Source of the DNA: Thermoanaerobaculia bacterium
Lineage (GTDB): Bacteria; Acidobacteriota; Thermoanaerobaculia; Multivoradales; UBA5704
Direction: 5' to 3'
Length of the DNA stretch: 64,000 nt
NCBI GenBank assembly: GCA_035536935.1
Contig: DATLNC010000183.1
Span: 188-64,187, forward strand
The notes below the pieces were generated by a model. It saw only the letters and a list, made by a program, of their open reading frames with translations. It did no database searches and was not told where the DNA came from. This document shows positions 1-64,000 of this stretch, one piece after another. A program made the position numbers and the translations under genes. Each line of letters opens with the position of its first letter. Positions within the stretch are counted from its first letter, which is position 1.

Positions 1-1
1 G

Positions 2-610
2 GTCCAGCGCTGCTTCGCGGATCAGGAGGCCCAGGAGGACCCCCTCACCGGCGCGCTCCTGCGCCGCGCCCTGGAGCCCCGGCTCAATCAGGCGTACAGC
101 CGGGTCCTCCAGAACGGCGGCGCCATGTCCGTGATCCTCTGCGACATCGACCATTTCAAGCGGATCAACGACACTTTCGGCCACGCCGTGGGGGACCGGG
201 CGCTCGTCGCCGTCGCGGACGTGCTCAAGGGGAGCCGGCGGGATGGAGACCTCTGCTGCCGTTACGGCGGCGAGGAGTTCCTCCTCCTGGTGGATGGCAT
301 CGGCGGCGAGGATGCCTTGAGCATGGCCGAGCGGCTGCGCCGGACCGTGGAGGAGCTCGCCTTCGAGGTGGAAGGCCAGCGGGTGCCGCTCTCCTTCAGC
401 GCCGGGGTGGCCAGCTTCCCTGACCTCTACATGAAGTCCGCGGCCGAGCTGATCCTGTTCGCGGACGAGGCGCTCTACGAGTCCAAGCGCCGGGGACGCA
501 ACCGCTGCCTCCTCGACCTCGGCCAGGGGAAGTACCTGGATGCCGAGGGGAACGTGCTCGCCTCGGGCGAGGCGGCCGCGGCGCAGGCGGCTCCCCGGAT
601 CTTTGCGTGA
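2..610 (+). CDS. GGDEF-domain diguanylate cyclase, 5' end outside the window
   Basis: The frame is open from the window edge. Motifs: DPLTGALLRR, ILCDIDHFKRINDTFGH, RYGGEEFLLL (GGEEF site), ADEALYESKRRGRNR. ORF 125..610 is the C-terminal part. Confidence 0.85.
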   Translation, partial: VQRCFADQEAQEDPLTGALLRRALEPRLNQAYSRVLQNGGAMSVILCDIDHFKRINDTFGHAVGDRALVAVADVLKGSRRDGDLCCRYGGEEFLLLVDGIGGEDALSMAERLRRTVEELAFEVEGQRVPLSFSAGVASFPDLYMKSAAELILFADEALYESKRRGRNRCLLDLGQGKYLDAEGNVLASGEAAAAQAAPRIFA

Positions 611-663
611 GGGAGACTGATGGAGGCGGTCATCCTAGTCGGCATCGAGGGTTTCGACCGCCT

Positions 664-1440
664 CTATGTCGTCCGGCTCACCGAGGGGAACGAGTTCGTG
701 GTCGAAGAGTAGTCGGCCAGGACGGGGGGCTTCGCCGCGGGATCTTCCAGAAGGCGGAGGGCCGCTTCGAGCACCTCGTGCTGCCGCGGCGGATCGTCCG
801 GAGAATCGAGCGGATAGCCATGGGCGAAGGGGACGAAGAGGGCACGCGGCGGGCGGACCTCTTCCGCGACCTTCCTCAGGAGCATCAGCGTTACGGTGGA
901 GATCCCCTGGCGTTCGAGCTCGGCTGCTACCAGACTCACGGTCTGGTTGCACATCGGTCAGACAGGGACCAGGAGCGCGACATCCACCCCGTCCTCCACC
1001 AGCCGGCGGGCGGCCTCGGGCGCATGGTCGCGCACGAGCCTCCCCGGCGCGGTGATCGAGCCCATGAAGGAGAGATGGCGGTGGTTCAACCCACCGATCC
1101 GGCCGCGCTCCACCAGCTCCCGCGCCCGGTCGAGGGGGAAGGCGAGGTTGGGGTCCCGGTCCATCCCCTCGTGGTCGAAGCTCTGGCTCTTGTGCGTGTC
1201 GATCAGGGTGGAGAGGTCGGCGTCCGCCGGGATCTCGCGGAAGCTGCCGTCGCCTCCGGCAAGGGTCCTCTCGAAGGGCTTCTGCCCGGGGAGCACGAAC
1301 CCCGCGCTGGAGACCAGGGCGAGCCGGCTTTCAGACAGGGGTTTGCGCAGCGGAGCCCAGGGGACCGGATCGATCCGCCGCCAGCGGTATCCCTTGAGGA
1401 ACAGCCGGACCGGAACGCTGAGATCGCCTTCAGTTGCCAG
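664..1440 (-). CDS. GrdB-like (glycine/sarcosine/betaine reductase B family) putative selenoprotein with in-frame TGA at 958-960
   Basis: Same-frame ORFs 958..1296 and 664..954 are separated only by TGA: ...DGVDVALLVPV-[TGA]-PMCNQTVSLVAAELERQGISTV... This gives a U-x-x-C motif, with a hairpin 6 nt downstream. The frame stays open and protein-like upstream of the first canonical start (LSVPVRLFLKGYRWRRIDPVPWAPLRKPLSESRLALVSSAGF). The only start-like codon there is CTG 1438-1440, so the 5' end is uncertain. Confidence 0.6.
925..951 (-). promoter_or_regulatory. Candidate bacterial SECIS hairpin
   Basis: The minus strand reads UGCAACCAGAC-CGUGA-GUCUGGUAGCA. It forms an 11-bp stem with one A.A mismatch and a 5-nt loop containing GU. 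It starts 6 nt after the UGA at 958-960. Confidence 0.45.
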
Positions 1441-1987
1441 CCCGGGTCTCCAGCCGCACCTTGCGGATGAGCACGGGCTCCTTGGGCTCGTGGAAGGCGA
1501 CGTTCCCTTCCAGAAACTTCTCGTTCACCGGCACCGCGCCGATCTTCGCCAGGACGTCCATCCCCTCGATGATCTGGCCGAAGACGGTGAACCGGCCGTC
1601 CAGGTGGGGACGGGGGGCGAGGCAGACGTAGATCTCGGTGCTGCCGCTGTTCGGCGTCTTGTCGTGCGCCAATCCCAGGGCGCCGGCGACGTGCGGGTTC
1701 GAGTTGAACTCGTCCGGCACGGTGGGCCGGCCGCTCTCGCCGCCGTCTCCGGTCTGGATGACGTGCCCGGCGACCACGCGGTAGAAGGGCTTGCCGTCGT
1801 AGAAGCCTTCCTTTACCAGCGCTTTGAAGTTGGCCACGGTCTTGGGCGCGTCCTTCTCGAAGAGCTGGAAGACCATGGTCCCCAGGCTCGTCTCCAGGAC
1901 GGCGACCTCGGTCGGAGCGGGGGCTTGAGCGGAAAGGCTGGCGGTCAGAAGCAGGAGGAGGATCGCGGCTTTTTTCATGGCTGCCAC
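1430..1987 (-). CDS. Secreted cyclophilin-type peptidyl-prolyl cis-trans isomerase
   Basis: Motifs: FYRVVAGHVIQTGD, HDKTPNSGSTEIYVCL, LDGRFTVFGQIIEGMDVL. Signal peptide MKKAAILLLLLTASLSAQA. Start is GTG 1987 or ATG 1978. Confidence 0.9.
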   Translation of the reverse strand: MAAMKKAAILLLLLTASLSAQAPAPTEVAVLETSLGTMVFQLFEKDAPKTVANFKALVKEGFYDGKPFYRVVAGHVIQTGDGGESGRPTVPDEFNSNPHVAGALGLAHDKTPNSGSTEIYVCLAPRPHLDGRFTVFGQIIEGMDVLAKIGAVPVNEKFLEGNVAFHEPKEPVLIRKVRLETRAGN

Positions 1988-1988
1988 T

Positions 1989-3029
1989 TTAGGGCAGCGG
2001 CAGCAACGGGGTCCAGTCCCATTCGGGACATTGTCCTCCGAGAGGGGACATCTCCTGCCGCTCGGTCATCCGGTCCAGCGGCTCGGCCGCCCGGCGGAGG
2101 CTGTCGTACTCGGCCCGGTTGTTGCGCACCGCATCCCCTAACCAGGAGGGTTTCTGCTCCGCGGCGAGGTCTCCGGCGAGGTCCAGGGGGAGGAAGAAGG
2201 CGTCCTCGGGACGTTCCAGCAGCCCGCGGTCCGCGGCCTGGCGGGCGAAGGCGTGGTAGGCGGGAGAGAGGCGGTCGAGCGTGGCGCGCCAGGCCTCCCG
2301 GAACCGGCCCCGGTAGCGGTCGTGCCCGGCGACCGCCGCGGACTCCAACGCCCTCCTCGCCGATTCGGCCCGCTCCGGGGCCTCGGCCCAGGAGGGATCG
2401 AGGATGTCGGGCGGACCGAACAGGGAGAGCTCGGCCCGGCCCCGCGTCCGCAGGTTCCACGCCGCCCGGCTGAGCACGGGGGGCACGTCCTCGCCGGCCG
2501 CCCGTGCCGCTCTCCGGTTGATGGCGGCGATCAGGTCGGAGAGCAGGGCGTCCCCGACCCGGGGGAGCAGCCGGGTGAGGGTCGAGCGGAAGTGCTGCCA
2601 GAGCTGCTCGGGCGTCTCGTTCCAGCGCAGAGTCGAAGGCCGGCGCGGAGGCGGCCGGAAGCGGAGGAGACGGACCCGGTGGAAAGCCAGCGCCGCGCCC
2701 AGCTTCTGGGGGATGGCGGGGTACTGCGCCGCGCCCTCGGGCTCCAGCAGCGCGCCGAGCACCTCCTGCCCGCCGACCACGTCGGCCAGCAGGGGGCGGA
2801 GGTCCTTGCCGTAGAGGTAGAGCCGCAGCCGGATCGTCTTCACCGGCGGAGCGTCGGGCAGGGGGAGCCCCAGGTGGTAGAGGGCGTAGCGCAGGCCCGT
2901 CCCCACTCCGTGGCGGAGCAGGGTCACCCCGAGATGCGACAGGGGGGGCATCGGCCCGGGGGTCAGGAGGGCCCGGCTGTATGCGGGACGCTCCTCGTAA
3001 AGGCCGATGTGTTCCGGCTGTGCCTGCAT
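1989..3029 (-). CDS. Hypothetical protein
   Basis: Coding-like ORF directly upstream of the PPIase gene. Start set at ATG 3027-3029, which is preceded by GGAGAG. No family recognised. Confidence 0.6.
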   Translation of the reverse strand: MQAQPEHIGLYEERPAYSRALLTPGPMPPLSHLGVTLLRHGVGTGLRYALYHLGLPLPDAPPVKTIRLRLYLYGKDLRPLLADVVGGQEVLGALLEPEGAAQYPAIPQKLGAALAFHRVRLLRFRPPPRRPSTLRWNETPEQLWQHFRSTLTRLLPRVGDALLSDLIAAINRRAARAAGEDVPPVLSRAAWNLRTRGRAELSLFGPPDILDPSWAEAPERAESARRALESAAVAGHDRYRGRFREAWRATLDRLSPAYHAFARQAADRGLLERPEDAFFLPLDLAGDLAAEQKPSWLGDAVRNNRAEYDSLRRAAEPLDRMTERQEMSPLGGQCPEWDWTPLLPLP

Positions 3030-3109
3030 GCTGAAGCTCTCCGACCAGATAAGGTAGCACGGAGCCTGGGGTTTCAACCCCAGGCGGAGGACCATGGCAG
3101 AATGAGCCC

Positions 3110-5692
3110 GTGACCGACCTCGCCCTGCCAACTGCCCTTTCCCTGGAGCCCGAGCGCCCGGCCCGGGTATCGCTCGCCTCCCGGATCCGGCCCACTTCCG
3201 ATCCGGACGAGATCCTCGACCTCTTCGTGGACTGGGCCGCCGAGGCCGGGTTCGAGCTCTACCCGGCTCAGGAAGAAGCGCTCCTTGAGATCATGGCCGG
3301 CCGGCACGTGATCCTGAACACCCCGACCGGCTCGGGCAAGTCGCTGGTCGCGCTCGGCCTCCACTTCAAAGCCCTGTGCGAGGGACGGACCTCCTTCTAT
3401 ACGAGCCCGATCAAGGCGCTCGCCTCCGAGAAGTTCTTCGCCCTCTGCGACGAGTTCGGTGCCGAGAACGTGGGCATGCTCACCGGCGACGCCAGCATCA
3501 ACCCCGATGCCCGGGTGCTCTGCTGCACCGCTGAAGTGCTGTCCAACATGGCGCTGCGCCGGGGGGACCGCCTCGACGCCCCCTATGTGGTCATGGACGA
3601 GTTCCACTACTACTCCGACCCGGAGCGGGGCGTGGCCTGGCAGATCCCCCTGATCGTGCTCCCCCGCACGCGTTTCCTCCTGATGTCCGCCACCCTGGGC
3701 GACGTCAGCGGGATCGCCGAGCACGTCCGCCGCCGGACGGAGATCGAGGTCTCCCTGGTCACCTCGGAGCAGCGGCCCGTCCCCCTCGACTTCGACTACC
3801 GGGAGATGCCGCTCCACGAGACGGTCGAGTCCCTGCTCGAAACGGCCAGGTCGCCGATCTACATCGTCAACTTCACGCAGCGGGAGTGCGCCGAGCTGGC
3901 CCAGTCACTCACCAGCATGAAGATCTCCAGCCGGGAGGTGCGCGAGCGCATCCGCGAAGCCATGGGGGGCGTGCGGCTGGATACCCCGTACGGCAAGGAG
4001 TTCCGGCGCTTTCTCTCCTTCGGGATCGGGGTGCACCACGCGGGCCTCCTGCCCAAGTACCGGCTCCTCGTCGAGCAGCTCGCGCAGCAGGGGTTGCTGC
4101 GGGTGATCTCCGGCACCGATACGCTGGGGGTCGGGGTGAACATCCCGATCCGCACGGTGCTCTTCACCCGGCTGGCCAAGTTCGACGGCCGCAAGGTCTC
4201 GCTCCTCTCGGTGCGGGACTTCAAGCAGATCGCCGGCCGCGCCGGGCGCAAGGGGTTCGACACCGAGGGCAGCGTGGTGGCCCAGGCGCCGGAGCACATC
4301 ATCGAGAAGCGCCTGGCCGAGCGCAAAGGGAAGAAAGTACAGGCCAAGTCGGCCGCCAAAGGGGAGGTCACCTGGACCCAGGAGACCTTCGACAAGCTGA
4401 TCACCCGGCCGCCGGAGACCCTGAAGTCCCGCTTCCGGGTCACCCACGGCACGGTCCTCGACCTCCTCCAGCGCGACGCCGAGCTCGACGATCCGGACCT
4501 GCGCAACTTCGACTCCCTGCGCGACCTCATCAGCCACTGCCACGAGGAGGAGGGGTCGAAGGCCCGGCATCTCTCCCAGGCGGCGGTCCTGGTGCGCTCG
4601 CTCTACCGCGCCGGGATCATCCGGATGAAGCGCGACAAGGTGGGCACCTACCTCTGGGCGGTGGTGGCCGAGGACCTCCAGTGGGACTTCTCCCTCCATC
4701 ACGCCCTCTCGCTCTACCTGGTGGAGACGGTCGATCAGCTCAGCCCGGAGTCCGAGACCTACGCGCTCGACCTGATGACCCTGGTCGAGTCGATCCTGGA
4801 GGACCCGGACGTCATCCTCCGCAAGCAGGTGGACAAGATCAAGGGGGAGCTGGTCGCGCAGCTCAAGGCGGACGGCATCCAGTACGAGGAGCGCATGGAG
4901 CGGCTGGAAGAGATCACGCATCCGAAGCCGCTCGCGGACTTCCTCTACGGCACCTACAACCGCTTCCGGGGAGAGCACCCATGGGTGGGCGGGCACGACG
5001 TCCATCCGAAGTCGATCGCCCGCGAGATGTACGAGGGCTACATGTCCTTCGCGGACTATGTGAAGAAATACGGCCTGCAGCGCAGCGAGGGGGTGCTGCT
5101 GCGCTACCTCTCGCAGCTCTACAAGACGCTGGACCAGAGCGTGCCCGAGTACGCGAAGACGGCCGAGGTCTGGGATGCCCTGGGCTACTTCCGGGCGCTG
5201 ATCCACCACACGGACACGAGCCTCCTGGAAGAGTGGGAGAGCCTGCTCCACCCCGAGCTTCGCCTGATGCGCCTGCAGCGCCACCAGGCCGCCGAGGCGC
5301 TCTGGCTCAAGCAGCTGCTCGCCGACCCCAAGGCCTTTGCCGCGAGGATGAGGGCCGAGCTGCACCTGCTCGTCCGCGCCCTCGCCGAGAAGGAGTGGGA
5401 GGACGCCTCCGCGGCGGTGCTCCAGGACGCGGACGATCCCTGGACCCCGGAGCGTTTCGAAGAGTCGCTGAAGCCCTTCTACGAAGAGTACGGCGAGCTG
5501 GTCTTCACCCCGGAGGCCCGCCGCCACCAGCACACCCACATCCGCGAGGTGGACGAGCGCGTCTGGGAAGTGGCCCAGACGATCCTCGACCCGCAGGGCG
5601 ACAACCTCTGGGCCGTGCAGGGGATCGTGGACCTGCGGGACCCGGATGTGATGGACGGCCCGCTGGTGAAGGTGGCGCGGGTGTCGGCGTAG
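3110..5692 (+). CDS. Ski2/DEAD-DEAH-type helicase with a long C-terminal domain (DUF3516-type architecture)
   Basis: Walker A TPTGSGKSLVA, DEFH box VVMDEFHYY, MSATLG, GVHHAGLLP, TDTLGVGVNIP, QIAGRAGRKG. A conserved tail of about 400 aa follows. Confidence 0.85.
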   Translation: MTDLALPTALSLEPERPARVSLASRIRPTSDPDEILDLFVDWAAEAGFELYPAQEEALLEIMAGRHVILNTPTGSGKSLVALGLHFKALCEGRTSFYTSPIKALASEKFFALCDEFGAENVGMLTGDASINPDARVLCCTAEVLSNMALRRGDRLDAPYVVMDEFHYYSDPERGVAWQIPLIVLPRTRFLLMSATLGDVSGIAEHVRRRTEIEVSLVTSEQRPVPLDFDYREMPLHETVESLLETARSPIYIVNFTQRECAELAQSLTSMKISSREVRERIREAMGGVRLDTPYGKEFRRFLSFGIGVHHAGLLPKYRLLVEQLAQQGLLRVISGTDTLGVGVNIPIRTVLFTRLAKFDGRKVSLLSVRDFKQIAGRAGRKGFDTEGSVVAQAPEHIIEKRLAERKGKKVQAKSAAKGEVTWTQETFDKLITRPPETLKSRFRVTHGTVLDLLQRDAELDDPDLRNFDSLRDLISHCHEEEGSKARHLSQAAVLVRSLYRAGIIRMKRDKVGTYLWAVVAEDLQWDFSLHHALSLYLVETVDQLSPESETYALDLMTLVESILEDPDVILRKQVDKIKGELVAQLKADGIQYEERMERLEEITHPKPLADFLYGTYNRFRGEHPWVGGHDVHPKSIAREMYEGYMSFADYVKKYGLQRSEGVLLRYLSQLYKTLDQSVPEYAKTAEVWDALGYFRALIHHTDTSLLEEWESLLHPELRLMRLQRHQAAEALWLKQLLADPKAFAARMRAELHLLVRALAEKEWEDASAAVLQDADDPWTPERFEESLKPFYEEYGELVFTPEARRHQHTHIREVDERVWEVAQTILDPQGDNLWAVQGIVDLRDPDVMDGPLVKVARVSA

Positions 5693-5700
5693 GACCGTCG

Positions 5701-5925
5701 GAACTGACTTCCGGGCGGTGGGAAGTCAGTTCCGGACGATGGGAAGTGACTTCCGGACAGTCGCAAGTGAGCTCCGGAGAGGAGGAAGTGACATCCGGAC
5801 GGTTGGAAGTGAGCTCCGGGCCTTGGGAAGTGAGCTCCGGAGGATGGGATCTCACTTCCGGGTGGTGGGAAGTGACTTCCGAGCGGCGGGGAAGTGACTT
5901 CAGGATGCCCGGAAGTCAGATGCGC
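5701..5925. repeat. Family-A phased palindrome array, copy 1 (11 units of 21 nt)
   Basis: Units start at 5701, 5722, 5743, 5764, 5785, 5806, 5827, 5848, 5869, 5891 and 5912. Core GAAGTGACTTCCGG plus a 7-nt linker RNNNTGG. Confidence 0.95.
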
Positions 5926-5968
5926 GGGAGCCTTCCGGCCCCCGCGCGTTGTTGCGGTCAGCGTCGGC

Positions 5969-6421
5969 TCAGTTGCCGGAAGAAGCCGCCGCGACGGCCA
6001 TGCCCTTGGCCTCTTCGTAGCAGGCGGAGGCGACCGCGCTGTCCTTCTTCAGGCCCAGGGCCTGCCAGCAGGCATCCATCGCGGCCTTCCGGTTGCCCTT
6101 CTCGATCGACATCTGGCCGATGGCAACCAGCGCGTCATGGTTCGGCTGCAGCGCGTTGGAGCTCTGGAACTCCGCCCAGGCCTTCTCCAGGAGCTTCGCC
6201 TTCTTCTTGGCGTCCGTCTCCTTGTCGGCCTTGTCCTTGAAGCGCAGACCCTTGGCGAGGTGGTCGGCGGACTTCACCTGCGGATCCTTGTAGTTGCCAC
6301 CGAAGCTGGTGTTCGAGCCGACGCCGCGGTCACCGGTCGGACTTCCGAATTGCGCGCTCGCCGGAACGGCCAGCGCGAGGGTCAGGACGGCAACGGCGAA
6401 GAGCTTCTTGAAGGTGTTCAT
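5969..6421 (-). CDS. Small secreted helical (TPR-like) protein
   Basis: ATG 6419-6421 is preceded by AGGAGAG. Signal peptide MNTFKKLFAVAVLTLALAVPASAQ. Helical Lys/Ala-rich body. Confidence 0.7.
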   Translation of the reverse strand: MNTFKKLFAVAVLTLALAVPASAQFGSPTGDRGVGSNTSFGGNYKDPQVKSADHLAKGLRFKDKADKETDAKKKAKLLEKAWAEFQSSNALQPNHDALVAIGQMSIEKGNRKAAMDACWQALGLKKDSAVASACYEEAKGMAVAAASSGN

Positions 6422-6789
6422 GACAGGTCTCTCTCCTTTGGTGAGATCTTGCAACTTCTGTTATACGGGTGCAAGGGGTAATTTGTTGAAGCTCACTGCG
6501 CTACCGTCCTCTAGACGGGTCAGGTACTGCCTTGAATCCCTTTCTTTCGCACCTGATTGCGATTGCGATGCCTGCCTCTCCAAATTGATTCCCGGAAGTG
6601 TTTAAACCTTTGTCCTGTCGATGTTTCTGGCTTTCCGGGAGGAAGAGAGGCACGGAGCAGGGCGGATCCGGCGTCCTCCGGAGAGGTCGATCCAGCCCTC
6701 GTCAGGTTGCAGGGGCGAGGAAGTACCCGATTTCCCGCCGCGAAGCACTCTCTTGGGTGAGACCCTTTCGCAAATTTCAAGGAGGAAAA

Positions 6790-7551
6790 ATGTCGCGCAA
6801 GACTTTGGCAGTACTGGCACTCGCTTCGCTGTCGCTGGTTCCCCGGGCGTTCGCCATCACCTATGGCGTGCCCGACGGCGGCGATCATCCGAACGTGGGG
6901 GGAGTGATCCTGCAGGAGCCCGGGGGAGAGAAGTTCCTCGTGTGCACGGGCACGCTCATCTCCCCGACGGTGGTCCTCACCGCGGCGCACTGCATCGACG
7001 CGGGCGCCGCGTATTTCGTCAGCTTCGACCGGGATATCACGTCCAGGTCCAAGCTCTACGCGGGAACGGCGTACGTCCACCCGGGCTACACATTCGCCCA
7101 GAATGACCCCAACGACGTGGCGGTGATCGTGTTTGCGCAGGCGGTCCGGGGGATCACGCCGGCTTCCCTGCCCTCGGCGGGCCTGCTCGACCGCCTGTCG
7201 CTGCACGGCCAGAAGTTCACCGCCGTGGGCTACGGGCTGCACGAGCCGAACATCGGCGGCGGCCCGATCTCGTTCGACGACGTCAGCGACCGCTGGCGCT
7301 CGGTCTCGGAGTTCAACGCGCTGAGCAGCGCCTGGCTGCGGTTGTCGCAGAACCCCGCGACCGGCGATGGCGGGACCTGCTACGGCGACTCGGGCGGTCC
7401 GAACTTCCTCGGCGCGGGCGCCAATGAGACGCCGATCATCGCCGGGGTCACGATCACTGGCGACTACTTCTGCCGCGCCACCAATGCGACCGGCCGGCTC
7501 GACACGCCGTCCGCCCGCTCGTTCCTGGGCGTGTTCGTCACGCTGAATTGA
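6790..7551 (+). CDS. Secreted trypsin-like (S1 family) serine protease
   Basis: GGAGG RBS. Signal peptide MSRKTLAVLALASLSLVPRAFA. Catalytic motifs LTAAHC, NDVAVI, CYGDSGGP. Confidence 0.9.
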   Translation: MSRKTLAVLALASLSLVPRAFAITYGVPDGGDHPNVGGVILQEPGGEKFLVCTGTLISPTVVLTAAHCIDAGAAYFVSFDRDITSRSKLYAGTAYVHPGYTFAQNDPNDVAVIVFAQAVRGITPASLPSAGLLDRLSLHGQKFTAVGYGLHEPNIGGGPISFDDVSDRWRSVSEFNALSSAWLRLSQNPATGDGGTCYGDSGGPNFLGAGANETPIIAGVTITGDYFCRATNATGRLDTPSARSFLGVFVTLN

Positions 7552-7552
7552 C

Positions 7553-7604
7553 CCCGTTCCCCTCTCCCCAGCCCTCTCCCCCGTTCCGGGGGAGAGGGAG
7601 CCGG
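7553..7604. repeat. REP-like hairpin/G4-motif element, copy R1
   Basis: CCCCTCTCCCCAGCCCTCTCCCCC-GTTCC-GGGGGAGAGGG, lying between convergent gene ends. Confidence 0.85.
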
Positions 7605-7611
7605 GCTTCAG

Positions 7612-8937
7612 CTAACCCCTCAGTTCCAGCCCGCTCACCAGGATCGTCGGAGCTCCGATCATCCCGGCGAGCGGCTGGAAGGTGAGGTCCCGCCCGACGC
7701 CCGCGATCCCCTGAAGGAAGTCGCCGATGCCGCCGCAGAGCCAGGCCCGCGCGACCGGCGCGCTCGCCCGGCCGGCCTCGACCGCGAAGCCGCAGACGGG
7801 CAGGGCGAAGGTGCCCGCGCCGAGGTCGAACCGGCCGCCGCCCGTGGTGTCGATCAGGTAATAGCCCTCGGACATGGAGCCCAACAACGAGGCCACCGGG
7901 ATGCGCGGGTCCGGTTTGAGGTAGAGATGGGTGGGCCCGGCGGCAGGTAGATCGCGCCAGCCCGGCCGGCCCGTGCACCCCGAGGCCGTGCCCATCCCCG
8001 GGTGGGACTCGGCCTGCCACCAGGTGAGGAGAGGCTGCCGGAACACCCCTTCCTCGACCAGGACGATCTCGCGGGTGGGCACGCCTTCGCCGTCGACCGG
8101 GGCGTCGAGCACCCCGCCGGCGGAGCCGGGCAACCGGCCGTTGTCGATCAGGGTCAGCTGCTCGCTGCCGATCCGGCCGCGGCGGTCGCGCAGGCCGGAG
8201 AGGAGGGTTCCCGCCCGGGGACCCACCAGCATCGGGAGGAGGCCGCAGAGGAGCCGCGCCACGATCGGGGGCGCGAGCAGGAGCTCGCCATGGTCGCGGT
8301 CCGGCGGAGAGCCCTGCGCGGAGACGGCGAGGCGGTCGGCCAGACGGCGCGCCAGGGCCGTGGGGTGGAACTTGCGCGCATCCCGGGCCGAGAGGTAGAC
8401 CGATGCCGACGACCGGCCGGGACCGGCAGCTTCCAGATGGAGGGTCGCGAGCCGGGCGCGGGTGCGGGCGCGCACTCCCCGGCTGTTGACGACATCGCTC
8501 TCGCTCGATCCGTCCTCCAGCGCGGCGCGCAGCAACCGGGCCCCCGGCAGCTCGGAGGCGAGCTCCCGGCCGAGGCTCTCCAGGAGCTTGAGCCCCTCGC
8601 GCTCGCCCACGAGCGGAGCGTCGAGCTCCGCAGGGTCGCTCCAGGGAGCCGTCTCCAATACCGCGGAGGGCTCGGGCAGGCGCAGCGGCCGGCCGGTCGC
8701 CTCGGGCCAGGGCCAGCCCGGGAGCGGCTCCCCCGTCCCGGCGGCGAAGAAGGACCGGCGCGGATCGCCGGCGCGCACCGCCCAGCCCTGCTCCTGGCTG
8801 AAGACGGAGGAATCGGTGTGCGGCGTGACTTCCAAACGGCGGGAGCGGCCCCGCTTGGCGAAGACCTCCACGTCCGGCATGCCGCGCCGCATCAGCGCGA
8901 CCATGACCTCGTCGAGGAGTGGCGCCGTCAGAGTCAT
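7612..8937 (-). CDS. pmbA: PmbA/TldE-family metalloprotease subunit
   Basis: Start MTLTAPLLDEVMVALMRRG at ATG 8935-8937. TldD/PmbA family fold, directly downstream of tldD. Confidence 0.8.
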   Translation of the reverse strand: MTLTAPLLDEVMVALMRRGMPDVEVFAKRGRSRRLEVTPHTDSSVFSQEQGWAVRAGDPRRSFFAAGTGEPLPGWPWPEATGRPLRLPEPSAVLETAPWSDPAELDAPLVGEREGLKLLESLGRELASELPGARLLRAALEDGSSESDVVNSRGVRARTRARLATLHLEAAGPGRSSASVYLSARDARKFHPTALARRLADRLAVSAQGSPPDRDHGELLLAPPIVARLLCGLLPMLVGPRAGTLLSGLRDRRGRIGSEQLTLIDNGRLPGSAGGVLDAPVDGEGVPTREIVLVEEGVFRQPLLTWWQAESHPGMGTASGCTGRPGWRDLPAAGPTHLYLKPDPRIPVASLLGSMSEGYYLIDTTGGGRFDLGAGTFALPVCGFAVEAGRASAPVARAWLCGGIGDFLQGIAGVGRDLTFQPLAGMIGAPTILVSGLELRG

Positions 8938-8957
8938 TTTGGTCAAGCCGGGGGTGG

Positions 8958-10298
8958 TCAAACCATCCCCCCTTCGGGCACGATCTCCACGCCTTCCAGG
9001 CGCAAAGTCGGGGCCGTGGCCCAGACCGGCAGCTTCTGTCCCCCCTTGGCGCACCAGCCCGCGCCGGCCGGCCGGGCTTCCCTGCCCACGGCGGTGACGC
9101 GGGTCAGCAGGTCGGCCACCCGGCCGCGGAGCACGCACGGTCCGACCGTGTCGCCCAGGGCGCCGCGGCGGATGCGCCGGGCAAAGGGAAGGTGGAGACG
9201 GAACTCGCCCGAGAGCGGATCGAGCGCGCCGCGGCTCGCCTCCTGGAGATAGAGGCCGCCGTCCGCGTCGGTGAGCAGGTCGTCGTCCGTGGCGTCCCCA
9301 TGCAGCATCTCCAGGTGCGTGGACCGGGGGCCCGGAGGGAGATGGCGGGTGCCGCGGCGTCCCGCTCCCGGCACGAACACGGGCGAGGTCCGCGCCCAGA
9401 GGAGGTCGGCGAGCGGCTGCTCCACGACTCCGCCGCGCAGGAGCCAGCGGCGGAAAACGGCCGAGCCCTCGTCGTCCGTGGTCCGCCGCACCTCGGCCGG
9501 GGCCGCGGCCGGATCGTCGAGCACGTCGACGGAGGGGGCGGCCATCGAGACTCCCACCGCCGCCTCCGGGTTCCCTCCCTGGGCGAGGACGTCGGCCTCC
9601 AGGGCATGGGCGACCGCCTCATGGAGAAGGACGGCCACGGCCGCCGGCGCCAGGATCGCGGTCCCCCGGTACGGCTCGGGGAGGGACGCCTGCCGGGCGC
9701 GGAACAGGTGGACGAGGGAGGCGGCGAACGCTTCGATGGCGTTGGCGTCGAGCCGCGGATGGATGGCGCCGTGCCCTCCCCAGGTGGTCTGGGCCTGCAG
9801 GCTGTAGAACGTCTCCGTCTCCTGGCCGGCGACGAGCCGCGAACCCACGACCTGGACCCAGCGGCGATGGCGCCGGACCGTCAGCCGGGAGGGGAACCCG
9901 ACGTGATGGGAGCGGATCGCGCGCGACAGCGCTTCGGGGATGCCGGCCAGCTCGGCCGCAATATGGGGAACATGCGGGTCGGGCTGGAACGGCGGCATCT
10001 TGAAGGCCGGCTCCGGGTAGGTGGCGGAGGGCAGGGCGCGCGCCACCTGCCGCAGGGCCTCGGCGAACGGCCTGGCGTCGACGTTGTCGCGGGCCGCGAG
10101 CCAGGTATGGCCCTCGCGGGAGAGGCGGATGGCGAACCCTTCTTCCCGGCGCACACGGAGGCCGGGCCCCTCGTCCTCGGGAGGCAGCTCGGCCTCCTCG
10201 CGGCGCTCGAAGAAGGCGTCCACCACGTCCTCGGGCTGCTCGGCGATCTGGGAAAGGGTGCGGGCGACGGCGGCGGTGTCCAGCTCGGAGAAAGGCAT
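8958..10298 (-). CDS. tldD: TldD-family metalloprotease
   Basis: HEAVAHALEAD (HExxxH) motif. Length and order match TldD. Start set at MPFSELDTAAV. Confidence 0.85.
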   Translation of the reverse strand: MPFSELDTAAVARTLSQIAEQPEDVVDAFFERREEAELPPEDEGPGLRVRREEGFAIRLSREGHTWLAARDNVDARPFAEALRQVARALPSATYPEPAFKMPPFQPDPHVPHIAAELAGIPEALSRAIRSHHVGFPSRLTVRRHRRWVQVVGSRLVAGQETETFYSLQAQTTWGGHGAIHPRLDANAIEAFAASLVHLFRARQASLPEPYRGTAILAPAAVAVLLHEAVAHALEADVLAQGGNPEAAVGVSMAAPSVDVLDDPAAAPAEVRRTTDDEGSAVFRRWLLRGGVVEQPLADLLWARTSPVFVPGAGRRGTRHLPPGPRSTHLEMLHGDATDDDLLTDADGGLYLQEASRGALDPLSGEFRLHLPFARRIRRGALGDTVGPCVLRGRVADLLTRVTAVGREARPAGAGWCAKGGQKLPVWATAPTLRLEGVEIVPEGGMV

Positions 10299-10318
10299 CC
10301 AGGAGATTGTAGTGCACG

Positions 10319-10418
10319 GAAAAGGACCCAAAGGACACCAAGGACCGCAAGGACATCAAGGACGGGCTTCCGGGTCCTTGCGGTCCTTGATGTCCTTGCG
10401 GTCCTTTATGTCCTTGAT
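10319..10418. repeat. Mirror-image block of 9-nt iterons (5x NNNAAGGAC, centre, 5x GTCCTTNNN)
   Basis: 18-bp perfect inverted repeat 10346-10363 / 10383-10400. Located in the tldD / carboxyltransferase divergent intergenic region. Confidence 0.9.
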
Positions 10419-10443
10419 CCCCCTGGGATAGACTCCCCCTCCT

Positions 10444-11997
10444 ATGGCCCCAACCCAGGCGATCGAGGAGCTCCGGAACCGGCTCGCCGCGGCCGAGCTC
10501 GGCGGCGGGGAAGACCGCATCCGCAAGCAGCACGAGGCGGGCAAGCTCACGGCGCGCGAGCGCGTCGAGCTGCTCCTCGACGCCGGCTCGTTCGTCGAGG
10601 TCGATGCCCTGGTCACCCACCGCTGCACCGACTTCGGCATGCAGAAGCAGAAGGTCCCCGGCGACGGGGTCATCTGCGGCTATGGCACGGTCGAGGGCCG
10701 GCTGGTCTACCTCTTCGCCCAGGACTTCACCGTCTTCGGCGGCTCGCTCTCCGAGACCAACGCCCAGAAGATCTGCAAGATCATGGACCTGGCGGTCGAG
10801 AACGGCGCGCCGGTCATCGGGCTCAACGACTCGGGCGGCGCCCGCATCCAGGAGGGGGTCGCCTCCCTCGGCGGCTATGCCGACATCTTCCTGCGCAACA
10901 CCCTGTCCTCAGGGGTGGTGCCGCAGATCAGCGCGATCATGGGACCCTGCGCGGGCGGCGCGGTCTACTCGCCGGCGATCACCGACTTCATCTTCATGGT
11001 CGAGGGGACGAGCTACATGTTCGTCACCGGCCCCGAAGTCATCAAGACCGTGACCCATGAAGAGGTCACGATGGAAGACCTGGGCGGCGCCAGCGCGCAC
11101 GCGGTGAAGAGCGGCGTCTGCCATTTCACCCGCCCCAACGACGCCGCCTGCCTCGCCGCCATCCGGGAGCTGCTCTCCTACCTGCCGGGCAACAACCTGG
11201 ACGAGCCGCCGCCGGGGCACAGCGAGGACGATCCGAACCGCGAGTCCGAGCTCCTGGACACCCTGGTCCCCGAAGATCCGAACAAGCCCTACGACATCAA
11301 GCCGCTCATCGCGGCGGTGGTCGACGACGGCAAGTTCCTGGAAGTCCACGCGCAGTACGCCAAGAACATCGTGGTCGGGTTCGCGCGCATCGACAACCGC
11401 TCGGTGGGGATCGTGGCCAACCAGCCGGCCTGGCTGGCCGGGGTGCTGGACATCGACGCGTCGCTCAAGGGCGCGCGGTTCGTGCGTTTCTGCGATGCTT
11501 TCAACATCCCCCTGGTTACCTTCGAGGACGTGCCCGGCTTCATGCCGGGGACGCAGCAGGAGTTCGGCGGCATCATCAAGCATGGGGCGAAGCTCCTGTA
11601 TGCCTTCGCCGAGGCTACCGTGCCGAAAGTCACGGTGATCACGCGCAAGGCGTACGGCGGCGCTTATACCGTCATGTCGAGCAAGCACCTGCGGACCGAC
11701 GTCAACTTCGCCTACCCGACGGCGGAGATCGCGGTGATGGGGCCGGAAGGCGCGGTCAACATCCTCTACCGCAGGGAGCTGGAGAAGGCGGGAGAGGACG
11801 CGCCGCGGGTGCGCGCCGAGAAGGTGGCGGAGTACCGCGCCAAGTTCTCGAACCCGTACATCGCGGCCGAGCGCGGCTTCGTGGATGCCGTGCTGGAGCC
11901 GCGCCGGACCCGGCCCGAGATCGTGCGCGCCCTGCGGCAGCTCCGCAGCAAGCGGGCGGCCGTGCCGCCGAAGAAGCATGGGAACATACCTTTGTAG
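10444..11997 (+). CDS. pccB: Acyl-CoA (propionyl/methylmalonyl-CoA) carboxyltransferase beta subunit
   Basis: Full-length match to the carboxyl-transferase family: [42 protein letters not shown]. Confidence 0.9.
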
Positions 11998-12074
11998 CTG
12001 TAGCCTTTTTCTTGACATCCGGGGCCGCGTGGGGCAAATTGACCGGGCTCGGCAGCACCCCGACAGGAGAGGAC

Positions 12075-12374
12075 ATGAGAGAGAAAGATCGAGTACTGAA
12101 GCGCCGGCGCCAGCGCCGGAACAAGCGGTTGCAGAAGCGCGCGCTGGACGAAACGCAGCAGAAGGCGGAGCGCGCCCAGGGCTCCAAGCGGGCTGCGAAG
12201 AAGTCGGCCGCGGGCGAAACCGCTCCTGAGCCGGCCTCCCCCGACGCCGCCGCCGAGCCGAAGAAGAAGGCTCCCGCCAAGAAGGCCCCCGCCAAGAAGG
12301 CTGCTCCCAAGGCAGCCGCTCCTGACGAAAGCGGCACGCCCGAGGCTCCTCCCGAGGGCGGAGAGGGAGCCTGA
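12075..12374 (+). CDS. Small very basic protein with a histone H1-like KKAPAKK tail
   Basis: AGGAGAGG RBS before ATG 12075. [22 protein letters not shown]...[17 protein letters not shown]. Candidate promoter TTGACA (12012-12017), 17-nt spacer, CAAATT. Confidence 0.55.
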
Positions 12375-12396
12375 CGGAGCCCCGCTCCCCCACGTC

Positions 12397-13650
12397 ATGA
12401 CCGATTACCGATCGCTGAAAGCGGTAGACCCCGAGGTCTATCAGGCCATTGCCGAGGAACGCTCCCGCCAGAATTTCGGCCTGGAGCTGATCGCCTCCGA
12501 AAACTTCGTCAGCCGCGCCGTGCTGGAAGCGACCGGCAGCGTCATGACGAACAAGTACGCGGAGGGCTACCCCGGCCGCCGCTACTACGGCGGCTGCGAG
12601 TTCGTGGACGTGGCCGAGCGCCTCGCCATCGACCGCGCCAAGCAGATCTTCGGCGCCGAGCACGTGAACGTCCAGCCCCACAGCGGCACGTCGGCCAACA
12701 TGGCCGTCTACTTCGGCTTTTTAAAGCCGGGCGACAAGCTGATGGGCATGGACCTCTCCTGCGGCGGCCATCTCACCCACGGCCACCGTCTCTCCTACTC
12801 CGGCCGCGATTTTCAAGTGGTGGCCTACGGCGTGGACAAGGAGAGCGAGCGCATCGACTACGACGAGGTCGAGCGCATCGCCATGGAGGAGCGGCCGAAG
12901 CTGATCGTCTGCGGCGCGAGCGCCTACAGCCGGGTCATCGACTTCGAGCGCTTCGGTGCGATCGCCGAGAAGGCCGGCTCCCTGCTGATGGCCGACATCG
13001 CCCACATCGCCGGCCTGGTCGCGGCGGGCATCCATCCGTCCCCGGTCCCGCACTGCCACTTCGTGACCACGACCACGCACAAGACCCTGCGCGGCCCGCG
13101 CGCGGGAATGGTCATGTGCAAGGAGCCGTTCGCGAAGGACCTCGACCGCTCCGTCTTCCCCGGCATCCAGGGCGGACCCCTGATGCACGTGATCGCGGCC
13201 AAGGCGGTGTCCTTCAAGGAGGCGCTGACCGAGGAGTTCCGCGACTATCAGCGGCAGATCGTGGCGAACGCGAAGCGCCTGGCCGAGCGCCTGATCGAGC
13301 GCGGCTTCCGCATCGTGTCGGGAGGCACGGACAACCACGTCTTCCTGCTCGACGTGGCCGCTGCCGGCCTGACCGGCAAGGTGGCCGAGAAGGCGTTGGA
13401 GGCCGCCGGCATCACGGTGAACAAGAACACGATCCCCTACGATACGAACCCGCCGCTGGTCGCCTCCGGCATCCGCCTCGGAGCGCCGGCCCTGACCACC
13501 CGCAACATGCGGGAGCCCGAGATGGAGCAGGTGGGCGACTTCATCGCCGAGGTGCTGCGCTCGCACGAGGATGCCGCGGTGCACGAGCGGGTGCGCGGGC
13601 AGGTGCGGGAGCTGTGCGAGCGGTTTCCGCTCTATGACCCTCTGATGTGA
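12397..13650 (+). CDS. glyA: Serine hydroxymethyltransferase
   Basis: Full-length SHMT: [35 protein letters not shown]. Confidence 0.97.
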
Positions 13651-13826
13651 GGGTAGACCCCTCTACCCGGTGGGTGCGGACCCCAAACGACCGGGTAGAG
13701 CCCTGCGTTTCCTCGATCTTGTCTGAAATTGACCGGGTAGGTTCCTTCTACCCGTTGGTTGGAGCAGATTACCCAACAGGTAGACCCCTCTACCCGCTCG
13801 TTTGAGCCGCCTACCCGCTGGTTTCT
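13651..13826. repeat. Array of GGGTAG-N6/7-CTACCC hairpins (family C)
   Basis: GGGTAGACCCCTCTACCC (13651), CGGGTAGGTTCCTTCTACCCG (13732), GGTAGACCCCTCTACCCG (13769), plus half sites. The array fills the glyA/folC convergent gap. Confidence 0.85.
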
Positions 13827-15062
13827 CTAGTAAAGCGGCCCGTTGGCGGGTTGCGGGACCCCAAACCGCTCCCGCAGCCGCTTGCGGACCTCCCCGATCA
13901 GGTAGATCGAGCCGCAGACCACGAGCCTGACTCCGGGCTGAAGCGCGCGATCGAGCGCCTGTCCCAGATCCGGCACGATCTCGACTTCCCTTCCGGGCAG
14001 AAGCGTGGCCAGCTCCTCCGGTGACCGGGCCCGGTCACTGGCCGGGGTGGTGAGGACGATCCGGCGGGCCCGCTCCGCGAGCGGGCCGAGCATCTCGGCA
14101 ACGTCCTTGTCCCCGAGCACTCCGAAGAGGAGATCGAAAGGACCTTTCAGGAACGCCGCCAGGGCGGCGGCTCCCTCGGGATTGTGGGCGGCGTCGAGCA
14201 GGACTTGCCGGTCCCCGGGGAGATCTACCCTCTCCAGGCGGCCAGGCCAGCGGCAGGAGCGGGCTCCCTCGGCGATCGCCTCGGGGCCGATCCCCAGCTC
14301 CTCGGCGGCGAGGACCGCAAGCGCCAGGTTCCTCGCCTGGTGCGCTCCGGGGAGGGTGAGCTCCAGGTCGTGCTCCCCTTTGGGTGTGGTGAGCCTCACC
14401 CTGTTGCCGTCCTGCCGCAGGGTGACCAGCTCGGGTGCGAAGTGGAGGTCGGTCCCCAGCTCGGCGGCCACGGCCCGGACGGCCGCGGACGGCTCCGGGT
14501 CCTCGAGCCAGACCAGGGCCGGACGGCCAGGCCGGAACGTGCCCGCCTTCTCCCTGGCGATGGCCGCGAGCGTGTCCCCCAAATGCTCGCGGTGCTCCAG
14601 GCTGATGGAGGTGATCAGCGACAGCTCCGGCTCGCAGACGTTGGTGGCGTCCAGCCGGCCTCCCATCCCGACCTCGATGACGGCCAGGTCGACCTGGCGC
14701 TCGGAGAACCAGAGGAAGGCGGCGGCGGTGACCGCCTCGAAGTAGGTCGGCGACTCGGCCTCGACGATCCGTTTGAGCAGCGCGGCGAGCTCTTCGGGAT
14801 GGATGGCGCGGCCGTCGATGCGCAGCCGCTCCTCGACCGATTCCAGGTGAGGGGAGGTGTAGAGCCCGGTCTTGAGGCCGGCGGCGGAGGCCATGGCGGC
14901 GAGCAGGGCCGAGGTCGAGCCCTTGCCGTTGCTGCCGGCCACGAGGACCGTGCGGTAGTGGAGCTGCGGATTGCCGAAACCGGCGAGGAGCTGGCGGACG
15001 CTCTCCAGCCCGAGCCGGATGCCCAGCTTCTCCAGGCGGGCGAGGATCTGCTCCGCGTTCAG
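13827..15062 (-). CDS. folC: Folylpolyglutamate synthase / dihydrofolate synthase
   Basis: [10 protein letters not shown]-loop and Mur-ligase body. The conserved N-terminus [41 protein letters not shown] lies upstream of the first canonical start (GTG 14942). The 5' end is placed at CTG 15060-15062, which overlaps the accD stop. Confidence 0.85.
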
Positions 15063-15910
15063 GGCCGGTACAGGTGTTGGAGGCAGCGGGCGAGCGTCTC
15101 TTTCATCTCGGGCCGCTTGACCACCAGGTCGAGGAAGCCGTGCTCCAGGAGGAACTCGCTGCGCTGGAACCCCTCCGGGAGACTCTGGCGGATCGTCTGC
15201 TCGATGACGCGGGGGCCGGCGAAGCCGATCAGCGCGCCGGGCTCGGCGATGTTCAAGTCGCCCAGCATGGCGAAGGAGGCGGTGACGCCGCCGGTGGTCG
15301 GATCAGTCAGCACCGAGATGTAGGGGAGCCGCGCGTCGCGCAGCCGGGCGAGCGCCGACGCGATCTTGGCCATCTGCATGAGGGACAGGACTCCCTCCTG
15401 CATGCGGGCGCCGCCCGAGGCCGAGACGACGATCAGCGGCCAGCGGCGCTCCAGCGCGCGCTCCGCGGCGCGGGCGATCTTCTCGCCCACCACCGATCCC
15501 ATGGAGCCGCCCATGAACCGGTACTCCATGGAGGCCACCACCACCGGGATCTGCGCCAGCTGGCCCTGCACCACGATCACCGCGTCGCGCTCGCCGACCG
15601 CCTGCTGGTAGGTCTTGATGCGGTCGCGGTAGCGCTTCGAGTCGCGGAAGCCCAGCGGATCGGTGGGGCTGACCCCGGCGAACAGCTCGCGCGGCTCGGG
15701 CTCGTCGAGGAGGAGCGCGATGCGCGCCCGGGCGTCAATCCGCATGTGGTGCTCACACTTGGGGCAGACGCGCAGGTTGCGGTCGAGGTCGCGGGAGTAG
15801 ATGACCTCCTTGCAGCCCTCGCACTTGACCCACAGGCCCTCGGGGACCGAGCTGCGCTGCCGCTCCTGGCGGATGGGCTTGGGCTTCTTGCTTTTTTTGA
15901 ACCAGGCCAT
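15059..15910 (-). CDS. accD: Acetyl-CoA carboxylase carboxyltransferase beta subunit
   Basis: Zn ribbon [26 protein letters not shown] and the carboxyltransferase domain. It keeps the conserved accD-folC order. Confidence 0.95.
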
Positions 15911-15952
15911 GGGAGATCGGGCTCAGAGGGGTGGCCGCTGGCCGCGCGGAGG

Positions 15953-16186
15953 TCAGGCCTCCGCGGACTGCGCTTCTTCGGCCTCGAGGTCGTTGTCGAT
16001 GCCCAGGCGCAGACAGGCTGCGTCATACATCTGCCGCGACGCCTTTTTGGCGTTCTGCAGCTCGGCCAGACGGTCCTTGACCTTCGCGAGCTCCTCCTCG
16101 ATGAGGTGGTCGAGCTCCTCCATCTCCTGGCGAGTCACCGCGAGGGTGTTCTCGTAGAACTTTTTCTGCTGGTCGGTCAGCGTCAT
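15953..16186 (-). CDS. Small coiled-coil protein, unknown function
   Basis: GGAGGAG RBS 5 nt before ATG 16184-16186. 77 aa with coding-like codon usage. Confidence 0.6.
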   Translation of the reverse strand: MTLTDQQKKFYENTLAVTRQEMEELDHLIEEELAKVKDRLAELQNAKKASRQMYDAACLRLGIDNDLEAEEAQSAEA

Positions 16187-16252
16187 GAATCTCCTCCGGT
16201 GCTAGCGGAGGGTGAGGATACTCTGGATCGGCGGGACTGACAAGTTCTGTCC

Positions 16253-18943
16253 CTATTGCGGGGGAGGCTCGCCCTCGGATGCCGCGGCGTCGGCCGCCTG
16301 CTTCTTCTTCTTCGCTTCGGCTTGCAGGCGCTCCAGCTCCTTCTGATACTTCCGCAGCTCGGCTTCCTTCTTCTTGCGGATGGAGGCCTCGCGCCGCGCC
16401 ATCTCCTCCTTGACCATCTTTTCGATCTCGTCCTGGGAGAGGGCCGCGGCCGACTCCGGGGTTGGGACCGGAGCGGCGACCGGGACGGGTGCCGGGGACT
16501 TCGGCGCCTGGGCCGCCGGAGCCTGCCTCTCGGCCGGGGTATTCGCCGGCGCATTCGCCGCGGGCCGGCGCAGGAACAGGAAGGTCAGGATCGCCACCAC
16601 GACCAGGGCGGCAATGATCATATAGAGGAGGTTGCGGCTGCGGGGCGCGGTCTCCCCCACGTGGACTTCGCCCATGGGGGCCACCGCGGCGAGTATTGGC
16701 TCCCGGAGCGGCTCCGGCTCGGGAGCGGGCTCGGGCGGGGCGGGCCACTCGGGAGCGACGAAGGAACCCTCCAGCTCCAGCTCCAGCTCGGGGGCCGGGG
16801 CTGCCGCTGCCGCCGGCGGCGGCACGGCCGCCGGGTAGGCGGGGGCGCTCCAGTCGCCGCTCGCCGGCTCCTCCTCCAGGACCTTGTGCACCCAGGCCGC
16901 CAGGTCGGTGGGATCGGGCGACAGGCCGAGCGCGTGGAGCACGGACTCGATCTTCTGCTTCATCTCGCCGGCGCTGGCGAAGCGGGCCTGCGGGTCGTAG
17001 GCGAGGGCGCGGGCCACGATCTCGTCCACCTCGACCGGGATCGACGGATCGCTCTGCCGCGTGGAGCGGATCTGCCCCTGGCGCACCGCTTCCAGCACGG
17101 AGATCTCGGTGTCGCCGGTGAACAGGCGCTCGCCGGTGAGCATCTCGTAGAGGACGGAGCCCAGGGAGAAGAGGTCCGAGCGCGAGTCGACCGCCCGGCC
17201 CCAGGCCTGCTCGGGGGACATGTACTGCAGCTTCCCCTTGAGCGCGCCCATCTGGGTCTGACCCGCTTTCGACACGGCCTTGGCGATGCCGAAGTCGCAG
17301 AGCTTGACGTCCCCCTCCAGGCTGAGGAGCACGTTCTGCGGCGAGACGTCCCGGTGCACCAGGCCCATCTCCCGGTCCTCGAAGTCCCGCTTGCGGTGGG
17401 CGTAGTCGAGGGCGCTGGCCAGCCGGGCGGCGATGAACAGCGCCAGCCCGAGGGGGAAGCGCACCCCCTTGCGCCGGCCGGCGTTCATCAGCGACCGCAG
17501 GTCCTTGCCGTCGACGTACTCCATCGCAATGTAGTAATCGCGGCCGATCTTGCCGAGGTCGTAGATGTGGACGATGTTCGGGTGGCTGAGCTGCGCCGCG
17601 AGCTTCGCCTCGTCGATGAACATGCCGACGAACTCGGAGTTGTCGGTCATGTGGGACAGGATCTTCTTGATCGCGACCGTCTTCTGGAACCCTTCGACGC
17701 CGCGCATCCGTGCCTTCCAGACCTCGGCCATGCCGCCGGCCGCGATCTTCTCCAGCAGCGTGTACTGGCCGAAGCGCTCGCCGCCCTCCATGGCTTCCGC
17801 GATATCGGAGAGCGGCGGCAGCTGGATGCGCTGCGTGGCGGCTGCGTCCACGACGCTCATGACGCTGCGGCCGGCCGGCGCCGGGATTGGAGTGAGAACC
17901 GGAGCAGCGGCCGGCTCGGGGATGGGCGGCCAGTCGGGCACCTCGGGCGGTTCCGGGAGGGCCTCGATGACGGCCTCCGGCATCTCCTCCGGTTTTTCCT
18001 CCGGCAGGACCTCCACGACCGGGGGAGGCGGCGGCGGCGGTGCCGCGACCACCTCCAGGGGAGGAGCTGGCGGGGGAGGGACCGGTTTCGGCTCGGGCCG
18101 TCGGGGCCGGGCCATCTCCTCCAGAGCGGAGATGTCGATCGGCCCCGTGTTGCGTGCCTTGGCCGGAGCCGGCGCGGCCGGCTTGGGGCGTCCGAGCTCC
18201 AGGGTCGAGAGCGTGCGGCTCAGCATGGCGTCGACGTCCCCGGAAGGCTCGGCCCGGCGGGGCGGAGGCGGGGGCGCAGCGGCCGGCTTCGGGGGAGCAG
18301 GAGCCGGAGCGGCTGGAGCCGGAGCCGGACGCGGTTTGGGCTCGCCGCCCAGCCCGAAGACGCCCGAGAGCGTCTGCTCGAGCTTGCGGTTGAGCTCGTC
18401 GTCGTCCCGGAGCGGGGGAGCGGGCCGGGGCGGGGCGGCCGGAGCCGGACTCAGAATGGGAACGGGAACGGGAGCGGGCCGCGGCGCGGGCGCAAGGAAG
18501 GGGGAGGCGCTCCCGATCTCCTCGTCCGAGTCTGCCTCCACCTCGGCCAGAACGTCGCCGAAGATGTCGTGCGAGGTGAGCATTACGGCGGAAGAGGGCG
18601 AAGCCTTCCTGGCGTTGCGCTGCACCACCAGGCGCAGCTCCTTGTCCGTGAACGGCTTGTTCAGATGGTCGTCGGCCCCGATCTCTGTGAACGGGCCCTC
18701 GCTCTCGGCGAGCAGCGCGACGACGCCGGGGCCTCCGCCCTGCCGGCGGAAGAGGTTGATGATGTTGTCCACACCCGGCGCCTCGGAGCTGATGAGGATC
18801 AGCGCCGGACTCTCGGTGGCCGCCACGTGCACGGCCGATTCGGACTGGTCCGCGACGCGGATGCTCCAGCCGTCAGCGCCCAGAGCGGCGCGAATCCGCT
18901 CGATGTAACGAGGCTCGGGCTCGACGACGAGGATCGAGGACAT
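16253..18943 (-). CDS. Membrane Ser/Thr protein kinase with N-terminal receiver-like domain
   Basis: AGGAGAG RBS. REC-like N-terminus, Pro-rich linkers, Hanks kinase motifs (AAGGMAEVWKA, VAIKK, HRDVSPQNVLL, DFGIAK, SPEQ), TM helix LLYMIIAALVVVAILTFLFL, Lys/Glu coiled-coil tail. Confidence 0.9.
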   Translation of the reverse strand: MSSILVVEPEPRYIERIRAALGADGWSIRVADQSESAVHVAATESPALILISSEAPGVDNIINLFRRQGGGPGVVALLAESEGPFTEIGADDHLNKPFTDKELRLVVQRNARKASPSSAVMLTSHDIFGDVLAEVEADSDEEIGSASPFLAPAPRPAPVPVPILSPAPAAPPRPAPPLRDDDELNRKLEQTLSGVFGLGGEPKPRPAPAPAAPAPAPPKPAAAPPPPPRRAEPSGDVDAMLSRTLSTLELGRPKPAAPAPAKARNTGPIDISALEEMARPRRPEPKPVPPPPAPPLEVVAAPPPPPPPVVEVLPEEKPEEMPEAVIEALPEPPEVPDWPPIPEPAAAPVLTPIPAPAGRSVMSVVDAAATQRIQLPPLSDIAEAMEGGERFGQYTLLEKIAAGGMAEVWKARMRGVEGFQKTVAIKKILSHMTDNSEFVGMFIDEAKLAAQLSHPNIVHIYDLGKIGRDYYIAMEYVDGKDLRSLMNAGRRKGVRFPLGLALFIAARLASALDYAHRKRDFEDREMGLVHRDVSPQNVLLSLEGDVKLCDFGIAKAVSKAGQTQMGALKGKLQYMSPEQAWGRAVDSRSDLFSLGSVLYEMLTGERLFTGDTEISVLEAVRQGQIRSTRQSDPSIPVEVDEIVARALAYDPQARFASAGEMKQKIESVLHALGLSPDPTDLAAWVHKVLEEEPASGDWSAPAYPAAVPPPAAAAAPAPELELELEGSFVAPEWPAPPEPAPEPEPLREPILAAVAPMGEVHVGETAPRSRNLLYMIIAALVVVAILTFLFLRRPAANAPANTPAERQAPAAQAPKSPAPVPVAAPVPTPESAAALSQDEIEKMVKEEMARREASIRKKKEAELRKYQKELERLQAEAKKKKQAADAAASEGEPPPQ

Positions 18944-19027
18944 GGGGAACTCTCCTGCTGAAAGACAAGCCTTTCTAACACTCCCAACCGCGAGAGTCAA
19001 TCGGCACGGCATCCAAGCGCCTGATTT

Positions 19028-19056
19028 TTGAGAGATTTACCACACCAGTGTAGAAT
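19028..19056 (+). promoter_or_regulatory. Sigma-70-like promoter for yebC (TTGAGA-17 nt-TAGAAT)
   Basis: -35 at 19028-19033, 17-nt spacer, -10 at 19051-19056. The ATG lies only 9 nt downstream, so the mRNA would be near-leaderless. Confidence 0.5.
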
Positions 19057-19065
19057 CTGAGGCCC

Positions 19066-19803
19066 ATGTCAGGCCATAGCAAGTGGAGCACGATCAAGCA
19101 CAAGAAGGCGACGACGGACCTCCGTCGCGGAAAGCTGTTCTCGAAGATCCTCAAGGAGATCACCGTGGCGGCCCGGATGGGCGGCGGCGATCCCAAGGGC
19201 AACCCCCGGCTGCGCACCGCGCTCCTCGACGCGCGCTCGAACAGCGTCCCGGGCGACAACATCGACCGCGCCATCAAGAAGGGCACCGGCGAGCTCGAAG
19301 GCGAGACCTATGACGAGGTCATCTACGAGGGTTACGGTACCGGCGGGGTGGCGGTGCTCGTCGAAGCGGCGACCGACAACCGCAACCGCACCACCGCCGA
19401 GGTCCGCCACCTCTTCAACCGCCATGGCGGGAGCCTGGCCGAAGCGGGCAGCGTCGCCTGGATGTTCAAGCGCCGCGGCTGGTTCAGCATCGAGCGCGGC
19501 GCGATGTCCGAGGAGCAGGTGATGGACCTCGCCCTGGAGCTGGGGGTCGACGACATCTCCGTCGAGGAGGACCGGTACGAGATGTACACGGCCCTGGAGG
19601 ACTTCATCACCGTCCAGGAGACGCTCGAGGCGCGTGAAGTCCCCCTCGCGGCCAAGGAGCTGGCGATGATCCCGCAGACCACGATCGAGATCCCCGCCGC
19701 CCGCGCCAACCAGATCCTGCGCCTGCTCGAAGCCCTGGAAGACCACGACGACGTCCAGAAGGTCTGGGCCAACCTCGACATCGACGAGAGCGTAGTGGCC
19801 TAG
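19066..19803 (+). CDS. yebC: YebC/PmpR-family transcriptional regulator
   Basis: MSGHSKWSTIKHKKA...GYGTGGVAVLVE, a full-length family match upstream of ruvC. Confidence 0.95.
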   Translation: MSGHSKWSTIKHKKATTDLRRGKLFSKILKEITVAARMGGGDPKGNPRLRTALLDARSNSVPGDNIDRAIKKGTGELEGETYDEVIYEGYGTGGVAVLVEAATDNRNRTTAEVRHLFNRHGGSLAEAGSVAWMFKRRGWFSIERGAMSEEQVMDLALELGVDDISVEEDRYEMYTALEDFITVQETLEAREVPLAAKELAMIPQTTIEIPAARANQILRLLEALEDHDDVQKVWANLDIDESVVA

Positions 19804-19819
19804 GCTTGGATGAAATAAC

Positions 19820-20323
19820 TTGTTGATTCTGGGCCTCGATCCGGGCAGTCTCCACACCGGCTACGGCCTGGTCGAGAGGCAGGGCTCCGCGCTGCGGGCG
19901 GTCGAGGCGGGCCGGATCTCCTGCCCCAAGACCCAGGCCGTCCCCTTCCGGCTGGCCCACCTCTCGGCCTGCCTCGGCGAGCTGCTGGACCGCTGCCAGC
20001 CCGATCTCGCCGTGCTGGAAACCCCGTTCCACGGCCTGAACAGCAAGTCGCTGATCGTGCTCGCCGAGGCGCGGGGAGTCCTACTCGCGGTCCTCGCCGG
20101 GCGCGGGCTGGAGATCCGGGAGTACACGCCGGCCGAGGTCAAGTCCGCCGTCACCGGCAACGGCCGGGCCGACAAGGACCAGGTGGCGCGCATGGTGCGC
20201 CTGCTTCTCGCCGCTCGCGGAGAGGCGTGGGCGAGCGACGCCACCGACGCTCTGGCCGTCGCCCTCTGCTGCGCGCAACGCCTTCGCCTCGACCGTCTCC
20301 GCGATCAGGTTGTGCTGTCCTGA
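19820..20323 (+). CDS. ruvC: Holliday junction resolvase RuvC
   Basis: TTG start. ILGLDPGSLHTGYG...YTPAEVKSAVTGNGRADKDQV. Confidence 0.93.
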   Translation: MLILGLDPGSLHTGYGLVERQGSALRAVEAGRISCPKTQAVPFRLAHLSACLGELLDRCQPDLAVLETPFHGLNSKSLIVLAEARGVLLAVLAGRGLEIREYTPAEVKSAVTGNGRADKDQVARMVRLLLAARGEAWASDATDALAVALCCAQRLRLDRLRDQVVLS

Positions 20324-20373
20324 GGGGATGTGGCTATAATCGTCTCCTCTCAGGGGCGACAGGCCGATAAAAC

Positions 20374-21195
20374 ATGGCATTCCAGGGATCTCTCAAGGAA
20401 CTACCTCTTCCCGACATCATCCAGCTCGTCTCGGTGTCGGGGAAGACGGGTGTGTTCGAGCTGCGCCGCAACGGGGACTCCACGGGGGAGATCTACCTGC
20501 GCGGCGGCCACATCGTGCACGCGCACGTCGGCGACCTGCAGGGTGAGGAGGCGGTCTACGAGCTCGCCATCTGGCCCGAGGGCGAGTTCGTCTTCACGCC
20601 CGGCATGGAGACCCAGCTCACCACCATCCAGAAGTCGAACACCAACCTCCTGATGGAGGCGGCGCGCCGCATCGACGAGTGGCAGGTGCTCTCCAAGCGC
20701 ATCCCCTCCACCCGCCTGGTGCCCGTCTTCACCAACCAGGCGGCGACCACGTCGGTCTCGCTCACCCCGCAGGAGTGGGGCCTGATCTGCAAGATCGACG
20801 AGCGCCGGTCCATCGAGGAGATCGCGGTCGGCCTGGACATGAGCGCGTTCGAGGTCTGCAAGCTCCTCTACGGGCTGATCACCTCCGGCCTGGTCTCGCT
20901 CAACGAGGACCTGAGCCGCCTGGGCACCGAGCGCCTGCGCACCATGAGCCCGCAGGACCTCCACCAGCTTGCCGAGAGCATCCACCAGCAGGCGCGCGGC
21001 ATCCTCTCCGGCCACCCGCGGCAGATGGAGCTGGACGTCCCGTTCCGCATGAGCAAGGCCGAGATGGACGCCGGCCGCGGCGTCGAGGCCGTCCTCGATC
21101 TCGTCCGCGCCGAGGAGAAGGTCGTCTCCGCCTCCCTCGGACCCCACCAGAGCAAGGCGTTCCTCGAACGGATCGCGCAGCTTCTGGGAGCATAG
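20374..21195 (+). CDS. DUF4388 domain protein
   Basis: N-terminus GSLKELPLPDIIQLVSVSGKTGVFELRRNG...GEEAVYELAIWPEGEFVF is typical of DUF4388. Confidence 0.75.
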   Translation: MAFQGSLKELPLPDIIQLVSVSGKTGVFELRRNGDSTGEIYLRGGHIVHAHVGDLQGEEAVYELAIWPEGEFVFTPGMETQLTTIQKSNTNLLMEAARRIDEWQVLSKRIPSTRLVPVFTNQAATTSVSLTPQEWGLICKIDERRSIEEIAVGLDMSAFEVCKLLYGLITSGLVSLNEDLSRLGTERLRTMSPQDLHQLAESIHQQARGILSGHPRQMELDVPFRMSKAEMDAGRGVEAVLDLVRAEEKVVSASLGPHQSKAFLERIAQLLGA

Positions 21196-21205
21196 AATCC
21201 CGCAC

Positions 21206-22492
21206 ATGAGATGTACCCCTGCCGCGGCCTTGATCCTTCTGGTCCTGGGCGCCGCCCCTCTGCCGGCTCAGGAGCCGGAGGCGACCCCCGCGCCGGAAGC
21301 GACTCCGCCCCCGGAGCCCGCGCCTTCCGAGGCGGCGCCCGGAGAGACTCCGCCTCCGGCTGAAGTCCCGGAGGGGCCCGAGGGAGAAGAGGAGCCCCGG
21401 CCCAAGCCGCCGAGCGAGCGCTATCTGCCGCGGCTCGACGTCTACTTTCCCGAAGGCGATCTCGACCTCAGGGTGAACCGCCTCATCAACAAAGTCTTCT
21501 TCGAAGGCCAGGTGAAGTACAATTTCATCAAGGGTGATATTTCGGCGTTCCTGAGATACCGGTACTACGGCTTTCAGCGCATCACCCAGTTCACCGTGTT
21601 CGATGCGATCGAGTTCGACGATGTCGAAGACTTCAGCAGCGATTTCGACCGGGTGCGCGGCACGCTCCTGCTCCTGCAGTGGCCGCACAGCTACCACCAG
21701 CGCACCTTCGTCCTGGCGGAGCTCGACCGGATCAGCACCAACAAAGAGGACGTGGCCCAGATCCTGCGCCTCGGGCGGACGAACACGTTTCTCCGCCTGG
21801 GCTACCAGCTCGGCACCCCCGAGGACGCCCGGTCGAACGCGATCGTCGGCGAGACCCGCGCCCGCAGCGAGCGGCTGTTCACGGCCTTCCGCGAGATCGG
21901 CCCCGGCGGCTTCGGCTTCACCGGCGCGCTCACCTCGGGCTTCGACATCGGCTTCGGCGACTTCGACTACCTCAAGCTGGAGACCGAGTTGCTGAAGAGG
22001 TTCGACGTCTCCGACCGGACCTTCCTGGTGGGCCGGCTGCACGCCGGCTCCTTCCTGCGCAAGGGCCTCCGGGACCGCGAGGACCTTCCCGACGACTTCA
22101 ACGAGTTCGACGAGCTGTCGATCCCGCTCGGCGAATACTTCCGCCTCGACGGCCGCGAGAACCTCAAGGGGATCAGCGAAAAGCTCCGCGGAACGGACGA
22201 GATTCACACGACCTTGGAGTATTTCTTTCCCTGGTTCCTGGGCGCCGACCACAAATTTCTCAAGCTCAACTGGCAGAACTGGTACTGGATCCTGTACGGC
22301 GGCGTGGGCAATATAGGTTTAGATACAGATATTTACACCGACTTCGGCGCGTACGTCCCAGACGCCGGCATCGGTTTCGAGTCTTCCTTCAATCTCAGAA
22401 AATACAGATTCTTTCTTTCCGGAATCGTGGCACAAGCTTTGAAAGGAGAAGGAGGAGTGGAGGCGCGTGTCTCCGTCAAGTCGTACCGCTGA
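21206..22492 (+). CDS. Secreted, probably outer-membrane beta-barrel protein (Omp85-like C-terminus suspected)
   Basis: Signal peptide, Pro/Glu-rich linker, alternating beta-strand pattern, aromatic C-terminal residues ...VKSYR. The family assignment is weak. Confidence 0.6.
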   Translation: MRCTPAAALILLVLGAAPLPAQEPEATPAPEATPPPEPAPSEAAPGETPPPAEVPEGPEGEEEPRPKPPSERYLPRLDVYFPEGDLDLRVNRLINKVFFEGQVKYNFIKGDISAFLRYRYYGFQRITQFTVFDAIEFDDVEDFSSDFDRVRGTLLLLQWPHSYHQRTFVLAELDRISTNKEDVAQILRLGRTNTFLRLGYQLGTPEDARSNAIVGETRARSERLFTAFREIGPGGFGFTGALTSGFDIGFGDFDYLKLETELLKRFDVSDRTFLVGRLHAGSFLRKGLRDREDLPDDFNEFDELSIPLGEYFRLDGRENLKGISEKLRGTDEIHTTLEYFFPWFLGADHKFLKLNWQNWYWILYGGVGNIGLDTDIYTDFGAYVPDAGIGFESSFNLRKYRFFLSGIVAQALKGEGGVEARVSVKSYR

Positions 22493-22635
22493 ACCCCGCT
22501 CTTCGGTCCACGGCTTGGCAGGACGGCACGTCGTGGAGGAGGAGCGTTCCACGGAAAGTAGGGCAAATTCCGCAGAGGCTGGCCCCTGAAGGGGTCCTCT
22601 GCCGTTTCCCAGGCTAACAGGCCGGAGGAGAGCGC

Positions 22636-23940
22636 ATGAAAAAGCTCAAATTGTTGTTGTTGGTGGCGCTGGTGGGCCTATGGCCCATGCTGGCGTTGGC
22701 AGGAGAGGAGGCAAACGGTCCGACGGCGACAGGCGAGACGGGGCTCTTCACCCTGCTCAGCGGTGAAACCCTGCCTCAAGGCGGGTGGTCTTTCGGTCTG
22801 TATTACAACAACTGGGACCGCCTGATCGACTTCGACGACGATTTCTTCGGCGAGGACATCGACGATGACGGCGCAGAGCCCAGCGTCGACTGGAACCGGA
22901 TCAGCGCCAGCCTGGGCTACGGCATCACGGACCGCTGGGAGCTCAGCCTCATGGTTCCGTACGATGACCTCGAGGTCGACGACGACGACCTGTTCTTCGA
23001 CAATGACGATCTGGATGCCAGCGGCATCGGCAACGCCCGTCTCGGCACTAAGTTCCGGCTGATCGGCAACCGCGGCGAGGAAGGGACGAAGCTGGCCCTG
23101 AACCTCTTCGCCGAGCTCCCCACGGGCGATGACGACGTGGCGTCCGACGACGTCGGGTTCGGCGCCGGCCTCGGCTGGAGCCGCGCGAACTGGGTCTTCG
23201 ACATCGGCTACCGGGCTCCGGGCGACGATGACGAGGTGGACATTTCCGATGAGCTCCACGCGGGCATCGGCTATGCCGCGGGGATCAGCGACCGCTTCGA
23301 CTGGATCACCGAGGTGGTCGGCACCTTCTACGGCAACGGCGACATCGGTTACGAAGATGCCGTCGACCTCACCACCGGCGGCCGGCTCTGGCTCGGCGAC
23401 GGCAACTGGGCATTCAACTTCGCGCTGCGCACCGACTTGATGCAGCTCAGCGACATCGACGAGCACTGCCCGATCGGCGGCCTCCTCGGCCTGTCGCTCT
23501 TCCCCCGGATGTTCCAGGAGGAAGAGGTCATTCCGCCGCCGCCGCCACCTCCGCCGCCTCCGGCTGATGTGCCGCCGCCGCCGCCCCCGGCTCCGCCGCC
23601 ACCCCCGCCGCCTCCGCCGCCAGCTCCGCCGGCGCCTGAGCGGATGGAAGTGACGTGCGACTTCACTTCGGGCAGCGCCCGGACGAGCAACATCTGCAAG
23701 GCCCGCCTCGACGAGGTGGCTCTGCGGATGAAGCAGGAGTCCGACGCGACGGCTCAGGTCATCGGCTATGCCGACGGCACGTCCGGCTCGCAGTCCGCCA
23801 ACCAGCGGGTTGCCGAGCAGCGCGCCGAGGCGGTGAAGAACTACCTGGTGACGCGCCACGGGATCGACCCGAGCCGCATCACCACGGAAGGCCAGGTCAC
23901 CGACAGACTGTCGGCCGTGGTCATCCTCACCATCCCCTGA
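22636..23940 (+). CDS. OmpA-family outer-membrane protein with a poly-proline linker
   Basis: Signal peptide, Asp-rich beta-barrel half, a Pro tract of about 35 residues. OmpA-like C-terminus: ARLDEVALRMK...VIGYADGTSGS..NQRVAEQRAEAVKNYLV. Confidence 0.85.
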   Translation: MKKLKLLLLVALVGLWPMLALAGEEANGPTATGETGLFTLLSGETLPQGGWSFGLYYNNWDRLIDFDDDFFGEDIDDDGAEPSVDWNRISASLGYGITDRWELSLMVPYDDLEVDDDDLFFDNDDLDASGIGNARLGTKFRLIGNRGEEGTKLALNLFAELPTGDDDVASDDVGFGAGLGWSRANWVFDIGYRAPGDDDEVDISDELHAGIGYAAGISDRFDWITEVVGTFYGNGDIGYEDAVDLTTGGRLWLGDGNWAFNFALRTDLMQLSDIDEHCPIGGLLGLSLFPRMFQEEEVIPPPPPPPPPPADVPPPPPPAPPPPPPPPPPAPPAPERMEVTCDFTSGSARTSNICKARLDEVALRMKQESDATAQVIGYADGTSGSQSANQRVAEQRAEAVKNYLVTRHGIDPSRITTEGQVTDRLSAVVILTIP

Positions 23941-23964
23941 CACCAACCGATACGGAAGCACAAA

Positions 23965-23996
23965 GGCCCCGCCGCCAGGCGGGGCCTTTTGTTTGG
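23965..23996 (+). terminator. Rho-independent terminator
   Basis: GGCCCCGCC-gcca-GGCGGGGCC followed by TTTTGTTTGG. Confidence 0.8.
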
Positions 23997-24003
23997 TCCC
24001 GTT

Positions 24004-24130
24004 CCCCCTCGCCCCAGCCCTCTCCCCCGTGCCGGGGGAGAGGGGGCCGAACGGCCGCCATGTGGTTTCTTGCCGGGTATGGGTGGGGGCTCCCTCTCCC
24101 GCGAAGCGGGGGAGGGCAGGGGAGGGGGCT
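24004..24130. repeat. Inverted pair of REP-like hairpin/G4 elements (R2a, R2b)
   Basis: 24004-24049 and 24084-24130 are reverse complements of one another around a 34-nt centre. Confidence 0.85.
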
Positions 24131-24135
24131 TCTTC

Positions 24136-25044
24136 CTACCCTTCCGAAGTATCCAGCCGCTCGCGCCGCAGCGAAGCGATCGCTCCGAGCAGCCCGGCGC
24201 CTCCGCCGAGGAGCACCAGGAGCGCGGCTTGTCCCGGGGTGAGGAACCCCGTGGTGAGCACCGAGGCCGCGAGCGATCCCGTGCTCCGCGCCACGGCGGC
24301 CTGGTAGAGCAGATAGAGCCCGCCGGTGGCGAGCCCGCCGCCGATCAGCCCCTGGAGCAGCCCCTCGGTGTAGAACGGTCCGCGGATGTAGAACTCCGTG
24401 GCGCCCACCAGGCGCAGGATGGAGATCTCCTCCTGGTGCAGAAAAGCGGTCAGGCGGATCACGCTGCCCGTGGTGAAGATCGCCGCTCCCAGCAGCACGC
24501 CGGCCAGGGTCAGCCCGATCCCCCTCCCCAGGGCCACCAGCGTTTCGAGCTGTCCGAGCCACTCGCGATCGTCGTCCACCATCTCGACCTCGGCCCGCTG
24601 CCGCCACGCCTCGATCCAGGCCTGTGCCTCGGATCGCCGCGCGCCAGGGTCTTTCAGGCCGACCTCGATCGACGGCGGCAGCGGCTCCTCCTCCCATCCC
24701 TCGACCAGATCCGACATGCCGGGGAAGGTCTCGCGGAAGCGCGCCCGCGCCGCCGCTGAAGTCACGGCTTGCGCCGAGGCCACCCAGGGAGCCTGGCGCG
24801 CATCGGCCGTCAACTGCACCAGGACCGCATCCGGCGTGCCCGGCTTCAGATAGACCACGATCCGCATCTCGCGGCGCCAGCGCTCCACCGACTCGAGCAG
24901 GTTGCGGCTGGCGAGCAGGAAAGCGCCGCCGAGCAGCAGGCTCACCGCGATGGTCAGAATGGCCACGAGGCTCGTCTTCCAGCCGCGCACCAGGTTCACC
25001 AGGGCCTCGCGGATGAAATAGGTGAGAGCTCCGAGAAGCGTCAT
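24136..25044 (-). CDS. ftsX: Cell-division ABC permease-like protein FtsX
   Basis: Four-TM FtsX architecture. ATGA overlap with ftsE. Confidence 0.9.
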   Translation of the reverse strand: MTLLGALTYFIREALVNLVRGWKTSLVAILTIAVSLLLGGAFLLASRNLLESVERWRREMRIVVYLKPGTPDAVLVQLTADARQAPWVASAQAVTSAAARARFRETFPGMSDLVEGWEEEPLPPSIEVGLKDPGARRSEAQAWIEAWRQRAEVEMVDDDREWLGQLETLVALGRGIGLTLAGVLLGAAIFTTGSVIRLTAFLHQEEISILRLVGATEFYIRGPFYTEGLLQGLIGGGLATGGLYLLYQAAVARSTGSLAASVLTTGFLTPGQAALLVLLGGGAGLLGAIASLRRERLDTSEG

Positions 25045-25760
25045 GGCTCCTGTTGCTCCTCGGGTGTGGACAACCGCGGGGGAGAGGTCCCCTCGAGCTC
25101 GACATCCGCGGCGACCCTGCCTTTCTCGAGCGTGATCACCCGCTTGCCGACGCGCTGGATGAGATCCCGGTCATGGGTGGCGAGGATCACCGTGGTGCCG
25201 CGCAGGTTCACCTCCAGGAAGAGGCGCAGGATCTCCCAGGAGAGGTCGGGGTCGAGGTTGCCGGTGGGCTCGTCGGCGATCAGGATGTCCGGCTCGTTGA
25301 TGAGCGCCCGGGCGATCGCCACGCGCTGCTGCTCGCCGCCGGAAAGCTCGGGCGGAAAGGCGTTGAGGCGATGGGCGAGCCCCACCCGGCGCAGCGCCTG
25401 GAAGGCGAGCTGCTTCCGGGCCGTCAGATCCTGGCCCAGGATGCGCGGCAGGTAGGTGACGTTCTCGAAGACCGTCTTGCGGGAGATCAGCCGGAAGTTC
25501 TGGAACACCACGCCGATGGTGCGCCGCAGGTAGGGGATCTTGCTGCGCGGGATCGAGGCCACGTTGCGGCCGTTGACCACGATCTGCCCTTCGGAGGGGA
25601 TCTCCTCGCGGAAGATCAGCCGCAGAAGCGTGGTCTTGCCCGCGCCGCTCGCGCCCGTGAGGAAGACGAACTGCCCGCGCGGGATCTCGAAGCTGACGTC
25701 GTTCAGCGCCGGCTCCTGGTTGCCCGGGTAGCGCTTGCTGACCTGGAAGAACTGGATCAA
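25041..25760 (-). CDS. ftsE: Cell-division ATP-binding protein FtsE
   Basis: MIQFFQVSKRY, GASGAGKTT, LSGGEQQRVAIARA, ILIADEPTGNLD. The TTG start overlaps the gatB stop (TTGA). Confidence 0.93.
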   Translation of the reverse strand: MIQFFQVSKRYPGNQEPALNDVSFEIPRGQFVFLTGASGAGKTTLLRLIFREEIPSEGQIVVNGRNVASIPRSKIPYLRRTIGVVFQNFRLISRKTVFENVTYLPRILGQDLTARKQLAFQALRRVGLAHRLNAFPPELSGGEQQRVAIARALINEPDILIADEPTGNLDPDLSWEILRLFLEVNLRGTTVILATHDRDLIQRVGKRVITLEKGRVAADVELEGTSPPRLSTPEEQQEP

Positions 25761-27214
25761 GGCACTGTTTCGCTCTCCAGCGCCTGCCGGAGAAGCTGCT
25801 GCACGACCTTGGGGTCCGCCCTGCCGCCCGACCGCTTCATCACCTGTCCCACGAGGAAGCCCATCACCTGGGCCTTGCCCGACCGCACCTGGTTGACCTG
25901 AGCGGGATGGGCCTCGATCACCTCCTCGATCCAGCGCTCGATCTGCGACGTGTCGCTCACCTGTCCCAGGCCGAGCCGCTCCAGCGCGGCGGCGGGCTCC
26001 TCGCCCGACTGCCAGACGGCGGCGAAGACCTCCTTGGCTGCGCTGTGGGAGATCTTCCCCGAGTCCACCAGGCCGACGATCGCGGCAAGGCGGGCAGGAG
26101 GAAGGACCTCATCGATCCCGATCCTGCGCTCCTTGACCTCGCGCAGCACCTCGCCCATGACCCAGTTGGCGACCCCCTTGGGATTTCCGGGGAGCGCCGA
26201 AGCCGAGGCTTCAAAGTAATCGGCGAGCTCGCGCGACGAGGTGAGCACGGAGGCGTCGGCGGCAGAGAGGCCGTACTGGGCGGCGATCCGGTTGCGCCGC
26301 TCCCAGGGCAGCTCGGGCAATCCGGCGCGCACGGCCTCGATGCGCTCGGCGGTCAACACCAGGGCCGGCAGGTCGGGCTCGGGGAAATAGCGGTAGTCGT
26401 GCGCCTCCTCCTTGCTCCGGAGCAGACGGGTCGCGCCGGTTTCGGCGTTGTAGGAGCGCGTCTCCTGGACCACCCGGCCGCCGGACTCGAGGATCTCCAC
26501 CTGGCGCCCGATCTCGTGCTCGATGGCGCGGGCCACGTTGCGGAACGAGTTGAGGTTCTTGACCTCGGCCTTGGTGCCCAGCTTGCTCTCGCCCCGGCGG
26601 CGGACGGAGACGTTGGCATCGCAGCGCAGGCTCCCCTCCTCCATGTTGGCGTCGCTCGTGCCGGTGTAGAGCAGGAGCTGGTGGAGGGTCTGCAGGTAGT
26701 CCGCGGCCTCGGCGGCGCTCGAAATGTCCGGCCGGGAGACGATTTCTACAAGGGGTACACCGCAACGGTTGAAATCCACGAGGCTCTGGCCGGGGAGCGC
26801 GCCGCCGCCCGGCGCCTCGTGCAGGAGCTTGCCCGCGTCCTCCTCGAGATGAAGGCGCTCCAGGCGCACGCTCTTCTCGTGCTGGGTCAGGGGCAGCCCG
26901 CCCCCGTCCGCGAGCGGCCGGTCGAACTGGCTGATCTGGTAGCCCTTGGGGAGGTCGGGGTAGACGTAATTCTTGCGCGCGAAGACCGAGCGCGGATGGA
27001 CGTCGGCTCCGAGGGCGAGCGCCAGCCGCGTGGCCAGGTCGACCGCCTGCCGGTTGACCACGGGCAGCGCGCCGGGGTAGCCCAGGCAGACCGGGCAGAC
27101 GAGCGTGTTCGGGGCCGCGCCGAACCGGTTCGGACAGCGGCAGAACATCTTGGTCTCGGTCAGGAGCTGGACGTGGACCTCGAGCCCGATGACCGCTTCG
27201 TACCCGTGCGACAT
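25757..27214 (-). CDS. gatB: Asp/Glu-tRNA amidotransferase subunit B
   Basis: MSHGYEAVIGLEVHVQL...CPVCLGYPGALP. Start moved to ATG 27212-27214. Confidence 0.95.
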   Translation of the reverse strand: MSHGYEAVIGLEVHVQLLTETKMFCRCPNRFGAAPNTLVCPVCLGYPGALPVVNRQAVDLATRLALALGADVHPRSVFARKNYVYPDLPKGYQISQFDRPLADGGGLPLTQHEKSVRLERLHLEEDAGKLLHEAPGGGALPGQSLVDFNRCGVPLVEIVSRPDISSAAEAADYLQTLHQLLLYTGTSDANMEEGSLRCDANVSVRRRGESKLGTKAEVKNLNSFRNVARAIEHEIGRQVEILESGGRVVQETRSYNAETGATRLLRSKEEAHDYRYFPEPDLPALVLTAERIEAVRAGLPELPWERRNRIAAQYGLSAADASVLTSSRELADYFEASASALPGNPKGVANWVMGEVLREVKERRIGIDEVLPPARLAAIVGLVDSGKISHSAAKEVFAAVWQSGEEPAAALERLGLGQVSDTSQIERWIEEVIEAHPAQVNQVRSGKAQVMGFLVGQVMKRSGGRADPKVVQQLLRQALESETVP

Positions 27215-27313
27215 ATGGGCCGGTAGTCTAGCGCAGATCGGCATGGTCCAGGGCGCGGGCACGGGAGATGCATCCGACTTTGGCATGACGGGTTCTACGG
27301 AGGTGATTGCATC

Positions 27314-27484
27314 ATGAGCGGCCTCAAAGAAGCAGAGCGGGAATTGGAGAAGGTCGAAGAGGTGCTCGCCATGGCGGACCGGGCCATCCAGATCTCGCGC
27401 GTGGAACAGGAGCGGCTTTCGTCCGATCTGGCTTCCGCGATATCCGAGAGCGAATTGAGCGGCCCGGCTGTCGAACAGGTCTAG
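27314..27484 (+). CDS. Candidate 56-aa coiled-coil protein (below the ORF-track cutoff)
   Basis: GGAGGTG lies 8 nt before ATG 27314. MSGLKEAERELEKVEEVLAMADRAIQISRVEQERLSSDLASAISESELSGPAVEQV, then TAG at 27482. Confidence 0.4.
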   Translation: MSGLKEAERELEKVEEVLAMADRAIQISRVEQERLSSDLASAISESELSGPAVEQV

Positions 27485-27492
27485 CAGGCACC

Positions 27493-28383
27493 TCACGGGC
27501 TCGGCAGCTGCGCAAGCTGCGCGGACGCCAAAGGCCTGGCGAGGATGACCGTATAGTAGGTAGGGTGTTCCGCTGCGAGGTGGGCCCGCTCGGCGTCGAT
27601 CACGGACTTGAGAAGGCCGGTTCTTTCGGCAGCAGTCAGGTGCTCCAGGCGAAGGTGTGGATGGATGACGGCCAGGAAATTGCCGCCATAGTCATGACGC
27701 TCGAGCACGTCAAAGTGGCGGTGCAAGGCATCGAGGATCTCCGAGGATCTCACGGCTTCGGTGGGGTCGCGCCAATCGACAGGCAGCTTGAGGCTCCGGG
27801 ACCTTCTTACGGAAGGAGGTAGCTGCGCAAAGATCTCGGAGGCCGCTTCGATGAGGGAGAACGACCACTCGCCACGTGAGGGCCCCACATATTCATCGAT
27901 ATACACCAGAGCTCCGGGCAGCAGCGCGGCTGCCGTGACAGAAAGGCAGGAGTCCAACTCTTCAGCATGGTGGAGAGCCTGGTGAAAGAAGGCCGCGTCG
28001 AAAGCGGCCTCGGGGAGATCGAGCGCGTTCATGTCCCCGCGTTCGTATCTTGCGCCGGTCAGGCCTTGTGCCCGGGCTTTCGCCTCGGCCAGCTGCAAAG
28101 CTTCCGTCGAGAGGTCGATGCCAAGTATGGACGTGCAGAGCCCTTTGGAGAGCAGATCGCGTTCCAGGGCGCCTTCTCCGCAGCCGATGCTGACGGCCGC
28201 CGTGAACGGTGACTGAATGACGGTTCGGAGCCATTCGATGGGCCAGACTTTCGGCGAGCCCGTAACGGATTCGTTGATGTACTCACGGACGATGGCTTCG
28301 TGCATCCAGGTCCGCAAGCTCCCTTCGGCGAAGGTGCGTCCCCAGAAGCGGCTCCCGATGTACGAGCGTAGCTTCATCCACAT
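27493..28383 (-). CDS. Class I SAM-dependent methyltransferase
   Basis: Motif I SIGCGEGALERDL, ILGIDLS, acidic loop. GC is noticeably lower than in the neighbours. The start is uncertain (28377-28407). Confidence 0.8.
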   Translation of the reverse strand: MWMKLRSYIGSRFWGRTFAEGSLRTWMHEAIVREYINESVTGSPKVWPIEWLRTVIQSPFTAAVSIGCGEGALERDLLSKGLCTSILGIDLSTEALQLAEAKARAQGLTGARYERGDMNALDLPEAAFDAAFFHQALHHAEELDSCLSVTAAALLPGALVYIDEYVGPSRGEWSFSLIEAASEIFAQLPPSVRRSRSLKLPVDWRDPTEAVRSSEILDALHRHFDVLERHDYGGNFLAVIHPHLRLEHLTAAERTGLLKSVIDAERAHLAAEHPTYYTVILARPLASAQLAQLPSP

Positions 28384-28396
28384 CTCATTCACTCGC

Positions 28397-28621
28397 GGGC
28401 AAGTCACTTCCCCACGGCCGGGAAGTCATTTCCCACAGCTCGGAAGTCACTTCCCCAGGCTGGGAAGTCATTTCCCGCAGTCCGGAAGTCACTTCCCACC
28501 CTCCGGCAGTCCTTCCGACCGTCCCGCAAGTCACTTCCCATGACCCGGAAGTCACTTCCGACCACCCGGAAGTCATTTCCCAACGCCCGGATCTCAGTTC
28601 AGAACGCCCGGAAGCTGTCTC
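28397..28621. repeat. Family-A phased palindrome array, copy 2 (11 units, inverted orientation)
   Basis: CCGGAAGTCACTTC cores start at 28397, 28419, 28440, 28461, 28482, 28503, 28524, 28545, 28566, 28587 and 28608. Confidence 0.95.
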
Positions 28622-28652
28622 CGAATAGTACTCCGGTACAATCCCTGCCCGC

Positions 28653-29273
28653 ATGAGCTACTGGGTCTGGCGCGACCATCAAGGCGATGTCGAAGTCCGG
28701 TTCACGGGCCGGGGGCCTGCCGGAGAGCGGGACGAGATCCTGGCCTGTATCGAGCGGGGCGCTCCTCCGGTCGCCTGGGCGAAGCAGATCCACTCCGCAA
28801 CGGTCCTGCCCGCCCATCCCGGACATTGCGGCGAGGGGGATGCCCTCTTCGGGGATGCTCCGGACCTCGCGCTGTCCGTGGTGACGGCCGACTGCGTGCC
28901 GGTCCTTCTCGCCGGTCCCAAGGGATTGGCGGCGGTCCACGCCGGATGGCGGGGGCTGGTCGGCGGCGTGATCCCGGCTGCGTTGGAAAAGCTTGGTGGA
29001 GCAGATACGGCCTGGATCGGTCCGGCGATCGGACCCTGCTGCTACGAGGTGGGCGAGGAGGTGGCGGAGCAGTTCCCGGAGGAAACGGTCATTCCCGGAC
29101 CCAAGCCGCACCTGGACCTGGTCGCGGCGGCCCGGCTCCAGTTGAAGGATGTCGAGGAGATCCGCGCCGTGGGGATCTGCACGCGGTGCGCGGCGGACCG
29201 GCTCTACAGCTATCGCAGGGAAGGCAAGGGGGTGGGGCGGAACGTGGCTTTCATCTGGAGGCGGTCCTCCTGA
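28653..29273 (+). CDS. pgeF: YfiH/PgeF-family (DUF152) peptidoglycan editing factor / laccase-domain protein
   Basis: QIHSATV, TADCVPVLL, AVHAGWRG, GPCCYEVG, ICTRC..LYSYRREG. Confidence 0.88.
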   Translation: MSYWVWRDHQGDVEVRFTGRGPAGERDEILACIERGAPPVAWAKQIHSATVLPAHPGHCGEGDALFGDAPDLALSVVTADCVPVLLAGPKGLAAVHAGWRGLVGGVIPAALEKLGGADTAWIGPAIGPCCYEVGEEVAEQFPEETVIPGPKPHLDLVAAARLQLKDVEEIRAVGICTRCAADRLYSYRREGKGVGRNVAFIWRRSS

Positions 29274-29406
29274 AGCTGGCCGCAAGCCGCGCCTTCCCTG
29301 GGAGCGCCGGCGTCTCGCCGGCCCACGCTCCCCGCAACCACGGTGGCCGGCCTTCGGCCAATTGTCTTCAGAATGCCGGCGGGACGCCGGCGCTCCCAGG
29401 GAAAGC

Positions 29407-30498
29407 CTACCTGGCGCCGTTCCCAGGGGAAGCGCCCCGCGCCCTGACGCCGCGCGGATCGCGGCCGAACGCCCGGAGCTGACCGCACGCGGCGCTGACG
29501 TCGTCGCCCCTCCGCCGGCGGACCGTGGCGATCAATCCCTTCTGGCGCAGCCGCTCCTGGAAGCGGTCGGTCGCCTCGTCGTCCGGCGGGATCATGCGGT
29601 CGCCCAGCACCCGGTCCGGGTTGATCGGGATCAGGTTGACCTTGGCGCGCAAGCCGCTCAGCAGCTTGACCAGGCGGTCGGCATCGCGGACGGAGTCGTT
29701 CACGTCCCGGATCAGGATGTACTCGAAGGTGATCTTGCGCCCCTTCTCCAGCGGGTAGCGGCGGAGGGCGGCCATCAGGTCGGCGAGCGGCCAGGTGCGG
29801 TTGATCGGCATGATCCCGGTGCGCTTTTCGTCGTCCGGGGCATGCAGGGAAATGGCGAGGTTGGGGCGGCGCTCCCAGGCGGCCATCTCTTCCAGGCCGG
29901 GCAGGATGCCCACGGTCGAGACGGTGATCCGGTGCGGCGAGATCCACTCGGTGAGGATGTCGAGCGCGGCTTTCACGTTTTCCAGGTTGAGCAGCGGCTC
30001 GCCCATGCCCATGAAGACGATGTTGAGCCCCTCCATGGGGAGGCTCGCATCGGCGCGGATCGCCAGCACCTGGCCCACGATCTCGCCCGCCGTGAGGTTG
30101 CGGCCCGCTCCCCAGTAGCCGGTCACGCAGAACGAGCACGCCAGGGCGCAGCCGGCCTGGCTGGAGATGCAGAACGTCCGGCGGTGGCGCTCGGGGATGT
30201 CGACCGCCTCGATGGTGGCGCCGTCGTGCAGCTTGAACAGGTACTTGCAGGTGCCGTCCGAGGCGAGCCGCTTCTCGGAGATCTCGGGCAGGCCGATGCG
30301 GAAACGCTCCGCGAGACGAGCGCGCAGGTCCTTGCCGAGGTCGGTCATCCCGGAGACGTCGCGGACGGCCCGGGCATAGAGCGCCTGATAGACCTGCTCC
30401 GCGCGGAACGGGCGGTCGATGACCGGCGCGAGCGCTTCGGCGAGGCGCTCCCGGTTCAGGCCGAGAAGGTCGGTGCGGGTCTCGATTGCGGTTTCCAT
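29407..30498 (-). CDS. rlmN: 23S rRNA/tRNA A2503-C2 methyltransferase RlmN (radical SAM)
   Basis: CISSQAGCALACSFCVTG, GMGEPL, full-length match. Confidence 0.93.
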   Translation of the reverse strand: METAIETRTDLLGLNRERLAEALAPVIDRPFRAEQVYQALYARAVRDVSGMTDLGKDLRARLAERFRIGLPEISEKRLASDGTCKYLFKLHDGATIEAVDIPERHRRTFCISSQAGCALACSFCVTGYWGAGRNLTAGEIVGQVLAIRADASLPMEGLNIVFMGMGEPLLNLENVKAALDILTEWISPHRITVSTVGILPGLEEMAAWERRPNLAISLHAPDDEKRTGIMPINRTWPLADLMAALRRYPLEKGRKITFEYILIRDVNDSVRDADRLVKLLSGLRAKVNLIPINPDRVLGDRMIPPDDEATDRFQERLRQKGLIATVRRRRGDDVSAACGQLRAFGRDPRGVRARGASPGNGAR

Positions 30499-30514
30499 GA
30501 TGCTTTTCGGACCC

Positions 30515-30626
30515 CCTCCTCGATCCTCCCGCGCTTCGCGGGAGAGGACGCCGCCTCCCTCATTATGGCAGCAGTGGGCGGGGGGCTCCCTCTCCCGCGC
30601 AGCGGGGGAGGGCTGGGGAGGGGGTT
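30515..30626. repeat. REP-like hairpin/G4 element R3 plus a degenerate partner
   Basis: 30578-30626 reads GGCTCCCTCTCCCGCGCAGCGGGGGAGGGCTGGGGAGGGGG. A degenerate hairpin CCTCCCGCGCTTCGCGGGAGAGG lies at 30523-30550. Confidence 0.75.
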
Positions 30627-30630
30627 CTTT

Positions 30631-30951
30631 TCAAGTCGCCGTGGTGCGGCGCCGGCGCAGCCGCCGGGTGGGATCGATGCCGATCGACCGCAGGAAGTTC
30701 AGGTCGCGGCCGTCGATCTGGAAGACCGGCTCGCCCGTTCCGGAGCGGAAGCTCGGGGCGGTCAGCGAGAGCGGCTCTTCGTCGAGGCTCTCCCGCTTGC
30801 AGTCGACCAGCAGGTAGAGCGCGTAGCCCTCCTCGCGGATCTTCCGCAGCGTCCGATTGACTTCCGCCGAATCGGATATCGCCTCGGAGAGAGCGCGCCG
30901 CAGCTCGCGCAGCATCTGATGGAGCTTGTCGTCCAGCTCGAGGTCCTCCAC
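30631..30951 (-). CDS. Hypothetical small protein
   Basis: 106-aa ORF with a GTG start and coding-like composition. No clear RBS and no family recognised. Confidence 0.45.
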   Translation of the reverse strand: MEDLELDDKLHQMLRELRRALSEAISDSAEVNRTLRKIREEGYALYLLVDCKRESLDEEPLSLTAPSFRSGTGEPVFQIDGRDLNFLRSIGIDPTRRLRRRRTTAT

Positions 30952-31114
30952 GGCCAGGTTTTACGGGGCCGGCTGCCGGGATTATCACCCCTGTCCCAGA
31001 GGGTGTCAAACGACGGCGAGGCATTCAACAAAAGCCCGTGCACCCGCCATTCCACAGAGGGTTGCCCGCTCGGATCGTGTTAGTCTATCGGGCCTTGCCC
31101 AGAGGGATTTTTTG

Positions 31115-32071
31115 ATGCCGCAACCCTTCGTTCAGAGCGGGCTCGAGACCTGGCTCGCCGCCGCCGGCTTCCCGGGGTGCGAGCCCCGGCAGCTGCCCGG
31201 CGACGTCTCGCCCCGGCGCTACACCCGCCTGATCGGAGCGGACGGCGGCAGCGCGATCCTCGCCACCTATCCGCCGGAGATCCGCGCCGCCTGCGCCCGC
31301 TTCCTGCGCACCACCGCGCTGCTGGAGCCGGCCGGCGTCCCCGTGCCGCGGGTGCTCGCTTCGTCCTGCGACGAGGGCTGGATGCTGGTGGAGGATCTCG
31401 GGCCGGAGACGCTGGCCGAGTGGGGCCGCGGCCGGCCGTGGAGCGAGCTGCAGCCGTACTTCGAGCGGGCGCTCGAGCTGGTGGAGCGCATCGGCCGCAT
31501 TCCCGTCGAGAGTGTGGAGGGTCTCAACCCGCGGCTCGGCGGCGAGCTGCTGCGCAAGGAGCTCGCGCAGACCTGGGACCTCTTCCTGGAGCCCAAGGGC
31601 CTCACCGGCGGCGAGCCGCTGACCCGCGCCCTGGGCGCCGCCCTGGATGCGATCTGCGCCAACCTGGACGCGGAGACTCCGATTACCTGCCATCGGGACT
31701 TCATGGTGCGCAACCTGATGCCGGTGTCGGATGGACTGGTCGTGCTCGATCATCAGGACTTGCGCCTCGGGCCTCCGGCCTACGATCTGGCCTCGCTGCT
31801 CAACGACACCCTCTTTCCACCTCCGGAGATGGAGGAGGCGCTGCTCGCCGGGGCATCTTTCGACCCGGTCAGCTATCACCGGGCCGCGGCGCAGCGCACG
31901 CTCAAGGCGATCGGCACCTATGCCTCCTTCGCCTTGCGCGGGGCCGACCGCCATCTGCCGCTCGTGCCGGCGACCCTGGGCCGCTGTCTGGCTCATCTCG
32001 CCCGGGTACCCGAGAGCGCGCCGCTGGTCTCCGACCTGGCCGAGGTCTGGTCCTCCGTGCTGATCTGCTAG
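31115..32071 (+). CDS. APH-fold phosphotransferase (AmgK-like sugar kinase family suspected)
   Basis: GDVSPRRYTRL, CHRDFMVRNLM, LDHQDLRLGPPAYDLASLLND. Confidence 0.7.
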   Translation: MPQPFVQSGLETWLAAAGFPGCEPRQLPGDVSPRRYTRLIGADGGSAILATYPPEIRAACARFLRTTALLEPAGVPVPRVLASSCDEGWMLVEDLGPETLAEWGRGRPWSELQPYFERALELVERIGRIPVESVEGLNPRLGGELLRKELAQTWDLFLEPKGLTGGEPLTRALGAALDAICANLDAETPITCHRDFMVRNLMPVSDGLVVLDHQDLRLGPPAYDLASLLNDTLFPPPEMEEALLAGASFDPVSYHRAAAQRTLKAIGTYASFALRGADRHLPLVPATLGRCLAHLARVPESAPLVSDLAEVWSSVLIC

Positions 32072-32110
32072 ACTGCCTGCGAGGGCATCTTTGCCCCAGG
32101 AGCTTGAAAC

Positions 32111-32302
32111 ATGCCTAGCCTCGGCGTCCCAGAGCTGATGATCATCTTCCTCATCATTGTCGTGTTGTTCGGCGCGTCGCGCCTGCCCCAGATCGGCAAG
32201 GGGCTCGGCGAGGGGATCAGCAATTTCAAGAAGGGGATGAAAGCGGGGAACGATACCCCGGATCAGCTCGAAGAGAAGACCGGTCCTACGCGCAATCCCT
32301 GA
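32111..32302 (+). CDS. tatA: Twin-arginine translocase subunit TatA/E
   Basis: [42 protein letters not shown]. Confidence 0.92.
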
Positions 32303-32325
32303 AGGAAGCGCCTCAAAGGCACTCC

Positions 32326-32346
32326 GGCGCGCCATCCCGGCGCGCC
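32326..32346. terminator. Candidate bidirectional GC hairpin between convergent tatA and the SLT gene
   Basis: GGCGCGCC-atccc-GGCGCGCC, two copies of a self-complementary octamer. There is no clean T tract. Confidence 0.35.
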
Positions 32347-32352
32347 TCTCCT

Positions 32353-33099
32353 CTACCCGGCGCTCTTGACCGGCAGCGCCACGAACGGGTCCCTTCCCCA
32401 GCCCGCTTTCTTCCAGGCCTTCTCGGAGTGCCCGCGGTAGATCGCCAGCACCTTGCGCACGTATTGCCGGGTTTCCCGGAAAGGCGGCACGCCGTTGTAG
32501 CGGGCCACGGTCGCCGGTCCCGCGTTGTAGGCGGCGAGCGCCCGCTCCACGTCGCCGTCGAACTCGCGCAGCAGCCAGGACAGGTACCGGGTCCCGGATT
32601 CCAGGTTCGTATAGGGATCGAGGAGGTCGGGCGTGCCGTAGAGCCCGCCGGTCGAGGGGAGGATCTGCATCAGGCCCATCGCGCCCTTGGGTGACACGGC
32701 GTGCGGGCTGAAGCGGGACTCGGCCTCGACGACGGCGGCCACGAGCAGGCCGTCCACGCGGTGCTTCTGAGCGGTGCGCCAGATCTGGGAGCCGAAGGGG
32801 AGACCCGCGAGGACCTCGCGGCGGGCGGCCTCTGCATCCTCTTCGGGAAAGGCCTTCATCTCGCTCGGATCGCCGGCAAGGGCGGCGTCCAGGTCGCCCT
32901 GGGAGATGGCATGGAAGCTCGAGGTACCGGTCCTCGCTTGGACGACCCAGTTCGCGAGGTCTTGCAGGGCCTGGCTCTCGGGAGGGGAGTCGGGAAGGCG
33001 CAACGGGTCGGGAATGGCGGTGTCGGACGGAGTGGATTTGAAAGAAATCACCAGGAAGATCGTCGCGAGCACCGTGAACGGCACGCGTTTCGGGTTCAT
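32353..33099 (-). CDS. Lytic transglycosylase (SLT domain)
   Basis: AAGGAGGG RBS. TM/signal segment. VEAESRFSPHAVSPKGAMGLMQI, AYNAGP. Confidence 0.88.
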   Translation of the reverse strand: MNPKRVPFTVLATIFLVISFKSTPSDTAIPDPLRLPDSPPESQALQDLANWVVQARTGTSSFHAISQGDLDAALAGDPSEMKAFPEEDAEAARREVLAGLPFGSQIWRTAQKHRVDGLLVAAVVEAESRFSPHAVSPKGAMGLMQILPSTGGLYGTPDLLDPYTNLESGTRYLSWLLREFDGDVERALAAYNAGPATVARYNGVPPFRETRQYVRKVLAIYRGHSEKAWKKAGWGRDPFVALPVKSAG

Positions 33100-33247
33100 A
33101 GCCCTCCTTTGCGCGGTCGCACGGTGAGCCCGCTCCAGGATACGCCGGAGCGGACCTCGTTTGTAAATACAACAGAAACCACCCGCGAAAAACGGCGGTG
33201 GCACACGTTGACTCTGGTTGAATTTCGTGCAGGATCGGTGCCAGAAA

Positions 33248-33574
33248 CTACGAGTCCGAGAGCGGGGGCAGCTTGCGCCGGGCCGACTTCCGGTTGGCGA
33301 GCCCGTAGTCCTCCGAGGCGATCCCCAGGTCGGACACCTTGTTGCGGAGGGTGTTGCGGTGGACTCCCAGCGACTTGGCGGAGCGGCAGAAGTTGCCCCG
33401 GTTGGTCTTGAGGGAGGCCACGATGAACTGGCGCTCGAACTCCCGGCGTGCCTGCTCGAGGGTCAGGCCGCGGCGGACGAGCTCGTCGACGATTTGGAAC
33501 AGGCGTCCATTGAGGTTTTGATCGGCCAAGAACGTTTCCTCGGGGAACATTTGCGCTGCGAACCAGGGAAGCAT
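33248..33574 (-). CDS. Fis-type helix-turn-helix DNA-binding protein
   Basis: C-terminal NRGNFCRSAKSLGVHRNTLRNKVSDLGI. The start may be 33550. Confidence 0.75.
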   Translation of the reverse strand: MLPWFAAQMFPEETFLADQNLNGRLFQIVDELVRRGLTLEQARREFERQFIVASLKTNRGNFCRSAKSLGVHRNTLRNKVSDLGIASEDYGLANRKSARRKLPPLSDS

Positions 33575-33628
33575 CAGACTAGCACAGGCGCCCGGGATTG
33601 CCCAAGCGCCTGTGCGTTCAGCGAGGGG

Positions 33629-34795
33629 TCACTTGGGGGAGAGCCAGTCTCCGATGAAGACTGCGTAGCGCGACTCGATGACCCTGGCGAGCGAGGAGTT
33701 CTTGTGCACGGCCAGCACGGCGAGCTCGCCGACGACGATCGGCGGCAGCCCGTCGCGGTTCTTCCGGTAGATGGTGTACATGTCGCCCGGGGTGACCTCG
33801 GCGTCCTCCCCGCGGTCGATGTAGACCACGTGGTCCTCGGCGATCGAGACCAGGTCATCCTGGGTGAAGAGGATGACGGGATTGTCCCGCAGGTCCTCCT
33901 CGGGCTCCGGGTAGTTGACCGGGCGCAGGGCGCCGATGCGGCCCAGGGGCACCGGCTCGGGCTCGAAGGTGCGGAGCTGCTGCCCCACCAGGATCGGATC
34001 GCAGGAGTGGACGATCTCGCCGATGGCGGTCTCTTCCTGGACCGAGAGCACCCGGATGCGGCCGAGGTAGTGGTAGAAGCGGCCCGTGACCTGCTTGGTG
34101 ACAGGGTGGATGACCTGCCGCTGCGGCTGGATGACGGTGAACAGGGCGCCGGGGCTCATGCCCTCCGCGCGGCCGCCGTCGAGGTAGACGATGTCCCCGG
34201 TCGACAGGTTGTACTTGGCCGTGCCCGGCCGGCCGTACTTGCCGCGGAAGCCGTAGCTCGGGAGCTTGTCGAGGTCGGGGCCGATGGACTCGTACTCCGA
34301 GCCGATGATCGTGTGCTCGAACTTCTCGTCGAGGTCGCCGATGAAGCCCGAGCAGTAGATGTCGCTCTCGCCGCCGAGTGGGACCGGGTCGCCGGCCGCC
34401 TGATCCGAGGTCAGCACGTCGCCGTCGGGCGTGCCGTCGTCTTCGGGCTCGGCTTCCCCGCCTTCTTCCGCTAGGGTGTCCACGGGCGCCACCTCCGGGC
34501 CGAGCACCAGCGGATCGCCCGGATAGATCCAGTGGGCGTCCAGGATGTACTGGTTCCTCTCCCAGATCTGCGGCCACAGGTAGGGGTCGCCGTGGAAGCG
34601 GGCCGCGAGATCCCAGAGGGTATCGCCGCGCTCGATCACGTGGACCTGGCTCCCCGCAGCCGGCTGCGGCGGATTCCAGGCGGTCCAGTGACCGTCCACG
34701 AGGTGGAGGTCTTGCGGCGGACGATCCGCGGCCGCAAGAGATTGAGTAACGAGTAAAACGCCAGCTACGACGAGACCGGCAAGCCGCACTCTCAT
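33629..34795 (-). CDS. LysM-domain peptidoglycan-binding protein
   Basis: GGAGG RBS. Signal peptide MRVRLAGLVVAGVLLVTQSLAAA. LysM motif HVIERGDTLWDLAARFHGDPYLWPQIWERN. Confidence 0.85.
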   Translation of the reverse strand: MRVRLAGLVVAGVLLVTQSLAAADRPPQDLHLVDGHWTAWNPPQPAAGSQVHVIERGDTLWDLAARFHGDPYLWPQIWERNQYILDAHWIYPGDPLVLGPEVAPVDTLAEEGGEAEPEDDGTPDGDVLTSDQAAGDPVPLGGESDIYCSGFIGDLDEKFEHTIIGSEYESIGPDLDKLPSYGFRGKYGRPGTAKYNLSTGDIVYLDGGRAEGMSPGALFTVIQPQRQVIHPVTKQVTGRFYHYLGRIRVLSVQEETAIGEIVHSCDPILVGQQLRTFEPEPVPLGRIGALRPVNYPEPEEDLRDNPVILFTQDDLVSIAEDHVVYIDRGEDAEVTPGDMYTIYRKNRDGLPPIVVGELAVLAVHKNSSLARVIESRYAVFIGDWLSPK

Positions 34796-34918
34796 GAAGG
34801 CCTCCTGAGCGCCAGGGAGGAAAGGCATAGTGAATTCGCTATGCCCTAAGCTACAGTGCCTTGCTGCGGCTGTCAAGTTTACCGCAAGAAGGTTGAAGTT
34901 GTTCTTGAGAGATTTGAT

Positions 34919-34973
34919 CCCATCCCCTCTCTCCCCAACCCTCTCCCCCGCCTGCGCGGGGAAGAGGGAGCCG
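34919..34973. repeat. REP-like hairpin/G4 element R4
   Basis: CCCCTCTCTCCCCAACCCTCTCCCCC-GCCTGCGC-GGGGAAGAGGGAGCC. Confidence 0.85.
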
Positions 34974-34986
34974 GAAATGAGGGCTC

Positions 34987-36006
34987 TTATGGGAGGCTCG
35001 AACGCCGCTCGTCAGCCACGTCGGCGGCCGCGGTACCCGGGAACAGCCGGATGACCTCGGCGTAGGTGGTGCGGGCGCCGTCGATGTCATCCAGGGCTTC
35101 GAGGCACTGCCCGATCTTGAGCATGGCGTCGGGCAGCTTGTTGCCCTCCGGAAAGCGCGAGACCGTTTCGCGGAAGGCGGCCAGGGCTCCCCGCAGGTCG
35201 CCGCGGGCGTAGCGGCACTCGCCGATCCAGTACGAGGCGTTGTCGGCGAGCTCGCTCTTGGGGTTTCCCTGGAGAAAGCGCTGGAAGCTGGTCTCGGCGT
35301 CCACGAAATGGCCCTGGTGGTAGAGCGTGTAGCCGCGGTCGTACAGGGCCTGGGAGGCGGGCGCGAGCACCTCTTCGGTGCCCGGGTCCGGGTCGGCCGG
35401 CTTGGTGGCCGGGGCCGGCGTGGTGGCCGGGGGCTTGACCGGCGGTTTGACCGGCGGTGGTGTTGCCGGACGGGTCTGGGGCCGGGCCGGGGGCGAGTCG
35501 GGAACGTCGATGTCCGCCTCCTCGATCGGCTCCTCAGGCGCCCTCGGCAGGTCCTCGGACGGAGCAGGACGGGCCGGTTCGGTCGTTCTTGGAATGGTAG
35601 TGCTCGGGGCTGGAGTGGGCCGGGGAGGCGCCGTGGTGGTGGTCCGCGGGGTTGCCGGAGGCGTGGCCACCGGCTGCCGGGGCTGGGGTTCAACAATCCT
35701 CGGCGGCGTCTGGCGGGGGGGCGTGACCGACGCCTGGGTGCCCGTCGCGCGGGGAGCCTGCGTGATGGTGGAAGGCCGGGTGCCGGCCGGGCGGCCCACG
35801 GTCTCGACCACCTGCTGGCCCGCCTGCTGGCGGAGCCGGGCGATCTCGACTTCGTCCATGGCCGCCTGGCGCTGCAACTCGACGACTTGGGCGCGCAAGC
35901 GTTGGATCTCCTGCTCCAGGCCCGAGGTGTCGGGCCGCAGAGGAGTGCCGGCGCAGCCGGCCAGGATCAGAAGGCAGAGGGTCGCCAGGGTCGCGCGATG
36001 CATCAT
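34987..36006 (-). CDS. cpoB: Tol-Pal system protein CpoB/YbgF
   Basis: Lipobox-like LILAGC, coiled coil, Pro/Thr linker. C-terminal TPR region YDRGYTLYHQGHF...ASYWIGECRY...MLKIGQC. ATGA overlap with bamD. Confidence 0.85.
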   Translation of the reverse strand: MMHRATLATLCLLILAGCAGTPLRPDTSGLEQEIQRLRAQVVELQRQAAMDEVEIARLRQQAGQQVVETVGRPAGTRPSTITQAPRATGTQASVTPPRQTPPRIVEPQPRQPVATPPATPRTTTTAPPRPTPAPSTTIPRTTEPARPAPSEDLPRAPEEPIEEADIDVPDSPPARPQTRPATPPPVKPPVKPPATTPAPATKPADPDPGTEEVLAPASQALYDRGYTLYHQGHFVDAETSFQRFLQGNPKSELADNASYWIGECRYARGDLRGALAAFRETVSRFPEGNKLPDAMLKIGQCLEALDDIDGARTTYAEVIRLFPGTAAADVADERRSSLP

Positions 36007-36764
36007 GTCTGCGCTCTCCGTTGCGGAATCTCCGCGAGGAAGGGACTTTGAGGGAACTCGGTCCGGAGCCGGTCGAAGGTCTTGTCCGCGTCCTCTTTCT
36101 TGCCCATCAGGTCGTAGGCGAGGCCGAGGTTGTAGATGACTTTGTCCCGGTTCGGGTACTGCGGGTAGTCGCTGAGCAGGACCTCGAAGCGCTGCACCGC
36201 CCCGGCGCCGATGCCGTAGCGGAGGTAGAACCGGCCGATCGCGAACTCGTGCTCGGCGAGGTTGTTCTCCACCAGGGCGATCTGTTCCTGGGCCTGGGCC
36301 GCGTACTCGCTCGTGGGATAGATCCGCATCAGCTCGCGGTAGGCGTCCAGCGCCTTGCGGGTGACGGTCTGGTCGCGGTCCGGCTTTTCCATCCGCTTGG
36401 CCAGGCTGTTGGCGATCTGGAACTGTACGTAGGGCGCCTGCTCGCTGGTGGGAAACCGGTTCAGGAAGTCGCGGTACTTGGCTTCCGCCTGCACATAGTT
36501 CGTGGTGCCCCCCTCCTGGTAGTAGGTGTCGGCAGCCAGGAGCAGGCCTTCGCGGCCGATGGCCGAGTTGGGCTCCACCTCGAAAGCGTGCGTGAAGTAG
36601 GGGCGGGCGCGCGCGTACTTCTGTTGCGCGAGCAGCGCCTTGCCCTGGGCCAGGGATTCTTCCGCCGCGAGTTGGAGGAGAGGGTCCTCGGCCCTGCCGC
36701 TGCGACAGCCGGCGAGCGCAGCGAGGAGAAGCAGCGCGGCCAGCACGGGAAAGGTTCGTCTCAT
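36003..36764 (-). CDS. bamD: Outer-membrane protein assembly factor BamD
   Basis: Lipoprotein signal LLLLAALAGC. TPR body ...YYQEGGTTNYVQAEAKYRDFLNRFPTSE... ATGA overlap with rpe. Confidence 0.88.
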   Translation of the reverse strand: MRRTFPVLAALLLLAALAGCRSGRAEDPLLQLAAEESLAQGKALLAQQKYARARPYFTHAFEVEPNSAIGREGLLLAADTYYQEGGTTNYVQAEAKYRDFLNRFPTSEQAPYVQFQIANSLAKRMEKPDRDQTVTRKALDAYRELMRIYPTSEYAAQAQEQIALVENNLAEHEFAIGRFYLRYGIGAGAVQRFEVLLSDYPQYPNRDKVIYNLGLAYDLMGKKEDADKTFDRLRTEFPQSPFLAEIPQRRAQT

Positions 36765-37423
36765 ACGGTCTCCAACCGAGCGCGAATGCGGAGCTCGGAC
36801 ATAATGGCAACCGGGTCGCTCGCCGCGAAGATTCCCGACCCGACGATACAAGTCTCCACCCCGGCCGCGACCACCTGGGCGATGTTACCGCGATCGATGC
36901 CCCCGTCCATGGCGATTTCGACGGAAACGCCGCTCTCGCGGATCATTTCGCGGAGCCGCCGCGCCTTGTCCAGGGCCCGGGGCAGGAAGGCCTGGCCGCC
37001 GAAGCCCGGGTTGACCGACATGAGCAGCACGAAGTCCGTCTGAGGGAGGACGTCTTCCAGGATCTCGACCGACGTGGCCGGGTTGAGGACCACTCCCGCC
37101 TTGGCGCCGCCCTTCCGGATGTGCGTGAGCAGCCGGTCCAGGTGGACCGCGGCCTCCCAGTGCACGGCCACCCGCGCCGAGCCCGCCTCCAGGTAGTCGT
37201 CCATCAGGCGGTCCGGGTTGGAGACCATCAGGTGGACGTCCAGGGGAAGCTCCGTCCGGCGGCGGAGCGCCTTGATGACCGGGATGCCGAAGCTGAGGTT
37301 GGGGACGAAGTGCCCGTCCATCACGTCCACGTGCAGCAGGTCGGCCCCGCCCCGCTCGCAGAGAGCGAGGGCGCCGGCCATGTCGGCCAGGTCCGCGGCG
37401 AGGAGCGACGGCGCCAGCTTCAT
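36761..37423 (-). CDS. rpe: Ribulose-phosphate 3-epimerase
   Basis: SLLAADLA, HVDVMDGHFVPN, MSVNPGFGGQ. Confidence 0.95.
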   Translation of the reverse strand: MKLAPSLLAADLADMAGALALCERGGADLLHVDVMDGHFVPNLSFGIPVIKALRRRTELPLDVHLMVSNPDRLMDDYLEAGSARVAVHWEAAVHLDRLLTHIRKGGAKAGVVLNPATSVEILEDVLPQTDFVLLMSVNPGFGGQAFLPRALDKARRLREMIRESGVSVEIAMDGGIDRGNIAQVVAAGVETCIVGSGIFAASDPVAIMSELRIRARLETV

Positions 37424-38277
37424 GGAAGGCGATTTTCCGAGGGAGCCGCCGGGGGAGTCGGCGCAGGGGTCGGCGACACGGCCGGGGTCGGACTCGGAGC
37501 GGCCGGGTAGGGGAAGCTGTCCGGAGGCGTGGCGCTGTCGAGAGGGGAGTCGGCGGTGGCCACCACGAGCGAGATGTTGTCCTGCCTGGTCACCGCATGG
37601 CCGGGCAGCGGGTACTGGCGGAGGATCACGCCGGCCGCGACTCCCTCGTAACGCTCGTACTTGACGCTGCCGAAGGTGAAGCCGCGCTGCTCGAACAGCG
37701 GGCGGACATTCTCATAATTGCGGTACACGAGCTCGGGCATGATGTAGCGCTCGGCCGGCACGTTCAGCGAGAGAAAAACATGGACCGGCGTCGAAGGCGG
37801 GATGTCCGCGCCCTGTGCGGGGTCCGAGCCCAGGACCGAGCCGGTGGCCAGCGTGGTGCTGAAGGCGCCCAGGAGCCGACCGACGGTCAAGCCGCTGCCG
37901 GAGAGAGCCGCCTGCGCCGCGGGCAGTGTCTTGCCGCCCAGCTCGGGGACCTGGGCGCGTTGCGGTCCCTTCGAGAGCACGACGGTCACGCCGCTCCCCC
38001 GCTTGACCAGGGTGCGCGCGTCCGGGTTCTGCCGGACCACGTGCCCGACCGGGACCTTCTCGCTGTAGCGCCCCTCGTTCTCCACACCGCGCAGCCGCAG
38101 CCCCTGGTCCGCGAGCCGGGCGGCTGCCTCGCCGCGCGCCAGACCTTCGACCACGGGAACCGTGGTGACGCCGCTGCGCACGAACAGGCTGAACGAGGTG
38201 TACGCCGCGAGTCCGAAGACGAGCAGGATGACCAGGCCGTAACCCAGGTAGATCAGTCCCCGCACGATCTTCGACAT
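37420..38277 (-). CDS. Membrane-anchored protein with three PASTA domains
   Basis: An N-terminal TM helix followed by three PASTA-like repeats (VPVVEGL.., VPELGGK.., IMPELV..). Confidence 0.8.
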   Translation of the reverse strand: MSKIVRGLIYLGYGLVILLVFGLAAYTSFSLFVRSGVTTVPVVEGLARGEAAARLADQGLRLRGVENEGRYSEKVPVGHVVRQNPDARTLVKRGSGVTVVLSKGPQRAQVPELGGKTLPAAQAALSGSGLTVGRLLGAFSTTLATGSVLGSDPAQGADIPPSTPVHVFLSLNVPAERYIMPELVYRNYENVRPLFEQRGFTFGSVKYERYEGVAAGVILRQYPLPGHAVTRQDNISLVVATADSPLDSATPPDSFPYPAAPSPTPAVSPTPAPTPPAAPSENRLP

Positions 38278-38314
38278 GGCCGGCAGTCTACCAAAGGCGG
38301 CATAGAATCCCGCC

Positions 38315-39232
38315 ATGCAGGCGCTTCTTCCTCCTCTGGGTACTCACGTCTCGGTCGCCGGAGGCCTGTCGACCGCCTTCGGCCGCGCCGCCGACCTGGG
38401 CTGCGACGCCATGCAGATCTTCGTGAAGAACGCCAGCCAGTGGCGCGGCAAGGAGATGCTCGACGGCGAGATCGCGAGCTTCCGCGAGGCCCATGCCGGC
38501 AGCGGGGTGGGGCCGCTCATGGCTCACGGCAGCTATCTGATCAACCTGGCGGCCACGGACCCGGTGATCCTGGAGAAGTCGCTGGACGCCCTCACCGACG
38601 AGCTGATCCGCTGCTCGCGCCTCGGGGTCGCCGGCCTGGTGCTCCATCCAGGCGCTCATCTCGGGGCAGGGGAGGAGGCCGGAATCGAGAAGGTGGCGGC
38701 CTCGCTCGACGCGGTCCTCGGCGACCTGCCGGACGTCTCGACCCGGGTGCTCCTGGAGAACACGGCCGGCCAGGGGAGCTGCCTGGGCTGGCGTCTGGAG
38801 CAGCTCGCCGCGATCCGCGCTCAGGTGGCCGAGCCCCACCGGGTGGGCTTCTGCCTGGATACCTGCCATGCCTTTGCCGCGGGCTACGCAATCCACGAGG
38901 AGGCCGGCTTCGCCGACTTCCTGACCGAGGTCGAGGAGCGGCTCGGCCTGGCCACCGTGGGCTGCTTCCATATCAACGACTCGGTCCGCCCCTTCGGCTC
39001 CCGCCGCGACCGCCACGCCCACATCGGGGAGGGGGAGATCGGCCTCGCCATGTTCGAGAGGATGCTGACCGAGCCGCGCGTTCATGCGATCCCCATGGTC
39101 GTGGAAACCGATCCCGAGGACGACATGAAAGGCCACCACAGAGACCTGAACGTTCTGCGGGGCCTGGTGGGATTGAAGAAGAGGCGCAGGCGCCGGGTCA
39201 GGGCTGAGACTCCCTCTCCCTCACGCAGGTGA
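38315..39232 (+). CDS. nfo: Endonuclease IV
   Basis: GTHVSVAGG, MQIFVKN, VLHPG, LENTAGQG, DTCHAFAAGY, HINDS. TAGAAT lies 6 nt before the ATG. The last codons run into REP element R5. Confidence 0.92.
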   Translation: MQALLPPLGTHVSVAGGLSTAFGRAADLGCDAMQIFVKNASQWRGKEMLDGEIASFREAHAGSGVGPLMAHGSYLINLAATDPVILEKSLDALTDELIRCSRLGVAGLVLHPGAHLGAGEEAGIEKVAASLDAVLGDLPDVSTRVLLENTAGQGSCLGWRLEQLAAIRAQVAEPHRVGFCLDTCHAFAAGYAIHEEAGFADFLTEVEERLGLATVGCFHINDSVRPFGSRRDRHAHIGEGEIGLAMFERMLTEPRVHAIPMVVETDPEDDMKGHHRDLNVLRGLVGLKKRRRRRVRAETPSPSRR

Positions 39233-39256
39233 GGGAGAGGGCCGGGGAGAGGGAGG
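39209..39256. repeat. REP-like hairpin/G4 element R5
   Basis: ACTCCCTCTCCCTCAC-GCAG-GTGAGGGAGAGGGCCGGGGAGAGGG. It overlaps the nfo stop. Confidence 0.85.
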
Positions 39257-39262
39257 ATGGGA

Positions 39263-39784
39263 TCAATTCACCCAGCGGTCGACGAGCTTGTTGATGACCG
39301 ACTTGGGATAGCTTTTCGTCGGCGACGGCAGATCCTTGATCGCGCTCTCCACCTGCGCCAGCGAATCCTCGACCGAGGCCACCGGGTTGGCGATGAAGCG
39401 GAGACGCTGGCGGCGGTCCACGACGACCACGGCCGGGGCGGCAGGGCGGCCTTCCTCAGGGGCAATTACCCCGTAGGCCGCGGAGAAGTTGCGGTCGTCG
39501 TGCAGCAGCGGGAAGCGGAGCTTGCGCTCGCGCTGCAGCTTGCGGAGGTCGTCGAGAGGGGTCGGCGACACGGCCAGGATGCGGACCTGGAGCTTGACCA
39601 GGGCCTCCCGGCGGGCGTTCAGGGCGTCGAGGTCGCGCAGCACCCGCTCATCGGCGGGATTGGCGAAGAAGTAGATCACCATGGCCGTCCGGGTCACCTC
39701 GTCCTTCAACATCAGGAGGGCGTCCTCCGTCGAGCTCAGGTCAAAGTTCGGCGCTTCGTCGCCGATGGAGATCGGGCCGGGCAT
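39263..39784 (-). CDS. Peroxiredoxin/redoxin-fold protein without any cysteine
   Basis: AhpC/TSA-like layout: GDEAPNFDL, VIYFF, RILAVS, FPLLHD. The TPxC position reads ANPADERV, and the 173 aa contain no Cys. Confidence 0.7.
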   Translation of the reverse strand: MPGPISIGDEAPNFDLSSTEDALLMLKDEVTRTAMVIYFFANPADERVLRDLDALNARREALVKLQVRILAVSPTPLDDLRKLQRERKLRFPLLHDDRNFSAAYGVIAPEEGRPAAPAVVVVDRRQRLRFIANPVASVEDSLAQVESAIKDLPSPTKSYPKSVINKLVDRWVN

Positions 39785-39805
39785 GCTCTCTCCTCTGAAA
39801 AGGGT

Positions 39806-41128
39806 CTAGCCGGGGAACAAGTTTCTCACGAATTCCTTCTTGGACAGGTCGAAGTAGATCACGACGAACATCAGGAGGAGGATCATCACGAACCCGACCT
39901 GGCTGATGATCTCTTTCATGCGCAGGGGGAGATCGCGCCGGATCACCTCCTCGACCAGCAGGATGGAGATCTGCCCACCGTCGAGGATCGGGATGGGCAG
40001 CAGGTTCATCACCGCGATGCTGATGCTGAGCAGGCCCATGATGGAGAGGAGGTACTTCGGGCCCATCTTCGCCGCCTGGGCGGTCTGGTTGGCGATCTCC
40101 AGGGGGCCGGCCAGCGTGCTCCTGGGCGACACCTCGCGCCTGAAGATCTTGCCCAGGATGTAGAAGGTGTCGCGGACGATCTGGATGTTGTACCGCACCG
40201 CCTCGACCACGGCGCGAGCCGGGCCGTAGCGCTGGAACATGCCGATGCCCACGCCGATCTTGCCTACCTTGCCGTCCAGGTCGGGCGTGACCTGAAGGGT
40301 GCGGAGCTGGCCGTCGCGGCTCACCTGGACCTCGGTGGTCATGCCCGGCCGCGATTCGATCGACTTCACGAAGCTCTCGCCGTCGGCGATCGGATGGCCG
40401 GCCACCGCGCGCAGCTCGTCGCCCGCCCGGAAGCCCGCCTTCTCGGCCGGCGTGCCGGGGATGACGCGGGTGACCTGCGGGCGGATGATCGGGTAGAGGC
40501 CGGCGGTGTCGCCGTTGCCGTCCCGGGGATCGGCCTTGGGGGTGACGGTGGCCGTCAGGACCTGCTTCTCGCGCTGGTACTTGATCGGCACCGGCTGCCC
40601 GCCGCGGGTGGTGAGCTCGATGAGCACCTGCATCCAGTTCTTGATCGGCTTGCCGCCGACCTCGAGGATCACGTCGCCCTTCTGAAACTTCGCCTGCGCG
40701 CCGGAGGAGCCGGCCTCGACCACGCCGATGACCGGGGGGATGGAGGTGGGGTTGCCCGCTTCGATGCCCACCATGAAAAGGCCGGCGAAGATCGCGATGG
40801 CCAGGATCACGTTCATGGCCGGGCCGGCCAGGTAGACCAGGATCCTCTGCCAGCGCGGCTTGCTCAGGAACTCGCGCGGATCGTTGCCGGTCGCCTCCTC
40901 GATGTTCTCGCCGCCCAGCCGCACGTACCCGCCCAGCGGGACGGCCGAGACGCGGTACTCGGTCTCGCCGCGCTGCGTGCTCCACAGCTTGCGGCCGAAG
41001 CCGACCGAGAAGGTGAGCACCCGCACGTCGAATGCCTTGGCGACCAGGAGATGGCCGGCCTCGTGCACGATGATGATCACGCCGAGGGCGAAGACGAAGG
41101 AGAGGATCTGGATCAGGACGTTGGTCAT
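39806..41128 (-). CDS. rseP: RIP site-2 metalloprotease RseP (M50)
   Basis: HEAGHLLVAK, PDZ domains, C-terminal LLPIPILDGG. Confidence 0.93.
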   Translation of the reverse strand: MTNVLIQILSFVFALGVIIIVHEAGHLLVAKAFDVRVLTFSVGFGRKLWSTQRGETEYRVSAVPLGGYVRLGGENIEEATGNDPREFLSKPRWQRILVYLAGPAMNVILAIAIFAGLFMVGIEAGNPTSIPPVIGVVEAGSSGAQAKFQKGDVILEVGGKPIKNWMQVLIELTTRGGQPVPIKYQREKQVLTATVTPKADPRDGNGDTAGLYPIIRPQVTRVIPGTPAEKAGFRAGDELRAVAGHPIADGESFVKSIESRPGMTTEVQVSRDGQLRTLQVTPDLDGKVGKIGVGIGMFQRYGPARAVVEAVRYNIQIVRDTFYILGKIFRREVSPRSTLAGPLEIANQTAQAAKMGPKYLLSIMGLLSISIAVMNLLPIPILDGGQISILLVEEVIRRDLPLRMKEIISQVGFVMILLLMFVVIYFDLSKKEFVRNLFPG

Positions 41129-41218
41129 GAACTAAGCCCTTTGCGCGAGAAAATCGCCGAAGACGGTCGATTATATCGAACCTTCTGAACCGCCTCGGCA
41201 TTCCCCCCGCTCGACCCC

Positions 41219-42061
41219 CTATTGGGGAGGCAGGGGGATCGGCACGCCTTCGACCCGCAGCAGCCAGAGCGCCAGGACCAGGACCGGGGCGGCGAACAGC
41301 ATGGCGTCGATCCGGTCCAGGATGCCGCCGTGTCCGGGCAGGACGTTGCCCGAGTCCTTGACGCCCGAGCCGCGCTTGATCATCGATTCCACCAGGTCGC
41401 CGATCTGGGCAGCCGCGGCGGTCAGGGCGGCGGCGGCCAGCAGCTTGGCGTCGATCCGGCCGAGGCGCCACCAGCTCCAGACGGCGGCGGCCAGGATCGA
41501 GGTCACGAACCCGGCGGCCGCCCCCTCCCAGCTCTTCTTCGGGCTGATCACCGGCGCCATCTTGTGCCGGCCCAGCTTCGACCCCACATAGTAGGCCGCG
41601 GTGTCCCCCAGCCAGACGACGGCGAAGAGCAGGAACACGAGCCAGGGGTCCGCCTCCTTCAGGTAGTGCAGGCTGGAGATCAGCAGCGCGAAGTAGAGCA
41701 CGCCGAAACCCAGGATCCCGAAGGAATCCAGTGTCTCGGCGAGCGGAACCCGGGACAGCAGGATCAGGCTGCCCAGGCCCACGGAGAGCAGGACGGCGGC
41801 GGCGAACAGGTGGAGCCGCGGGTCGAGGAGCTCGCCCCCCTCGATCAGCGAGGCGCTCACGGCCACGGCGGCCAGAGGCACGGCGATCAGGAGCGTCTTG
41901 AGGGGAGCGTGGGGCGCCCGGTTGCGGACGATCTGCAGGTACTCGAACGCGGCCCAGTCGACCATGATGGCGACGAAGACGAAGAACCAGGGTCCCGGCA
42001 GCTTGAAGAGAGCCAGGAGGACGAGGGGAGCGAGAATGACTGCGGTGAGGAGCCTCTGCAT
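41219..42061 (-). CDS. cdsA: Phosphatidate cytidylyltransferase
   Basis: Multi-TM protein. C-terminal signature SMIKRGSGVKDSGNVLPGHGGILDRID. Confidence 0.92.
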   Translation of the reverse strand: MQRLLTAVILAPLVLLALFKLPGPWFFVFVAIMVDWAAFEYLQIVRNRAPHAPLKTLLIAVPLAAVAVSASLIEGGELLDPRLHLFAAAVLLSVGLGSLILLSRVPLAETLDSFGILGFGVLYFALLISSLHYLKEADPWLVFLLFAVVWLGDTAAYYVGSKLGRHKMAPVISPKKSWEGAAAGFVTSILAAAVWSWWRLGRIDAKLLAAAALTAAAAQIGDLVESMIKRGSGVKDSGNVLPGHGGILDRIDAMLFAAPVLVLALWLLRVEGVPIPLPPQ

Positions 42062-42071
42062 GAGCCAGGGC

Positions 42072-42914
42072 TCAGGCCGGGCCTCGTCCGGAGGAGAACC
42101 CGGAGGAGAAAAGACCGCCGCCGGCCGCGGCCTCTTCCTGGGACTCTCCCGTGCGGACCGCGCCGTACCGCCGCTCCCGTCCCTGGTAGGCGAGGATGGC
42201 TTCGAACAGGTCGCGCCGGCGGAAGTCCGGCCATAATGTCTGGGTCACCCAGATCTCGGTGTAGGCGATCTGCCAGAGCAGGAAGTTGCTCACCCGCAGC
42301 TCGCCCGAGGTGCGGACGAGCAGGTCCGGATCCGGCTGGCCCGAGGTGTAGAGATAGCGGTTGAGCGTCTCTTCGTCGATGTCGGCGTGCTTGCCTGCGG
42401 CCCAGTCGGCCACGATGCGGCGGCAGGCATCGACGATCTCGCAGCGCCCCGAGTAGTTGAGGGCGATGTTGAAGCTCATCCCCCGGCAATTCCGGGTGGC
42501 TTCGAGGGTGGCCTCGATCTCGCGCACGACGCTCGGGTCGAGCTCCTGCCAGCGGCCGATGGCATGGAACCGGATGTCGTTGTCGACCAGGTTCTGCCGC
42601 TCCTTGCGCACGTACTCCTTGAGCAGGTTCATCAAGGTCCAGACCTCGAAGCGGGGCCGCTTCCAGTTCTCGACCGAGAACGCATAGAGGGTGAGCACGT
42701 CGAGCCCGAGCTGGGCCGAGGACTCCACCGTGTCGCGCACGGCCGCGACGCCCGCCCGGTGCCCTTCGACCCGGGGCAGGTTGCGCGATTTCGCCCACCG
42801 GCCGTTGCCATCCATGATGATGGCGACGTGCCGCGGCAGCCGGGTCAGGTCCATCCGGCGGACGATCAGCTCTTCGGGTGAGCCAGGGGGGGCGAGTTTG
42901 GAAATATCGGCCAT
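42072..42914 (-). CDS. uppS: Undecaprenyl-diphosphate synthase
   Basis: PRHVAIIMDGNGRWA, FSVENWKRP, RTSGELRVSNFLLWQ. Confidence 0.95.
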   Translation of the reverse strand: MADISKLAPPGSPEELIVRRMDLTRLPRHVAIIMDGNGRWAKSRNLPRVEGHRAGVAAVRDTVESSAQLGLDVLTLYAFSVENWKRPRFEVWTLMNLLKEYVRKERQNLVDNDIRFHAIGRWQELDPSVVREIEATLEATRNCRGMSFNIALNYSGRCEIVDACRRIVADWAAGKHADIDEETLNRYLYTSGQPDPDLLVRTSGELRVSNFLLWQIAYTEIWVTQTLWPDFRRRDLFEAILAYQGRERRYGAVRTGESQEEAAAGGGLFSSGFSSGRGPA

Positions 42915-42926
42915 GTCGAAGGTCCC

Positions 42927-43676
42927 TTAAGGTACCACAACCACCGGATAAGACACGGTCTCCAGAATCAGGCCATGGGCCGGTGCGGTGGGTCCGGCCG
43001 CAGAGCGGGGCCGGCCGGAGAGGAGGTCGGCAAGCTCTTCCGGATCACGCCGGCCGAGGCCTACCTCGATCAACGTTCCCACGAGAGCACGAACCATGCC
43101 GCGCAGGAACCCGTCCCCCGTGATCGTAAAGCGCAACTCGTCTCCCTGTTCCAGCCAGCCGGCGGCGAAGACGCGGCGGAACGGCTGGCCGTGGCTCCCT
43201 CCGGCCAGGGCGAACGCCGAGAAGTCGTGCCTTCCGGGGAGAAAAGAGGCCGCCGACTGCATCCGGATCAGGTCGATCTTCGCCGGCACCTGGACCGCGA
43301 ACGGCGCATCCAGAGGGGAGAGCACCTCGGCGCGGCTCAGCCGGTAGCTGTACTCCTTGCCGACCGCGCTCTTGCGGGCATGGAAGTCCTCGTCCACCAG
43401 CCCGGCGGCCATCACCCGGACGTCCCCGGGCAGGTGCCGGTTGACCCCATGGACCAGGGCCCGGTGAGGGAGCGGCCGGGGGAGGTCCAGGTGGGCGACC
43501 TGCCCCCGCGCATGGACCCCGGCGTCGGTGCGGCTCGCCCCGGTTACCCGGATGGGGGAGTCCACCAATTTCGCGAGGGCTTCCTCCACGATCTCCTGCA
43601 CGGTCAGGGCGTTGTCCTGGCGTTGCCAGCCGGCGTAGCGCTCGCCCCGGTAAGAGATGGTCAGGCGGGCTCTCAT
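42927..43676 (-). CDS. truA: tRNA pseudouridine(38-40) synthase
   Basis: MRARLTISYRGERYAGWQRQ, GASRTDAGVHA. ATGA overlap with the upstream gene. Confidence 0.93.
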   Translation of the reverse strand: MRARLTISYRGERYAGWQRQDNALTVQEIVEEALAKLVDSPIRVTGASRTDAGVHARGQVAHLDLPRPLPHRALVHGVNRHLPGDVRVMAAGLVDEDFHARKSAVGKEYSYRLSRAEVLSPLDAPFAVQVPAKIDLIRMQSAASFLPGRHDFSAFALAGGSHGQPFRRVFAAGWLEQGDELRFTITGDGFLRGMVRALVGTLIEVGLGRRDPEELADLLSGRPRSAAGPTAPAHGLILETVSYPVVVVP

Positions 43677-45019
43677 GACTTGATCATCAGCAACCCGAAC
43701 GGCACCCAGATCGCCAGAAACACCCCGGGCCAGAGCGGAGTCAGGTACGACAGCAGGATCAACCCCGAAAGCACCAGCCATGCCCGCTGCCGGAGGAGCG
43801 CCGCCCAGGGAAGCACCCAGAGTAGATACCAGGGGTACACCGTCGCCGAAAGGAGCAGGAGAGTGCCAAAAAGGCGTCCTGTCCCGACAATTGGGTCGGT
43901 CTCCCGAAGCGAGCGCAGGACCGCCACCGTCATTCCAAGGGCGAGAAGGAGCTTGGCCAGGAGCTGGGGATAGAGGTAGGGATACACCCAATCCCAGGCG
44001 TACCACATCTCTGTCCGGCGCTCCAGAGCCTCCAGTCCCCGGGCGATCGCCGGGGCAAGCCCGGCGGTATCCATCAGGCGCCAGAGCGGCTCGTAGACCG
44101 GACCGTTGAACTCCCAGGAGATCCCGTAGGTAAGGAGGCCGGGCGGAATCCCCCCGGTCGCGGATACGACCGGAAGAGCTGCCGCCGCGATCAAGACGGC
44201 CGCCGTTCCCAGGAGCCGGACACCGCTCTGGCGCGTCCACATGGGCAGGGCCGCGACCGGGAGAATCTTGGCGAGGGCTCCGGCCGCTGCCCAGATCCCT
44301 GAAACGACCTCCCTCCCCCGGGTCAGGGCGAGCACCGCTCCCACCGTCGCCGCCACCCCCAGGGCGTCGACATGCCCCATGCCCGAAACTTCCAGGAGGA
44401 CGAGCGGGTTCCAGGCATACCAGGCGATCCTCCCCTCGGGGAGACCCCGCTGACGGGCGAGCCGGAGGAGCAACGCGCAGGTCCCCAGGTCGGCGGCGGT
44501 GGCCAGGAGCTTCCATCCCAGGAGAGGAAACGGGAGCCGGCTGGCTATACTGAACAGCGTTATCGATAGCGGCGGGTACACCGTCGGGATCTCGGTATGG
44601 GGCAGGCGCTGCCACACCTCGTCGCGAAAAGGGATAAGCTCAGGGGCCGCCGGCGGCAGGGCGTAGGGATTCAGGCCGGCCAGGGCGACCTTCCCGTCCC
44701 AGAGATAGCGCAGCGCGTCGTCCGACAGCGTGAGCGGCAAAAGCAGCAGCGGCAGTCTGAGCAGCAAGGACCCGAGGAGAATCGCCCTGCCGGGGAGCGC
44801 GGCCGTTTCGAGTCGGCCGGATATGAAGGCGAGCCAGAGGAAGCCCGAGCCGAGAAGAATGAGAGTGAGCGGAAGCCGATGAGAGAGATCCGAGAGCAAC
44901 GCCAGGCCTACGGTTGTCCCCATCAGAGGGCCCACCAGCGGGAGCGCCAGCGCCAGGACGGCTTGGCGAGAGAAGGCTTGCCGGGATGAGCTTTCCGGGT
45001 GCAGCGATCCTGCTGACAA
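43673..45019 (-). CDS. GT-C-fold polytopic membrane glycosyltransferase (DUF2029/mannosyltransferase-like)
   Basis: More than 10 TM segments. Loop motif LSDDALRYLWDGKVALAGLNPY. The start may be ATG 44923, which would avoid overlap with the divergent gene. Confidence 0.7.
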   Translation of the reverse strand: MSAGSLHPESSSRQAFSRQAVLALALPLVGPLMGTTVGLALLSDLSHRLPLTLILLGSGFLWLAFISGRLETAALPGRAILLGSLLLRLPLLLLPLTLSDDALRYLWDGKVALAGLNPYALPPAAPELIPFRDEVWQRLPHTEIPTVYPPLSITLFSIASRLPFPLLGWKLLATAADLGTCALLLRLARQRGLPEGRIAWYAWNPLVLLEVSGMGHVDALGVAATVGAVLALTRGREVVSGIWAAAGALAKILPVAALPMWTRQSGVRLLGTAAVLIAAAALPVVSATGGIPPGLLTYGISWEFNGPVYEPLWRLMDTAGLAPAIARGLEALERRTEMWYAWDWVYPYLYPQLLAKLLLALGMTVAVLRSLRETDPIVGTGRLFGTLLLLSATVYPWYLLWVLPWAALLRQRAWLVLSGLILLSYLTPLWPGVFLAIWVPFGLLMIKS

Positions 45020-46467
45020 TCTATTACCTCGTTCTGGGAGTCCTCGCCTTCTACGGCCTGCACCGCCTGGCTCTGGTGATGGTGTATCTGAGGACGCGCC
45101 GGCGCATTCCGCCTCGCCCTGCCGATCCTCCGGAGTGGCCCGTGGTCACGGTGCAGCTCCCACTCTACAACGAGATGTACGTGGCCCAGCGGCTCATCGA
45201 AGCCGTCTGCCGGCTCGACTATCCGCGCGACCGGCTGGAGATCCAGGTCCTCGACGACTCGACCGACGAGACGACCGGCATCGTGGCCCGGGTGGTGGAA
45301 GAGCAGCGCCGCCTCGGGATCGACGTCCATCACCTCCACCGGACCGACCGCCGCGGCTTCAAGGCCGGAGCGCTGGAAGCCGGCCTCGAGCGGGCCCGGG
45401 GTGAGCTGATCGCCATCTTCGACGCCGACTTCGTGCCGCAATCCGAGTTTCTCCGGCAGGCGGTGCCGCACTTCTCCGATCCGGGGCTGGGGATGGTCCA
45501 GGGGAGCTGGGCGCACATCAACCGGGGTTATTCGCTGCTCACCCGCGCCCAGGCGATCCTCCTCGACGGCCACTTCCTGATCGAGCACACGGCGCGCAAC
45601 CGGGGCGGCTGCTTCTTCAACTTCAACGGCACGGCCGGGGTCTGGAGGCGGGAGGCCATCCTCCTGCCGGGCGGCTGGCAGCACGACACTTTGACCGAAG
45701 ATCTCGACCTTTCCTACCGGGCGCAGCTCGCGGGCTGGAAGTTCCTCTACCTGCCGGACCTGGCCGTCCCCTCCGAGCTGCCGGTGGACATCAACGGCTT
45801 CAAGGGGCAGCAGTACCGCTGGACCAAGGGCTCGGTCCAGACCGGCCGCAAGCTCCTGGGCCGGATCCTGCGCGCGCCGCTTCCCTGGAAAGTGAAGTTC
45901 GAGGCCTTCGTCCACCTGACCAACAACACCAGCTACGCGCTGATGGTGGTCATGGCGCTCCTGATCTTCCCGGCCATGCTCATCCGCGCCGATTCCTCTT
46001 GGTGGGACATGCTGATCATCGATCTGCCTCTCTTCCTGGCGGCGACGGTCTCGGTGCTGATCTTCTACATGGCGAGCCAGTCCGCGGCGGGCCTCGGCTG
46101 GAAGGCGCAGGTGCGCTACCTGCCGGCGGTGATGGGGCTGGGGATCGGGCTGTCGGTGAACAATGCGCGGGCGGTGCTCTCCGGGCTGTTCCAGCGCGGC
46201 GGCACCTTCCATCGCACACCCAAGTACCGGATCGAGCACCAGGGCGAGGACTGGCTCAAGAAGCGCTACCGCTCGGGCCGCAACGTCTCGCTCTGGATCG
46301 AGCTGCTGATGGCCCTGTACTTCCTCTCCTGCTTCATCTACGCGGTGGTCCACAGGATGTGGATCTCCCTGCCCTTCCTCCTCCTCTTCGTCCAAGGCTA
46401 CACATACATGACCGTCCTCGCGCTTCTGCCCGCGTTTCGGGACCGCGAGTCGCGCCCGGCCGCCTGA
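44986..46467 (+). CDS. Family-2 processive-type glycosyltransferase (QxxRW)
   Basis: VTVQLPLYNE, VLDDSTD, FDADF, TEDLDLS, GQQYRWTKG. TM helices flank the catalytic domain. Confidence 0.85.
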   Translation: MSFPGAAILLTIYYLVLGVLAFYGLHRLALVMVYLRTRRRIPPRPADPPEWPVVTVQLPLYNEMYVAQRLIEAVCRLDYPRDRLEIQVLDDSTDETTGIVARVVEEQRRLGIDVHHLHRTDRRGFKAGALEAGLERARGELIAIFDADFVPQSEFLRQAVPHFSDPGLGMVQGSWAHINRGYSLLTRAQAILLDGHFLIEHTARNRGGCFFNFNGTAGVWRREAILLPGGWQHDTLTEDLDLSYRAQLAGWKFLYLPDLAVPSELPVDINGFKGQQYRWTKGSVQTGRKLLGRILRAPLPWKVKFEAFVHLTNNTSYALMVVMALLIFPAMLIRADSSWWDMLIIDLPLFLAATVSVLIFYMASQSAAGLGWKAQVRYLPAVMGLGIGLSVNNARAVLSGLFQRGGTFHRTPKYRIEHQGEDWLKKRYRSGRNVSLWIELLMALYFLSCFIYAVVHRMWISLPFLLLFVQGYTYMTVLALLPAFRDRESRPAA

Positions 46468-46545
46468 CGGGCGTACCCCTTGCAGCTTTTGCGGGAACCG
46501 GAAGCCTCCGGGTACCGTCCAAGGGTGAGGGGCTAAAATAGTCGT

Positions 46546-47112
46546 ATGGCCTTCATGGAGCGCATCACACCCCAGGAAGTGACCTTGCGGCCCGCGGTGC
46601 CGCGGGATGCAGACCTGCTGCGCCAATGGCGGGCGGAGCCCAGCGTCCGGCGTTATCAGCCGCTGAACGAGCTGCCGACGGCGCAGCTCCGGGCGGACGT
46701 GGCGAGCCAGCGGATGCCCGACCTCTACCGGGGCCGGGGAGAGAAGTTCCAGTGGATCGTGCAGGTGGACGGCGAGGCGGCCGGCTGGATCACGCTGGTG
46801 GTGAGCAATTGGGAGCACGGCCTGGCCGAGGTCGGCTACGCGCTCACCACCGCCTTCCAAGGGTTGGGAGTGATGACCGACGCCCTGCAGGTGCTCCTCG
46901 ACGACCTTTTCCTGAACACCCTCCTCGAAAGAGTCGAGGCCCGCTGTGCGACCGAGAACGTGGGCTCGCAGCGGGTCCTGGAGAAGAACGGCTTCCAGCG
47001 CGAAGGCCACCTCAAGGGCTACTTCAAGCTCCGCGGGCGGAGAGTGGACAACTACCTCTTCGGCCTGCTTCGAGACGACTACCTCGCCCGACGCCGGGGG
47101 CCGGGGCGGTAG
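46546..47112 (+). CDS. GNAT N-acetyltransferase (RimJ/RimL-like)
   Basis: LRPAVPRDADLL..., VGYALTTAFQGLGVMTDA, NVGSQRVLEKNGFQREG. Confidence 0.85.
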   Translation: MAFMERITPQEVTLRPAVPRDADLLRQWRAEPSVRRYQPLNELPTAQLRADVASQRMPDLYRGRGEKFQWIVQVDGEAAGWITLVVSNWEHGLAEVGYALTTAFQGLGVMTDALQVLLDDLFLNTLLERVEARCATENVGSQRVLEKNGFQREGHLKGYFKLRGRRVDNYLFGLLRDDYLARRRGPGR

Positions 47113-47164
47113 ATGTGCCTCTATCCGCGACGCCTGATATCCTGAGCTGGAATCGAGTTAGGAC

Positions 47165-47782
47165 ATGAGCACCCGGCCCGCTATTGCCAACGCCCCTGAG
47201 TACGAGCCCTCGACGATTGAGGAGTTCCTCGCCTGGGAGGATGACAGATGGGCGGAGTGGGTGGACGGGAAAGTCATCCGAATGGCGGCAGTCACCTACG
47301 GACATCAGGAGATCGTCGGCTTTCTTTGGGGACTTCTGAGCCTCTACATCGAAGCGCACGACCTGGGCTGGATCACGGCGGCCCCGTACGCGATGCATCT
47401 GCCCAGTCGCCAGAGGGTGAGGGAGCCGGATCTGCTTTTCGTATCGCGCGAGCACCTGGCTCTTCGCAGGGACCTCTACCTGGACGGCGCCGCGGATCTC
47501 GTGGTCGAGGTCGTCTCGCTTGACAGCCGCAGGCGGGACCGGGTCGAGAAGGTCATCGACTATGAGACGGAGGGCGTCCGGGAGTACTGGCTGATCGACC
47601 CTCGCCGCAGGCAGGTGGAGCTTCGGCGCTTGGGCGAGGATGGCCGCTACAGCCTGGTCGAGCCCGAGGAGGGGATTTTCACCTCCTCGGCCATCCCGGG
47701 ATTCCGGCTCCGCATCGACTGGCTCTGGCAGCAACCCAAGCCGAAGCTCCTCGACGCCGCCCGCGAGCTGGGCCTCTTCTGA
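47165..47782 (+). CDS. Uma2-family (DUF820) PD-(D/E)xK endonuclease-like protein
   Basis: EWVDGKVIRM, EPDLLFV, ADLVVEVVS, YETEGVREYWLIDP. Confidence 0.85.
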   Translation: MSTRPAIANAPEYEPSTIEEFLAWEDDRWAEWVDGKVIRMAAVTYGHQEIVGFLWGLLSLYIEAHDLGWITAAPYAMHLPSRQRVREPDLLFVSREHLALRRDLYLDGAADLVVEVVSLDSRRRDRVEKVIDYETEGVREYWLIDPRRRQVELRRLGEDGRYSLVEPEEGIFTSSAIPGFRLRIDWLWQQPKPKLLDAARELGLF

Positions 47783-47800
47783 GAGGGTGTTTCTGCCGCC

Positions 47801-48170
47801 GGGCCGATTTGAGGGGCTTAGACTCGATCCAAGAAGCCTAGACCGGGTTCAAGGAGCTTGGATCCGTCCGAAGAAGCTCCGGGCCGATTTAAGCGGCTTG
47901 AATCGGATCTAAGAGGCTTAGAGCCCGATTCAAGCGGCTCCGACCGGATTTAAGAAGCTTAAATCGGATCTAAGAGGCTTGTGTCCGTCCCAAGAGGCTC
48001 AGATCCGATCTAAGAAGCTTCGAGCCGGATTCAAGGAGCTTAGATCCCATCCAAGAAGCTCAGACCGGAATTAAGAGGCTTGGATCCGATCTGAGAAGCT
48101 TCGAGCCGATCCACGGATTTTGGGACGGTTTCAAGGAACGTGGGGCCGGTCCAAGCGGCTTACAGCGCCT
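47801..48170. repeat. Family-B phased array (about 18 units of 20 nt, AAGAAGCTT + RGATCNGATCY)
   Basis: AAG unit starts at 47831, 47851, 47871, 47891, 47911, 47932, 47952, 47972, 47992, 48012, 48033, 48053, 48073 and 48093, continuing to about 48153. Confidence 0.93.
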
Positions 48171-48286
48171 GAATCATCTCCGCGATGCCAGCGCGGATCA
48201 GGGCAACGGAAATCGCGGCGAGGAACAGGCTCGACACCTTTCCGACCGTCCGGCAGGGAGGAGATGAGCTGGTTGCTTTCTTCCCC

Positions 48287-50599
48287 CTACAGCATCTCCA
48301 GGTTCGCGAACTTCGCCACCAGCTTCCTCTTCCCCGCCTTCTCGAAGAAGACGGTGAGCCTCATCTCTTCCCCCTGACCCTCCATCTCCAGGACGACTCC
48401 GGCGCCGAGGGTGGGGTGGCGCACCCGGCTGCCGCGCTTGATCGGACGCCGGGGGACGGCGCTCTCGTCCGGCTCGGGGACCACCACGCGGCCAGTTGGA
48501 CGCGGAGTGTACGGAGAGGGAACCGAGGGACGGGGGGCGGGCTGGAAAGAAGATGAGCGCGCCGGAGGAGCCGCCTGCGGGGGCGCGGCCTGGCCGAAGA
48601 AGGAGTAGATTCCCTGGGCGCGCTCGGTCACCCGGCCCGACAGGTAGAGGTCGGGGCTGTGGTGGACGTCGACGAGCTGGTCCGGCAGCTCTTGAAGGAA
48701 CGGCGACTCCATCTGGTCCTGATAGCGGCCGGCGATGCGGCGCCTCCGGCAGCAGGTCAGGTACAGCTTTTCCCGCGCCCGGGTCATCCCGACGTAGAGC
48801 AGGCGGCGCTCCTCCTCGATGTCGTCCCTCGCGCCCTGGGAGTTGAAGTGCGGAAGGAGCCCTTCCTCGAGACCTGCCACCACCACCGCCTTGAACTCCA
48901 GACCCTTGGCGCTGTGCAGGGTCATCAGCGAGACCCCCTTTTCCACTTGGAGTGAGTCGAGGTCCGTCACCAGGGCAATGTGGTCGAGGAAGGCGGTCAG
49001 GAGATCCTCGTCGCCCTGGTTGTAGCTGCTCGCCTCGGTGAACTCCTGGGCGGCGGAGAGGAACTCCTGGATGTTCTCCAGCCGGGCGACGTCGTCCGGA
49101 TCATCCTGGTTGTAGAGCTTGGCGTAGCCGGTGTCGTCGAGCAGCCGGTCGAGCAGGGCGGGCAGCGGCAGACCCTGGGACGCCTCCTGAAGGCCCACGA
49201 TCAGGTCGCGGAACTTGCGCAGGGCCGTGGCGCTGCGGGCAGGGAGCGTGCCCAGGTCGTCGAGATAGAGAACGTCCCAGATCGGCTGGCCGAGCTGGAC
49301 CGCCCGGTCGCGCAGCAGCTCCAGGGTGGACTTGCCGATGCTCCTCGGCGGCTGGTTGATGATCCGGCCCAGGGAGAAGTTGTCCCGCGGGTTGCGCAGG
49401 ACCCGCAGATAGGCGACCAGGTCCTTGATCTCGGCCCGGTCGTAGAAGCGGACGCCGCCGACCAGCGAGTAGGGGATCTCGCGCTTGAGCAGCTCGTCTT
49501 CGATCGCCCGGGTCTGGGCGTTGGTGCGCACCAGAACCGCGAGGTCCCCGAGCTTGTACTGGTGGCGGAGCTTCTGGATGCGGTCCACGATCCAGTTGGC
49601 CTCGTCGCCCTCGTCCGTGGCCTTGTAGAGCTCGGCCTTGGGGCCGGCGCCGTGCTCGGTCCACAGGCGCTTGCCCCGGCGGTGGACGTTGTTGGCGATG
49701 AGGGCGCCGGAGACGTCTAGGATGGTCTGGGTGGAGCGGTAGTTGCGCTCCAGCTTGCGCACCTCGGCGCCGGGGAAGGTCTTCTCGAAGTCGAGGATGT
49801 TGTCGAGGTCCGCGCCGCGCCAGCGGTAGATCCCCTGGTCCTCGTCGCCCACGGCCGTGAGGTTGCCTTCGGGGCCGATCAGCTCCTGGATGAGGCGGAG
49901 CTGGGCGTGGTTCGTGTCCTGGTACTCGTCCACGAGGAGATACCGGGTGCGGCGACGGATCCGCTCCTTGACCTCCGGGTCGTGGGAGAGGAGCTTGACC
50001 GATAGTGTCAGGAGGTCGTCGAAGTCCACGCCGGAGGCCTGGCCGAGGAGCCCCTGGTACTTCCGGTAGAGCGAGGCGACCTTCTTCTCGAAGAAATTGG
50101 TGGCGGCCGATTCGTAGGCCGCAGGCTCGATGAGCTTGTTCTTGGCGCCGCTGATCTGCGAGAGGACCGAGCGCGGCGAGAAGGCGGTCTCGGAGAGCCC
50201 CTCGGCCGAGAGCGCCTCCTTGACCAGGCCGAGCTGGTCGGAGGTGTCGAGGATGGCAAAGTCCCGCCGCAGGCCGACCCGCTCGCCATAGCGGCGGAGC
50301 AGGATCAGACCATAGCGGTGGAAGGTGCCCACGGAGGTGGGGAGCGGATGAAGGCCGAGGAGGTCTTCGACCCGCTCGCGCATCTCGGCCGCCGCCTTGT
50401 TGGTGAAGGTCATGGCGGCGATGTGGCCGGGATCGACTCCGCGCTCCTCCACGAGCCAGGCGATGCGGTAGGTAATGACGCGGGTCTTGCCCGATCCGGC
50501 GCCGGCGAGGACGAGCTGAGGGCCGTCGCCATGGGTCACGGCGGCGATCTGCTCGGGGTTGAGCTGCTTCTCGAGGTCCTGGGTGCTGGTCCGTCTCAC
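48287..50599 (-). CDS. pcrA: UvrD/PcrA-type ATP-dependent DNA helicase
   Basis: LNPEQIAAV, AGAGSGKT, LLVDEYQDTN, YRSTQ, MTLHSAKGLEF, YVGMTRA. C-terminal Tudor-like tail. Confidence 0.93.
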   Translation of the reverse strand: MRRTSTQDLEKQLNPEQIAAVTHGDGPQLVLAGAGSGKTRVITYRIAWLVEERGVDPGHIAAMTFTNKAAAEMRERVEDLLGLHPLPTSVGTFHRYGLILLRRYGERVGLRRDFAILDTSDQLGLVKEALSAEGLSETAFSPRSVLSQISGAKNKLIEPAAYESAATNFFEKKVASLYRKYQGLLGQASGVDFDDLLTLSVKLLSHDPEVKERIRRRTRYLLVDEYQDTNHAQLRLIQELIGPEGNLTAVGDEDQGIYRWRGADLDNILDFEKTFPGAEVRKLERNYRSTQTILDVSGALIANNVHRRGKRLWTEHGAGPKAELYKATDEGDEANWIVDRIQKLRHQYKLGDLAVLVRTNAQTRAIEDELLKREIPYSLVGGVRFYDRAEIKDLVAYLRVLRNPRDNFSLGRIINQPPRSIGKSTLELLRDRAVQLGQPIWDVLYLDDLGTLPARSATALRKFRDLIVGLQEASQGLPLPALLDRLLDDTGYAKLYNQDDPDDVARLENIQEFLSAAQEFTEASSYNQGDEDLLTAFLDHIALVTDLDSLQVEKGVSLMTLHSAKGLEFKAVVVAGLEEGLLPHFNSQGARDDIEEERRLLYVGMTRAREKLYLTCCRRRRIAGRYQDQMESPFLQELPDQLVDVHHSPDLYLSGRVTERAQGIYSFFGQAAPPQAAPPARSSSFQPAPRPSVPSPYTPRPTGRVVVPEPDESAVPRRPIKRGSRVRHPTLGAGVVLEMEGQGEEMRLTVFFEKAGKRKLVAKFANLEML

Positions 50600-50692
50600 G
50601 GGGGGAGTTTCTACGACGGGCGAGCGGATGGCAAGGGCGCTCCGTCTTCGGATATATTTCCCGTCTTATCGGGACTGAAGCCGGAGGGCGGC

Positions 50693-50938
50693 ATGGGATC
50701 AAGGCACCCCTGGGAGATCACCCTGTGGGAGTTCGTGGAGAAGGTGCGGCGGGATTACGGGATCCAGATCGATCTGGCGGACTTCGATCGGATCACCGTC
50801 TTCGAGAGGGCGGGGCGACGCTATGTCCTATTCATTCGCGATCCGGACGAAATCCTTGAGCTGACCGTCCTCCGGAATCTCTGCTGGCTCTACCATCTGC
50901 CTGCTTTGGATTTCCATCTCGACCCGGAGGAAGATTAA
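50693..50938 (+). CDS. Hypothetical 81-aa protein
   Basis: GGAGGG RBS before ATG 50693. Lower GC than the surroundings. No family recognised. Confidence 0.45.
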   Translation: MGSRHPWEITLWEFVEKVRRDYGIQIDLADFDRITVFERAGRRYVLFIRDPDEILELTVLRNLCWLYHLPALDFHLDPEED

Positions 50939-51231
50939 GCAGCGACTCGGAGCTCGACATCCGGTTCCGAGTCGGGAGCGTCGGGTGTCTGCGAAATGGG
51001 TGTGGCGAGCTCGAACATCTCCCAGTAGCGACGAGGGGCGGGCGTGTACCCAAAGAAGGGCTCGTCACCGGCTTCAAGAGCGAGGCGGATCATCCAGGTC
51101 AGACATTTGGTCAGCTCATGAGGCATATCTTCCAGTCGCCGGGTCTGGATGGCGTACCGGTACTCCAGGCACTGAGCCACCCAGTGCTCCCCCTCCTTGA
51201 ACACCACCGCCCGAATCCTGTACTCCGGCAT
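50935..51231 (-). CDS. Hypothetical 98-aa protein (HicB-antitoxin-like N-terminal fold suspected)
   Basis: GGGAGGA RBS before ATG 51229-51231. MPEYRIRAVVFKEGEHWVAQCLEY resembles the HicB-type beta-strand start. The 3' end overlaps the convergent ORF by 4 nt. Confidence 0.5.
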   Translation of the reverse strand: MPEYRIRAVVFKEGEHWVAQCLEYRYAIQTRRLEDMPHELTKCLTWMIRLALEAGDEPFFGYTPAPRRYWEMFELATPISQTPDAPDSEPDVELRVAA

Positions 51232-51372
51232 GTCTATCCTCCCTCGGTCGCTTCCCAAAACGATTCTACTCCCTTCGCCGCGACTCCGGAATCCCCGGGC
51301 TCCTTCCCGGGTTTTGAGAGGCGCGGCGCTCCGCGCGTACGTATATAAATAGTCAGGGGGATTCCAAGAGCC

Positions 51373-52464
51373 ATGAAGCCGGTCGAGATCAACGATTTCC
51401 TTGCGCAGCAGGTCATCGGACAGGAGGAGGCCCTCCGCTATGTGTCCGTGGCCATCTTCAAGCACCTCCAGGGAGAGAAGTACGGCAACCTCCTCCTGAT
51501 CGGGAACTCCGGCACCGGCAAGACCACCATCATGCGGGCCATCGAGAACCTCTACGCTTCGCGGGAGGACTTCCGCGAGCACCGGGTGGTGCTCATCATG
51601 AACGCCAACACCCTGGCGACCGAGGAGGGAGCCGTCGACACCGGCCGGCTCTTCACCCGCCTCGAGGAGCGCGCCCGCCAGCTCCTCGGCCCCGGCGCCA
51701 CGGCCGAGGAGATCGGCCGCACCATGGAGCGCGCCACCGTCTGCCTCGACGAGATCGACAAGATCTCCGGCCTCCTCGGCGGCAAACCGTACGTCACCGG
51801 CATCAACATCCAGCAGGCCGTGCTCACCCTGATCGAGGGCGAGCGCCACTTCCATCCCATGACCGTGCTCAAGGACGGAGCGGCCGACACCAACGGCGTC
51901 TGGGTGGACACCGGCAAGATGCTCTTCCTCTGCGCCGGCGCTTTCGAGACCCTCTACGACCAGGTGTTCCAGCGCGTCATCTCGCCCAAGAGCGGCATCA
52001 AGCTGCCGACCACGACGACCTACGTCAACGGCAAGATCCAGATCCGCGAGTACTTCACCCTCCGCCACCACTTCCGGCAGGAGGACCTCTTCGAGTACGG
52101 CATGCAGCCGCAGTTCCTCTCGCGCTTCGACAACGCCGTCATCCTGGAGGATCTCACCTCCGAGACCCTGGCGCGGATCTTCGCCGAGCCGCGGGACAGC
52201 GTGTTCAAGTCCTCCCAGGGTTTCTTCCAGAAGTACGGGATCGAGCTGGAGATCACCCCCGGGGCGATCAAGGTCATCGCCGAGGAGGCGGCCAAGAGCA
52301 GCCGCATCGGCGCCCGCGCGCTCAAATCGATCTACGGCCGTATCATCAAGCCGTTCGAGTTCGACCCCTTCTCCCGCGAGGAGGTCCAGCAGAACGGCGG
52401 CGACATGCACAAGCTGCTCATCGACGAGCGCCTGGTAGGCGCCGCGCTCAAGCCGCCGATCTGA
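51373..52464 (+). CDS. ClpX-like AAA+ ATPase lacking the zinc-finger domain
   Basis: INDFLAQQVIGQEEA (compare ClpX LDDYVIGQ), Walker A GNSGTGKT, Walker B CLDEIDKI, INIQQAVLTLIEGE, sensor-2 RIGARALKSI. The GYVG position reads EEGAV. Confidence 0.8.
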   Translation: MKPVEINDFLAQQVIGQEEALRYVSVAIFKHLQGEKYGNLLLIGNSGTGKTTIMRAIENLYASREDFREHRVVLIMNANTLATEEGAVDTGRLFTRLEERARQLLGPGATAEEIGRTMERATVCLDEIDKISGLLGGKPYVTGINIQQAVLTLIEGERHFHPMTVLKDGAADTNGVWVDTGKMLFLCAGAFETLYDQVFQRVISPKSGIKLPTTTTYVNGKIQIREYFTLRHHFRQEDLFEYGMQPQFLSRFDNAVILEDLTSETLARIFAEPRDSVFKSSQGFFQKYGIELEITPGAIKVIAEEAAKSSRIGARALKSIYGRIIKPFEFDPFSREEVQQNGGDMHKLLIDERLVGAALKPPI

Positions 52465-52483
52465 GCCCGACGAAAGGAAAACG

Positions 52484-54502
52484 ATGTCCCTGCGCATCTC
52501 CCTGTTGATGCTCGCCTTGAGCCTCGCTCCCCTGGTCGCGGCCCGCGTGTCGGCCCAGCCTTCCATGACTCCGGACACCGTCCGCCAGACGATCGACAAG
52601 CTGATCGCGAAGCACGGCCAGCAGCATGCCGAGCGCATCCGCCGCGGTGTCGAGCAGGTCGCCCAGCGCTGGTGGGCCGAGGATGGCGACGCCGCGGCCT
52701 TCACCGCTTTCTGCGAGGCAAGCTTCATTGCCGCCGCGGCCGCCCTCGATACCGCCTTCGAGCGCATGGAGCGCGTCTTCGAGCAGGTGGACGGCCATCT
52801 CCACGAGGTGCGCCGCGAGCTGACGACCCCGCTCGACCTGGACACCGGCGACATCTCCTCCGTGGATCAGCTCCTGGCCACGATCGACCTCTCGGCCCAC
52901 GTCAACGACGACCTGTTCCGGACGAAGGTGGCCTTTCTCGCCCTGCTCAACTTCCCGGTGCACACGCTGCAGGAGCGGCTCGAGAAGGGGGCGGGCTGGG
53001 ACCGCGAGGCCTGGGCGCGCTCCCGGATGATGGACCGCTTCGTCCTGCGCGTGCCCGCGTCGGTGCAGCAGCCGGCCACCGAGGCCTTCACCGCCGCGGA
53101 CCAGTACATCGCGAACTACAACATCCGCATGGACCGCCTGGTCACCCCGGACGGAAAGCGCCTGTTCCCCGAGAACCTGCGGCTCATCACCCACTGGGGG
53201 CTGCGCGACGAGCTCGGCTCGCACTACGCCGACACGACCCCGGCCGGGTTGGCGAAGCAGCGGATGATCCTCAAGGTCATGGAGCGGATCGTCCGTCAGG
53301 AGATCCCGGCGGCGGTGATCGACAACGCCGATGTGCTCTGGGATCCTGTCAACAACAAAGTCCAGGGAGGACCAGCTGAGCGCGAGCCGGACACCCGCTA
53401 TGCCAAGCTGCTCGACGTCTTCCACGCGGTGCGCAAGGTCGATCCGTTCAGTCCGACCGATCCGACGTACATTGACCGCAAGTTCAACCTGGAGCGCCAG
53501 ATCCCGGAGAACGAGGTTGAGGCGCTGCTCGTCTCCGCGCTGGAATCGCAGGAGGTCAAGGACCTTGCCCGCCTGATCGAGAAGCGTCTGGGCCGCAAGC
53601 TGGAGCCGTTCGACATCTGGTACGCCGGCTTCAAGTCGCGGGGCAGCTATAGCGAAACGGAGCTCGACCGCATCGTCCAGGAGAGGTATCCGACTGTCGA
53701 GGCGTTCCAGGCGAAGCTGCCGCAGGTGCTCCAGGGGCTCGGGTTCACCCCGGAAAAGTCGCGCTGGCTCTCCGAGCGGATCGTGATCGATCCGGCCCGC
53801 GGGGCTGGCCACGCGCTCGGCGCGGTGCGGCGCGAGGACAAGGCCCACCTGCGCACCCGCGTCCCGCGCGGCGGCATGGACTACAAGGGCTACAACATCG
53901 CCATCCACGAGCTGGGACACAACGTGGAGCAGGTCTTCTCGCTGAACGGGATCGACCGCTGGTCCCTCTCCAGCGTGCCGAACAACGCGTTCACCGAGGC
54001 GATGGCCTTCGTCTTCCAGAACCGGGATTTGGAGCTGTTGGGTCTGCAGAAGCCGAGCGCCGAGACGCGCCAGACGCAGGCGCTCTCCACCCTCTGGAAC
54101 ACCTACGAGATCGGCGGGGTCGCGCTGGTCGACATGCGGGTCTGGCGGTGGATGTACGAGCACCCCGAGGCCACGCCCGCCGAGCTGCGGGAGGCGACGC
54201 TGTCGATCGCCCGCGACGTCTGGAACCGCTGGTATGCCCCGGTCTTCGGGGTGAAGGACTCGGACATCCTGGCCATCTACTCCCACATGATCGTCTACGG
54301 CCTCTACCTGCCGGACTACCCGATCGGGCACATCATCGCCTTCCAGATCGCGGACAAGCTGGAGGATGGGGACTTCGGCGCCGAGTTCGAAAGGGTAACC
54401 CGCCAAGGCCGGCTCACCCCCGACGCCTGGATGCGTGGCGCCGTGGGTGGGCCGATCTCGACGAAGGCGCTGCTCAAAGCGGCGCGCGAAGCCCTCAAGT
54501 AA
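52484..54502 (+). CDS. Secreted gluzincin metallopeptidase (M2/M3-like)
   Basis: AAGGAA RBS. Signal peptide MSLRISLLMLALSLAPLVAARVSAQP. IAIHELGHNVEQ ... NNAFTEAMAF gives HExxH plus a downstream Glu. Confidence 0.75.
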   Translation: MSLRISLLMLALSLAPLVAARVSAQPSMTPDTVRQTIDKLIAKHGQQHAERIRRGVEQVAQRWWAEDGDAAAFTAFCEASFIAAAAALDTAFERMERVFEQVDGHLHEVRRELTTPLDLDTGDISSVDQLLATIDLSAHVNDDLFRTKVAFLALLNFPVHTLQERLEKGAGWDREAWARSRMMDRFVLRVPASVQQPATEAFTAADQYIANYNIRMDRLVTPDGKRLFPENLRLITHWGLRDELGSHYADTTPAGLAKQRMILKVMERIVRQEIPAAVIDNADVLWDPVNNKVQGGPAEREPDTRYAKLLDVFHAVRKVDPFSPTDPTYIDRKFNLERQIPENEVEALLVSALESQEVKDLARLIEKRLGRKLEPFDIWYAGFKSRGSYSETELDRIVQERYPTVEAFQAKLPQVLQGLGFTPEKSRWLSERIVIDPARGAGHALGAVRREDKAHLRTRVPRGGMDYKGYNIAIHELGHNVEQVFSLNGIDRWSLSSVPNNAFTEAMAFVFQNRDLELLGLQKPSAETRQTQALSTLWNTYEIGGVALVDMRVWRWMYEHPEATPAELREATLSIARDVWNRWYAPVFGVKDSDILAIYSHMIVYGLYLPDYPIGHIIAFQIADKLEDGDFGAEFERVTRQGRLTPDAWMRGAVGGPISTKALLKAAREALK

Positions 54503-54504
54503 GG

Positions 54505-55122
54505 CTAGCGGGTAACGCCGCCGTACCCGCCGGCTCCCACCGACGCGTTGGCCGTGGTGCTCTCCCGGCTCCAGGCCTCCTGCGTGTCGCGCACGGCCTG
54601 GTTGCTCAGGCTGAAGTCGATGTCATAACCCTCGAGCGACAGCTCCTTGAGTACCACCGCCGGGATGATCTGCGACAGCTCGATCAGGAAGGGCGTCAGC
54701 TCCTTGAGGTTGCGCAGGGAAATCTCCGCCGTGGTGCCCTGGTGCAGGCCCAGGGCGGTGGCGTGCAGCATGGTGTAACTGATGGTCGCCAGGGACAGGG
54801 CGGTGTAGTCGTCGCGCAGGGCGCGGCTGACCTCTTCCTTGCGCACCTTGTCATAGACGCCGGCCAGGCCGCCGAGCACGCCGGTCACGGTCTCCTTGAC
54901 CGCGGCCGCCACTCCTCCGCCCGGCATGCTGCCGAGGTGGGTCTCCAGGTTCTCGACATGGGTCTTGAGCAGGCCCGCGAGCTTGTTGATCAGGCCCAGG
55001 GCCTGGGGGTAATCCTTGAATGTATCGTCCTTGCGCTGGCGCTCCAGCGCCTCGAGGATGTGCTTCTCGACCGCTGCCATGTCGGCAACGTAGGGTCGGA
55101 TCTCTTCACGGTTGTCTTTCAT
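54505..55122 (-). CDS. Ferritin-like four-helix protein (DUF892/YciE-like suspected)
   Basis: GGAGG RBS before ATG 55120-55122. AAVEKHILEALERQ ... HVENLETHL pattern. Confidence 0.55.
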   Translation of the reverse strand: MKDNREEIRPYVADMAAVEKHILEALERQRKDDTFKDYPQALGLINKLAGLLKTHVENLETHLGSMPGGGVAAAVKETVTGVLGGLAGVYDKVRKEEVSRALRDDYTALSLATISYTMLHATALGLHQGTTAEISLRNLKELTPFLIELSQIIPAVVLKELSLEGYDIDFSLSNQAVRDTQEAWSRESTTANASVGAGGYGGVTR

Positions 55123-55195
55123 TGCTGTACCTCCTGCTGGAGACGTAGCAAGACGCTTGCCCAACGTTTTTCCACGCTGGCACGTCTACAGGGTT

Positions 55196-55741
55196 GTGAA
55201 CTTGCCCTTGACCACGAACGCCATCCTGGACAGGACCGACAGCGTGACAGGCACCGATCGGCTCGCGGAGCTTTTCGATTCGCACCAGAACCGGCTGTTC
55301 CACCTGGCCCTGCGGCTCTGCTCCGACCGCGAGGAGGCCCGGGATCTCGTTCAGGAGGCGTTCCTGCGGGCGGCGCGCCAGCCCCGCTCGGTTCCCGAGG
55401 GCGAGCCCGGCGGGGAGGCGTGGCTGGTCCGCACCCTGGTCAACCTCTGCCGTGACCGTTACCGCCGCCTCGCCGTGCGATCCAAGGCTCGGGGGGAATT
55501 GAGCCGGGAGGGGAGGGGGGAGCGCGCCCATCCCGAGGAGGCCCATGTGGCCAAGGCGACCGTGCAGGCCGCCCTCGCCCATCTCGCCCCCCGGCGCAGG
55601 GCTGCGATCGTCCTCCACGAGTTGGAAGGCCGGCCGGTGCGCGACGTGGCCCGGCTGCTGGGCGTGACCGAAGTGACTGTCCGCTGGCATCTGCTTGCCG
55701 CCCGCCGGGAGCTGGCCAAGGTTCTGGGAGAAAAGCCATGA
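55196..55741 (+). CDS. ECF-type sigma-70 family sigma factor
   Basis: Region 2 FDSHQNRLFHLALRLCSDREEARDLVQEAFLRA. Region 4 RRAAIVLHELEGRPVRDVARLLGVTEVTVRWHLLAARRELA. Start is GTG 55196 or 55244. Confidence 0.85.
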   Translation: MNLPLTTNAILDRTDSVTGTDRLAELFDSHQNRLFHLALRLCSDREEARDLVQEAFLRAARQPRSVPEGEPGGEAWLVRTLVNLCRDRYRRLAVRSKARGELSREGRGERAHPEEAHVAKATVQAALAHLAPRRRAAIVLHELEGRPVRDVARLLGVTEVTVRWHLLAARRELAKVLGEKP

Positions 55742-56232
55742 GTGATGAGCTGCGCTCGATCCTGAGTAAGGGAGACCCCGCGGCCGGAGATCCCGGGCTG
55801 ACTCCGGACGAGGTCCAAGGGATGAGGCGGACCGTGCTGTCCGCGGTACCCGAGCCTCGCCGGCGGGGGTGGCTGGTGCCGGCGATGGTCACGGCAGCGG
55901 CCCTGATCCTGGCCGCGGTGATCGCGCTCAGCCTCTGGCAACCGGAGCCGGTGCAGGAAGCCGTCCGACCCCCTCTCCCGCTTGCGGGAGAGGGTAGGGG
56001 AGAGGGTCCGGTGATGGAGGCGGAGAAACCCCCTCCCCAACCCTCCCCCGCTGCGCGGGAGAGGGGGCCGGAGCCCGTACCGCGGAAGAAGAAGGTTGTT
56101 CATCCCGAGCCGGAGCCGGTGGTTCTTGCCCAGGCAGAGATCCCGCCGGCCGACCACGGCCCGACACAGATCCAGTTTTCCACGCCGGGCGGTACCCGAA
56201 TCATCTGGGTGCTCCAGCCGGCCACCGAATGA
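55738..56232 (+). CDS. Putative anti-sigma factor (single-pass membrane protein)
   Basis: ATGA overlap with the sigma gene. One TM helix WLVPAMVTAAALILAAVIALSLW. The extracytoplasmic part contains two REP elements in frame. Confidence 0.65.
   Translation: MSDELRSILSKGDPAAGDPGLTPDEVQGMRRTVLSAVPEPRRRGWLVPAMVTAAALILAAVIALSLWQPEPVQEAVRPPLPLAGEGRGEGPVMEAEKPPPQPSPAARERGPEPVPRKKKVVHPEPEPVVLAQAEIPPADHGPTQIQFSTPGGTRIIWVLQPATE
55968..56072. repeat. Inverted pair of REP-like hairpin/G4 elements (R6a, R6b) inside a CDS
   Basis: 55968-56010 and 56028-56072. G4 motif GGGAGAGGGTAGGGGAGAGGG at 55986-56006. Confidence 0.85.
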
Positions 56233-56957
56233 GACCCAGGAGGAAAGAGACCATGAGATCCCTTCGACCCATCGCCGCCCTGCTGCTGCTCCTGGCCTGC
56301 CCCCTCATGGCCTCCGCGGCACAGGACAGGCCAGAACCGTCCTATGGCTCCCGCTACGACATCCGCTACCTGTCGGTGCATGCAGCCGAGTCCCTGGTCT
56401 GGGACCTGTGCCCGCAGAAGAACGCCTGCGTGGTCCGGGGTCTGGCCAACGCCAACGGCCGGGGAGCCGTCCTGGAGGTGAACGCCGACCACGAGACCCA
56501 CGCGCGCATCGCCAAGGCCCTGGCCGAGCGCGACTCCGCCCCCCCGACCCAGGTCTTCCAACTCGTCCTCCTCGCCGCGGGCAACAAGTCCAACGGACCG
56601 GCCCCGACTCTCTCCGAAGGCGCCCAGAAGGCGCTCGACGACATGAAGAAGTTCCTGCCGTTCACCCACTACCGCATGCTCGACACGGCCCTGCTCCGCG
56701 TCACCCAGGACGACGTGGCCCAGGCGCAGATCGCCGGCCTCCTGGGGACCCGGTACAAGGTGGCGATGCGGTTCCGTGCGGGAGGGACTGACGGCAAGTC
56801 GCTGTTCATCGACGGCTTCGGGCTCGACGAGATGAATGACCGCGACCTCATCCAGACCTCCTTCTCCATGGATGTGGGGGAGACGGTCGTCGTCGGCACC
56901 TCCTCGGTCGGAGCCGAGCAGGACTCCCTGGTAGCCATCCTCACCGCCCTGCCTTGA
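56229..56957 (+). CDS. Secreted protein with secretin-N (NolW-like) type repeats suspected
   Basis: Signal peptide MRSLRPIAALLLLLACPLMASA. GAVLEVNADHETHARIAKALAERD pattern. Start is 56229 (ATGA coupled) or 56253 (GGAGGA RBS). Confidence 0.6.
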   Translation: MRPRRKETMRSLRPIAALLLLLACPLMASAAQDRPEPSYGSRYDIRYLSVHAAESLVWDLCPQKNACVVRGLANANGRGAVLEVNADHETHARIAKALAERDSAPPTQVFQLVLLAAGNKSNGPAPTLSEGAQKALDDMKKFLPFTHYRMLDTALLRVTQDDVAQAQIAGLLGTRYKVAMRFRAGGTDGKSLFIDGFGLDEMNDRDLIQTSFSMDVGETVVVGTSSVGAEQDSLVAILTALP

Positions 56958-57066
56958 CGCCCGGCTGACTCCCGCCTTAGTGTCCGAGCGCCCGCACCGG
57001 GTCCAGAACCCGGCGGGCGCTCGTCCGTACATAGAAGTCGCCGTAATCCTTCGAGAGGGAAATGTC

Positions 57067-60000
57067 ATGAAGAGATCGCTTCTCTGCCTCCTCGCGCTCG
57101 GTATCGCCCTGGTCTCGGCCCTGCCGATCGCCTCGGCCCATGAAGGTCCCCACGGCCCTCGCGCCCGTGCGCAGGACCAGCAGAAACCTCCCGAGGCCAA
57201 GCCGCCCGAGGAGCGCCAGAAGGACGAGCAGAAAGAGGAAGAGGAGCTGCAGGAGAAGCAGAAGCGCGAGCAGGAGCCCGAGGAGAACGCCTCCGAGCTT
57301 CAGAAGGAGCAGAAGGAGGGCGGCGCGCCTCCTCCGGGCGAGATCGCCACCAAAGAGGGCGAAGGGGAGGAGAAGGAGAAGAAGGAAGAGAAGTGGGACG
57401 TCAACAACCCCGCCATGGGGCCCTCCAAGGACGTCCAGATCGACGTCGCCGAGGGCACCTGGATGAGCCTCGACGTCAGCCCCGACGGCAAGGAGATCGC
57501 CTTCGACCTCCTGGGCGACCTCTACACCATCCCGATCGGCGGCGGCGAGGCCCGCGCCCTGACCAGCGACGTGGCCTGGCAGATGCAGCCCCGCTACAGC
57601 CCGAACGGCAAACAGATCGCCTTTACCAGCGACCAGGGCGGCGGCGACAACGTCTGGGTCATGGACCGCGACGGCAAGAACGCGAAGCAGGTCACCAAGG
57701 AGAGCTTCCGCCTGCTCAACAGCCCATCGTGGGAGCCCGGCGGGGAGTACATCGTGGCGCGCAAGCACTTCACCGCCCAGCGCTCCCTCGGCGCCGGCGA
57801 GATGTGGCTCTACCACCGCAGCGGCGGCGGCGGCCTCCAGATGACCAAGAAGCCGAACGACCAGAAGGACGCGGGCGAGCCCGTGTTCTCCCCCGACGGC
57901 CGCTACCTCTACTACAGCCAGGACGTCACCCCCGGCCCGATCTTCGAGTACAACAAGGACCCCACCACCGAGATCTTCGTCATCCAGCGCCTCGACCGCC
58001 AGAGCGGCGAGACCGAGCGCTTCGTGGTCGGAGCCGGCGGCTCCATCCGCCCGACCCCGTCGCCGGACGGCAAGCTCCTGGCCTTCATCCGCCGGGTCCG
58101 CGGCAAGAGCGTCATCCACCTGCAGGACCTGCGCTCGGGCGAAGAGTGGCCGATCTACGACGGGCTCGACCGCGACATGCAGGAGACCTGGTCGATCCAC
58201 GGCGTCTACCCCTCCATGGCCTGGCTCCCCGACTCCAAATCGCTGGTCTTCTGGGCCGGCGGCAAGATCCACCGCATCGAAACGGCCAGCCGCAAGGTGA
58301 GCGACATCCCTTTCCATGTGAAAGCCACGAAGAAGGTCTATGAGGCCGTGCGCTTTCCGGTCGAGGTGGCGCCGGACGAGTTCCCCACCCGCATGTTGCG
58401 CTGGACCCAGGTCTCGCCCAAGGGGGACCGCGCCGTCTACCAGGCCCTCGGGCACCTCTACGTGCGCAACCTGCCGAACGGCACGCCCAAGCGCCTGACC
58501 CGGCAGGACGACCACTTCGAGAACTTCCCCTCCTTCTCCCGCGACGGCAAGTGGATCGCCTATACGACCTGGAACGACAAGGAGCTGAGCACCGTCCGCG
58601 TCGTCTCGGCCGACGGCGGCCAGGGCCGGGTGGTGGTGGACGCTCCCGGACACTACGTGGAGCCGGTCTTCTCGCCGGACGGCAAGACCATCGTCTTCCG
58701 CCGGGCGGAGGGCGGCTTCCTCCGCTCGCCGGCATGGTCGCGGGAGGTGGGCATCTACAAGGTCGCCGGCTCGGGTGGAAAGCCCGAGCTCATAACCGAA
58801 GAGGGCTTCACCGCCCACTTCGGCGCCAGCAACGACCGCCTCTTCGTGGTGCGGCCGGGCGAGAAAACCGAGCTCGTCTCGCTCGGGCTCGATGGGAAGG
58901 ACGAGCGCGTCCACTTGAGCAGTGAGAACGCCCTGGAAATGCGGGTTTCCAACGACGAGCGCTGGGTCGCCTTCGTGGACCACTTCAACGCCTACGTGGC
59001 CCCGTTCGTGGTCACGGGGCAGCCGATCGAGATCGGTCCGGAGACCTCCGCGATCCCGGTGACCAAGGTCACCCGCGAGGCGGGGCAGTACCTCCACTGG
59101 TCCGGCGACTCGAAGCAGCTCCACTGGACGCTCGGCCCCGAGCTGTTCAGCCTCGACCTCAAGAACGCCTTCACCTTCCTGGAAGGATCGCCCGAGAAGC
59201 TGCCCGATCCGCTGACGAGCGGGGTGGATATCGGACTCCGCGCCAAGGCCGACAAGCCCGCGGGGACGGTCGCGGTGGTCGGAGCCCGCATCGTCACCAT
59301 GAAGGGTGAGGAGGTGATCGAGGACGGCACGGTGGTGGTCGAGGGCAACCGCATCCGCGCGGTCGGACCCCGCGGCCAGGTCCCGGTGCCGAAAGACGCC
59401 CACGTGGTGGATGCCAAGGGCAAGACCGTCATCCCCGGCCTGGTGGACGTCCACTGGCATGGCGCCTTCGGGACGGACGACATCATTCCGCAGGAGAACT
59501 GGAACACCTACTCCACCCTGGCGTTCGGCGTGACCACGCTGCACGACCCCTCGAACGACACGGGCACGGTGTTCTCGGCGGCCGAAATGCAGCGCGCCGG
59601 GATGATCGTCTCGCCGCGCATCTTCTCGACCGGCACGATCCTCTACGGCGCCACGCTCCCGGTCACGGCCAAGGTGGAGAGCCTGGAAGACGCGCGCGGC
59701 CACATCCGGCGCATGAAGGCGGCCGGGGCGATCAGCGTCAAGAGCTACAACCAGCCGCGGCGCGAGCAGCGGCAGCAGATCCTGGCCGCGGCGCGCGAGA
59801 TGGGCATCATGGTGGTGCCGGAGGGCGGCTCGCTCTTCCAGCACAACATGTCCGAGGTCGTGGACGGCCACACCGGCATCGAGCACTCGATCCCTGTGGC
59901 AAAGATCTACAACGACGTCAAGCAGCTCTGGAGCGGGACGAAGGTCGGCTACACCCCGACCCTGATCGTGGGCTACGGCGGCATCTGGGGCGAGAACTGG

Positions 60001-60531
60001 TTCTACGCCCACGACAACGTCTGGGCCAACGAGCGCCTGCTGCGCTTCGTGCCGCGCGAGCAGCTCGACGAGCGCTCCCGCCGGCCGTTCATCGCTCCCG
60101 AGGAGGAGTGGAACCACTTCAACAACGCCAGGGTCGCGGCCGAGCTGCAGGACGCCGGGGTCGAGGTCCAGCTCGGCGCTCATGGCCAGCGCGAGGGGTT
60201 GGGCGCGCACTGGGAGCTGCGCATGTTCGTCCAGGGAGGCATGACCCCGCTGGAGGCGCTCCGGGCCGGCACGATCGACGGTGCCCGCTACCTCGGCTTG
60301 GACAAGGACATCGGCTCCCTCGAGCCGGGCAAGCTGGCCGACCTGGTCATCCTGGACGCGAACCCGCTGGAAAAGATCGAGAATGCCGAGCAGGTCGGGC
60401 TGGTGATGCTCAACGGCCGGCTTTACGAAGGCCAGAGGCTGGACGAGGTGGGCAATCATCCGCACAAGCGCGAGCCCTTCTTCTGGGAGCGCAAGGCGCC
60501 CGCGTTCGGGGAGGTCAAGGCGGTCCCGTGA
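57067..60531 (+). CDS. Secreted beta-propeller (TolB/PD40-like) plus amidohydrolase fusion protein
   Basis: Signal peptide, Lys/Glu-rich region, repeated PD40-like SPDGK motifs. C-terminal metal-hydrolase motifs PGLVDVHWH, EGGSLFQHN, ADLVILDANPL. Confidence 0.85.
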   Translation: MKRSLLCLLALGIALVSALPIASAHEGPHGPRARAQDQQKPPEAKPPEERQKDEQKEEEELQEKQKREQEPEENASELQKEQKEGGAPPPGEIATKEGEGEEKEKKEEKWDVNNPAMGPSKDVQIDVAEGTWMSLDVSPDGKEIAFDLLGDLYTIPIGGGEARALTSDVAWQMQPRYSPNGKQIAFTSDQGGGDNVWVMDRDGKNAKQVTKESFRLLNSPSWEPGGEYIVARKHFTAQRSLGAGEMWLYHRSGGGGLQMTKKPNDQKDAGEPVFSPDGRYLYYSQDVTPGPIFEYNKDPTTEIFVIQRLDRQSGETERFVVGAGGSIRPTPSPDGKLLAFIRRVRGKSVIHLQDLRSGEEWPIYDGLDRDMQETWSIHGVYPSMAWLPDSKSLVFWAGGKIHRIETASRKVSDIPFHVKATKKVYEAVRFPVEVAPDEFPTRMLRWTQVSPKGDRAVYQALGHLYVRNLPNGTPKRLTRQDDHFENFPSFSRDGKWIAYTTWNDKELSTVRVVSADGGQGRVVVDAPGHYVEPVFSPDGKTIVFRRAEGGFLRSPAWSREVGIYKVAGSGGKPELITEEGFTAHFGASNDRLFVVRPGEKTELVSLGLDGKDERVHLSSENALEMRVSNDERWVAFVDHFNAYVAPFVVTGQPIEIGPETSAIPVTKVTREAGQYLHWSGDSKQLHWTLGPELFSLDLKNAFTFLEGSPEKLPDPLTSGVDIGLRAKADKPAGTVAVVGARIVTMKGEEVIEDGTVVVEGNRIRAVGPRGQVPVPKDAHVVDAKGKTVIPGLVDVHWHGAFGTDDIIPQENWNTYSTLAFGVTTLHDPSNDTGTVFSAAEMQRAGMIVSPRIFSTGTILYGATLPVTAKVESLEDARGHIRRMKAAGAISVKSYNQPRREQRQQILAAAREMGIMVVPEGGSLFQHNMSEVVDGHTGIEHSIPVAKIYNDVKQLWSGTKVGYTPTLIVGYGGIWGENWFYAHDNVWANERLLRFVPREQLDERSRRPFIAPEEEWNHFNNARVAAELQDAGVEVQLGAHGQREGLGAHWELRMFVQGGMTPLEALRAGTIDGARYLGLDKDIGSLEPGKLADLVILDANPLEKIENAEQVGLVMLNGRLYEGQRLDEVGNHPHKREPFFWERKAPAFGEVKAVP

Positions 60532-60562
60532 TACCCTAGCGGGCACATTCCGCGGAGGCAGT

Positions 60563-61366
60563 ATGACCACGAAGAAGGACGGCGAAGGCCAGGGCAGCTA
60601 CGTCTTCCGTGTCCGCGAGGACACCCGGCGCTACGTCCAGGACCTGCTCAACGAGAACGACCGGCTGCGCCGGCTGGTGGCGGGGCTGGAGAGCGACAAG
60701 GGCCGTCTCCTGGGCGAGAAGATGTCGCTCCAGGAGAAGGTCCTGGCCCTGCGCGAGGAGCTCGACCGGGTCTCCCACGAGCAGGCCGACCTTCGCCGCC
60801 AGCTCGCCGACGTGGAGGCCTCCAACCAGAAGTACTCGCACCAGTACATCGAGGTGGAGAGCCAGAACAACAACCTGGCGAACCTCTACGTCGCGAGCTA
60901 CCAGCTCCACAGCACGCTCGACCGGGCCGAGGTGGTCTCCGCGATCAAGGAGATCGTCATCAACCTGATCGGCTCCGAGGAGCTGGCGATCTACGAGATG
61001 AGCCCGGACGGCACGGCGCTGCGGCTGGCAGGCTGGTTCGGCATCGACCCGGCCATCTACGGCACCGTGACGGTCGGCTCGGGGATCATCGGGAAGACGG
61101 TCGCGACCGGCGAGATCTGGCTCCCCGGCAAGGGCATGGACCTCCAGCCCGCGCCGCGGGAGTCGAACCTCTCGGTCTGCATCCCGCTGAAGCTGGAGGA
61201 AAGGGTGATCGGAGCGCTCGCCGTCTTCCGCCTGCTCCCCCAGAAGACCGCCTTCGAGGCGATCGACTACGAGCTCTTCAACCTGCTGGCCACCCACGCC
61301 GCCACGGCCCTGTATCTTTCCCGGCTCCACGCCGAGAGCCAGGCAGCAGTGAAGTCAGTTCCCTGA
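60563..61366 (+). CDS. Coiled-coil plus GAF-domain protein
   Basis: GGAGG RBS. Coiled coil of about 100 aa, then a GAF-like region LDRAEVVSAIKEIVINLIG...GIIGKTVATGE...VIGALAVFRL. Confidence 0.8.
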   Translation: MTTKKDGEGQGSYVFRVREDTRRYVQDLLNENDRLRRLVAGLESDKGRLLGEKMSLQEKVLALREELDRVSHEQADLRRQLADVEASNQKYSHQYIEVESQNNNLANLYVASYQLHSTLDRAEVVSAIKEIVINLIGSEELAIYEMSPDGTALRLAGWFGIDPAIYGTVTVGSGIIGKTVATGEIWLPGKGMDLQPAPRESNLSVCIPLKLEERVIGALAVFRLLPQKTAFEAIDYELFNLLATHAATALYLSRLHAESQAAVKSVP

Positions 61367-61560
61367 CGTCTGACATGACTTCCGGGGGCTCGGATCTCAG
61401 TTCCGGGCCGCCGGAAGTGAGTTCCGGGGGGCGGGAAGTGACTTCCGGACAGGGGGAAGTCATTTCCGGACGTTGGGAAGTGAGTTCCGGGCCTTGAGAA
61501 GTGAGTTCCGGACGGTGGGAAGTGAGCTCAGATCGCTCGGAAGTGACTTCCGAGCCGTAC
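61351..61560. repeat. Family-A phased palindrome array, copy 3 (10 units, exact 21-nt phase)
   Basis: Units start at 61351, 61372, 61393, 61414, 61435, 61456, 61477, 61498, 61519 and 61540. Confidence 0.95.
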
Positions 61561-61561
61561 C

Positions 61562-62257
61562 TCAGTGGCAATACCGGGTCAGATCCTTGCGGTTGAGCAC
61601 CCGGATCCGGTGGTCCGGCTGCACGGCGATGAGTCCGCGCTGCTTCAATTCCACGACAACCTGGTTCACCCGCTCGCGGGAGGCTCCCACGATCTCGCCG
61701 AGGTCGCTCTGGGTGAGGCGCAGCGGGATCGTCACCTGGCCTCCCGCCTCGCGGCTGCCGTAACGGTCGGCCAGGGCGAGGATCTGGCGGGCGACCCGGC
61801 CGGCCACGTCCAGCGTGCAGAGCGCCTGGATCTGCTCGTTCGCGAAGCGCAGGCGGATCGAGAGCAGCCGCACCAGGTTGTTGGCGAGCGGCGTCATGTT
61901 GCGCAGGCAGCTCTGGAAGGTGCTGCGGTCCATCCAGAGAAGCCGGGACTTCTCCGTGGTCACCACGTTGGCGGAGCGGCCCGAGCTGTCGATCAGGCTC
62001 ATCTCGCCCACCGTGTCCCCGCGGCCGAGGAAGGCGAGGATGACCTCGCGGCCGTCCTCGTGGCTGACGTAGATCTTCACCGTCCCCTCGAGGATGACGT
62101 AGACCACCTCCCCGGGCTGCTCGACCGTGATGAAGTTCGTGCCGGCCGGGACGGAAGAGGAGCGCAGGAGCCCGTTCAGGTGGGCGAGGTCCTCGGCGGA
62201 CAACCCCTGGAAGAGCTCCAGCTCCCCCAGGGCACGGGGATCTTCGATGGCGGGCAT
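61562..62257 (-). CDS. Crp/Fnr-family transcriptional regulator
   Basis: cNMP-binding LFQGLSAEDLAHL...GDTVGEMSLID. C-terminal HTH TQSDLGEIVGASRERVNQVVVELKQRG. Start at ATG 62255-62257. Confidence 0.9.
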   Translation of the reverse strand: MPAIEDPRALGELELFQGLSAEDLAHLNGLLRSSSVPAGTNFITVEQPGEVVYVILEGTVKIYVSHEDGREVILAFLGRGDTVGEMSLIDSSGRSANVVTTEKSRLLWMDRSTFQSCLRNMTPLANNLVRLLSIRLRFANEQIQALCTLDVAGRVARQILALADRYGSREAGGQVTIPLRLTQSDLGEIVGASRERVNQVVVELKQRGLIAVQPDHRIRVLNRKDLTRYCH

Positions 62258-62268
62258 TGCGGGGGATT

Positions 62269-63414
62269 CTAACGCCCCAGGAGCCCGGCCAGTACCTCCA
62301 CCCCGCGCCCGACCACGTCCGGAGGCGCGGCCGTGAAGCAGACCCGGAGGTGGGTCGGATAGGGTCCGAAGCTCTGGCCGGGCGCCGCGAACAGCCCGCG
62401 CTCCACGCAGTCCTCCAGCATCCCCGGCAGCCCGCGCCCGTCCAGATGGTCCGCCACGTCCATGAACAGGAAGGTGCTCCCCTGCGGCGGCTCCAGGCCC
62501 AGGCGCGCGGCCGCCCGGTCTCCGGTCTCCTTGTACAGCCGGCGGGCGTTCTCGATCCATCTGTCTCCGAGCTCGCTCATGGCCCGCAGGGCCGCGATCT
62601 GGGAGGCAGTCGGCGTGCTATAGAAGCTGTGCAAGCCGATCTTCCGCAGCTCGTCGACCGCCTTGGCCGGACCCACGATGTAGCCGCAACGGTTGCCGGC
62701 CATGCCGTAGGCCTTGGAAAAAGAGTGGGTGGAGAAGGTGCGCTCCGGCGCCAGCGGGCGGGTGTAGGTGTGCTCCCCCTCGAAGACGTAGTCCTCGTAG
62801 ACTTCGTCGGCGATGAGCCAGAGGTCCTCGCTCTGGGCCCAGGCCACCAGGGCCTCGATCCAGGAGCGCGGGATGGTCCGGCCCGCGGGGTTGTTCGGCG
62901 TGCTCAGATAGAGGGCCACAGTGCGGGCGGTCTTCTTGGCCCTCACCGCCTCGACCGCCGTCTCCGGGGAATCGACCGCGCCGAGGAAGGGGACGTCGAC
63001 CGGCACCCCGTGGAAGGAGCGGACGATGCCGGTGATCAGCGGCCAGTGGGGGGCAAGGATGAGGACCTCGTCTCCTGGGGCCACGATCGCGCCGGCCACG
63101 GCGCCGAGGCCGCCGGTGGCCCCGGCCGCGACCAGCACGTTTTCCCGGCTGGTGGGGACGCCGGTGCGCTCGCGCGCCCGCCCGGCGATGGCGTCGAGGA
63201 GGGCGGGCATGCCCTGGGGCGCGGCGTAGCGGTGCATCCCGGGGTGGTCCGCGACCCGGATGTCCTCCATGCGGCAGCCCTCGGCGGGCTCCATCCAGGT
63301 GTCGCCGACGTGGAGCGGATAGACCTCGCCCTGGAAGGTGGCGAGGCGGTGGGCGAGCGCCGAGTAGACGTTGCCGGCGATGTCCTGGACCGACGGCGAG
63401 AAGCGTGGCGGCAT
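62269..63414 (-). CDS. Class I/II PLP-dependent aminotransferase
   Basis: NPAGRT, SFSKAYGMAGNRCGY (PLP lysine), full-length fold-type I pattern. Confidence 0.88.
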   Translation of the reverse strand: MPPRFSPSVQDIAGNVYSALAHRLATFQGEVYPLHVGDTWMEPAEGCRMEDIRVADHPGMHRYAAPQGMPALLDAIAGRARERTGVPTSRENVLVAAGATGGLGAVAGAIVAPGDEVLILAPHWPLITGIVRSFHGVPVDVPFLGAVDSPETAVEAVRAKKTARTVALYLSTPNNPAGRTIPRSWIEALVAWAQSEDLWLIADEVYEDYVFEGEHTYTRPLAPERTFSTHSFSKAYGMAGNRCGYIVGPAKAVDELRKIGLHSFYSTPTASQIAALRAMSELGDRWIENARRLYKETGDRAAARLGLEPPQGSTFLFMDVADHLDGRGLPGMLEDCVERGLFAAPGQSFGPYPTHLRVCFTAAPPDVVGRGVEVLAGLLGR

Positions 63415-63432
63415 CAGATCACCAAGACGCTT

Positions 63433-64000
63433 TTACCAGGAAATGATCAGCCCGACCGAAGCCTCGCCCTGGAACAGGCCCTCGTCGGACCTGAACCGGT
63501 CGTTGCGGTCGTCGAAGCCCGTTTCCAGGTCCACCCAATAGCCCCGGCCCTCGAAGCGCAGGCCGACGTTTTCGGCGAAAAAGACCTTGATACCGCCGCC
63601 GAAGTTGCCCGAGAAGCGGCTCTCGGCTTCCACATCCGGGCGGTCGGGCTCGATGCGCGCGATGCCGAGGCCGCCGGAGAAGAAGCCCTGGACCTGGCCC
63701 GGCCCCCACTGATAGAGGATGCCGGCGTTGACGATGTCGACCGTCACGTCCCCGAGGCTCTGCTCCGGGGTGAAGAGGCCCGCGTCGACGATGAACTCGC
63801 TGTTCTGGCGGTTGGCGATGAACTCGACCTGCCAGTTGGGGTTGAGCGGCACGTCGAAGATGACGCCGAACGAGGCGCCTTCGTCCACCCGGACGTCCCG
63901 CTCGTCGAGGAAGTCGCCGTCGACGTTGAACTCGCCGTCGAAGCGCCAGCCCGCGTAGGGCGTCAGCTCGAAGCGGTGGGTCTGGGCGAGGGCGGCGGCG
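63433..64000 (-). CDS. Outer-membrane beta-barrel protein, 5' end outside the window
   Basis: The frame is open to the window edge (..AAALAQTHRFELTPYAGWRFDG..). Alternating beta-strand pattern, C-terminal ...GLIISW. Confidence 0.7.
   Translation of the reverse strand, partial: AAALAQTHRFELTPYAGWRFDGEFNVDGDFLDERDVRVDEGASFGVIFDVPLNPNWQVEFIANRQNSEFIVDAGLFTPEQSLGDVTVDIVNAGILYQWGPGQVQGFFSGGLGIARIEPDRPDVEAESRFSGNFGGGIKVFFAENVGLRFEGRGYWVDLETGFDDRNDRFRSDEGLFQGEASVGLIISW

What the first reader, a model, noticed from the sequence alone, without database searches (positions are those of the whole stretch)
47801..48170. Second, unrelated phased array: about 18 units of 20 nt, each carrying two small palindromes
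The 504-nt gap between the convergent Uma2 endonuclease gene (stop 47782) and pcrA (stop 48287) holds a tandem array. Unit starts (AAG...) fall at 47831, 47851, 47871, 47891, 47911, 47932, 47952, 47972, 47992, 48012, 48033, 48053, 48073 and 48093, continuing beyond; the period is 20 nt with occasional 21. The consensus is about AAGARGCTT-RGAYCCGATYY. Most units combine an AAGCTT-type hexamer palindrome with an 11-nt RGATC-N-GATCY palindrome, for example AGATCCGATCT at 48001-48011. GC is clearly lower than in the flanking genes. There is no sequence similarity to family A, but the design principle is the same (phased short palindromes in a convergent gap). That points to a genome-wide habit of filling 3'-3' junctions with such arrays.
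Basis: seen in the sequence. Interest (0 to 1): 0.7.

Follow-up and report, generated by a model that had tools for sequence, protein, structure and literature searches.

The report
Degenerate 20-nt palindromic minisatellite in gene gap
The 504-base gap between two convergent genes of an uncultured soil acidobacterium (class Thermoanaerobaculia) is filled by a real but decaying, non-coding tandem repeat of a 20-base self-complementary unit, which close relatives lack, so it is probably dispensable filler DNA.

Summary
The array is real. Fifteen clear units lie in phase at 47811-48112, with about four decayed in-phase units around them. The period is 20 nt, with two 21-mers. The array fills the whole Uma2/pcrA gap and is identical in two other assemblies.

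It is non-coding, matches no Rfam family, and has no sigma-70-type promoter; one weak terminator-like hairpin lies at the Uma2 stop codon, at chance frequency. The "two palindromes per unit" hold for the consensus only. Exact AAGCTT occurs 3 times and GATC-N-GATC twice, and paired positions do not co-vary.

Relatives show this junction is a variable hotspot:
- a ~94%-identical genome has a VapBC toxin-antitoxin pair there;
- others have nothing, or other genes;
- an ~85%-identical genome has an unrelated-sequence 21-nt array of the same two-dyad design.

Only about 3 of 12 convergent gaps in the window hold arrays, and one family A array sits in a divergent gap.

Best reading: a dispensable, slippage-amplified, REP/BIME-like palindromic minisatellite. 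It may at most act as a generic hairpin-rich barrier.

Two points keep a phased protein-binding array alive as a rival. Positions AAG..GCT are invariant in all 15 units. Families A and B share an AAG-N3-CTT dyad.

The parts
47165..47782 (+). Uma2-family (PD-(D/E)XK-type) endonuclease gene, the left flank. It is ancestral at this locus, not part of the repeat.
   Evidence: Pfam PF05685, E 3.4e-34. Syntenic orthologues at 81-100% identity lie between the GNAT gene and pcrA in seven other contigs.
47783..47810 (.). Head of the gap: a weak hairpin over the Uma2 stop, plus one decayed in-phase unit (47791-47810, ..CTGCCGCCGGGCCGATTT).
   Evidence: Terminator-like hit 47773-47786 with a 5-bp stem, no better than chance. 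The decayed unit resembles unit 47871 (AAGAAGCTCCGGGCCGATTT) when read. All junction alleles diverge right after the TGA.
47811..48112 (.). Core array: 15 head-to-tail units of 20 nt (two are 21 nt). Consensus AAGAAGCTTAGATCCGATCT, with dyad axes at unit positions 5 and 15. A 101-nt (5-unit) higher-order duplication is present.
   Evidence: Positions A2, G3, G6 and C7 are invariant in 15/15 units, against 0.37 invariant positions expected (dispersion chi2 p=4e-5). TRF periods 81 and 101 give 74% matches, against 63% at period 20. The two 21-mers sit at equivalent positions of the two 101-nt blocks.
48113..48172 (.). Three decayed units still in 20-nt phase (ACGGATTTTGGGACGGTTTC / AAGGAACGTGGGGCCGGTCC / AAGCGGCTTACAGCGCCTGA).
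   Evidence: Weak nhmmer hit at 48120-48166 (E 0.008).
48160..48237 (-). Tiny 25-codon ORF (GTG start; MSSLFLAAISVALIRAGIAEMIQAL) inside the unique 114-nt tail 48173-48286. Probably not a gene.
   Evidence: ORF list. The tail has no similarity to any relative's junction. No homology search was run.
48287..50599 (-). pcrA/uvrD helicase gene, the right flank.
   Evidence: Pfam UvrD-helicase, UvrD_C and PcrA_UvrD_tudor. Homologues carry source names of Thermoanaerobaculia/Acidobacteriota.
5700..5916 (.). Context only: family A array (21 nt, GGAAGTGACTTCC + spacer) filling a convergent gap.
28401..28614 (.). Context only: family A array in reverse orientation, filling a divergent gap between two gene starts.
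61380..61557 (.). Context only: family A array filling the convergent GAF/Crp-family gap. The orthologous gap of the 91%-identical relative holds a different 21-nt array.

Best explanation
This is a non-coding, dyad-symmetric minisatellite. A 20-nt unit made of two abutting palindromes, AAG(C)-N-GCTT and AGATC-N-GATCT, is equivalent to a 10-mer in alternating orientation. I infer that this unit was amplified by replication slippage or unequal recombination. It has since decayed to about 75% identity with its consensus.

The array sits in a gap that tolerates dispensable DNA. It has no specific link to Uma2 or pcrA. It is not needed by close relatives. It is not an RNA gene.

Shown: the anatomy, the non-coding status, the presence/absence among relatives, the block duplication, and the lack of covariation.

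Inferred: the amplification mechanism; that the array reached this lineage as an already old allele by recombination across the conserved flanking genes; and that any effect is generic. When transcribed from either side the region is hairpin-rich and may hinder read-through or 3' exonucleases, as REP/BIME clusters do.
For: 1. Non-coding. No ORF longer than 31 codons lies within the array, and the period is not a multiple of 3.
2. Dispensable.
   - L206/L207/L208 (~94%) have a PIN+RHH (VapBC) pair directly after Uma2.
   - L212 (~91%) has RHH plus a decayed PIN.
   - L082/L083 (~91%) have the pcrA and GNAT stops 1-7 nt apart, with no Uma2.
   - L215-218 (~87%) have the Uma2 and pcrA stops 4 nt apart.
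   - L213 has DUF5131 after Uma2.
   - All alleles break right after the Uma2 TGA.
3. Growth by block duplication. There is a 101-nt, 5-unit higher-order repeat at 74% identity, with the 21-mers in equivalent places.
4. No selection on pairing.
   - Shuffling dyad partners among units gives the same complementarity: 71 observed against 70.6 expected (p=0.50), and 78 against 74.6 (p=0.21) (repeated).
   - G-T and A-C mismatches are equal (13/14 and 12/15), so no strand looks like a structured RNA.
5. No Rfam match, either at gathering threshold or at E<=1 apart from two chance miRNA hits. No promoter-like site; one weak terminator-like hairpin at the Uma2 stop, no more than shuffles give.
6. 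Residual dyad symmetry still makes both strands fold better than shuffles (z -4.5 and -5.5). This is the only basis for a generic barrier effect.
7. Non-coding satellites are known in a minority of bacteria (PMC6749651). REP/BIME clusters favour convergent and unidirectional gaps (PMC3733652, PMC3184786).
Against: - Conservation along the unit is very uneven. AAG..GCT is invariant in 15/15 units while other positions vary freely. Pure neutral decay does not predict this, although shared ancestry of duplicated blocks inflates the statistic.
- The same period and two-dyad design recur with unrelated sequence at the same junction in another lineage, and with other units at other gaps. This hints at a constraint or a dedicated generating process.
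- The units are about 25% diverged from their consensus, yet the array is absent from a ~94%-identical genome. A recent local amplification does not fit, and import of an old allele has to be assumed.
- The array is identical in two strains that differ by 9 SNPs, so no hypervariability was seen.
Confidence: 0.5

Rival explanations
1. Phased protein-binding array, like iterons or centromere-type sites. A dimeric DNA-binding protein recognises the AAG-N3-CTT / AAGNRGCT dyad once per 20-21 bp, about two helical turns. All sites then face one side of the helix and a nucleoprotein filament forms, acting as a nucleoid-organising element, insulator or decoy.
For: - AAG..GCT is invariant in 15/15 units against a 23% mean mismatch rate (4 invariant positions against 0.37 expected; dispersion p=4e-5).
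- Families A and B share AAG-N3-CTT, and 19 of the window's 25 such sites lie in the four arrays.
- Periods are 20-21 nt in every array seen.
- Family A has a conserved 13-nt dyad core and a variable spacer.
- Lack of compensatory change fits double-stranded DNA recognition better than RNA pairing.
- One array lies in a divergent promoter gap.
Against: - No candidate binding protein is linked to the arrays.
- The array is absent from close relatives at this junction.
- Array D in L209 has no invariant position and a different core.
- The invariance statistic is inflated because units were copied as blocks.
- The chance that two dyad cores share a 3-nt arm is only a few percent, and this is a single post-hoc observation.
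Confidence: 0.2
2. Selected bidirectional transcription terminator/insulator, or a 3'-end stabiliser. Stacked hairpins formed by either transcript would stop read-through between Uma2 and pcrA and block 3' exonucleases. This is the role proposed for REP/BIME and SPRITE elements.
For: - The array fills a convergent gap from 8 nt after one stop codon. Three of the four arrays in the window are in convergent gaps.
- Both strands fold better than shuffles.
- Several strong multi-unit hairpins exist, for example 15-nt arms at 93% complementarity at 47892-47939.
- No canonical terminator is present in the gap otherwise.
Against: - Relatives manage with 1-7 nt between the convergent stop codons.
- Pairing is not maintained by compensatory changes.
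- Most single units form only a 3-bp stem before a mismatch.
- Fifteen or more units is far more than a terminator needs.
- One family A array is in a divergent gap.
Confidence: 0.15
3. Mobile REP/MITE-like element. The unit or the whole array is spread by a transposase (RAYT-like or other) that targets intergenic hairpins.
For: - Family A arrays at three loci share the core and also the spacer, in both orientations, so that family is dispersed.
- A related array occurs on an unrelated metagenome contig.
- Junction alleles differ by clean presence or absence.
Against: - For family B no second copy was found in the window, in 2.2 Mb of fetched loci, or in viral contigs.
- There are no terminal inverted repeats; no target-site duplication was noticed by eye at the gap borders.
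- There is no GTAG or CGTC tag (sequence).
Confidence: 0.1
4. Structured non-coding RNA or protein sponge (CsrB- or CrcZ-like) with one binding motif per unit.
For: About 15 repeats of a purine-rich AAGRRG motif in roughly 300 nt recall multi-motif sponge RNAs (the comparison rests on my own knowledge).
Against: - No Rfam hit and no promoter-like site.
- No covariation and no G-U/A-C strand asymmetry.
- GGA occurs 12 times against 8.4 expected from composition.
- Absent in relatives.
Confidence: 0.04
5. Assembly artefact.
For: None beyond the general risk that repeats pose to assemblers.
Against: Three assemblies give the same array, one of them from a strain differing by 9 SNPs. The units are diverged enough to assemble uniquely.
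Confidence: 0.01

Closest known systems
REP sequences and BIME clusters (repetitive extragenic palindromes)
   Same: Short extragenic palindromic units. Clusters with units in alternating orientation: array B reads as a 10-mer alternating in orientation. They prefer 3' ends and convergent gaps, vary between strains, and have proposed roles in mRNA stabilisation, termination and gyrase/IHF binding (PMC3733652, PMC3184786).
   Different: No GTAG or CGTC tag. The palindromes are 9 and 11 nt rather than 20-40. The array is strictly head-to-tail with a fixed 20-nt period. Family B was seen at one locus only. No RAYT gene was seen, and none was searched for genome-wide.
Non-coding bacterial satellites/minisatellites (Subirana & Messeguer 2019; VNTR/MIRU-type loci)
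   Same: A head-to-tail array of a short unit in non-coding DNA, with higher-order block duplications and presence/absence between relatives (PMC6749651).
   Different: The units are much more diverged (63% matches) than typical VNTRs. No copy-number difference was seen between the two near-identical strains. The unit is self-complementary with two dyad axes.
Iteron or partition-centromere arrays (for example ParR-parC type direct repeats)
   Same: Phased repeats at one or two helical turns, with a conserved core and a variable spacer (own knowledge).
   Different: The context is chromosomal and syntenic. No rep or par gene is adjacent. Several unrelated arrays occur within 64 kb.
Array D in the relative L209-L211 (GCA_035556715.1) and family A arrays of this window
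   Same: The period is 20-21 nt. Array D has about 21 units; the family A arrays have about 7-10. Each fills a whole intergenic gap and has a dyad core. Array D also has two dyads per unit (GGAGC-N-GCTCC and GAATGCATTC) and sits in the same Uma2/pcrA gap.
   Different: The consensus units are not significantly similar to family B. Family A has one dyad and a non-palindromic spacer.

Membership tests
REP/BIME | Imperfect palindrome of 20-40 bp able to form a stem-loop | tested here: inconclusive
   The unit holds two short dyads of 9 and 11 nt. Only a few multi-unit hairpins are strong. Single units average about 60-65% complementarity.
REP/BIME | GTAG or CGTC tetranucleotide tag at one end (PMC3733652) | tested here: not met
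   Neither tag is present in the consensus AAGAAGCTTAGATCCGATCT or at unit ends.
REP/BIME | High copy number dispersed over the genome | tested here: inconclusive
   There is one locus in the 64-kb window and none in 2.2 Mb of other loci. The whole genome could not be scanned, and the metagenome scan was truncated.
REP/BIME | Association with a RAYT (IS200/IS605-type tyrosine transposase) | not testable with these tools
   The source genome is not available as a whole. No such gene is among the flanking genes.
REP/BIME | Extragenic, mostly between convergent or unidirectional genes | tested here: met
   The array lies in the convergent gap 47783-48286.
Non-coding minisatellite / VNTR | Head-to-tail copies of a 10-100 bp unit outside genes | tested here: met
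   TRF reports period 20 and 14.4 copies. There is no ORF across the array.
Non-coding minisatellite / VNTR | Copy-number variation between strains | tested here: not met
   The two strains that carry it (9 SNPs apart over 10.3 kb) have identical arrays. More distant relatives show presence/absence, not copy-number change.
Iteron / partition centromere | Adjacent replication-initiator or partition genes, on a plasmid or at an origin | tested here: not met
   The neighbours are GNAT, Uma2, pcrA and an AAA protein, in chromosomal synteny across eight contigs.
CRISPR | Repeats of 24-48 bp separated by unique spacers of similar length | tested here: not met
   The 20-nt units abut with no spacers.
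MITE | Terminal inverted repeats and a target-site duplication | tested here: not met
   No inverted repeat links the two ends of the gap. The borders show no duplication.
Known structured RNA family (Rfam 15) | Match to a covariance model; covariation supporting pairs | tested here: not met
   There are 0 hits at gathering threshold and only chance miRNA hits at E<=1. No covariation was found.

The most novel reading that the evidence does not exclude
Thermoanaerobaculia genomes may carry a lineage-wide class of intergenic arrays. The arrays would be unrelated in sequence but built to one plan: a 20-21 bp period (two helical turns) and a dyad core of the type RRAG-N(1-3)-CTYY, such as AAG-N3-CTT. 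A common factor would read or generate them, for example a dimeric nucleoid or insulator protein forming filaments, or a dedicated repeat-adding enzyme. Array B would be one member.
Probability: 0.15. Interest if true: 0.65.

Novelty: new member of a known kind. Interest (0 to 1): 0.35.

Why it matters
By itself this is one more uncharacterised bacterial minisatellite, in a dispensable spot.

It would matter if the recurring plan proves to be constrained. That plan is a 20-21 bp period, a dyad core, whole-gap filling, and different sequence families at the same or orthologous gaps. In that case large soil acidobacterial genomes would hold a so far undescribed type of phased cis-element or repeat-generating process.

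The junction is also a clean natural example of an intergenic hotspot. There, a toxin-antitoxin pair, phage-like genes and repeat arrays replace one another between two conserved genes.

Tried and rejected
- **Coding repeat.** Rejected: the period is 20 nt and stop codons occur in all frames.
- **Uma2 plus array as a mobile cassette.** I first thought this because L082 and L083 lack both. Rejected: Uma2 is syntenic in seven other contigs with or without an array, so Uma2 is ancestral and was lost in L082/L083.
- **Hairpins under selection.** Rejected by the partner-shuffle tests for arrays B and D.
- **Homology of array B with array D, family A or the L082 array.** The consensus alignments are not significant.
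- **The tail 48114-48286 as a remnant of VapB/PIN or another junction allele.** No similarity was found.
- **GATC/AAGCTT methylation signal.** GATC is over-represented throughout the window (553 observed against 189 expected), so its presence in the array is not special. Exact sites occur in a minority of units.
- **CsrA-type GGA sponge.** GGA is not enriched.
- **Searches for a second family B array.**
  - Viral contigs gave 0 hits.
  - nhmmer over all fetched loci gave only unrelated 10-nt repeats.
- **Similarity searches elsewhere.** Plasmid BLAST found nothing. Literature searches for the unit sequences and for Thermoanaerobaculia repeats found nothing relevant.

Full report
**Observation**

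The gap between the Uma2 gene (47165-47782, +; PF05685, E 3e-34) and pcrA (48287-50599, -) is 504 nt long.

It holds a tandem array. Fifteen units start at 47811, 47831 and so on to 48093, spaced 20 nt apart with two 21-nt exceptions. Decayed units still in phase lie at 47791, 48113, 48133 and 48153.

- TRF reports period 20, 14.4 copies and 63% matches. It also reports higher-order periods of 40, 81 and 101 nt at 68-74% matches.
- Autocorrelation peaks at 0.56 at lag 20, with a minor peak at lag 10.
- The phased pattern AAGNNGCT x3 occurs 6 times here and never in shuffles.
- The consensus is AAGAAGCTTAGATCCGATCT.

The array is not an assembly artefact. A Logan contig (L001) is identical over 1366 nt. 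A JGI contig (L205) differs from the window by 9 SNPs in 10,348 nt, with no gaps and no difference inside the array.

**Anatomy**

The unit has two dyad axes, at positions 5 and 15. Together they give AAG(C)-N-GCTT and AGATC-N-GATCT, so the array is roughly its own reverse complement.

This symmetry holds for the consensus, not for the individual units. Exact AAGCTT occurs 3 times and RGATC-N-GATCY twice.

I shuffled dyad partners among units, and the complementarity did not change. The scores were 71 observed against 70.6 expected, and 78 against 74.6, with p of 0.50 and 0.21. G-T and A-C mismatches are equally common (repeated). There is therefore no compensatory evolution and no strand that looks like an RNA.

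Both strands still fold better than shuffles, with z-scores of -4.5 and -5.5. A quasi-palindrome is expected to behave this way.

- No ORF crosses the array.
- Rfam gives nothing.
- No sigma-70 promoter was found; the only terminator-like hit is a weak 5-bp hairpin over the Uma2 stop codon, no more than chance.

Conservation along the unit is uneven. A2, G3, G6 and C7 are invariant in 15/15 units, against 0.37 invariant positions expected (dispersion p=4e-5). Block duplication makes the units non-independent, so this statistic is inflated. The two 101-nt blocks carry their 21-mers at equivalent positions.

**Organism and relatives**

PcrA homologues at 73-98% identity carry source names of Thermoanaerobaculia or Acidobacteriota. 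The locus order GNAT - Uma2 - [variable] - pcrA is syntenic across eight contigs.

| Contig(s) | Identity | What lies between Uma2 and pcrA |
|---|---|---|
| window, L205 | 100% aa (Uma2) | array B |
| L206-208 | ~94% nt | PIN+RHH (VapBC) |
| L212 | ~91% nt | RHH plus a decayed PIN |
| L082, L083 | ~91% nt | Uma2 itself missing; GNAT and pcrA stops 1-7 nt apart |
| L215-218 | ~87% nt | stop codons 4 nt apart |
| L213 | 85% aa (Uma2) | DUF5131 |
| L209-211 | 81% aa (Uma2) | 21-nt array D (~21 units, 6628-7066), then a pcrA-tudor fragment, DUF5131 and GMT-wHTH |

All alleles diverge immediately after the Uma2 stop codon.

Array D has the consensus CGGAGCCGCTCCGAATGCATT. It also has two dyads per unit (GGAGC-N-GCTCC and GAATGCATTC) and also shows no covariation. 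Its unit is not significantly similar to family B.

**Other arrays**

The window holds three arrays of a 21-nt family A, with core GGAAGTGACTTCC.

- Two of them exactly fill convergent gaps.
- The third, at 28401-28614, fills a divergent gap between a methyltransferase gene and a Cu-oxidase_4 gene.

By my rough gene calls, about 3 of 12 convergent gaps, 1 of 10 divergent gaps and 0 of about 29 tandem gaps hold an array (corrected).

At the gap orthologous to 61380-61557, the 91%-identical relative carries a different 21-nt array.

Families A and B share the dyad AAG-N3-CTT. Of the 25 AAG...CTT sites in the window, 19 lie in the four arrays. The other 6 match my rough composition-based expectation of about 5 (counts).

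**Interpretation**

The best-supported reading is a dispensable, non-coding, dyad-symmetric minisatellite. It was amplified by slippage or unequal exchange and is now decaying. It sits in a junction where accessory DNA comes and goes. Any function is probably generic, such as a hairpin-rich barrier or 3'-end protection, as proposed for REP/BIME clusters (PMC3184786, PMC3733652).

It is not a REP by definition. It has no GTAG or CGTC tag, and family B was seen at one locus only.

Three observations keep a phased protein-binding array as the main rival:
- the invariant AAG..GCT core;
- the recurring 20-21 bp, two-helical-turn period;
- the dyad shared with family A.

One point remains unexplained. 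The units are about 25% diverged from their consensus, yet the array is missing from a ~94%-identical genome. Either the array was imported as an old allele by recombination across the conserved flanks, or such arrays arise already heterogeneous.

**Limits**

- The source genome could not be scanned as a whole.
- The one genome-contig scan was swamped by a conserved helicase motif.
- Absence of other family B copies is therefore weak evidence.
- No expression or binding data exist.

Noticed in passing
window 10320-10418: A near-perfect palindrome of about 100 nt. It is built from 5 x AAGGACNNN (9-nt period), a centre GGGCTTCCGG, then 5 x GTCCTTNNN, the reverse complement. It lies in a roughly 1.3-kb apparently divergent gap. 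This is a third kind of phased repeat in the window.
   Followed up: no
window 28401-28614: This family A array lies between two divergently oriented gene starts: a methyltransferase at 27493-28407 (-) and a Cu-oxidase_4 gene at 28653-29273 (+). It is the reverse complement of array 5700-5916, spacer included, so family A is a dispersed homologous family. A 76%-identical array with a 20-nt period occurs on metagenome contig L195.
   Followed up: partly
L082 1-228 (ENA ERZ25039485 contig_1998), orthologous to window 61380-61557: The 91%-identical relative has a different 21-nt array in the same GAF/Crp gap, anchored on GAGAAGC/GCGAAGC/GGAAAGC. Adjacent units are partly reverse complements of each other.
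   Followed up: partly
window 55214-56943: A 1.7-kb segment absent from the syntenic relative L082. It holds ORFs at 55738-56232 and 56229-56957 on the + strand, which I did not annotate.
   Followed up: no
L209-L211 7084-7281: A 65-codon PcrA tudor-domain fragment, 91% identical to window 48284-48488, lies next to array D. The full pcrA lies 2 kb further on, beyond DUF5131 and GMT-wHTH genes. An insertion appears to have duplicated the 3' end of pcrA.
   Followed up: partly
L206 6637-7292; L212 1053-1720: A VapBC (PIN+RHH) pair occupies the junction in the ~94%-identical relative L206. In L212 the PIN gene has decayed to a pseudogene while RHH remains.
   Followed up: partly
L084 12478-16719: In the relative with 85% PcrA identity, a citrate synthase gene lies between pcrA and the GNAT gene, and a fused MethyltransfD12+DpnII (GATC restriction-modification-like) gene lies just beyond the GNAT gene.
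   Followed up: no
window 48160-48237 (-): A 25-codon hydrophobic ORF (MSSLFLAAISVALIRAGIAEMIQAL) lies in the unique tail between the array and pcrA. Its stop codon overlaps the last decayed unit. No homology search was run.
   Followed up: no
L085 1100-1720; L166 329-608: Two unrelated metagenome contigs carry arrays with AAGC-N-GCT-type cores. One is a long 10-nt array, GCTTCRAGCY, in a contig of 46% GC. The other is a 20-nt array, AAGCGGCTCTACGTCCCAGG x14, in a contig of 68% GC. Both were selected by the search pattern, so they are not independent evidence.
   Followed up: no

Follow-up and report, generated by a model that had tools for sequence, protein, structure and literature searches.

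The space between two convergent genes of a soil-dwelling Thermoanaerobaculia bacterium (Acidobacteriota), one encoding a GAF-domain protein and the other a Crp/Fnr-family regulator, is filled by a phase-perfect 21-bp minisatellite belonging to a dispersed repeat family of this lineage (family A). Comparison with orthologous junctions indicates that ~193 bp of this tract is a secondary insertion into a former 2-nt gap between the two stop codons, and that the last six GAF codons and the stop are ancestral, not array-derived. The analysis covered a window of 64,000 nt from contig DATLNC010000183.1, and all coordinates are positions in this window. We hold the identity and history of the element (a real array, secondarily inserted, beside an ancestral C-terminus) to be very probable. 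The whole reading, in which a REP/BIME-like palindromic minisatellite was seeded by microhomology in a permissive convergent junction and has a functional role there, is assigned a probability of roughly 0.55, the seeding mechanism and the functional part being much less certain than the identity and history.

The upstream GAF-domain gene (60563-61366, + strand, 267 aa) is an open reading frame with Pfam matches to GAF_2, GAF_3 and GAF, and encodes a coiled-coil N-terminus and a GAF domain. It ends GTG AAG TCA GTT CCC TGA, with the stop codon at 61364-61366. The convergent Crp/Fnr-family regulator gene (61562-62257, - strand, 231 aa; Pfam cNMP_binding and HTH_Crp_2) was taken to start at an internal ATG, which gives the 231 aa found in its orthologues, the 332-aa open reading frame being an over-extension; its stop codon (TCA on the + strand) occupies 61562-61564. 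Laying out 21-nt steps from position 61351 gave ten units, all in register, over 210 bp (to 61560). A core PWM scan of this array located ten cores with nine of nine spacings at exactly 21 nt, and TRF reported period 21 with 76% matches and 0% indels over 61399-61552. The ten units without phase slip of the original prediction are thus borne out, as are its placement of the GAF stop inside the in-phase unit 1 (by the open reading frame coordinates), the end of unit 10 at 61560, 1 nt before the Crp stop, and the occupation of the entire GAF-Crp intergenic space. Units 1-3 and 9 are degenerate. Unit 10 contains an extended palindrome (61535-61555), the inverted repeat GCTCGGAAGT-G-ACTTCCGAGC, which lies directly 3′ of the Crp stop on the - strand.

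The unit consensus derived from 27 units is G-GAAGTSASTTCC-GGRCNNTGG, in which the core GGAAGT-N-ACTTCC that defines family A is combined with a G-rich spacer. The sequence GGAAGTSASTTCCGG, allowing up to two mismatches, occurs 33 times in the whole window against 0.79 expected, and none of 100 shuffles equalled 33. All 33 matches fall in three arrays, at 5700-5925, 28401-28625 and 61351-61560.

The history of the junction was read from relatives. In the array-less orthologous locus L002/L003 the GAF protein is 89% identical, the convergent stops lie 2 nt apart and the gene still ends ...GTGAAGTCGCCTTCCTGACG. The BLAST alignment to this empty site stops at 61370 and restarts at 61559 (flanks ACGTC and ACCTC). 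The tract absent at the empty site, corresponding to units 2-10, spans 61369-61561 (193 nt, ~9.2 units); its + strand is G-rich, with a GC skew of +0.23. The Crp C-terminus, compared with its tail in L002, is unchanged by the array. In more distant relatives the convergent junctions are tight or overlapping, and this, together with the 2-nt gap of L002/L003, bears out the original prediction that the array is younger than both genes.

Unit 1 (61351-61368, + strand; GAAGTCAGTTCCCTGACG) is a pseudo-unit formed by GAF 3′ coding sequence. The DNA GGGGTGAAGTCGGTTCCCTGACG and a tail reading GVKSVP, GVKSVS or GVKSPS are common to L002 (no array), L008 (which carries a hairpin) and L006 (which carries a two-unit remnant), and the pattern G-V-x-x-x-P/S-stop keeps a constant length in orthologues down to ~74-77% identity (e.g. 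GVEQTP in L050). Together, the tail at the array-less site and the constant tail length in distant orthologues show that unit 1 is ancestral GAF coding sequence and not an imported unit. Unit 1 matches the family-A core at 12 of 12 positions in the window and at 11 of 12 in array-less relatives. Its only change in the window is the synonymous substitution TCG>TCA, which gives position 7 the A found in every real unit.

Across seven related genomes, the junction at the GAF 3′ end is either empty or otherwise filled. The ten family-A units of the window are replaced in L006 by a two-unit family-A remnant with a helicase and a PIN/MazE module, in L008 by the hairpin, in L001 by 13 units of a different 21-nt family with a Phd antitoxin, in L007 by a 20-nt family-B-like array of ~17 units, in L004 by a toxin-antitoxin module, a cupin gene and a 42-nt array of 6.5 units, and in L002/L003 by nothing. 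Overall, the fillings comprise family A, three other palindromic array families with periods of 20, 21 or 42 nt, toxin-antitoxin cassettes and a hairpin. The junction is hypervariable in relatives and gathers other palindromic array families and toxin-antitoxin cassettes; it provides a clean example of intergenic repeat arrays colonising the dead space between convergent genes.

Two further family-A arrays occur in the window. Copy 1 (W1; 5700-5925, + strand, ~10-11 units) lies between convergent genes for a DEAD/DUF3516 helicase and a 161-aa protein. Copy 2 (W2; 28401-28625, - strand, i.e. in reverse orientation, ~10 units) lies between a methyltransferase gene (- strand) and a pgeF/YfiH-like gene (+ strand), 27 nt upstream of the start of the latter, and so occupies a divergent and not a convergent region. 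W1 is retained at the orthologous site in L048 and L049 with diverged cores, the same terminal unit and flanks that are 93% identical, and it is identical in an independent JGI assembly (same-strain contig L047). Of the three arrays (~30 units in 64 kb), none lies inside a supported gene and two lie between convergent genes. A convergent context was found for W1, for the array at 61351-61560 (W3) and for a further array, WB, in the window, and for arrays in L004, L007, L015, L024, L033, L034 and L035 elsewhere. Arrays occur in either orientation relative to their neighbouring genes, and the neighbours in 15 loci from several phyla were unrelated housekeeping genes, which rejects a gene consistently linked to the arrays. 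A scan of metagenomes for window-type unit pairs returned three contigs only. BLAST searches of 72,556 plasmid and 50,697 phage records found no similarity to the array, and a plasmid or phage origin was rejected on this result.

Within the family, TRF reports period 21 and 7-10 copies per array. The spacing from core to core is 21 nt in nearly all of ~120 intervals, and spacings of 22 nt occur mostly at array ends. Units carrying a +1 core insertion (GGTAAGT) measure 21 nt in seven cases and 22 nt in five, so that compensation for the insertion is only partial and strict length compensation was rejected. In the unit logo, A2, T5, A7 and T10 are invariant in 27 of 27 units, and spacer positions carry 0.1-0.4 bit. 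Array units are not perfect copies (~72-76% identity), and an TTCCGAGC unit is found near the 3′ end of W3, W1, W2 and the arrays of L044 and L045. Comparison of W3 with W1, W2 and L045 gave 69-76% identity at many in-phase shifts, and W3 against itself shifted gave 72%; this lack of a preferred collinear register rejects the whole ~210-nt array as a fixed mobile unit. A period of 20-21 or 42 nt also recurs across unrelated families; slippage alone does not explain it, which counts against the REP-like reading.

Family A is apparently undescribed: no description of it was found in the literature on the core, on 21-bp tandem palindromic intergenic repeats, on Thermoanaerobaculia repeats or on Geobacter multicopy sequences. 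The closest known systems are compared here. REPs are defined with a GTAG/CGTC tag (PMC3733652), are located preferentially between convergent or unidirectional open reading frames, may occur as tandem reiterations and are targeted by gyrase (PMC3733652; PMC3184786). Like the REP/BIME elements (E. coli BIME-2 clusters, Pseudomonas REP clusters and the short-stem tandem GTAG-1 REPs of Thauera), family A consists of short extragenic palindromes in many dispersed copies that favour positions downstream of genes and above all those between convergent open reading frames, that are often clustered or reiterated, whose sequence and abundance are specific to a species or lineage, and that are associated with insertion hot spots; the roles proposed for REPs as terminator, mRNA stabiliser or gyrase site are shared candidates (PMC3733652; PMC3184786). 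Family A nevertheless departs from classical REPs: its consensus from 27 units lacks the GTAG or CGTC tag, its palindrome of 13-15 nt provides a usable stem of 4-6 bp, its lone-unit hairpins are weak, and its units are arranged strictly head-to-tail with a rigid 21-nt period whereas REPs mostly form head-to-head and tail-to-tail dimers and BIME-type clusters of alternating orientation, and only rarely head-to-tail arrangements. As to the stem itself, REPs are imperfect palindromes with stems of 6-13 bp and loops of 2-5 nt, and the 13-nt core palindrome of family A leaves 4-6 bp for pairing around a realistic loop. REPs also flank a gene for a cognate RAYT (TnpA_REP, a Y1 transposase). No RAYT (Y1_Tnp) or other transposase was detected among the ~45 window open reading frames scanned, a set that excludes ~10 supported frames in 39-57 kb.

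Other repeat classes resemble family A in part. It shares with minisatellites and VNTRs a head-to-tail unit in the 10-100-nt range and differences in copy number and occupancy between relatives. Mycobacterial MIRUs are likewise intergenic and tandem, vary in occupancy and copy number and can abut or overlap flanking stop or start codons; however, their units measure 40-100 bp, are located inside operons and contain small open reading frames, whereas the units here are 21 nt, palindromic and non-coding, and a single architecture is common to the several dispersed families to which they belong. Plasmid iterons and centromeres (F sopC with 12 x 43 bp; 17-22-bp iterons at ~22 bp) are also direct arrays of ~5-12 units with a short, often palindromic motif per unit and integral helical turns, protein binding being only putative for family A; they occupy a single locus by rep or par genes, whereas family A is present three times, beside unrelated neighbours, in 64 kb of chromosome occupied by housekeeping genes. 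The Neisseria dRS3/NIME elements have the form ATTCCC-N8-GGGAAT, and dRS3 repeats flank RS segments of 50-150 bp. When family A is read in the alternative register (ACTTCC-N8-GGAAGT) it has the same 6-8-6 layout of ~20 bp and is similarly intergenic, repeated and insertion-prone, but unlike dRS3 it forms contiguous 21-nt arrays. CRISPRs likewise consist of short palindromic repeats at regular spacing, separated by variable sequence; they have repeats of 23-50 nt and unique spacers of similar length, whereas the family-A unit has 21 nt and its 6-9 variable bases are much too few for a spacer and follow the consensus GGRCNNTGG. None of the scanned window open reading frames showed a cas domain, and there is no leader.

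According to the proposed mechanism, the array at the GAF-Crp junction would be a copy of a different family-A array, made either by ectopic conversion or by template switching primed by microhomology. The seed would have been the last GAF codons, which probably already matched the 12-nt core at 11 of 12 positions and in phase; by our own estimate, which allows for a degenerate motif, such an in-phase 11/12 match is expected by chance at ~1e-5 to 1e-4 per site. Slippage in register, or unequal exchange, may later have made arrays grow, shrink and diversify. A single junction underlies the inferred template-switch origin, and no collinear donor block for W3 was found among the available arrays. 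The likeliest effect of the array would be that of a self-complementary spacer through which both convergent transcripts acquire a structured 3′ region, acting as a barrier, an insulator or a 3′-end protector; the DNA may also gain a tract with regular phasing that binds protein or is topologically active. The strong conservation of core positions implies that some trans-acting factor would read the core, candidates being a mobilising enzyme or a host DNA-binding protein.

Whether the units are read as RNA or as DNA was approached through folding and covariation. The whole array folds more stably than shuffled sequences on both strands (z-scores of -5.4 for the + strand and -4.9 for the - strand). 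Five units were folded singly: three had energies between -2.5 and -6 kcal/mol and were no more stable than shuffled sequence, and the two stable lone hairpins belonged to units 4 and 10 (-14.7 kcal/mol for unit 10), neither with a T-run. Compensatory covariation at the symmetric core positions was absent from 133 units, the Watson-Crick fraction being equal to the expectation under independence. An RNA hairpin with covariation was rejected because covariation was absent from the 133 units and most lone units fold like shuffles. The invariant T5 and A7 would fall in the hairpin loop. Taken with the weak lone hairpins and the absence of covariation, this favours a double-stranded DNA site over an RNA hairpin.

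These same observations bear on the main rival, a helically phased protein-binding array, which we judge possible and on balance unlikely. Here, each 21-bp unit (two turns of B-DNA) would be one palindromic site on the same helix face for a dimeric sequence-specific binder, the putative site being GGAAGT-N-ACTTCC, or ACTTCC-N8-GGAAGT if the other register is read. Polymerisation of ten dimers would then produce a nucleoprotein filament serving as a transcriptional roadblock or insulator, as a topological barrier or gyrase-type site, or as a centromere-like or nucleoid-organising site. The symmetric invariant positions with uncompensated variation elsewhere fit such an operator, as do single-unit hairpins too weak for an RNA stem, the rigid spacing in nearly all of the ~120 intervals and the typical array length of 200-350 bp. 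In addition, all unselected non-coding arrays in Thermoanaerobaculia loci (WB, L007B, L001C, L004D, L030b, L019b, L045b, two in L048 and one in L049) have a period of 20-21 or 42. However, the at least six unrelated cores would need as many cognate proteins or one structure-reading protein, presence/absence polymorphism at the same site in close relatives argues against a fixed regulatory role, and there is neither a conserved neighbour gene in any phylum nor a candidate binder beside the arrays. The conserved period could also be plain inheritance, and the +1 core insertion is only partly offset by the spacer.

We consider it rather improbable that tandem arrays of palindrome-bearing units at about two helical turns (20-21 bp, or 42) form a general kind of bacterial chromosomal element that has so far escaped description. 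The reader at the DNA level would in that case be a conserved factor with an architectural or topological function, for example a wrapping enzyme of the gyrase type or a nucleoid protein. Under this reading at least six sequence families in this Thermoanaerobaculia lineage may compete for the same convergent-gene junctions. A GAAGT-N-A-N-TTCC core with a 21-nt period was also found in arrays from Cyanobacteria, Verrucomicrobia, Bacteroidota, Firmicutes and other Acidobacteria. Conservation in these arrays is not consistently higher in the core than in the spacer, and the resemblance may therefore be a coincidence among many 21-nt arrays. In viral contigs the family-A pattern gave five stretches (~2 independent) against 0, 1 and 0 for three control cores of the same architecture, counts too few for a conclusion. 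Cross-phylum enrichment of the family-A core in particular was not upheld. If selection, and not inheritance, underlies the two-turn period that recurs in unrelated families, the arrays would point to a DNA-level reader in large soil-bacterial genomes. They could then help to show how convergent transcription units are insulated in phyla with poorly understood terminators.

Expression of the array, as a structured or sponge-type non-coding RNA or as a heptad-repeat peptide (e.g. a 97-aa open reading frame at 61278-61571 on the - strand with PELTSxx repeats), is very unlikely. Open frames do cross the arrays and the whole-array fold is far more stable than shuffles, but such frames are expected by chance in stop-free periodic DNA, covariation is absent and the arrays lie in either orientation relative to neighbouring genes. 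A search of Rfam 15 yielded no match that reached the gathering score anywhere in the window and, around the array, none even at E<=1, which rejects a known RNA family and speaks against a structured product. Open reading frames across three arrays had no Pfam match above threshold, and a coding repeat was rejected for lack of this support. A consensus scan of the array found neither a promoter-like site, which counts against expression, nor a U-tract terminator; an intrinsic (Rho-independent) terminator or promoter was rejected on this negative scan.

The reading with which the analysis started, that the array replaced the GAF C-terminus and stop and may bind the adjacent Crp/Fnr regulator, now has scarcely any credibility. 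It was suggested by a stop codon inside the in-phase unit 1 and by an array that abuts the Crp stop. In addition, a different array family in L001 overlaps the GAF stop, and the last codons there differ (..KLAP, TAG), so that such remodelling may occur elsewhere. In the window, by contrast, the tail and its DNA are those kept in L002, L008 and L006, and tail length is kept in distant orthologues; an array-derived C-terminus was rejected on the orthologue tails, which are the same without the array. The original prediction had itself named a C-terminus shared by array-less relatives as the outcome that would speak against it, and this is what was found. In-phase overlap with a stop codon can thus be an ancestral look-alike, probably a microhomology seed, and is not proof of gene remodelling. 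The suggested connection with Crp/Fnr fared no better. Neither TGTGA-N6-TCACA nor TTGAT-N4-ATCAA occurs in 61330-61580 at up to three mismatches, which agrees with the original prediction that the unit is not a classical TGTGA-N6-TCACA site and rejects a Crp/Fnr operator identity. Moreover, the other family-A copies lie beside unrelated, non-Crp genes, and the orthologous Crp genes of relatives lack family A.

Finally, an artefact of de Bruijn assemblers at k = 21, suggested by the coincidence of the period with a common k-mer size and by the preponderance of metagenome assemblies among the sequences, has a negligible probability and was rejected: the units are diverged, W1 recurs unchanged in the independent assembly, the flanks align cleanly to orthologues, and 21-nt arrays occur both within one contig of 8.38 Mb (L001, L019, L049) and in the assemblies of named strains of Nostoc and Hymenobacter.

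Array copy 3 of family A, the 21-nt repeat with a GGAAGT-N-ACTTCC core and a G-rich spacer, resolves into ten in-register units when laid out in 21-nt steps from 61351 (61351-61560), the first two and the last being GAAGTCAGTTCCCTGACGTCT, GACATGACTTCCGGGGGCTCG and GAAGTGACTTCCGAGCCGTAC. A position-weight scan with the 12-nt core found ten cores whose nine spacings are each exactly 21 nt, and TRF reported a period of 21 over 61399-61552 with 76% matches and no indels, bearing out the ten phase-perfect units of the original prediction. Allowing up to two mismatches, GGAAGTSASTTCCGG occurs 33 times in the window (0.79 expected), and every match is confined to one of three arrays: copy 1 (5700-5925, +), copy 2 (28401-28625, reverse) and copy 3. 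The unit consensus (logo, n=27 units) is G-GAAGTSASTTCC-GGRCNNTGG, in which A2, T5, A7 and T10 are invariant and spacer positions carry only 0.1-0.4 bit. The GAF ORF (60563-61366, +; Pfam GAF_2/GAF_3/GAF) ends within unit 1 as GTG AAG TCA GTT CCC TGA, and the stop codon of the convergent Crp/Fnr ORF (61562-61564) lies 1 nt past unit 10. The 332-aa Crp ORF (61562-62560) is over-extended relative to its 231-aa orthologues; the start matching these is an ATG at 62257, 11 nt downstream of an aminotransferase stop codon.

The GAF locus was compared across seven relatives (L001, L002/L003, L004, L006, L007 and L008). GAF homologues carry the names Thermoanaerobaculia or Acidobacteriota, and the genes around copy 3 are housekeeping genes, among them an acetyl-CoA carboxylase carboxyltransferase subunit, glyA, ruvC, gatB, rlmN, rpe, bamD and ftsEX. 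In L002/L003 (GAF 89% identical) the GAF-Crp junction holds no array and runs ...GGGGTGAAGTCGCCTTCCTGACG|TCAGCGGCAG..., so that the two stop codons are only 2 nt apart; this empty site supports the view that the array came after both genes were in place. Lineages with and without arrays share the final six codons of GAF together with its stop codon, and the length of the protein tail, G-V-x-x-x-P/S-stop (GVKSVP, GVKSVS, GVKSPS, GVEQTP, GVTQAS), is unchanged down to 74-77% identity; "unit 1" is therefore ancestral GAF coding sequence with a chance match to the array core. Thus, the GAF stop codon does lie physically inside unit 1, as had been predicted, but it was not supplied by the array. The proposal that the array had remodelled the GAF C-terminus, for which an orthologue comparison had been set as the test, is refuted, as array-less orthologues have the same C-terminus and stop.

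The tract really added is 61369-61561 (193 nt), with edges ACGTC and ACCTC in the alignment to L002. The ancestral GAAGTCGGTTCC matches the 12-nt core in phase at 11/12 positions, and a synonymous TCG>TCA change in the window raises the match to 12/12; by our estimate, an in-phase match of this quality would arise by chance with a probability of ~1e-5 to 1e-4. This suggests that copy 3 nucleated on microhomology at the end of GAF rather than landing at random. Because its spacers are like those of other family-A arrays and unlike local sequence, the units appear to have been imported and not to have arisen in situ. No collinear donor block was found among the arrays compared: copy 3 is ~75% identical to other arrays at any in-phase shift, and 72% identical to itself when shifted. 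We propose that copy 3 was imported into a permissive convergent junction by a microhomology-seeded event, that its units would then have expanded in register, and that it probably serves as a structured spacer or barrier, either passive or of slight benefit.

The main rival reading gives 21-nt arrays a phased DNA-binding or topological role, which is kept alive by the main unexplained feature, a rigid period of about two helical turns common to unrelated families. At the RNA level, the whole of copy 3 folds strongly compared with shuffles (z = -5.4 and -4.9, one per strand), as expected of any array with self-complementary units. Among the units folded, stable single-unit hairpins were found only in unit 4 (-14.6 kcal/mol) and terminal unit 10 (-14.7 kcal/mol; GCTCGGAAGT-G-ACTTCCGAGC), the others giving -2.5 to -6 kcal/mol, not better than shuffles. 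Across 133 units from 12 arrays compensatory changes are essentially absent, the Watson-Crick fraction at symmetric pairs equalling the independence expectation. Copy 3 has no Rfam match, neither a promoter nor a U-tract terminator was found at it, and ORFs across the arrays lack Pfam support. The arrays are strand-asymmetric: the strand reading GAAGT...TTCC has a GC skew of +0.23 to +0.31. The data give no support to a classical REP-type RNA hairpin per unit; collective inter-unit structure and a double-stranded DNA recognition site are the two options left open. A Crp/Fnr operator array, a link raised by the neighbouring regulator gene, is ruled out by the absence of any CRP or FNR consensus at copy 3 even with three mismatches, and copy 3 is not a CRISPR.

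REP/BIME elements are extragenic, clustered, species-specific and insertion-prone, with a preference for 3' junctions of the convergent or unidirectional type; termination, mRNA stability and gyrase binding have been put forward as their roles (PMC3733652, PMC3184786). Family A has these habits, but it lacks the GTAG/CGTC tag, has very short stems and runs only head-to-tail, an arrangement that is rare in REPs, most of which are head-to-head or tail-to-tail; no RAYT gene was seen among the roughly 45 window ORFs annotated. Since REP habits are present while the defining features fail, we file copy 3 as a REP-like palindromic minisatellite. Formally it is a minisatellite/VNTR, and its geometry, though not its context, is like that of iteron or centromere arrays.

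Other relatives hold different contents at the GAF-Crp junction. In L008, GTGAAGTCGGTTCCCTGACG leads into an unrelated hairpin. In L006, which at 93% is the closest relative, the same GTGAAGTCGGTTCCCTGACG leads into two degenerate family-A units, and then come a 1056-aa helicase insertion, another A-like array and a PIN/MazE module. The junction in L001 (8.38-Mb contig) carries another 21-nt family (~GCCGTGGCTTCTCGTCAAGCC, 13 in-phase units) and a Phd antitoxin, and that in L007 a family-B-like array (20-nt period, ~17 units). In L004 the Crp stop codon directly adjoins a 42-nt array of 6.5 units, and the junction also has a PIN toxin-antitoxin pair and a cupin gene. In more distant relatives the gap to the convergent neighbour is 7 nt (L050) or an 18-nt overlap (L052). 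The L001 family (GCCGYGGCTTC..., 10804-11076) starts inside the orthologous GAF gene, within its final codons, and the protein tail differs there (..KLAP, with a TAG stop within unit 1 of the array); in this genome, array sequence may indeed have replaced the final codons and stop. PIN, MazE or Phd toxin-antitoxin modules, the cupin gene and the 1056-aa helicase are inserted at array-holding convergent junctions (GAF-Crp in L001, L004 and L006; the helicase 3' junction in L048 and L049, with two divergent TA operons flanking the array in L049). Such junctions are hot spots, or dumping grounds, shared by different inserts.

Flanking genes are convergent at copies 1 and 3 and at the family-B array of the window (47825-48113), which comprises ~14 units of ~20.2 nt, each with the palindrome TCTAAG-ARG-CTTAGA, between Uma2-family and UvrD genes; the B-like array of L007 (10860-11200) has the opposite orientation. 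Copy 2 separates divergent genes and lies 27 nt upstream of a pgeF-like start. Copy 1, which starts 8 nt past the stop codon of a DEAD/DUF3516 helicase gene, is old. It is identical in the same-strain contig L047 (99.86%), and in L048 and L049 (flanks 93% identical) the site still holds an array whose orientation and terminal unit, GGATGCCC(C)GGAAGTCAGA, are unchanged. The internal cores there have in part become GGTAAGT, and next to the array a PIN toxin-antitoxin module has been inserted. In Thermoanaerobaculia loci, all non-coding tandem arrays not selected by pattern (family B, L007B, L001C, L004D, L030b, L019b, L045b, two in L048 and one in L049) have a period of 20-21 or 42 and a short palindrome. 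Different families can adjoin one another; at L045 520-860 an 11-unit family-A array is directly abutted by a second 21-nt family (GTCAAGCTTGACGAGGGTCTC). Further unrelated tandem arrays are found in related genomes no more than a few kb from family-A arrays (L030 3229-3723, L019 4087-4400, L048 6725-7112 and L049 17056-17145; period 20.5, 21 or 42, up to 23.6 copies).

With one genome taken per GTDB species, a scan for paired cores at a 21-nt distance (GAAGTNANTTCC-N9-GAAGTNANTTCC) gave 29 stretches against about one expected by chance, ~24 being true arrays of 3.5 to 18 units. Among these are arrays in other Thermoanaerobaculia (MAG_MBR_H125.76, four loci), the 8.38-Mb Holophagales-labelled genome, Pyrinomonadaceae, Chloracidobacterium, Nostoc, Leptolyngbyaceae, Verrucomicrobia, Bacteroidales, Porphyromonadaceae, Hymenobacter and several Firmicutes; the arrays neighbour unrelated housekeeping genes, many at convergent junctions. 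Viral contigs gave 5 stretches (~2 independent) against 0, 1 and 0 for control patterns, counts too small to interpret. Because the core of the cross-phylum arrays is not consistently more conserved than the spacer, their likeness may be coincidental, given how many 21-nt arrays exist; whether due to homology, convergence or coincidence, it is a lead, not a finding. The strict window-type pattern was found in three metagenome contigs only. The 93%-identical 8.38-Mb relative has one pattern match versus three in the 64-kb window, and sub-family abundance is therefore lineage-specific.

The GAAGTnAnTTCC core recurs at a 21-nt period in L012-L014, L018, L020, L028, L032-L035 and others, loci of Nostoc, Leptolyngbyaceae, Verrucomicrobia, Bacteroidota, Firmicutes and other Acidobacteria, and L014 and L017 have 63-nt super-units mixing different palindromes in one frame. 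In viral contigs of one phage group (L038-L042), GGTGAAGTGAGTTCC is repeated at spacings alternating between 21 and 33 nt; the pattern resembles an ordinary iteron or operator cluster and probably has no relation to the arrays on chromosomes. Within the window, the space between the divergent TldD/PmbA-like and carboxyltransferase genes carries, at 10322-10418, five tandem 9-mers (AAGGACNNN) and, 10 nt on, five inverted 9-mers (GTCCTTNNN), which jointly make up a long hairpin or an inverted array; at least its GTCCTT half is also present in L047 (TRF, 10552-10594). A CCG-rich low-complexity coding repeat (23532-23636; periods 3, 18, 21 and 27) falls within an OmpA-family gene (22636-23940).
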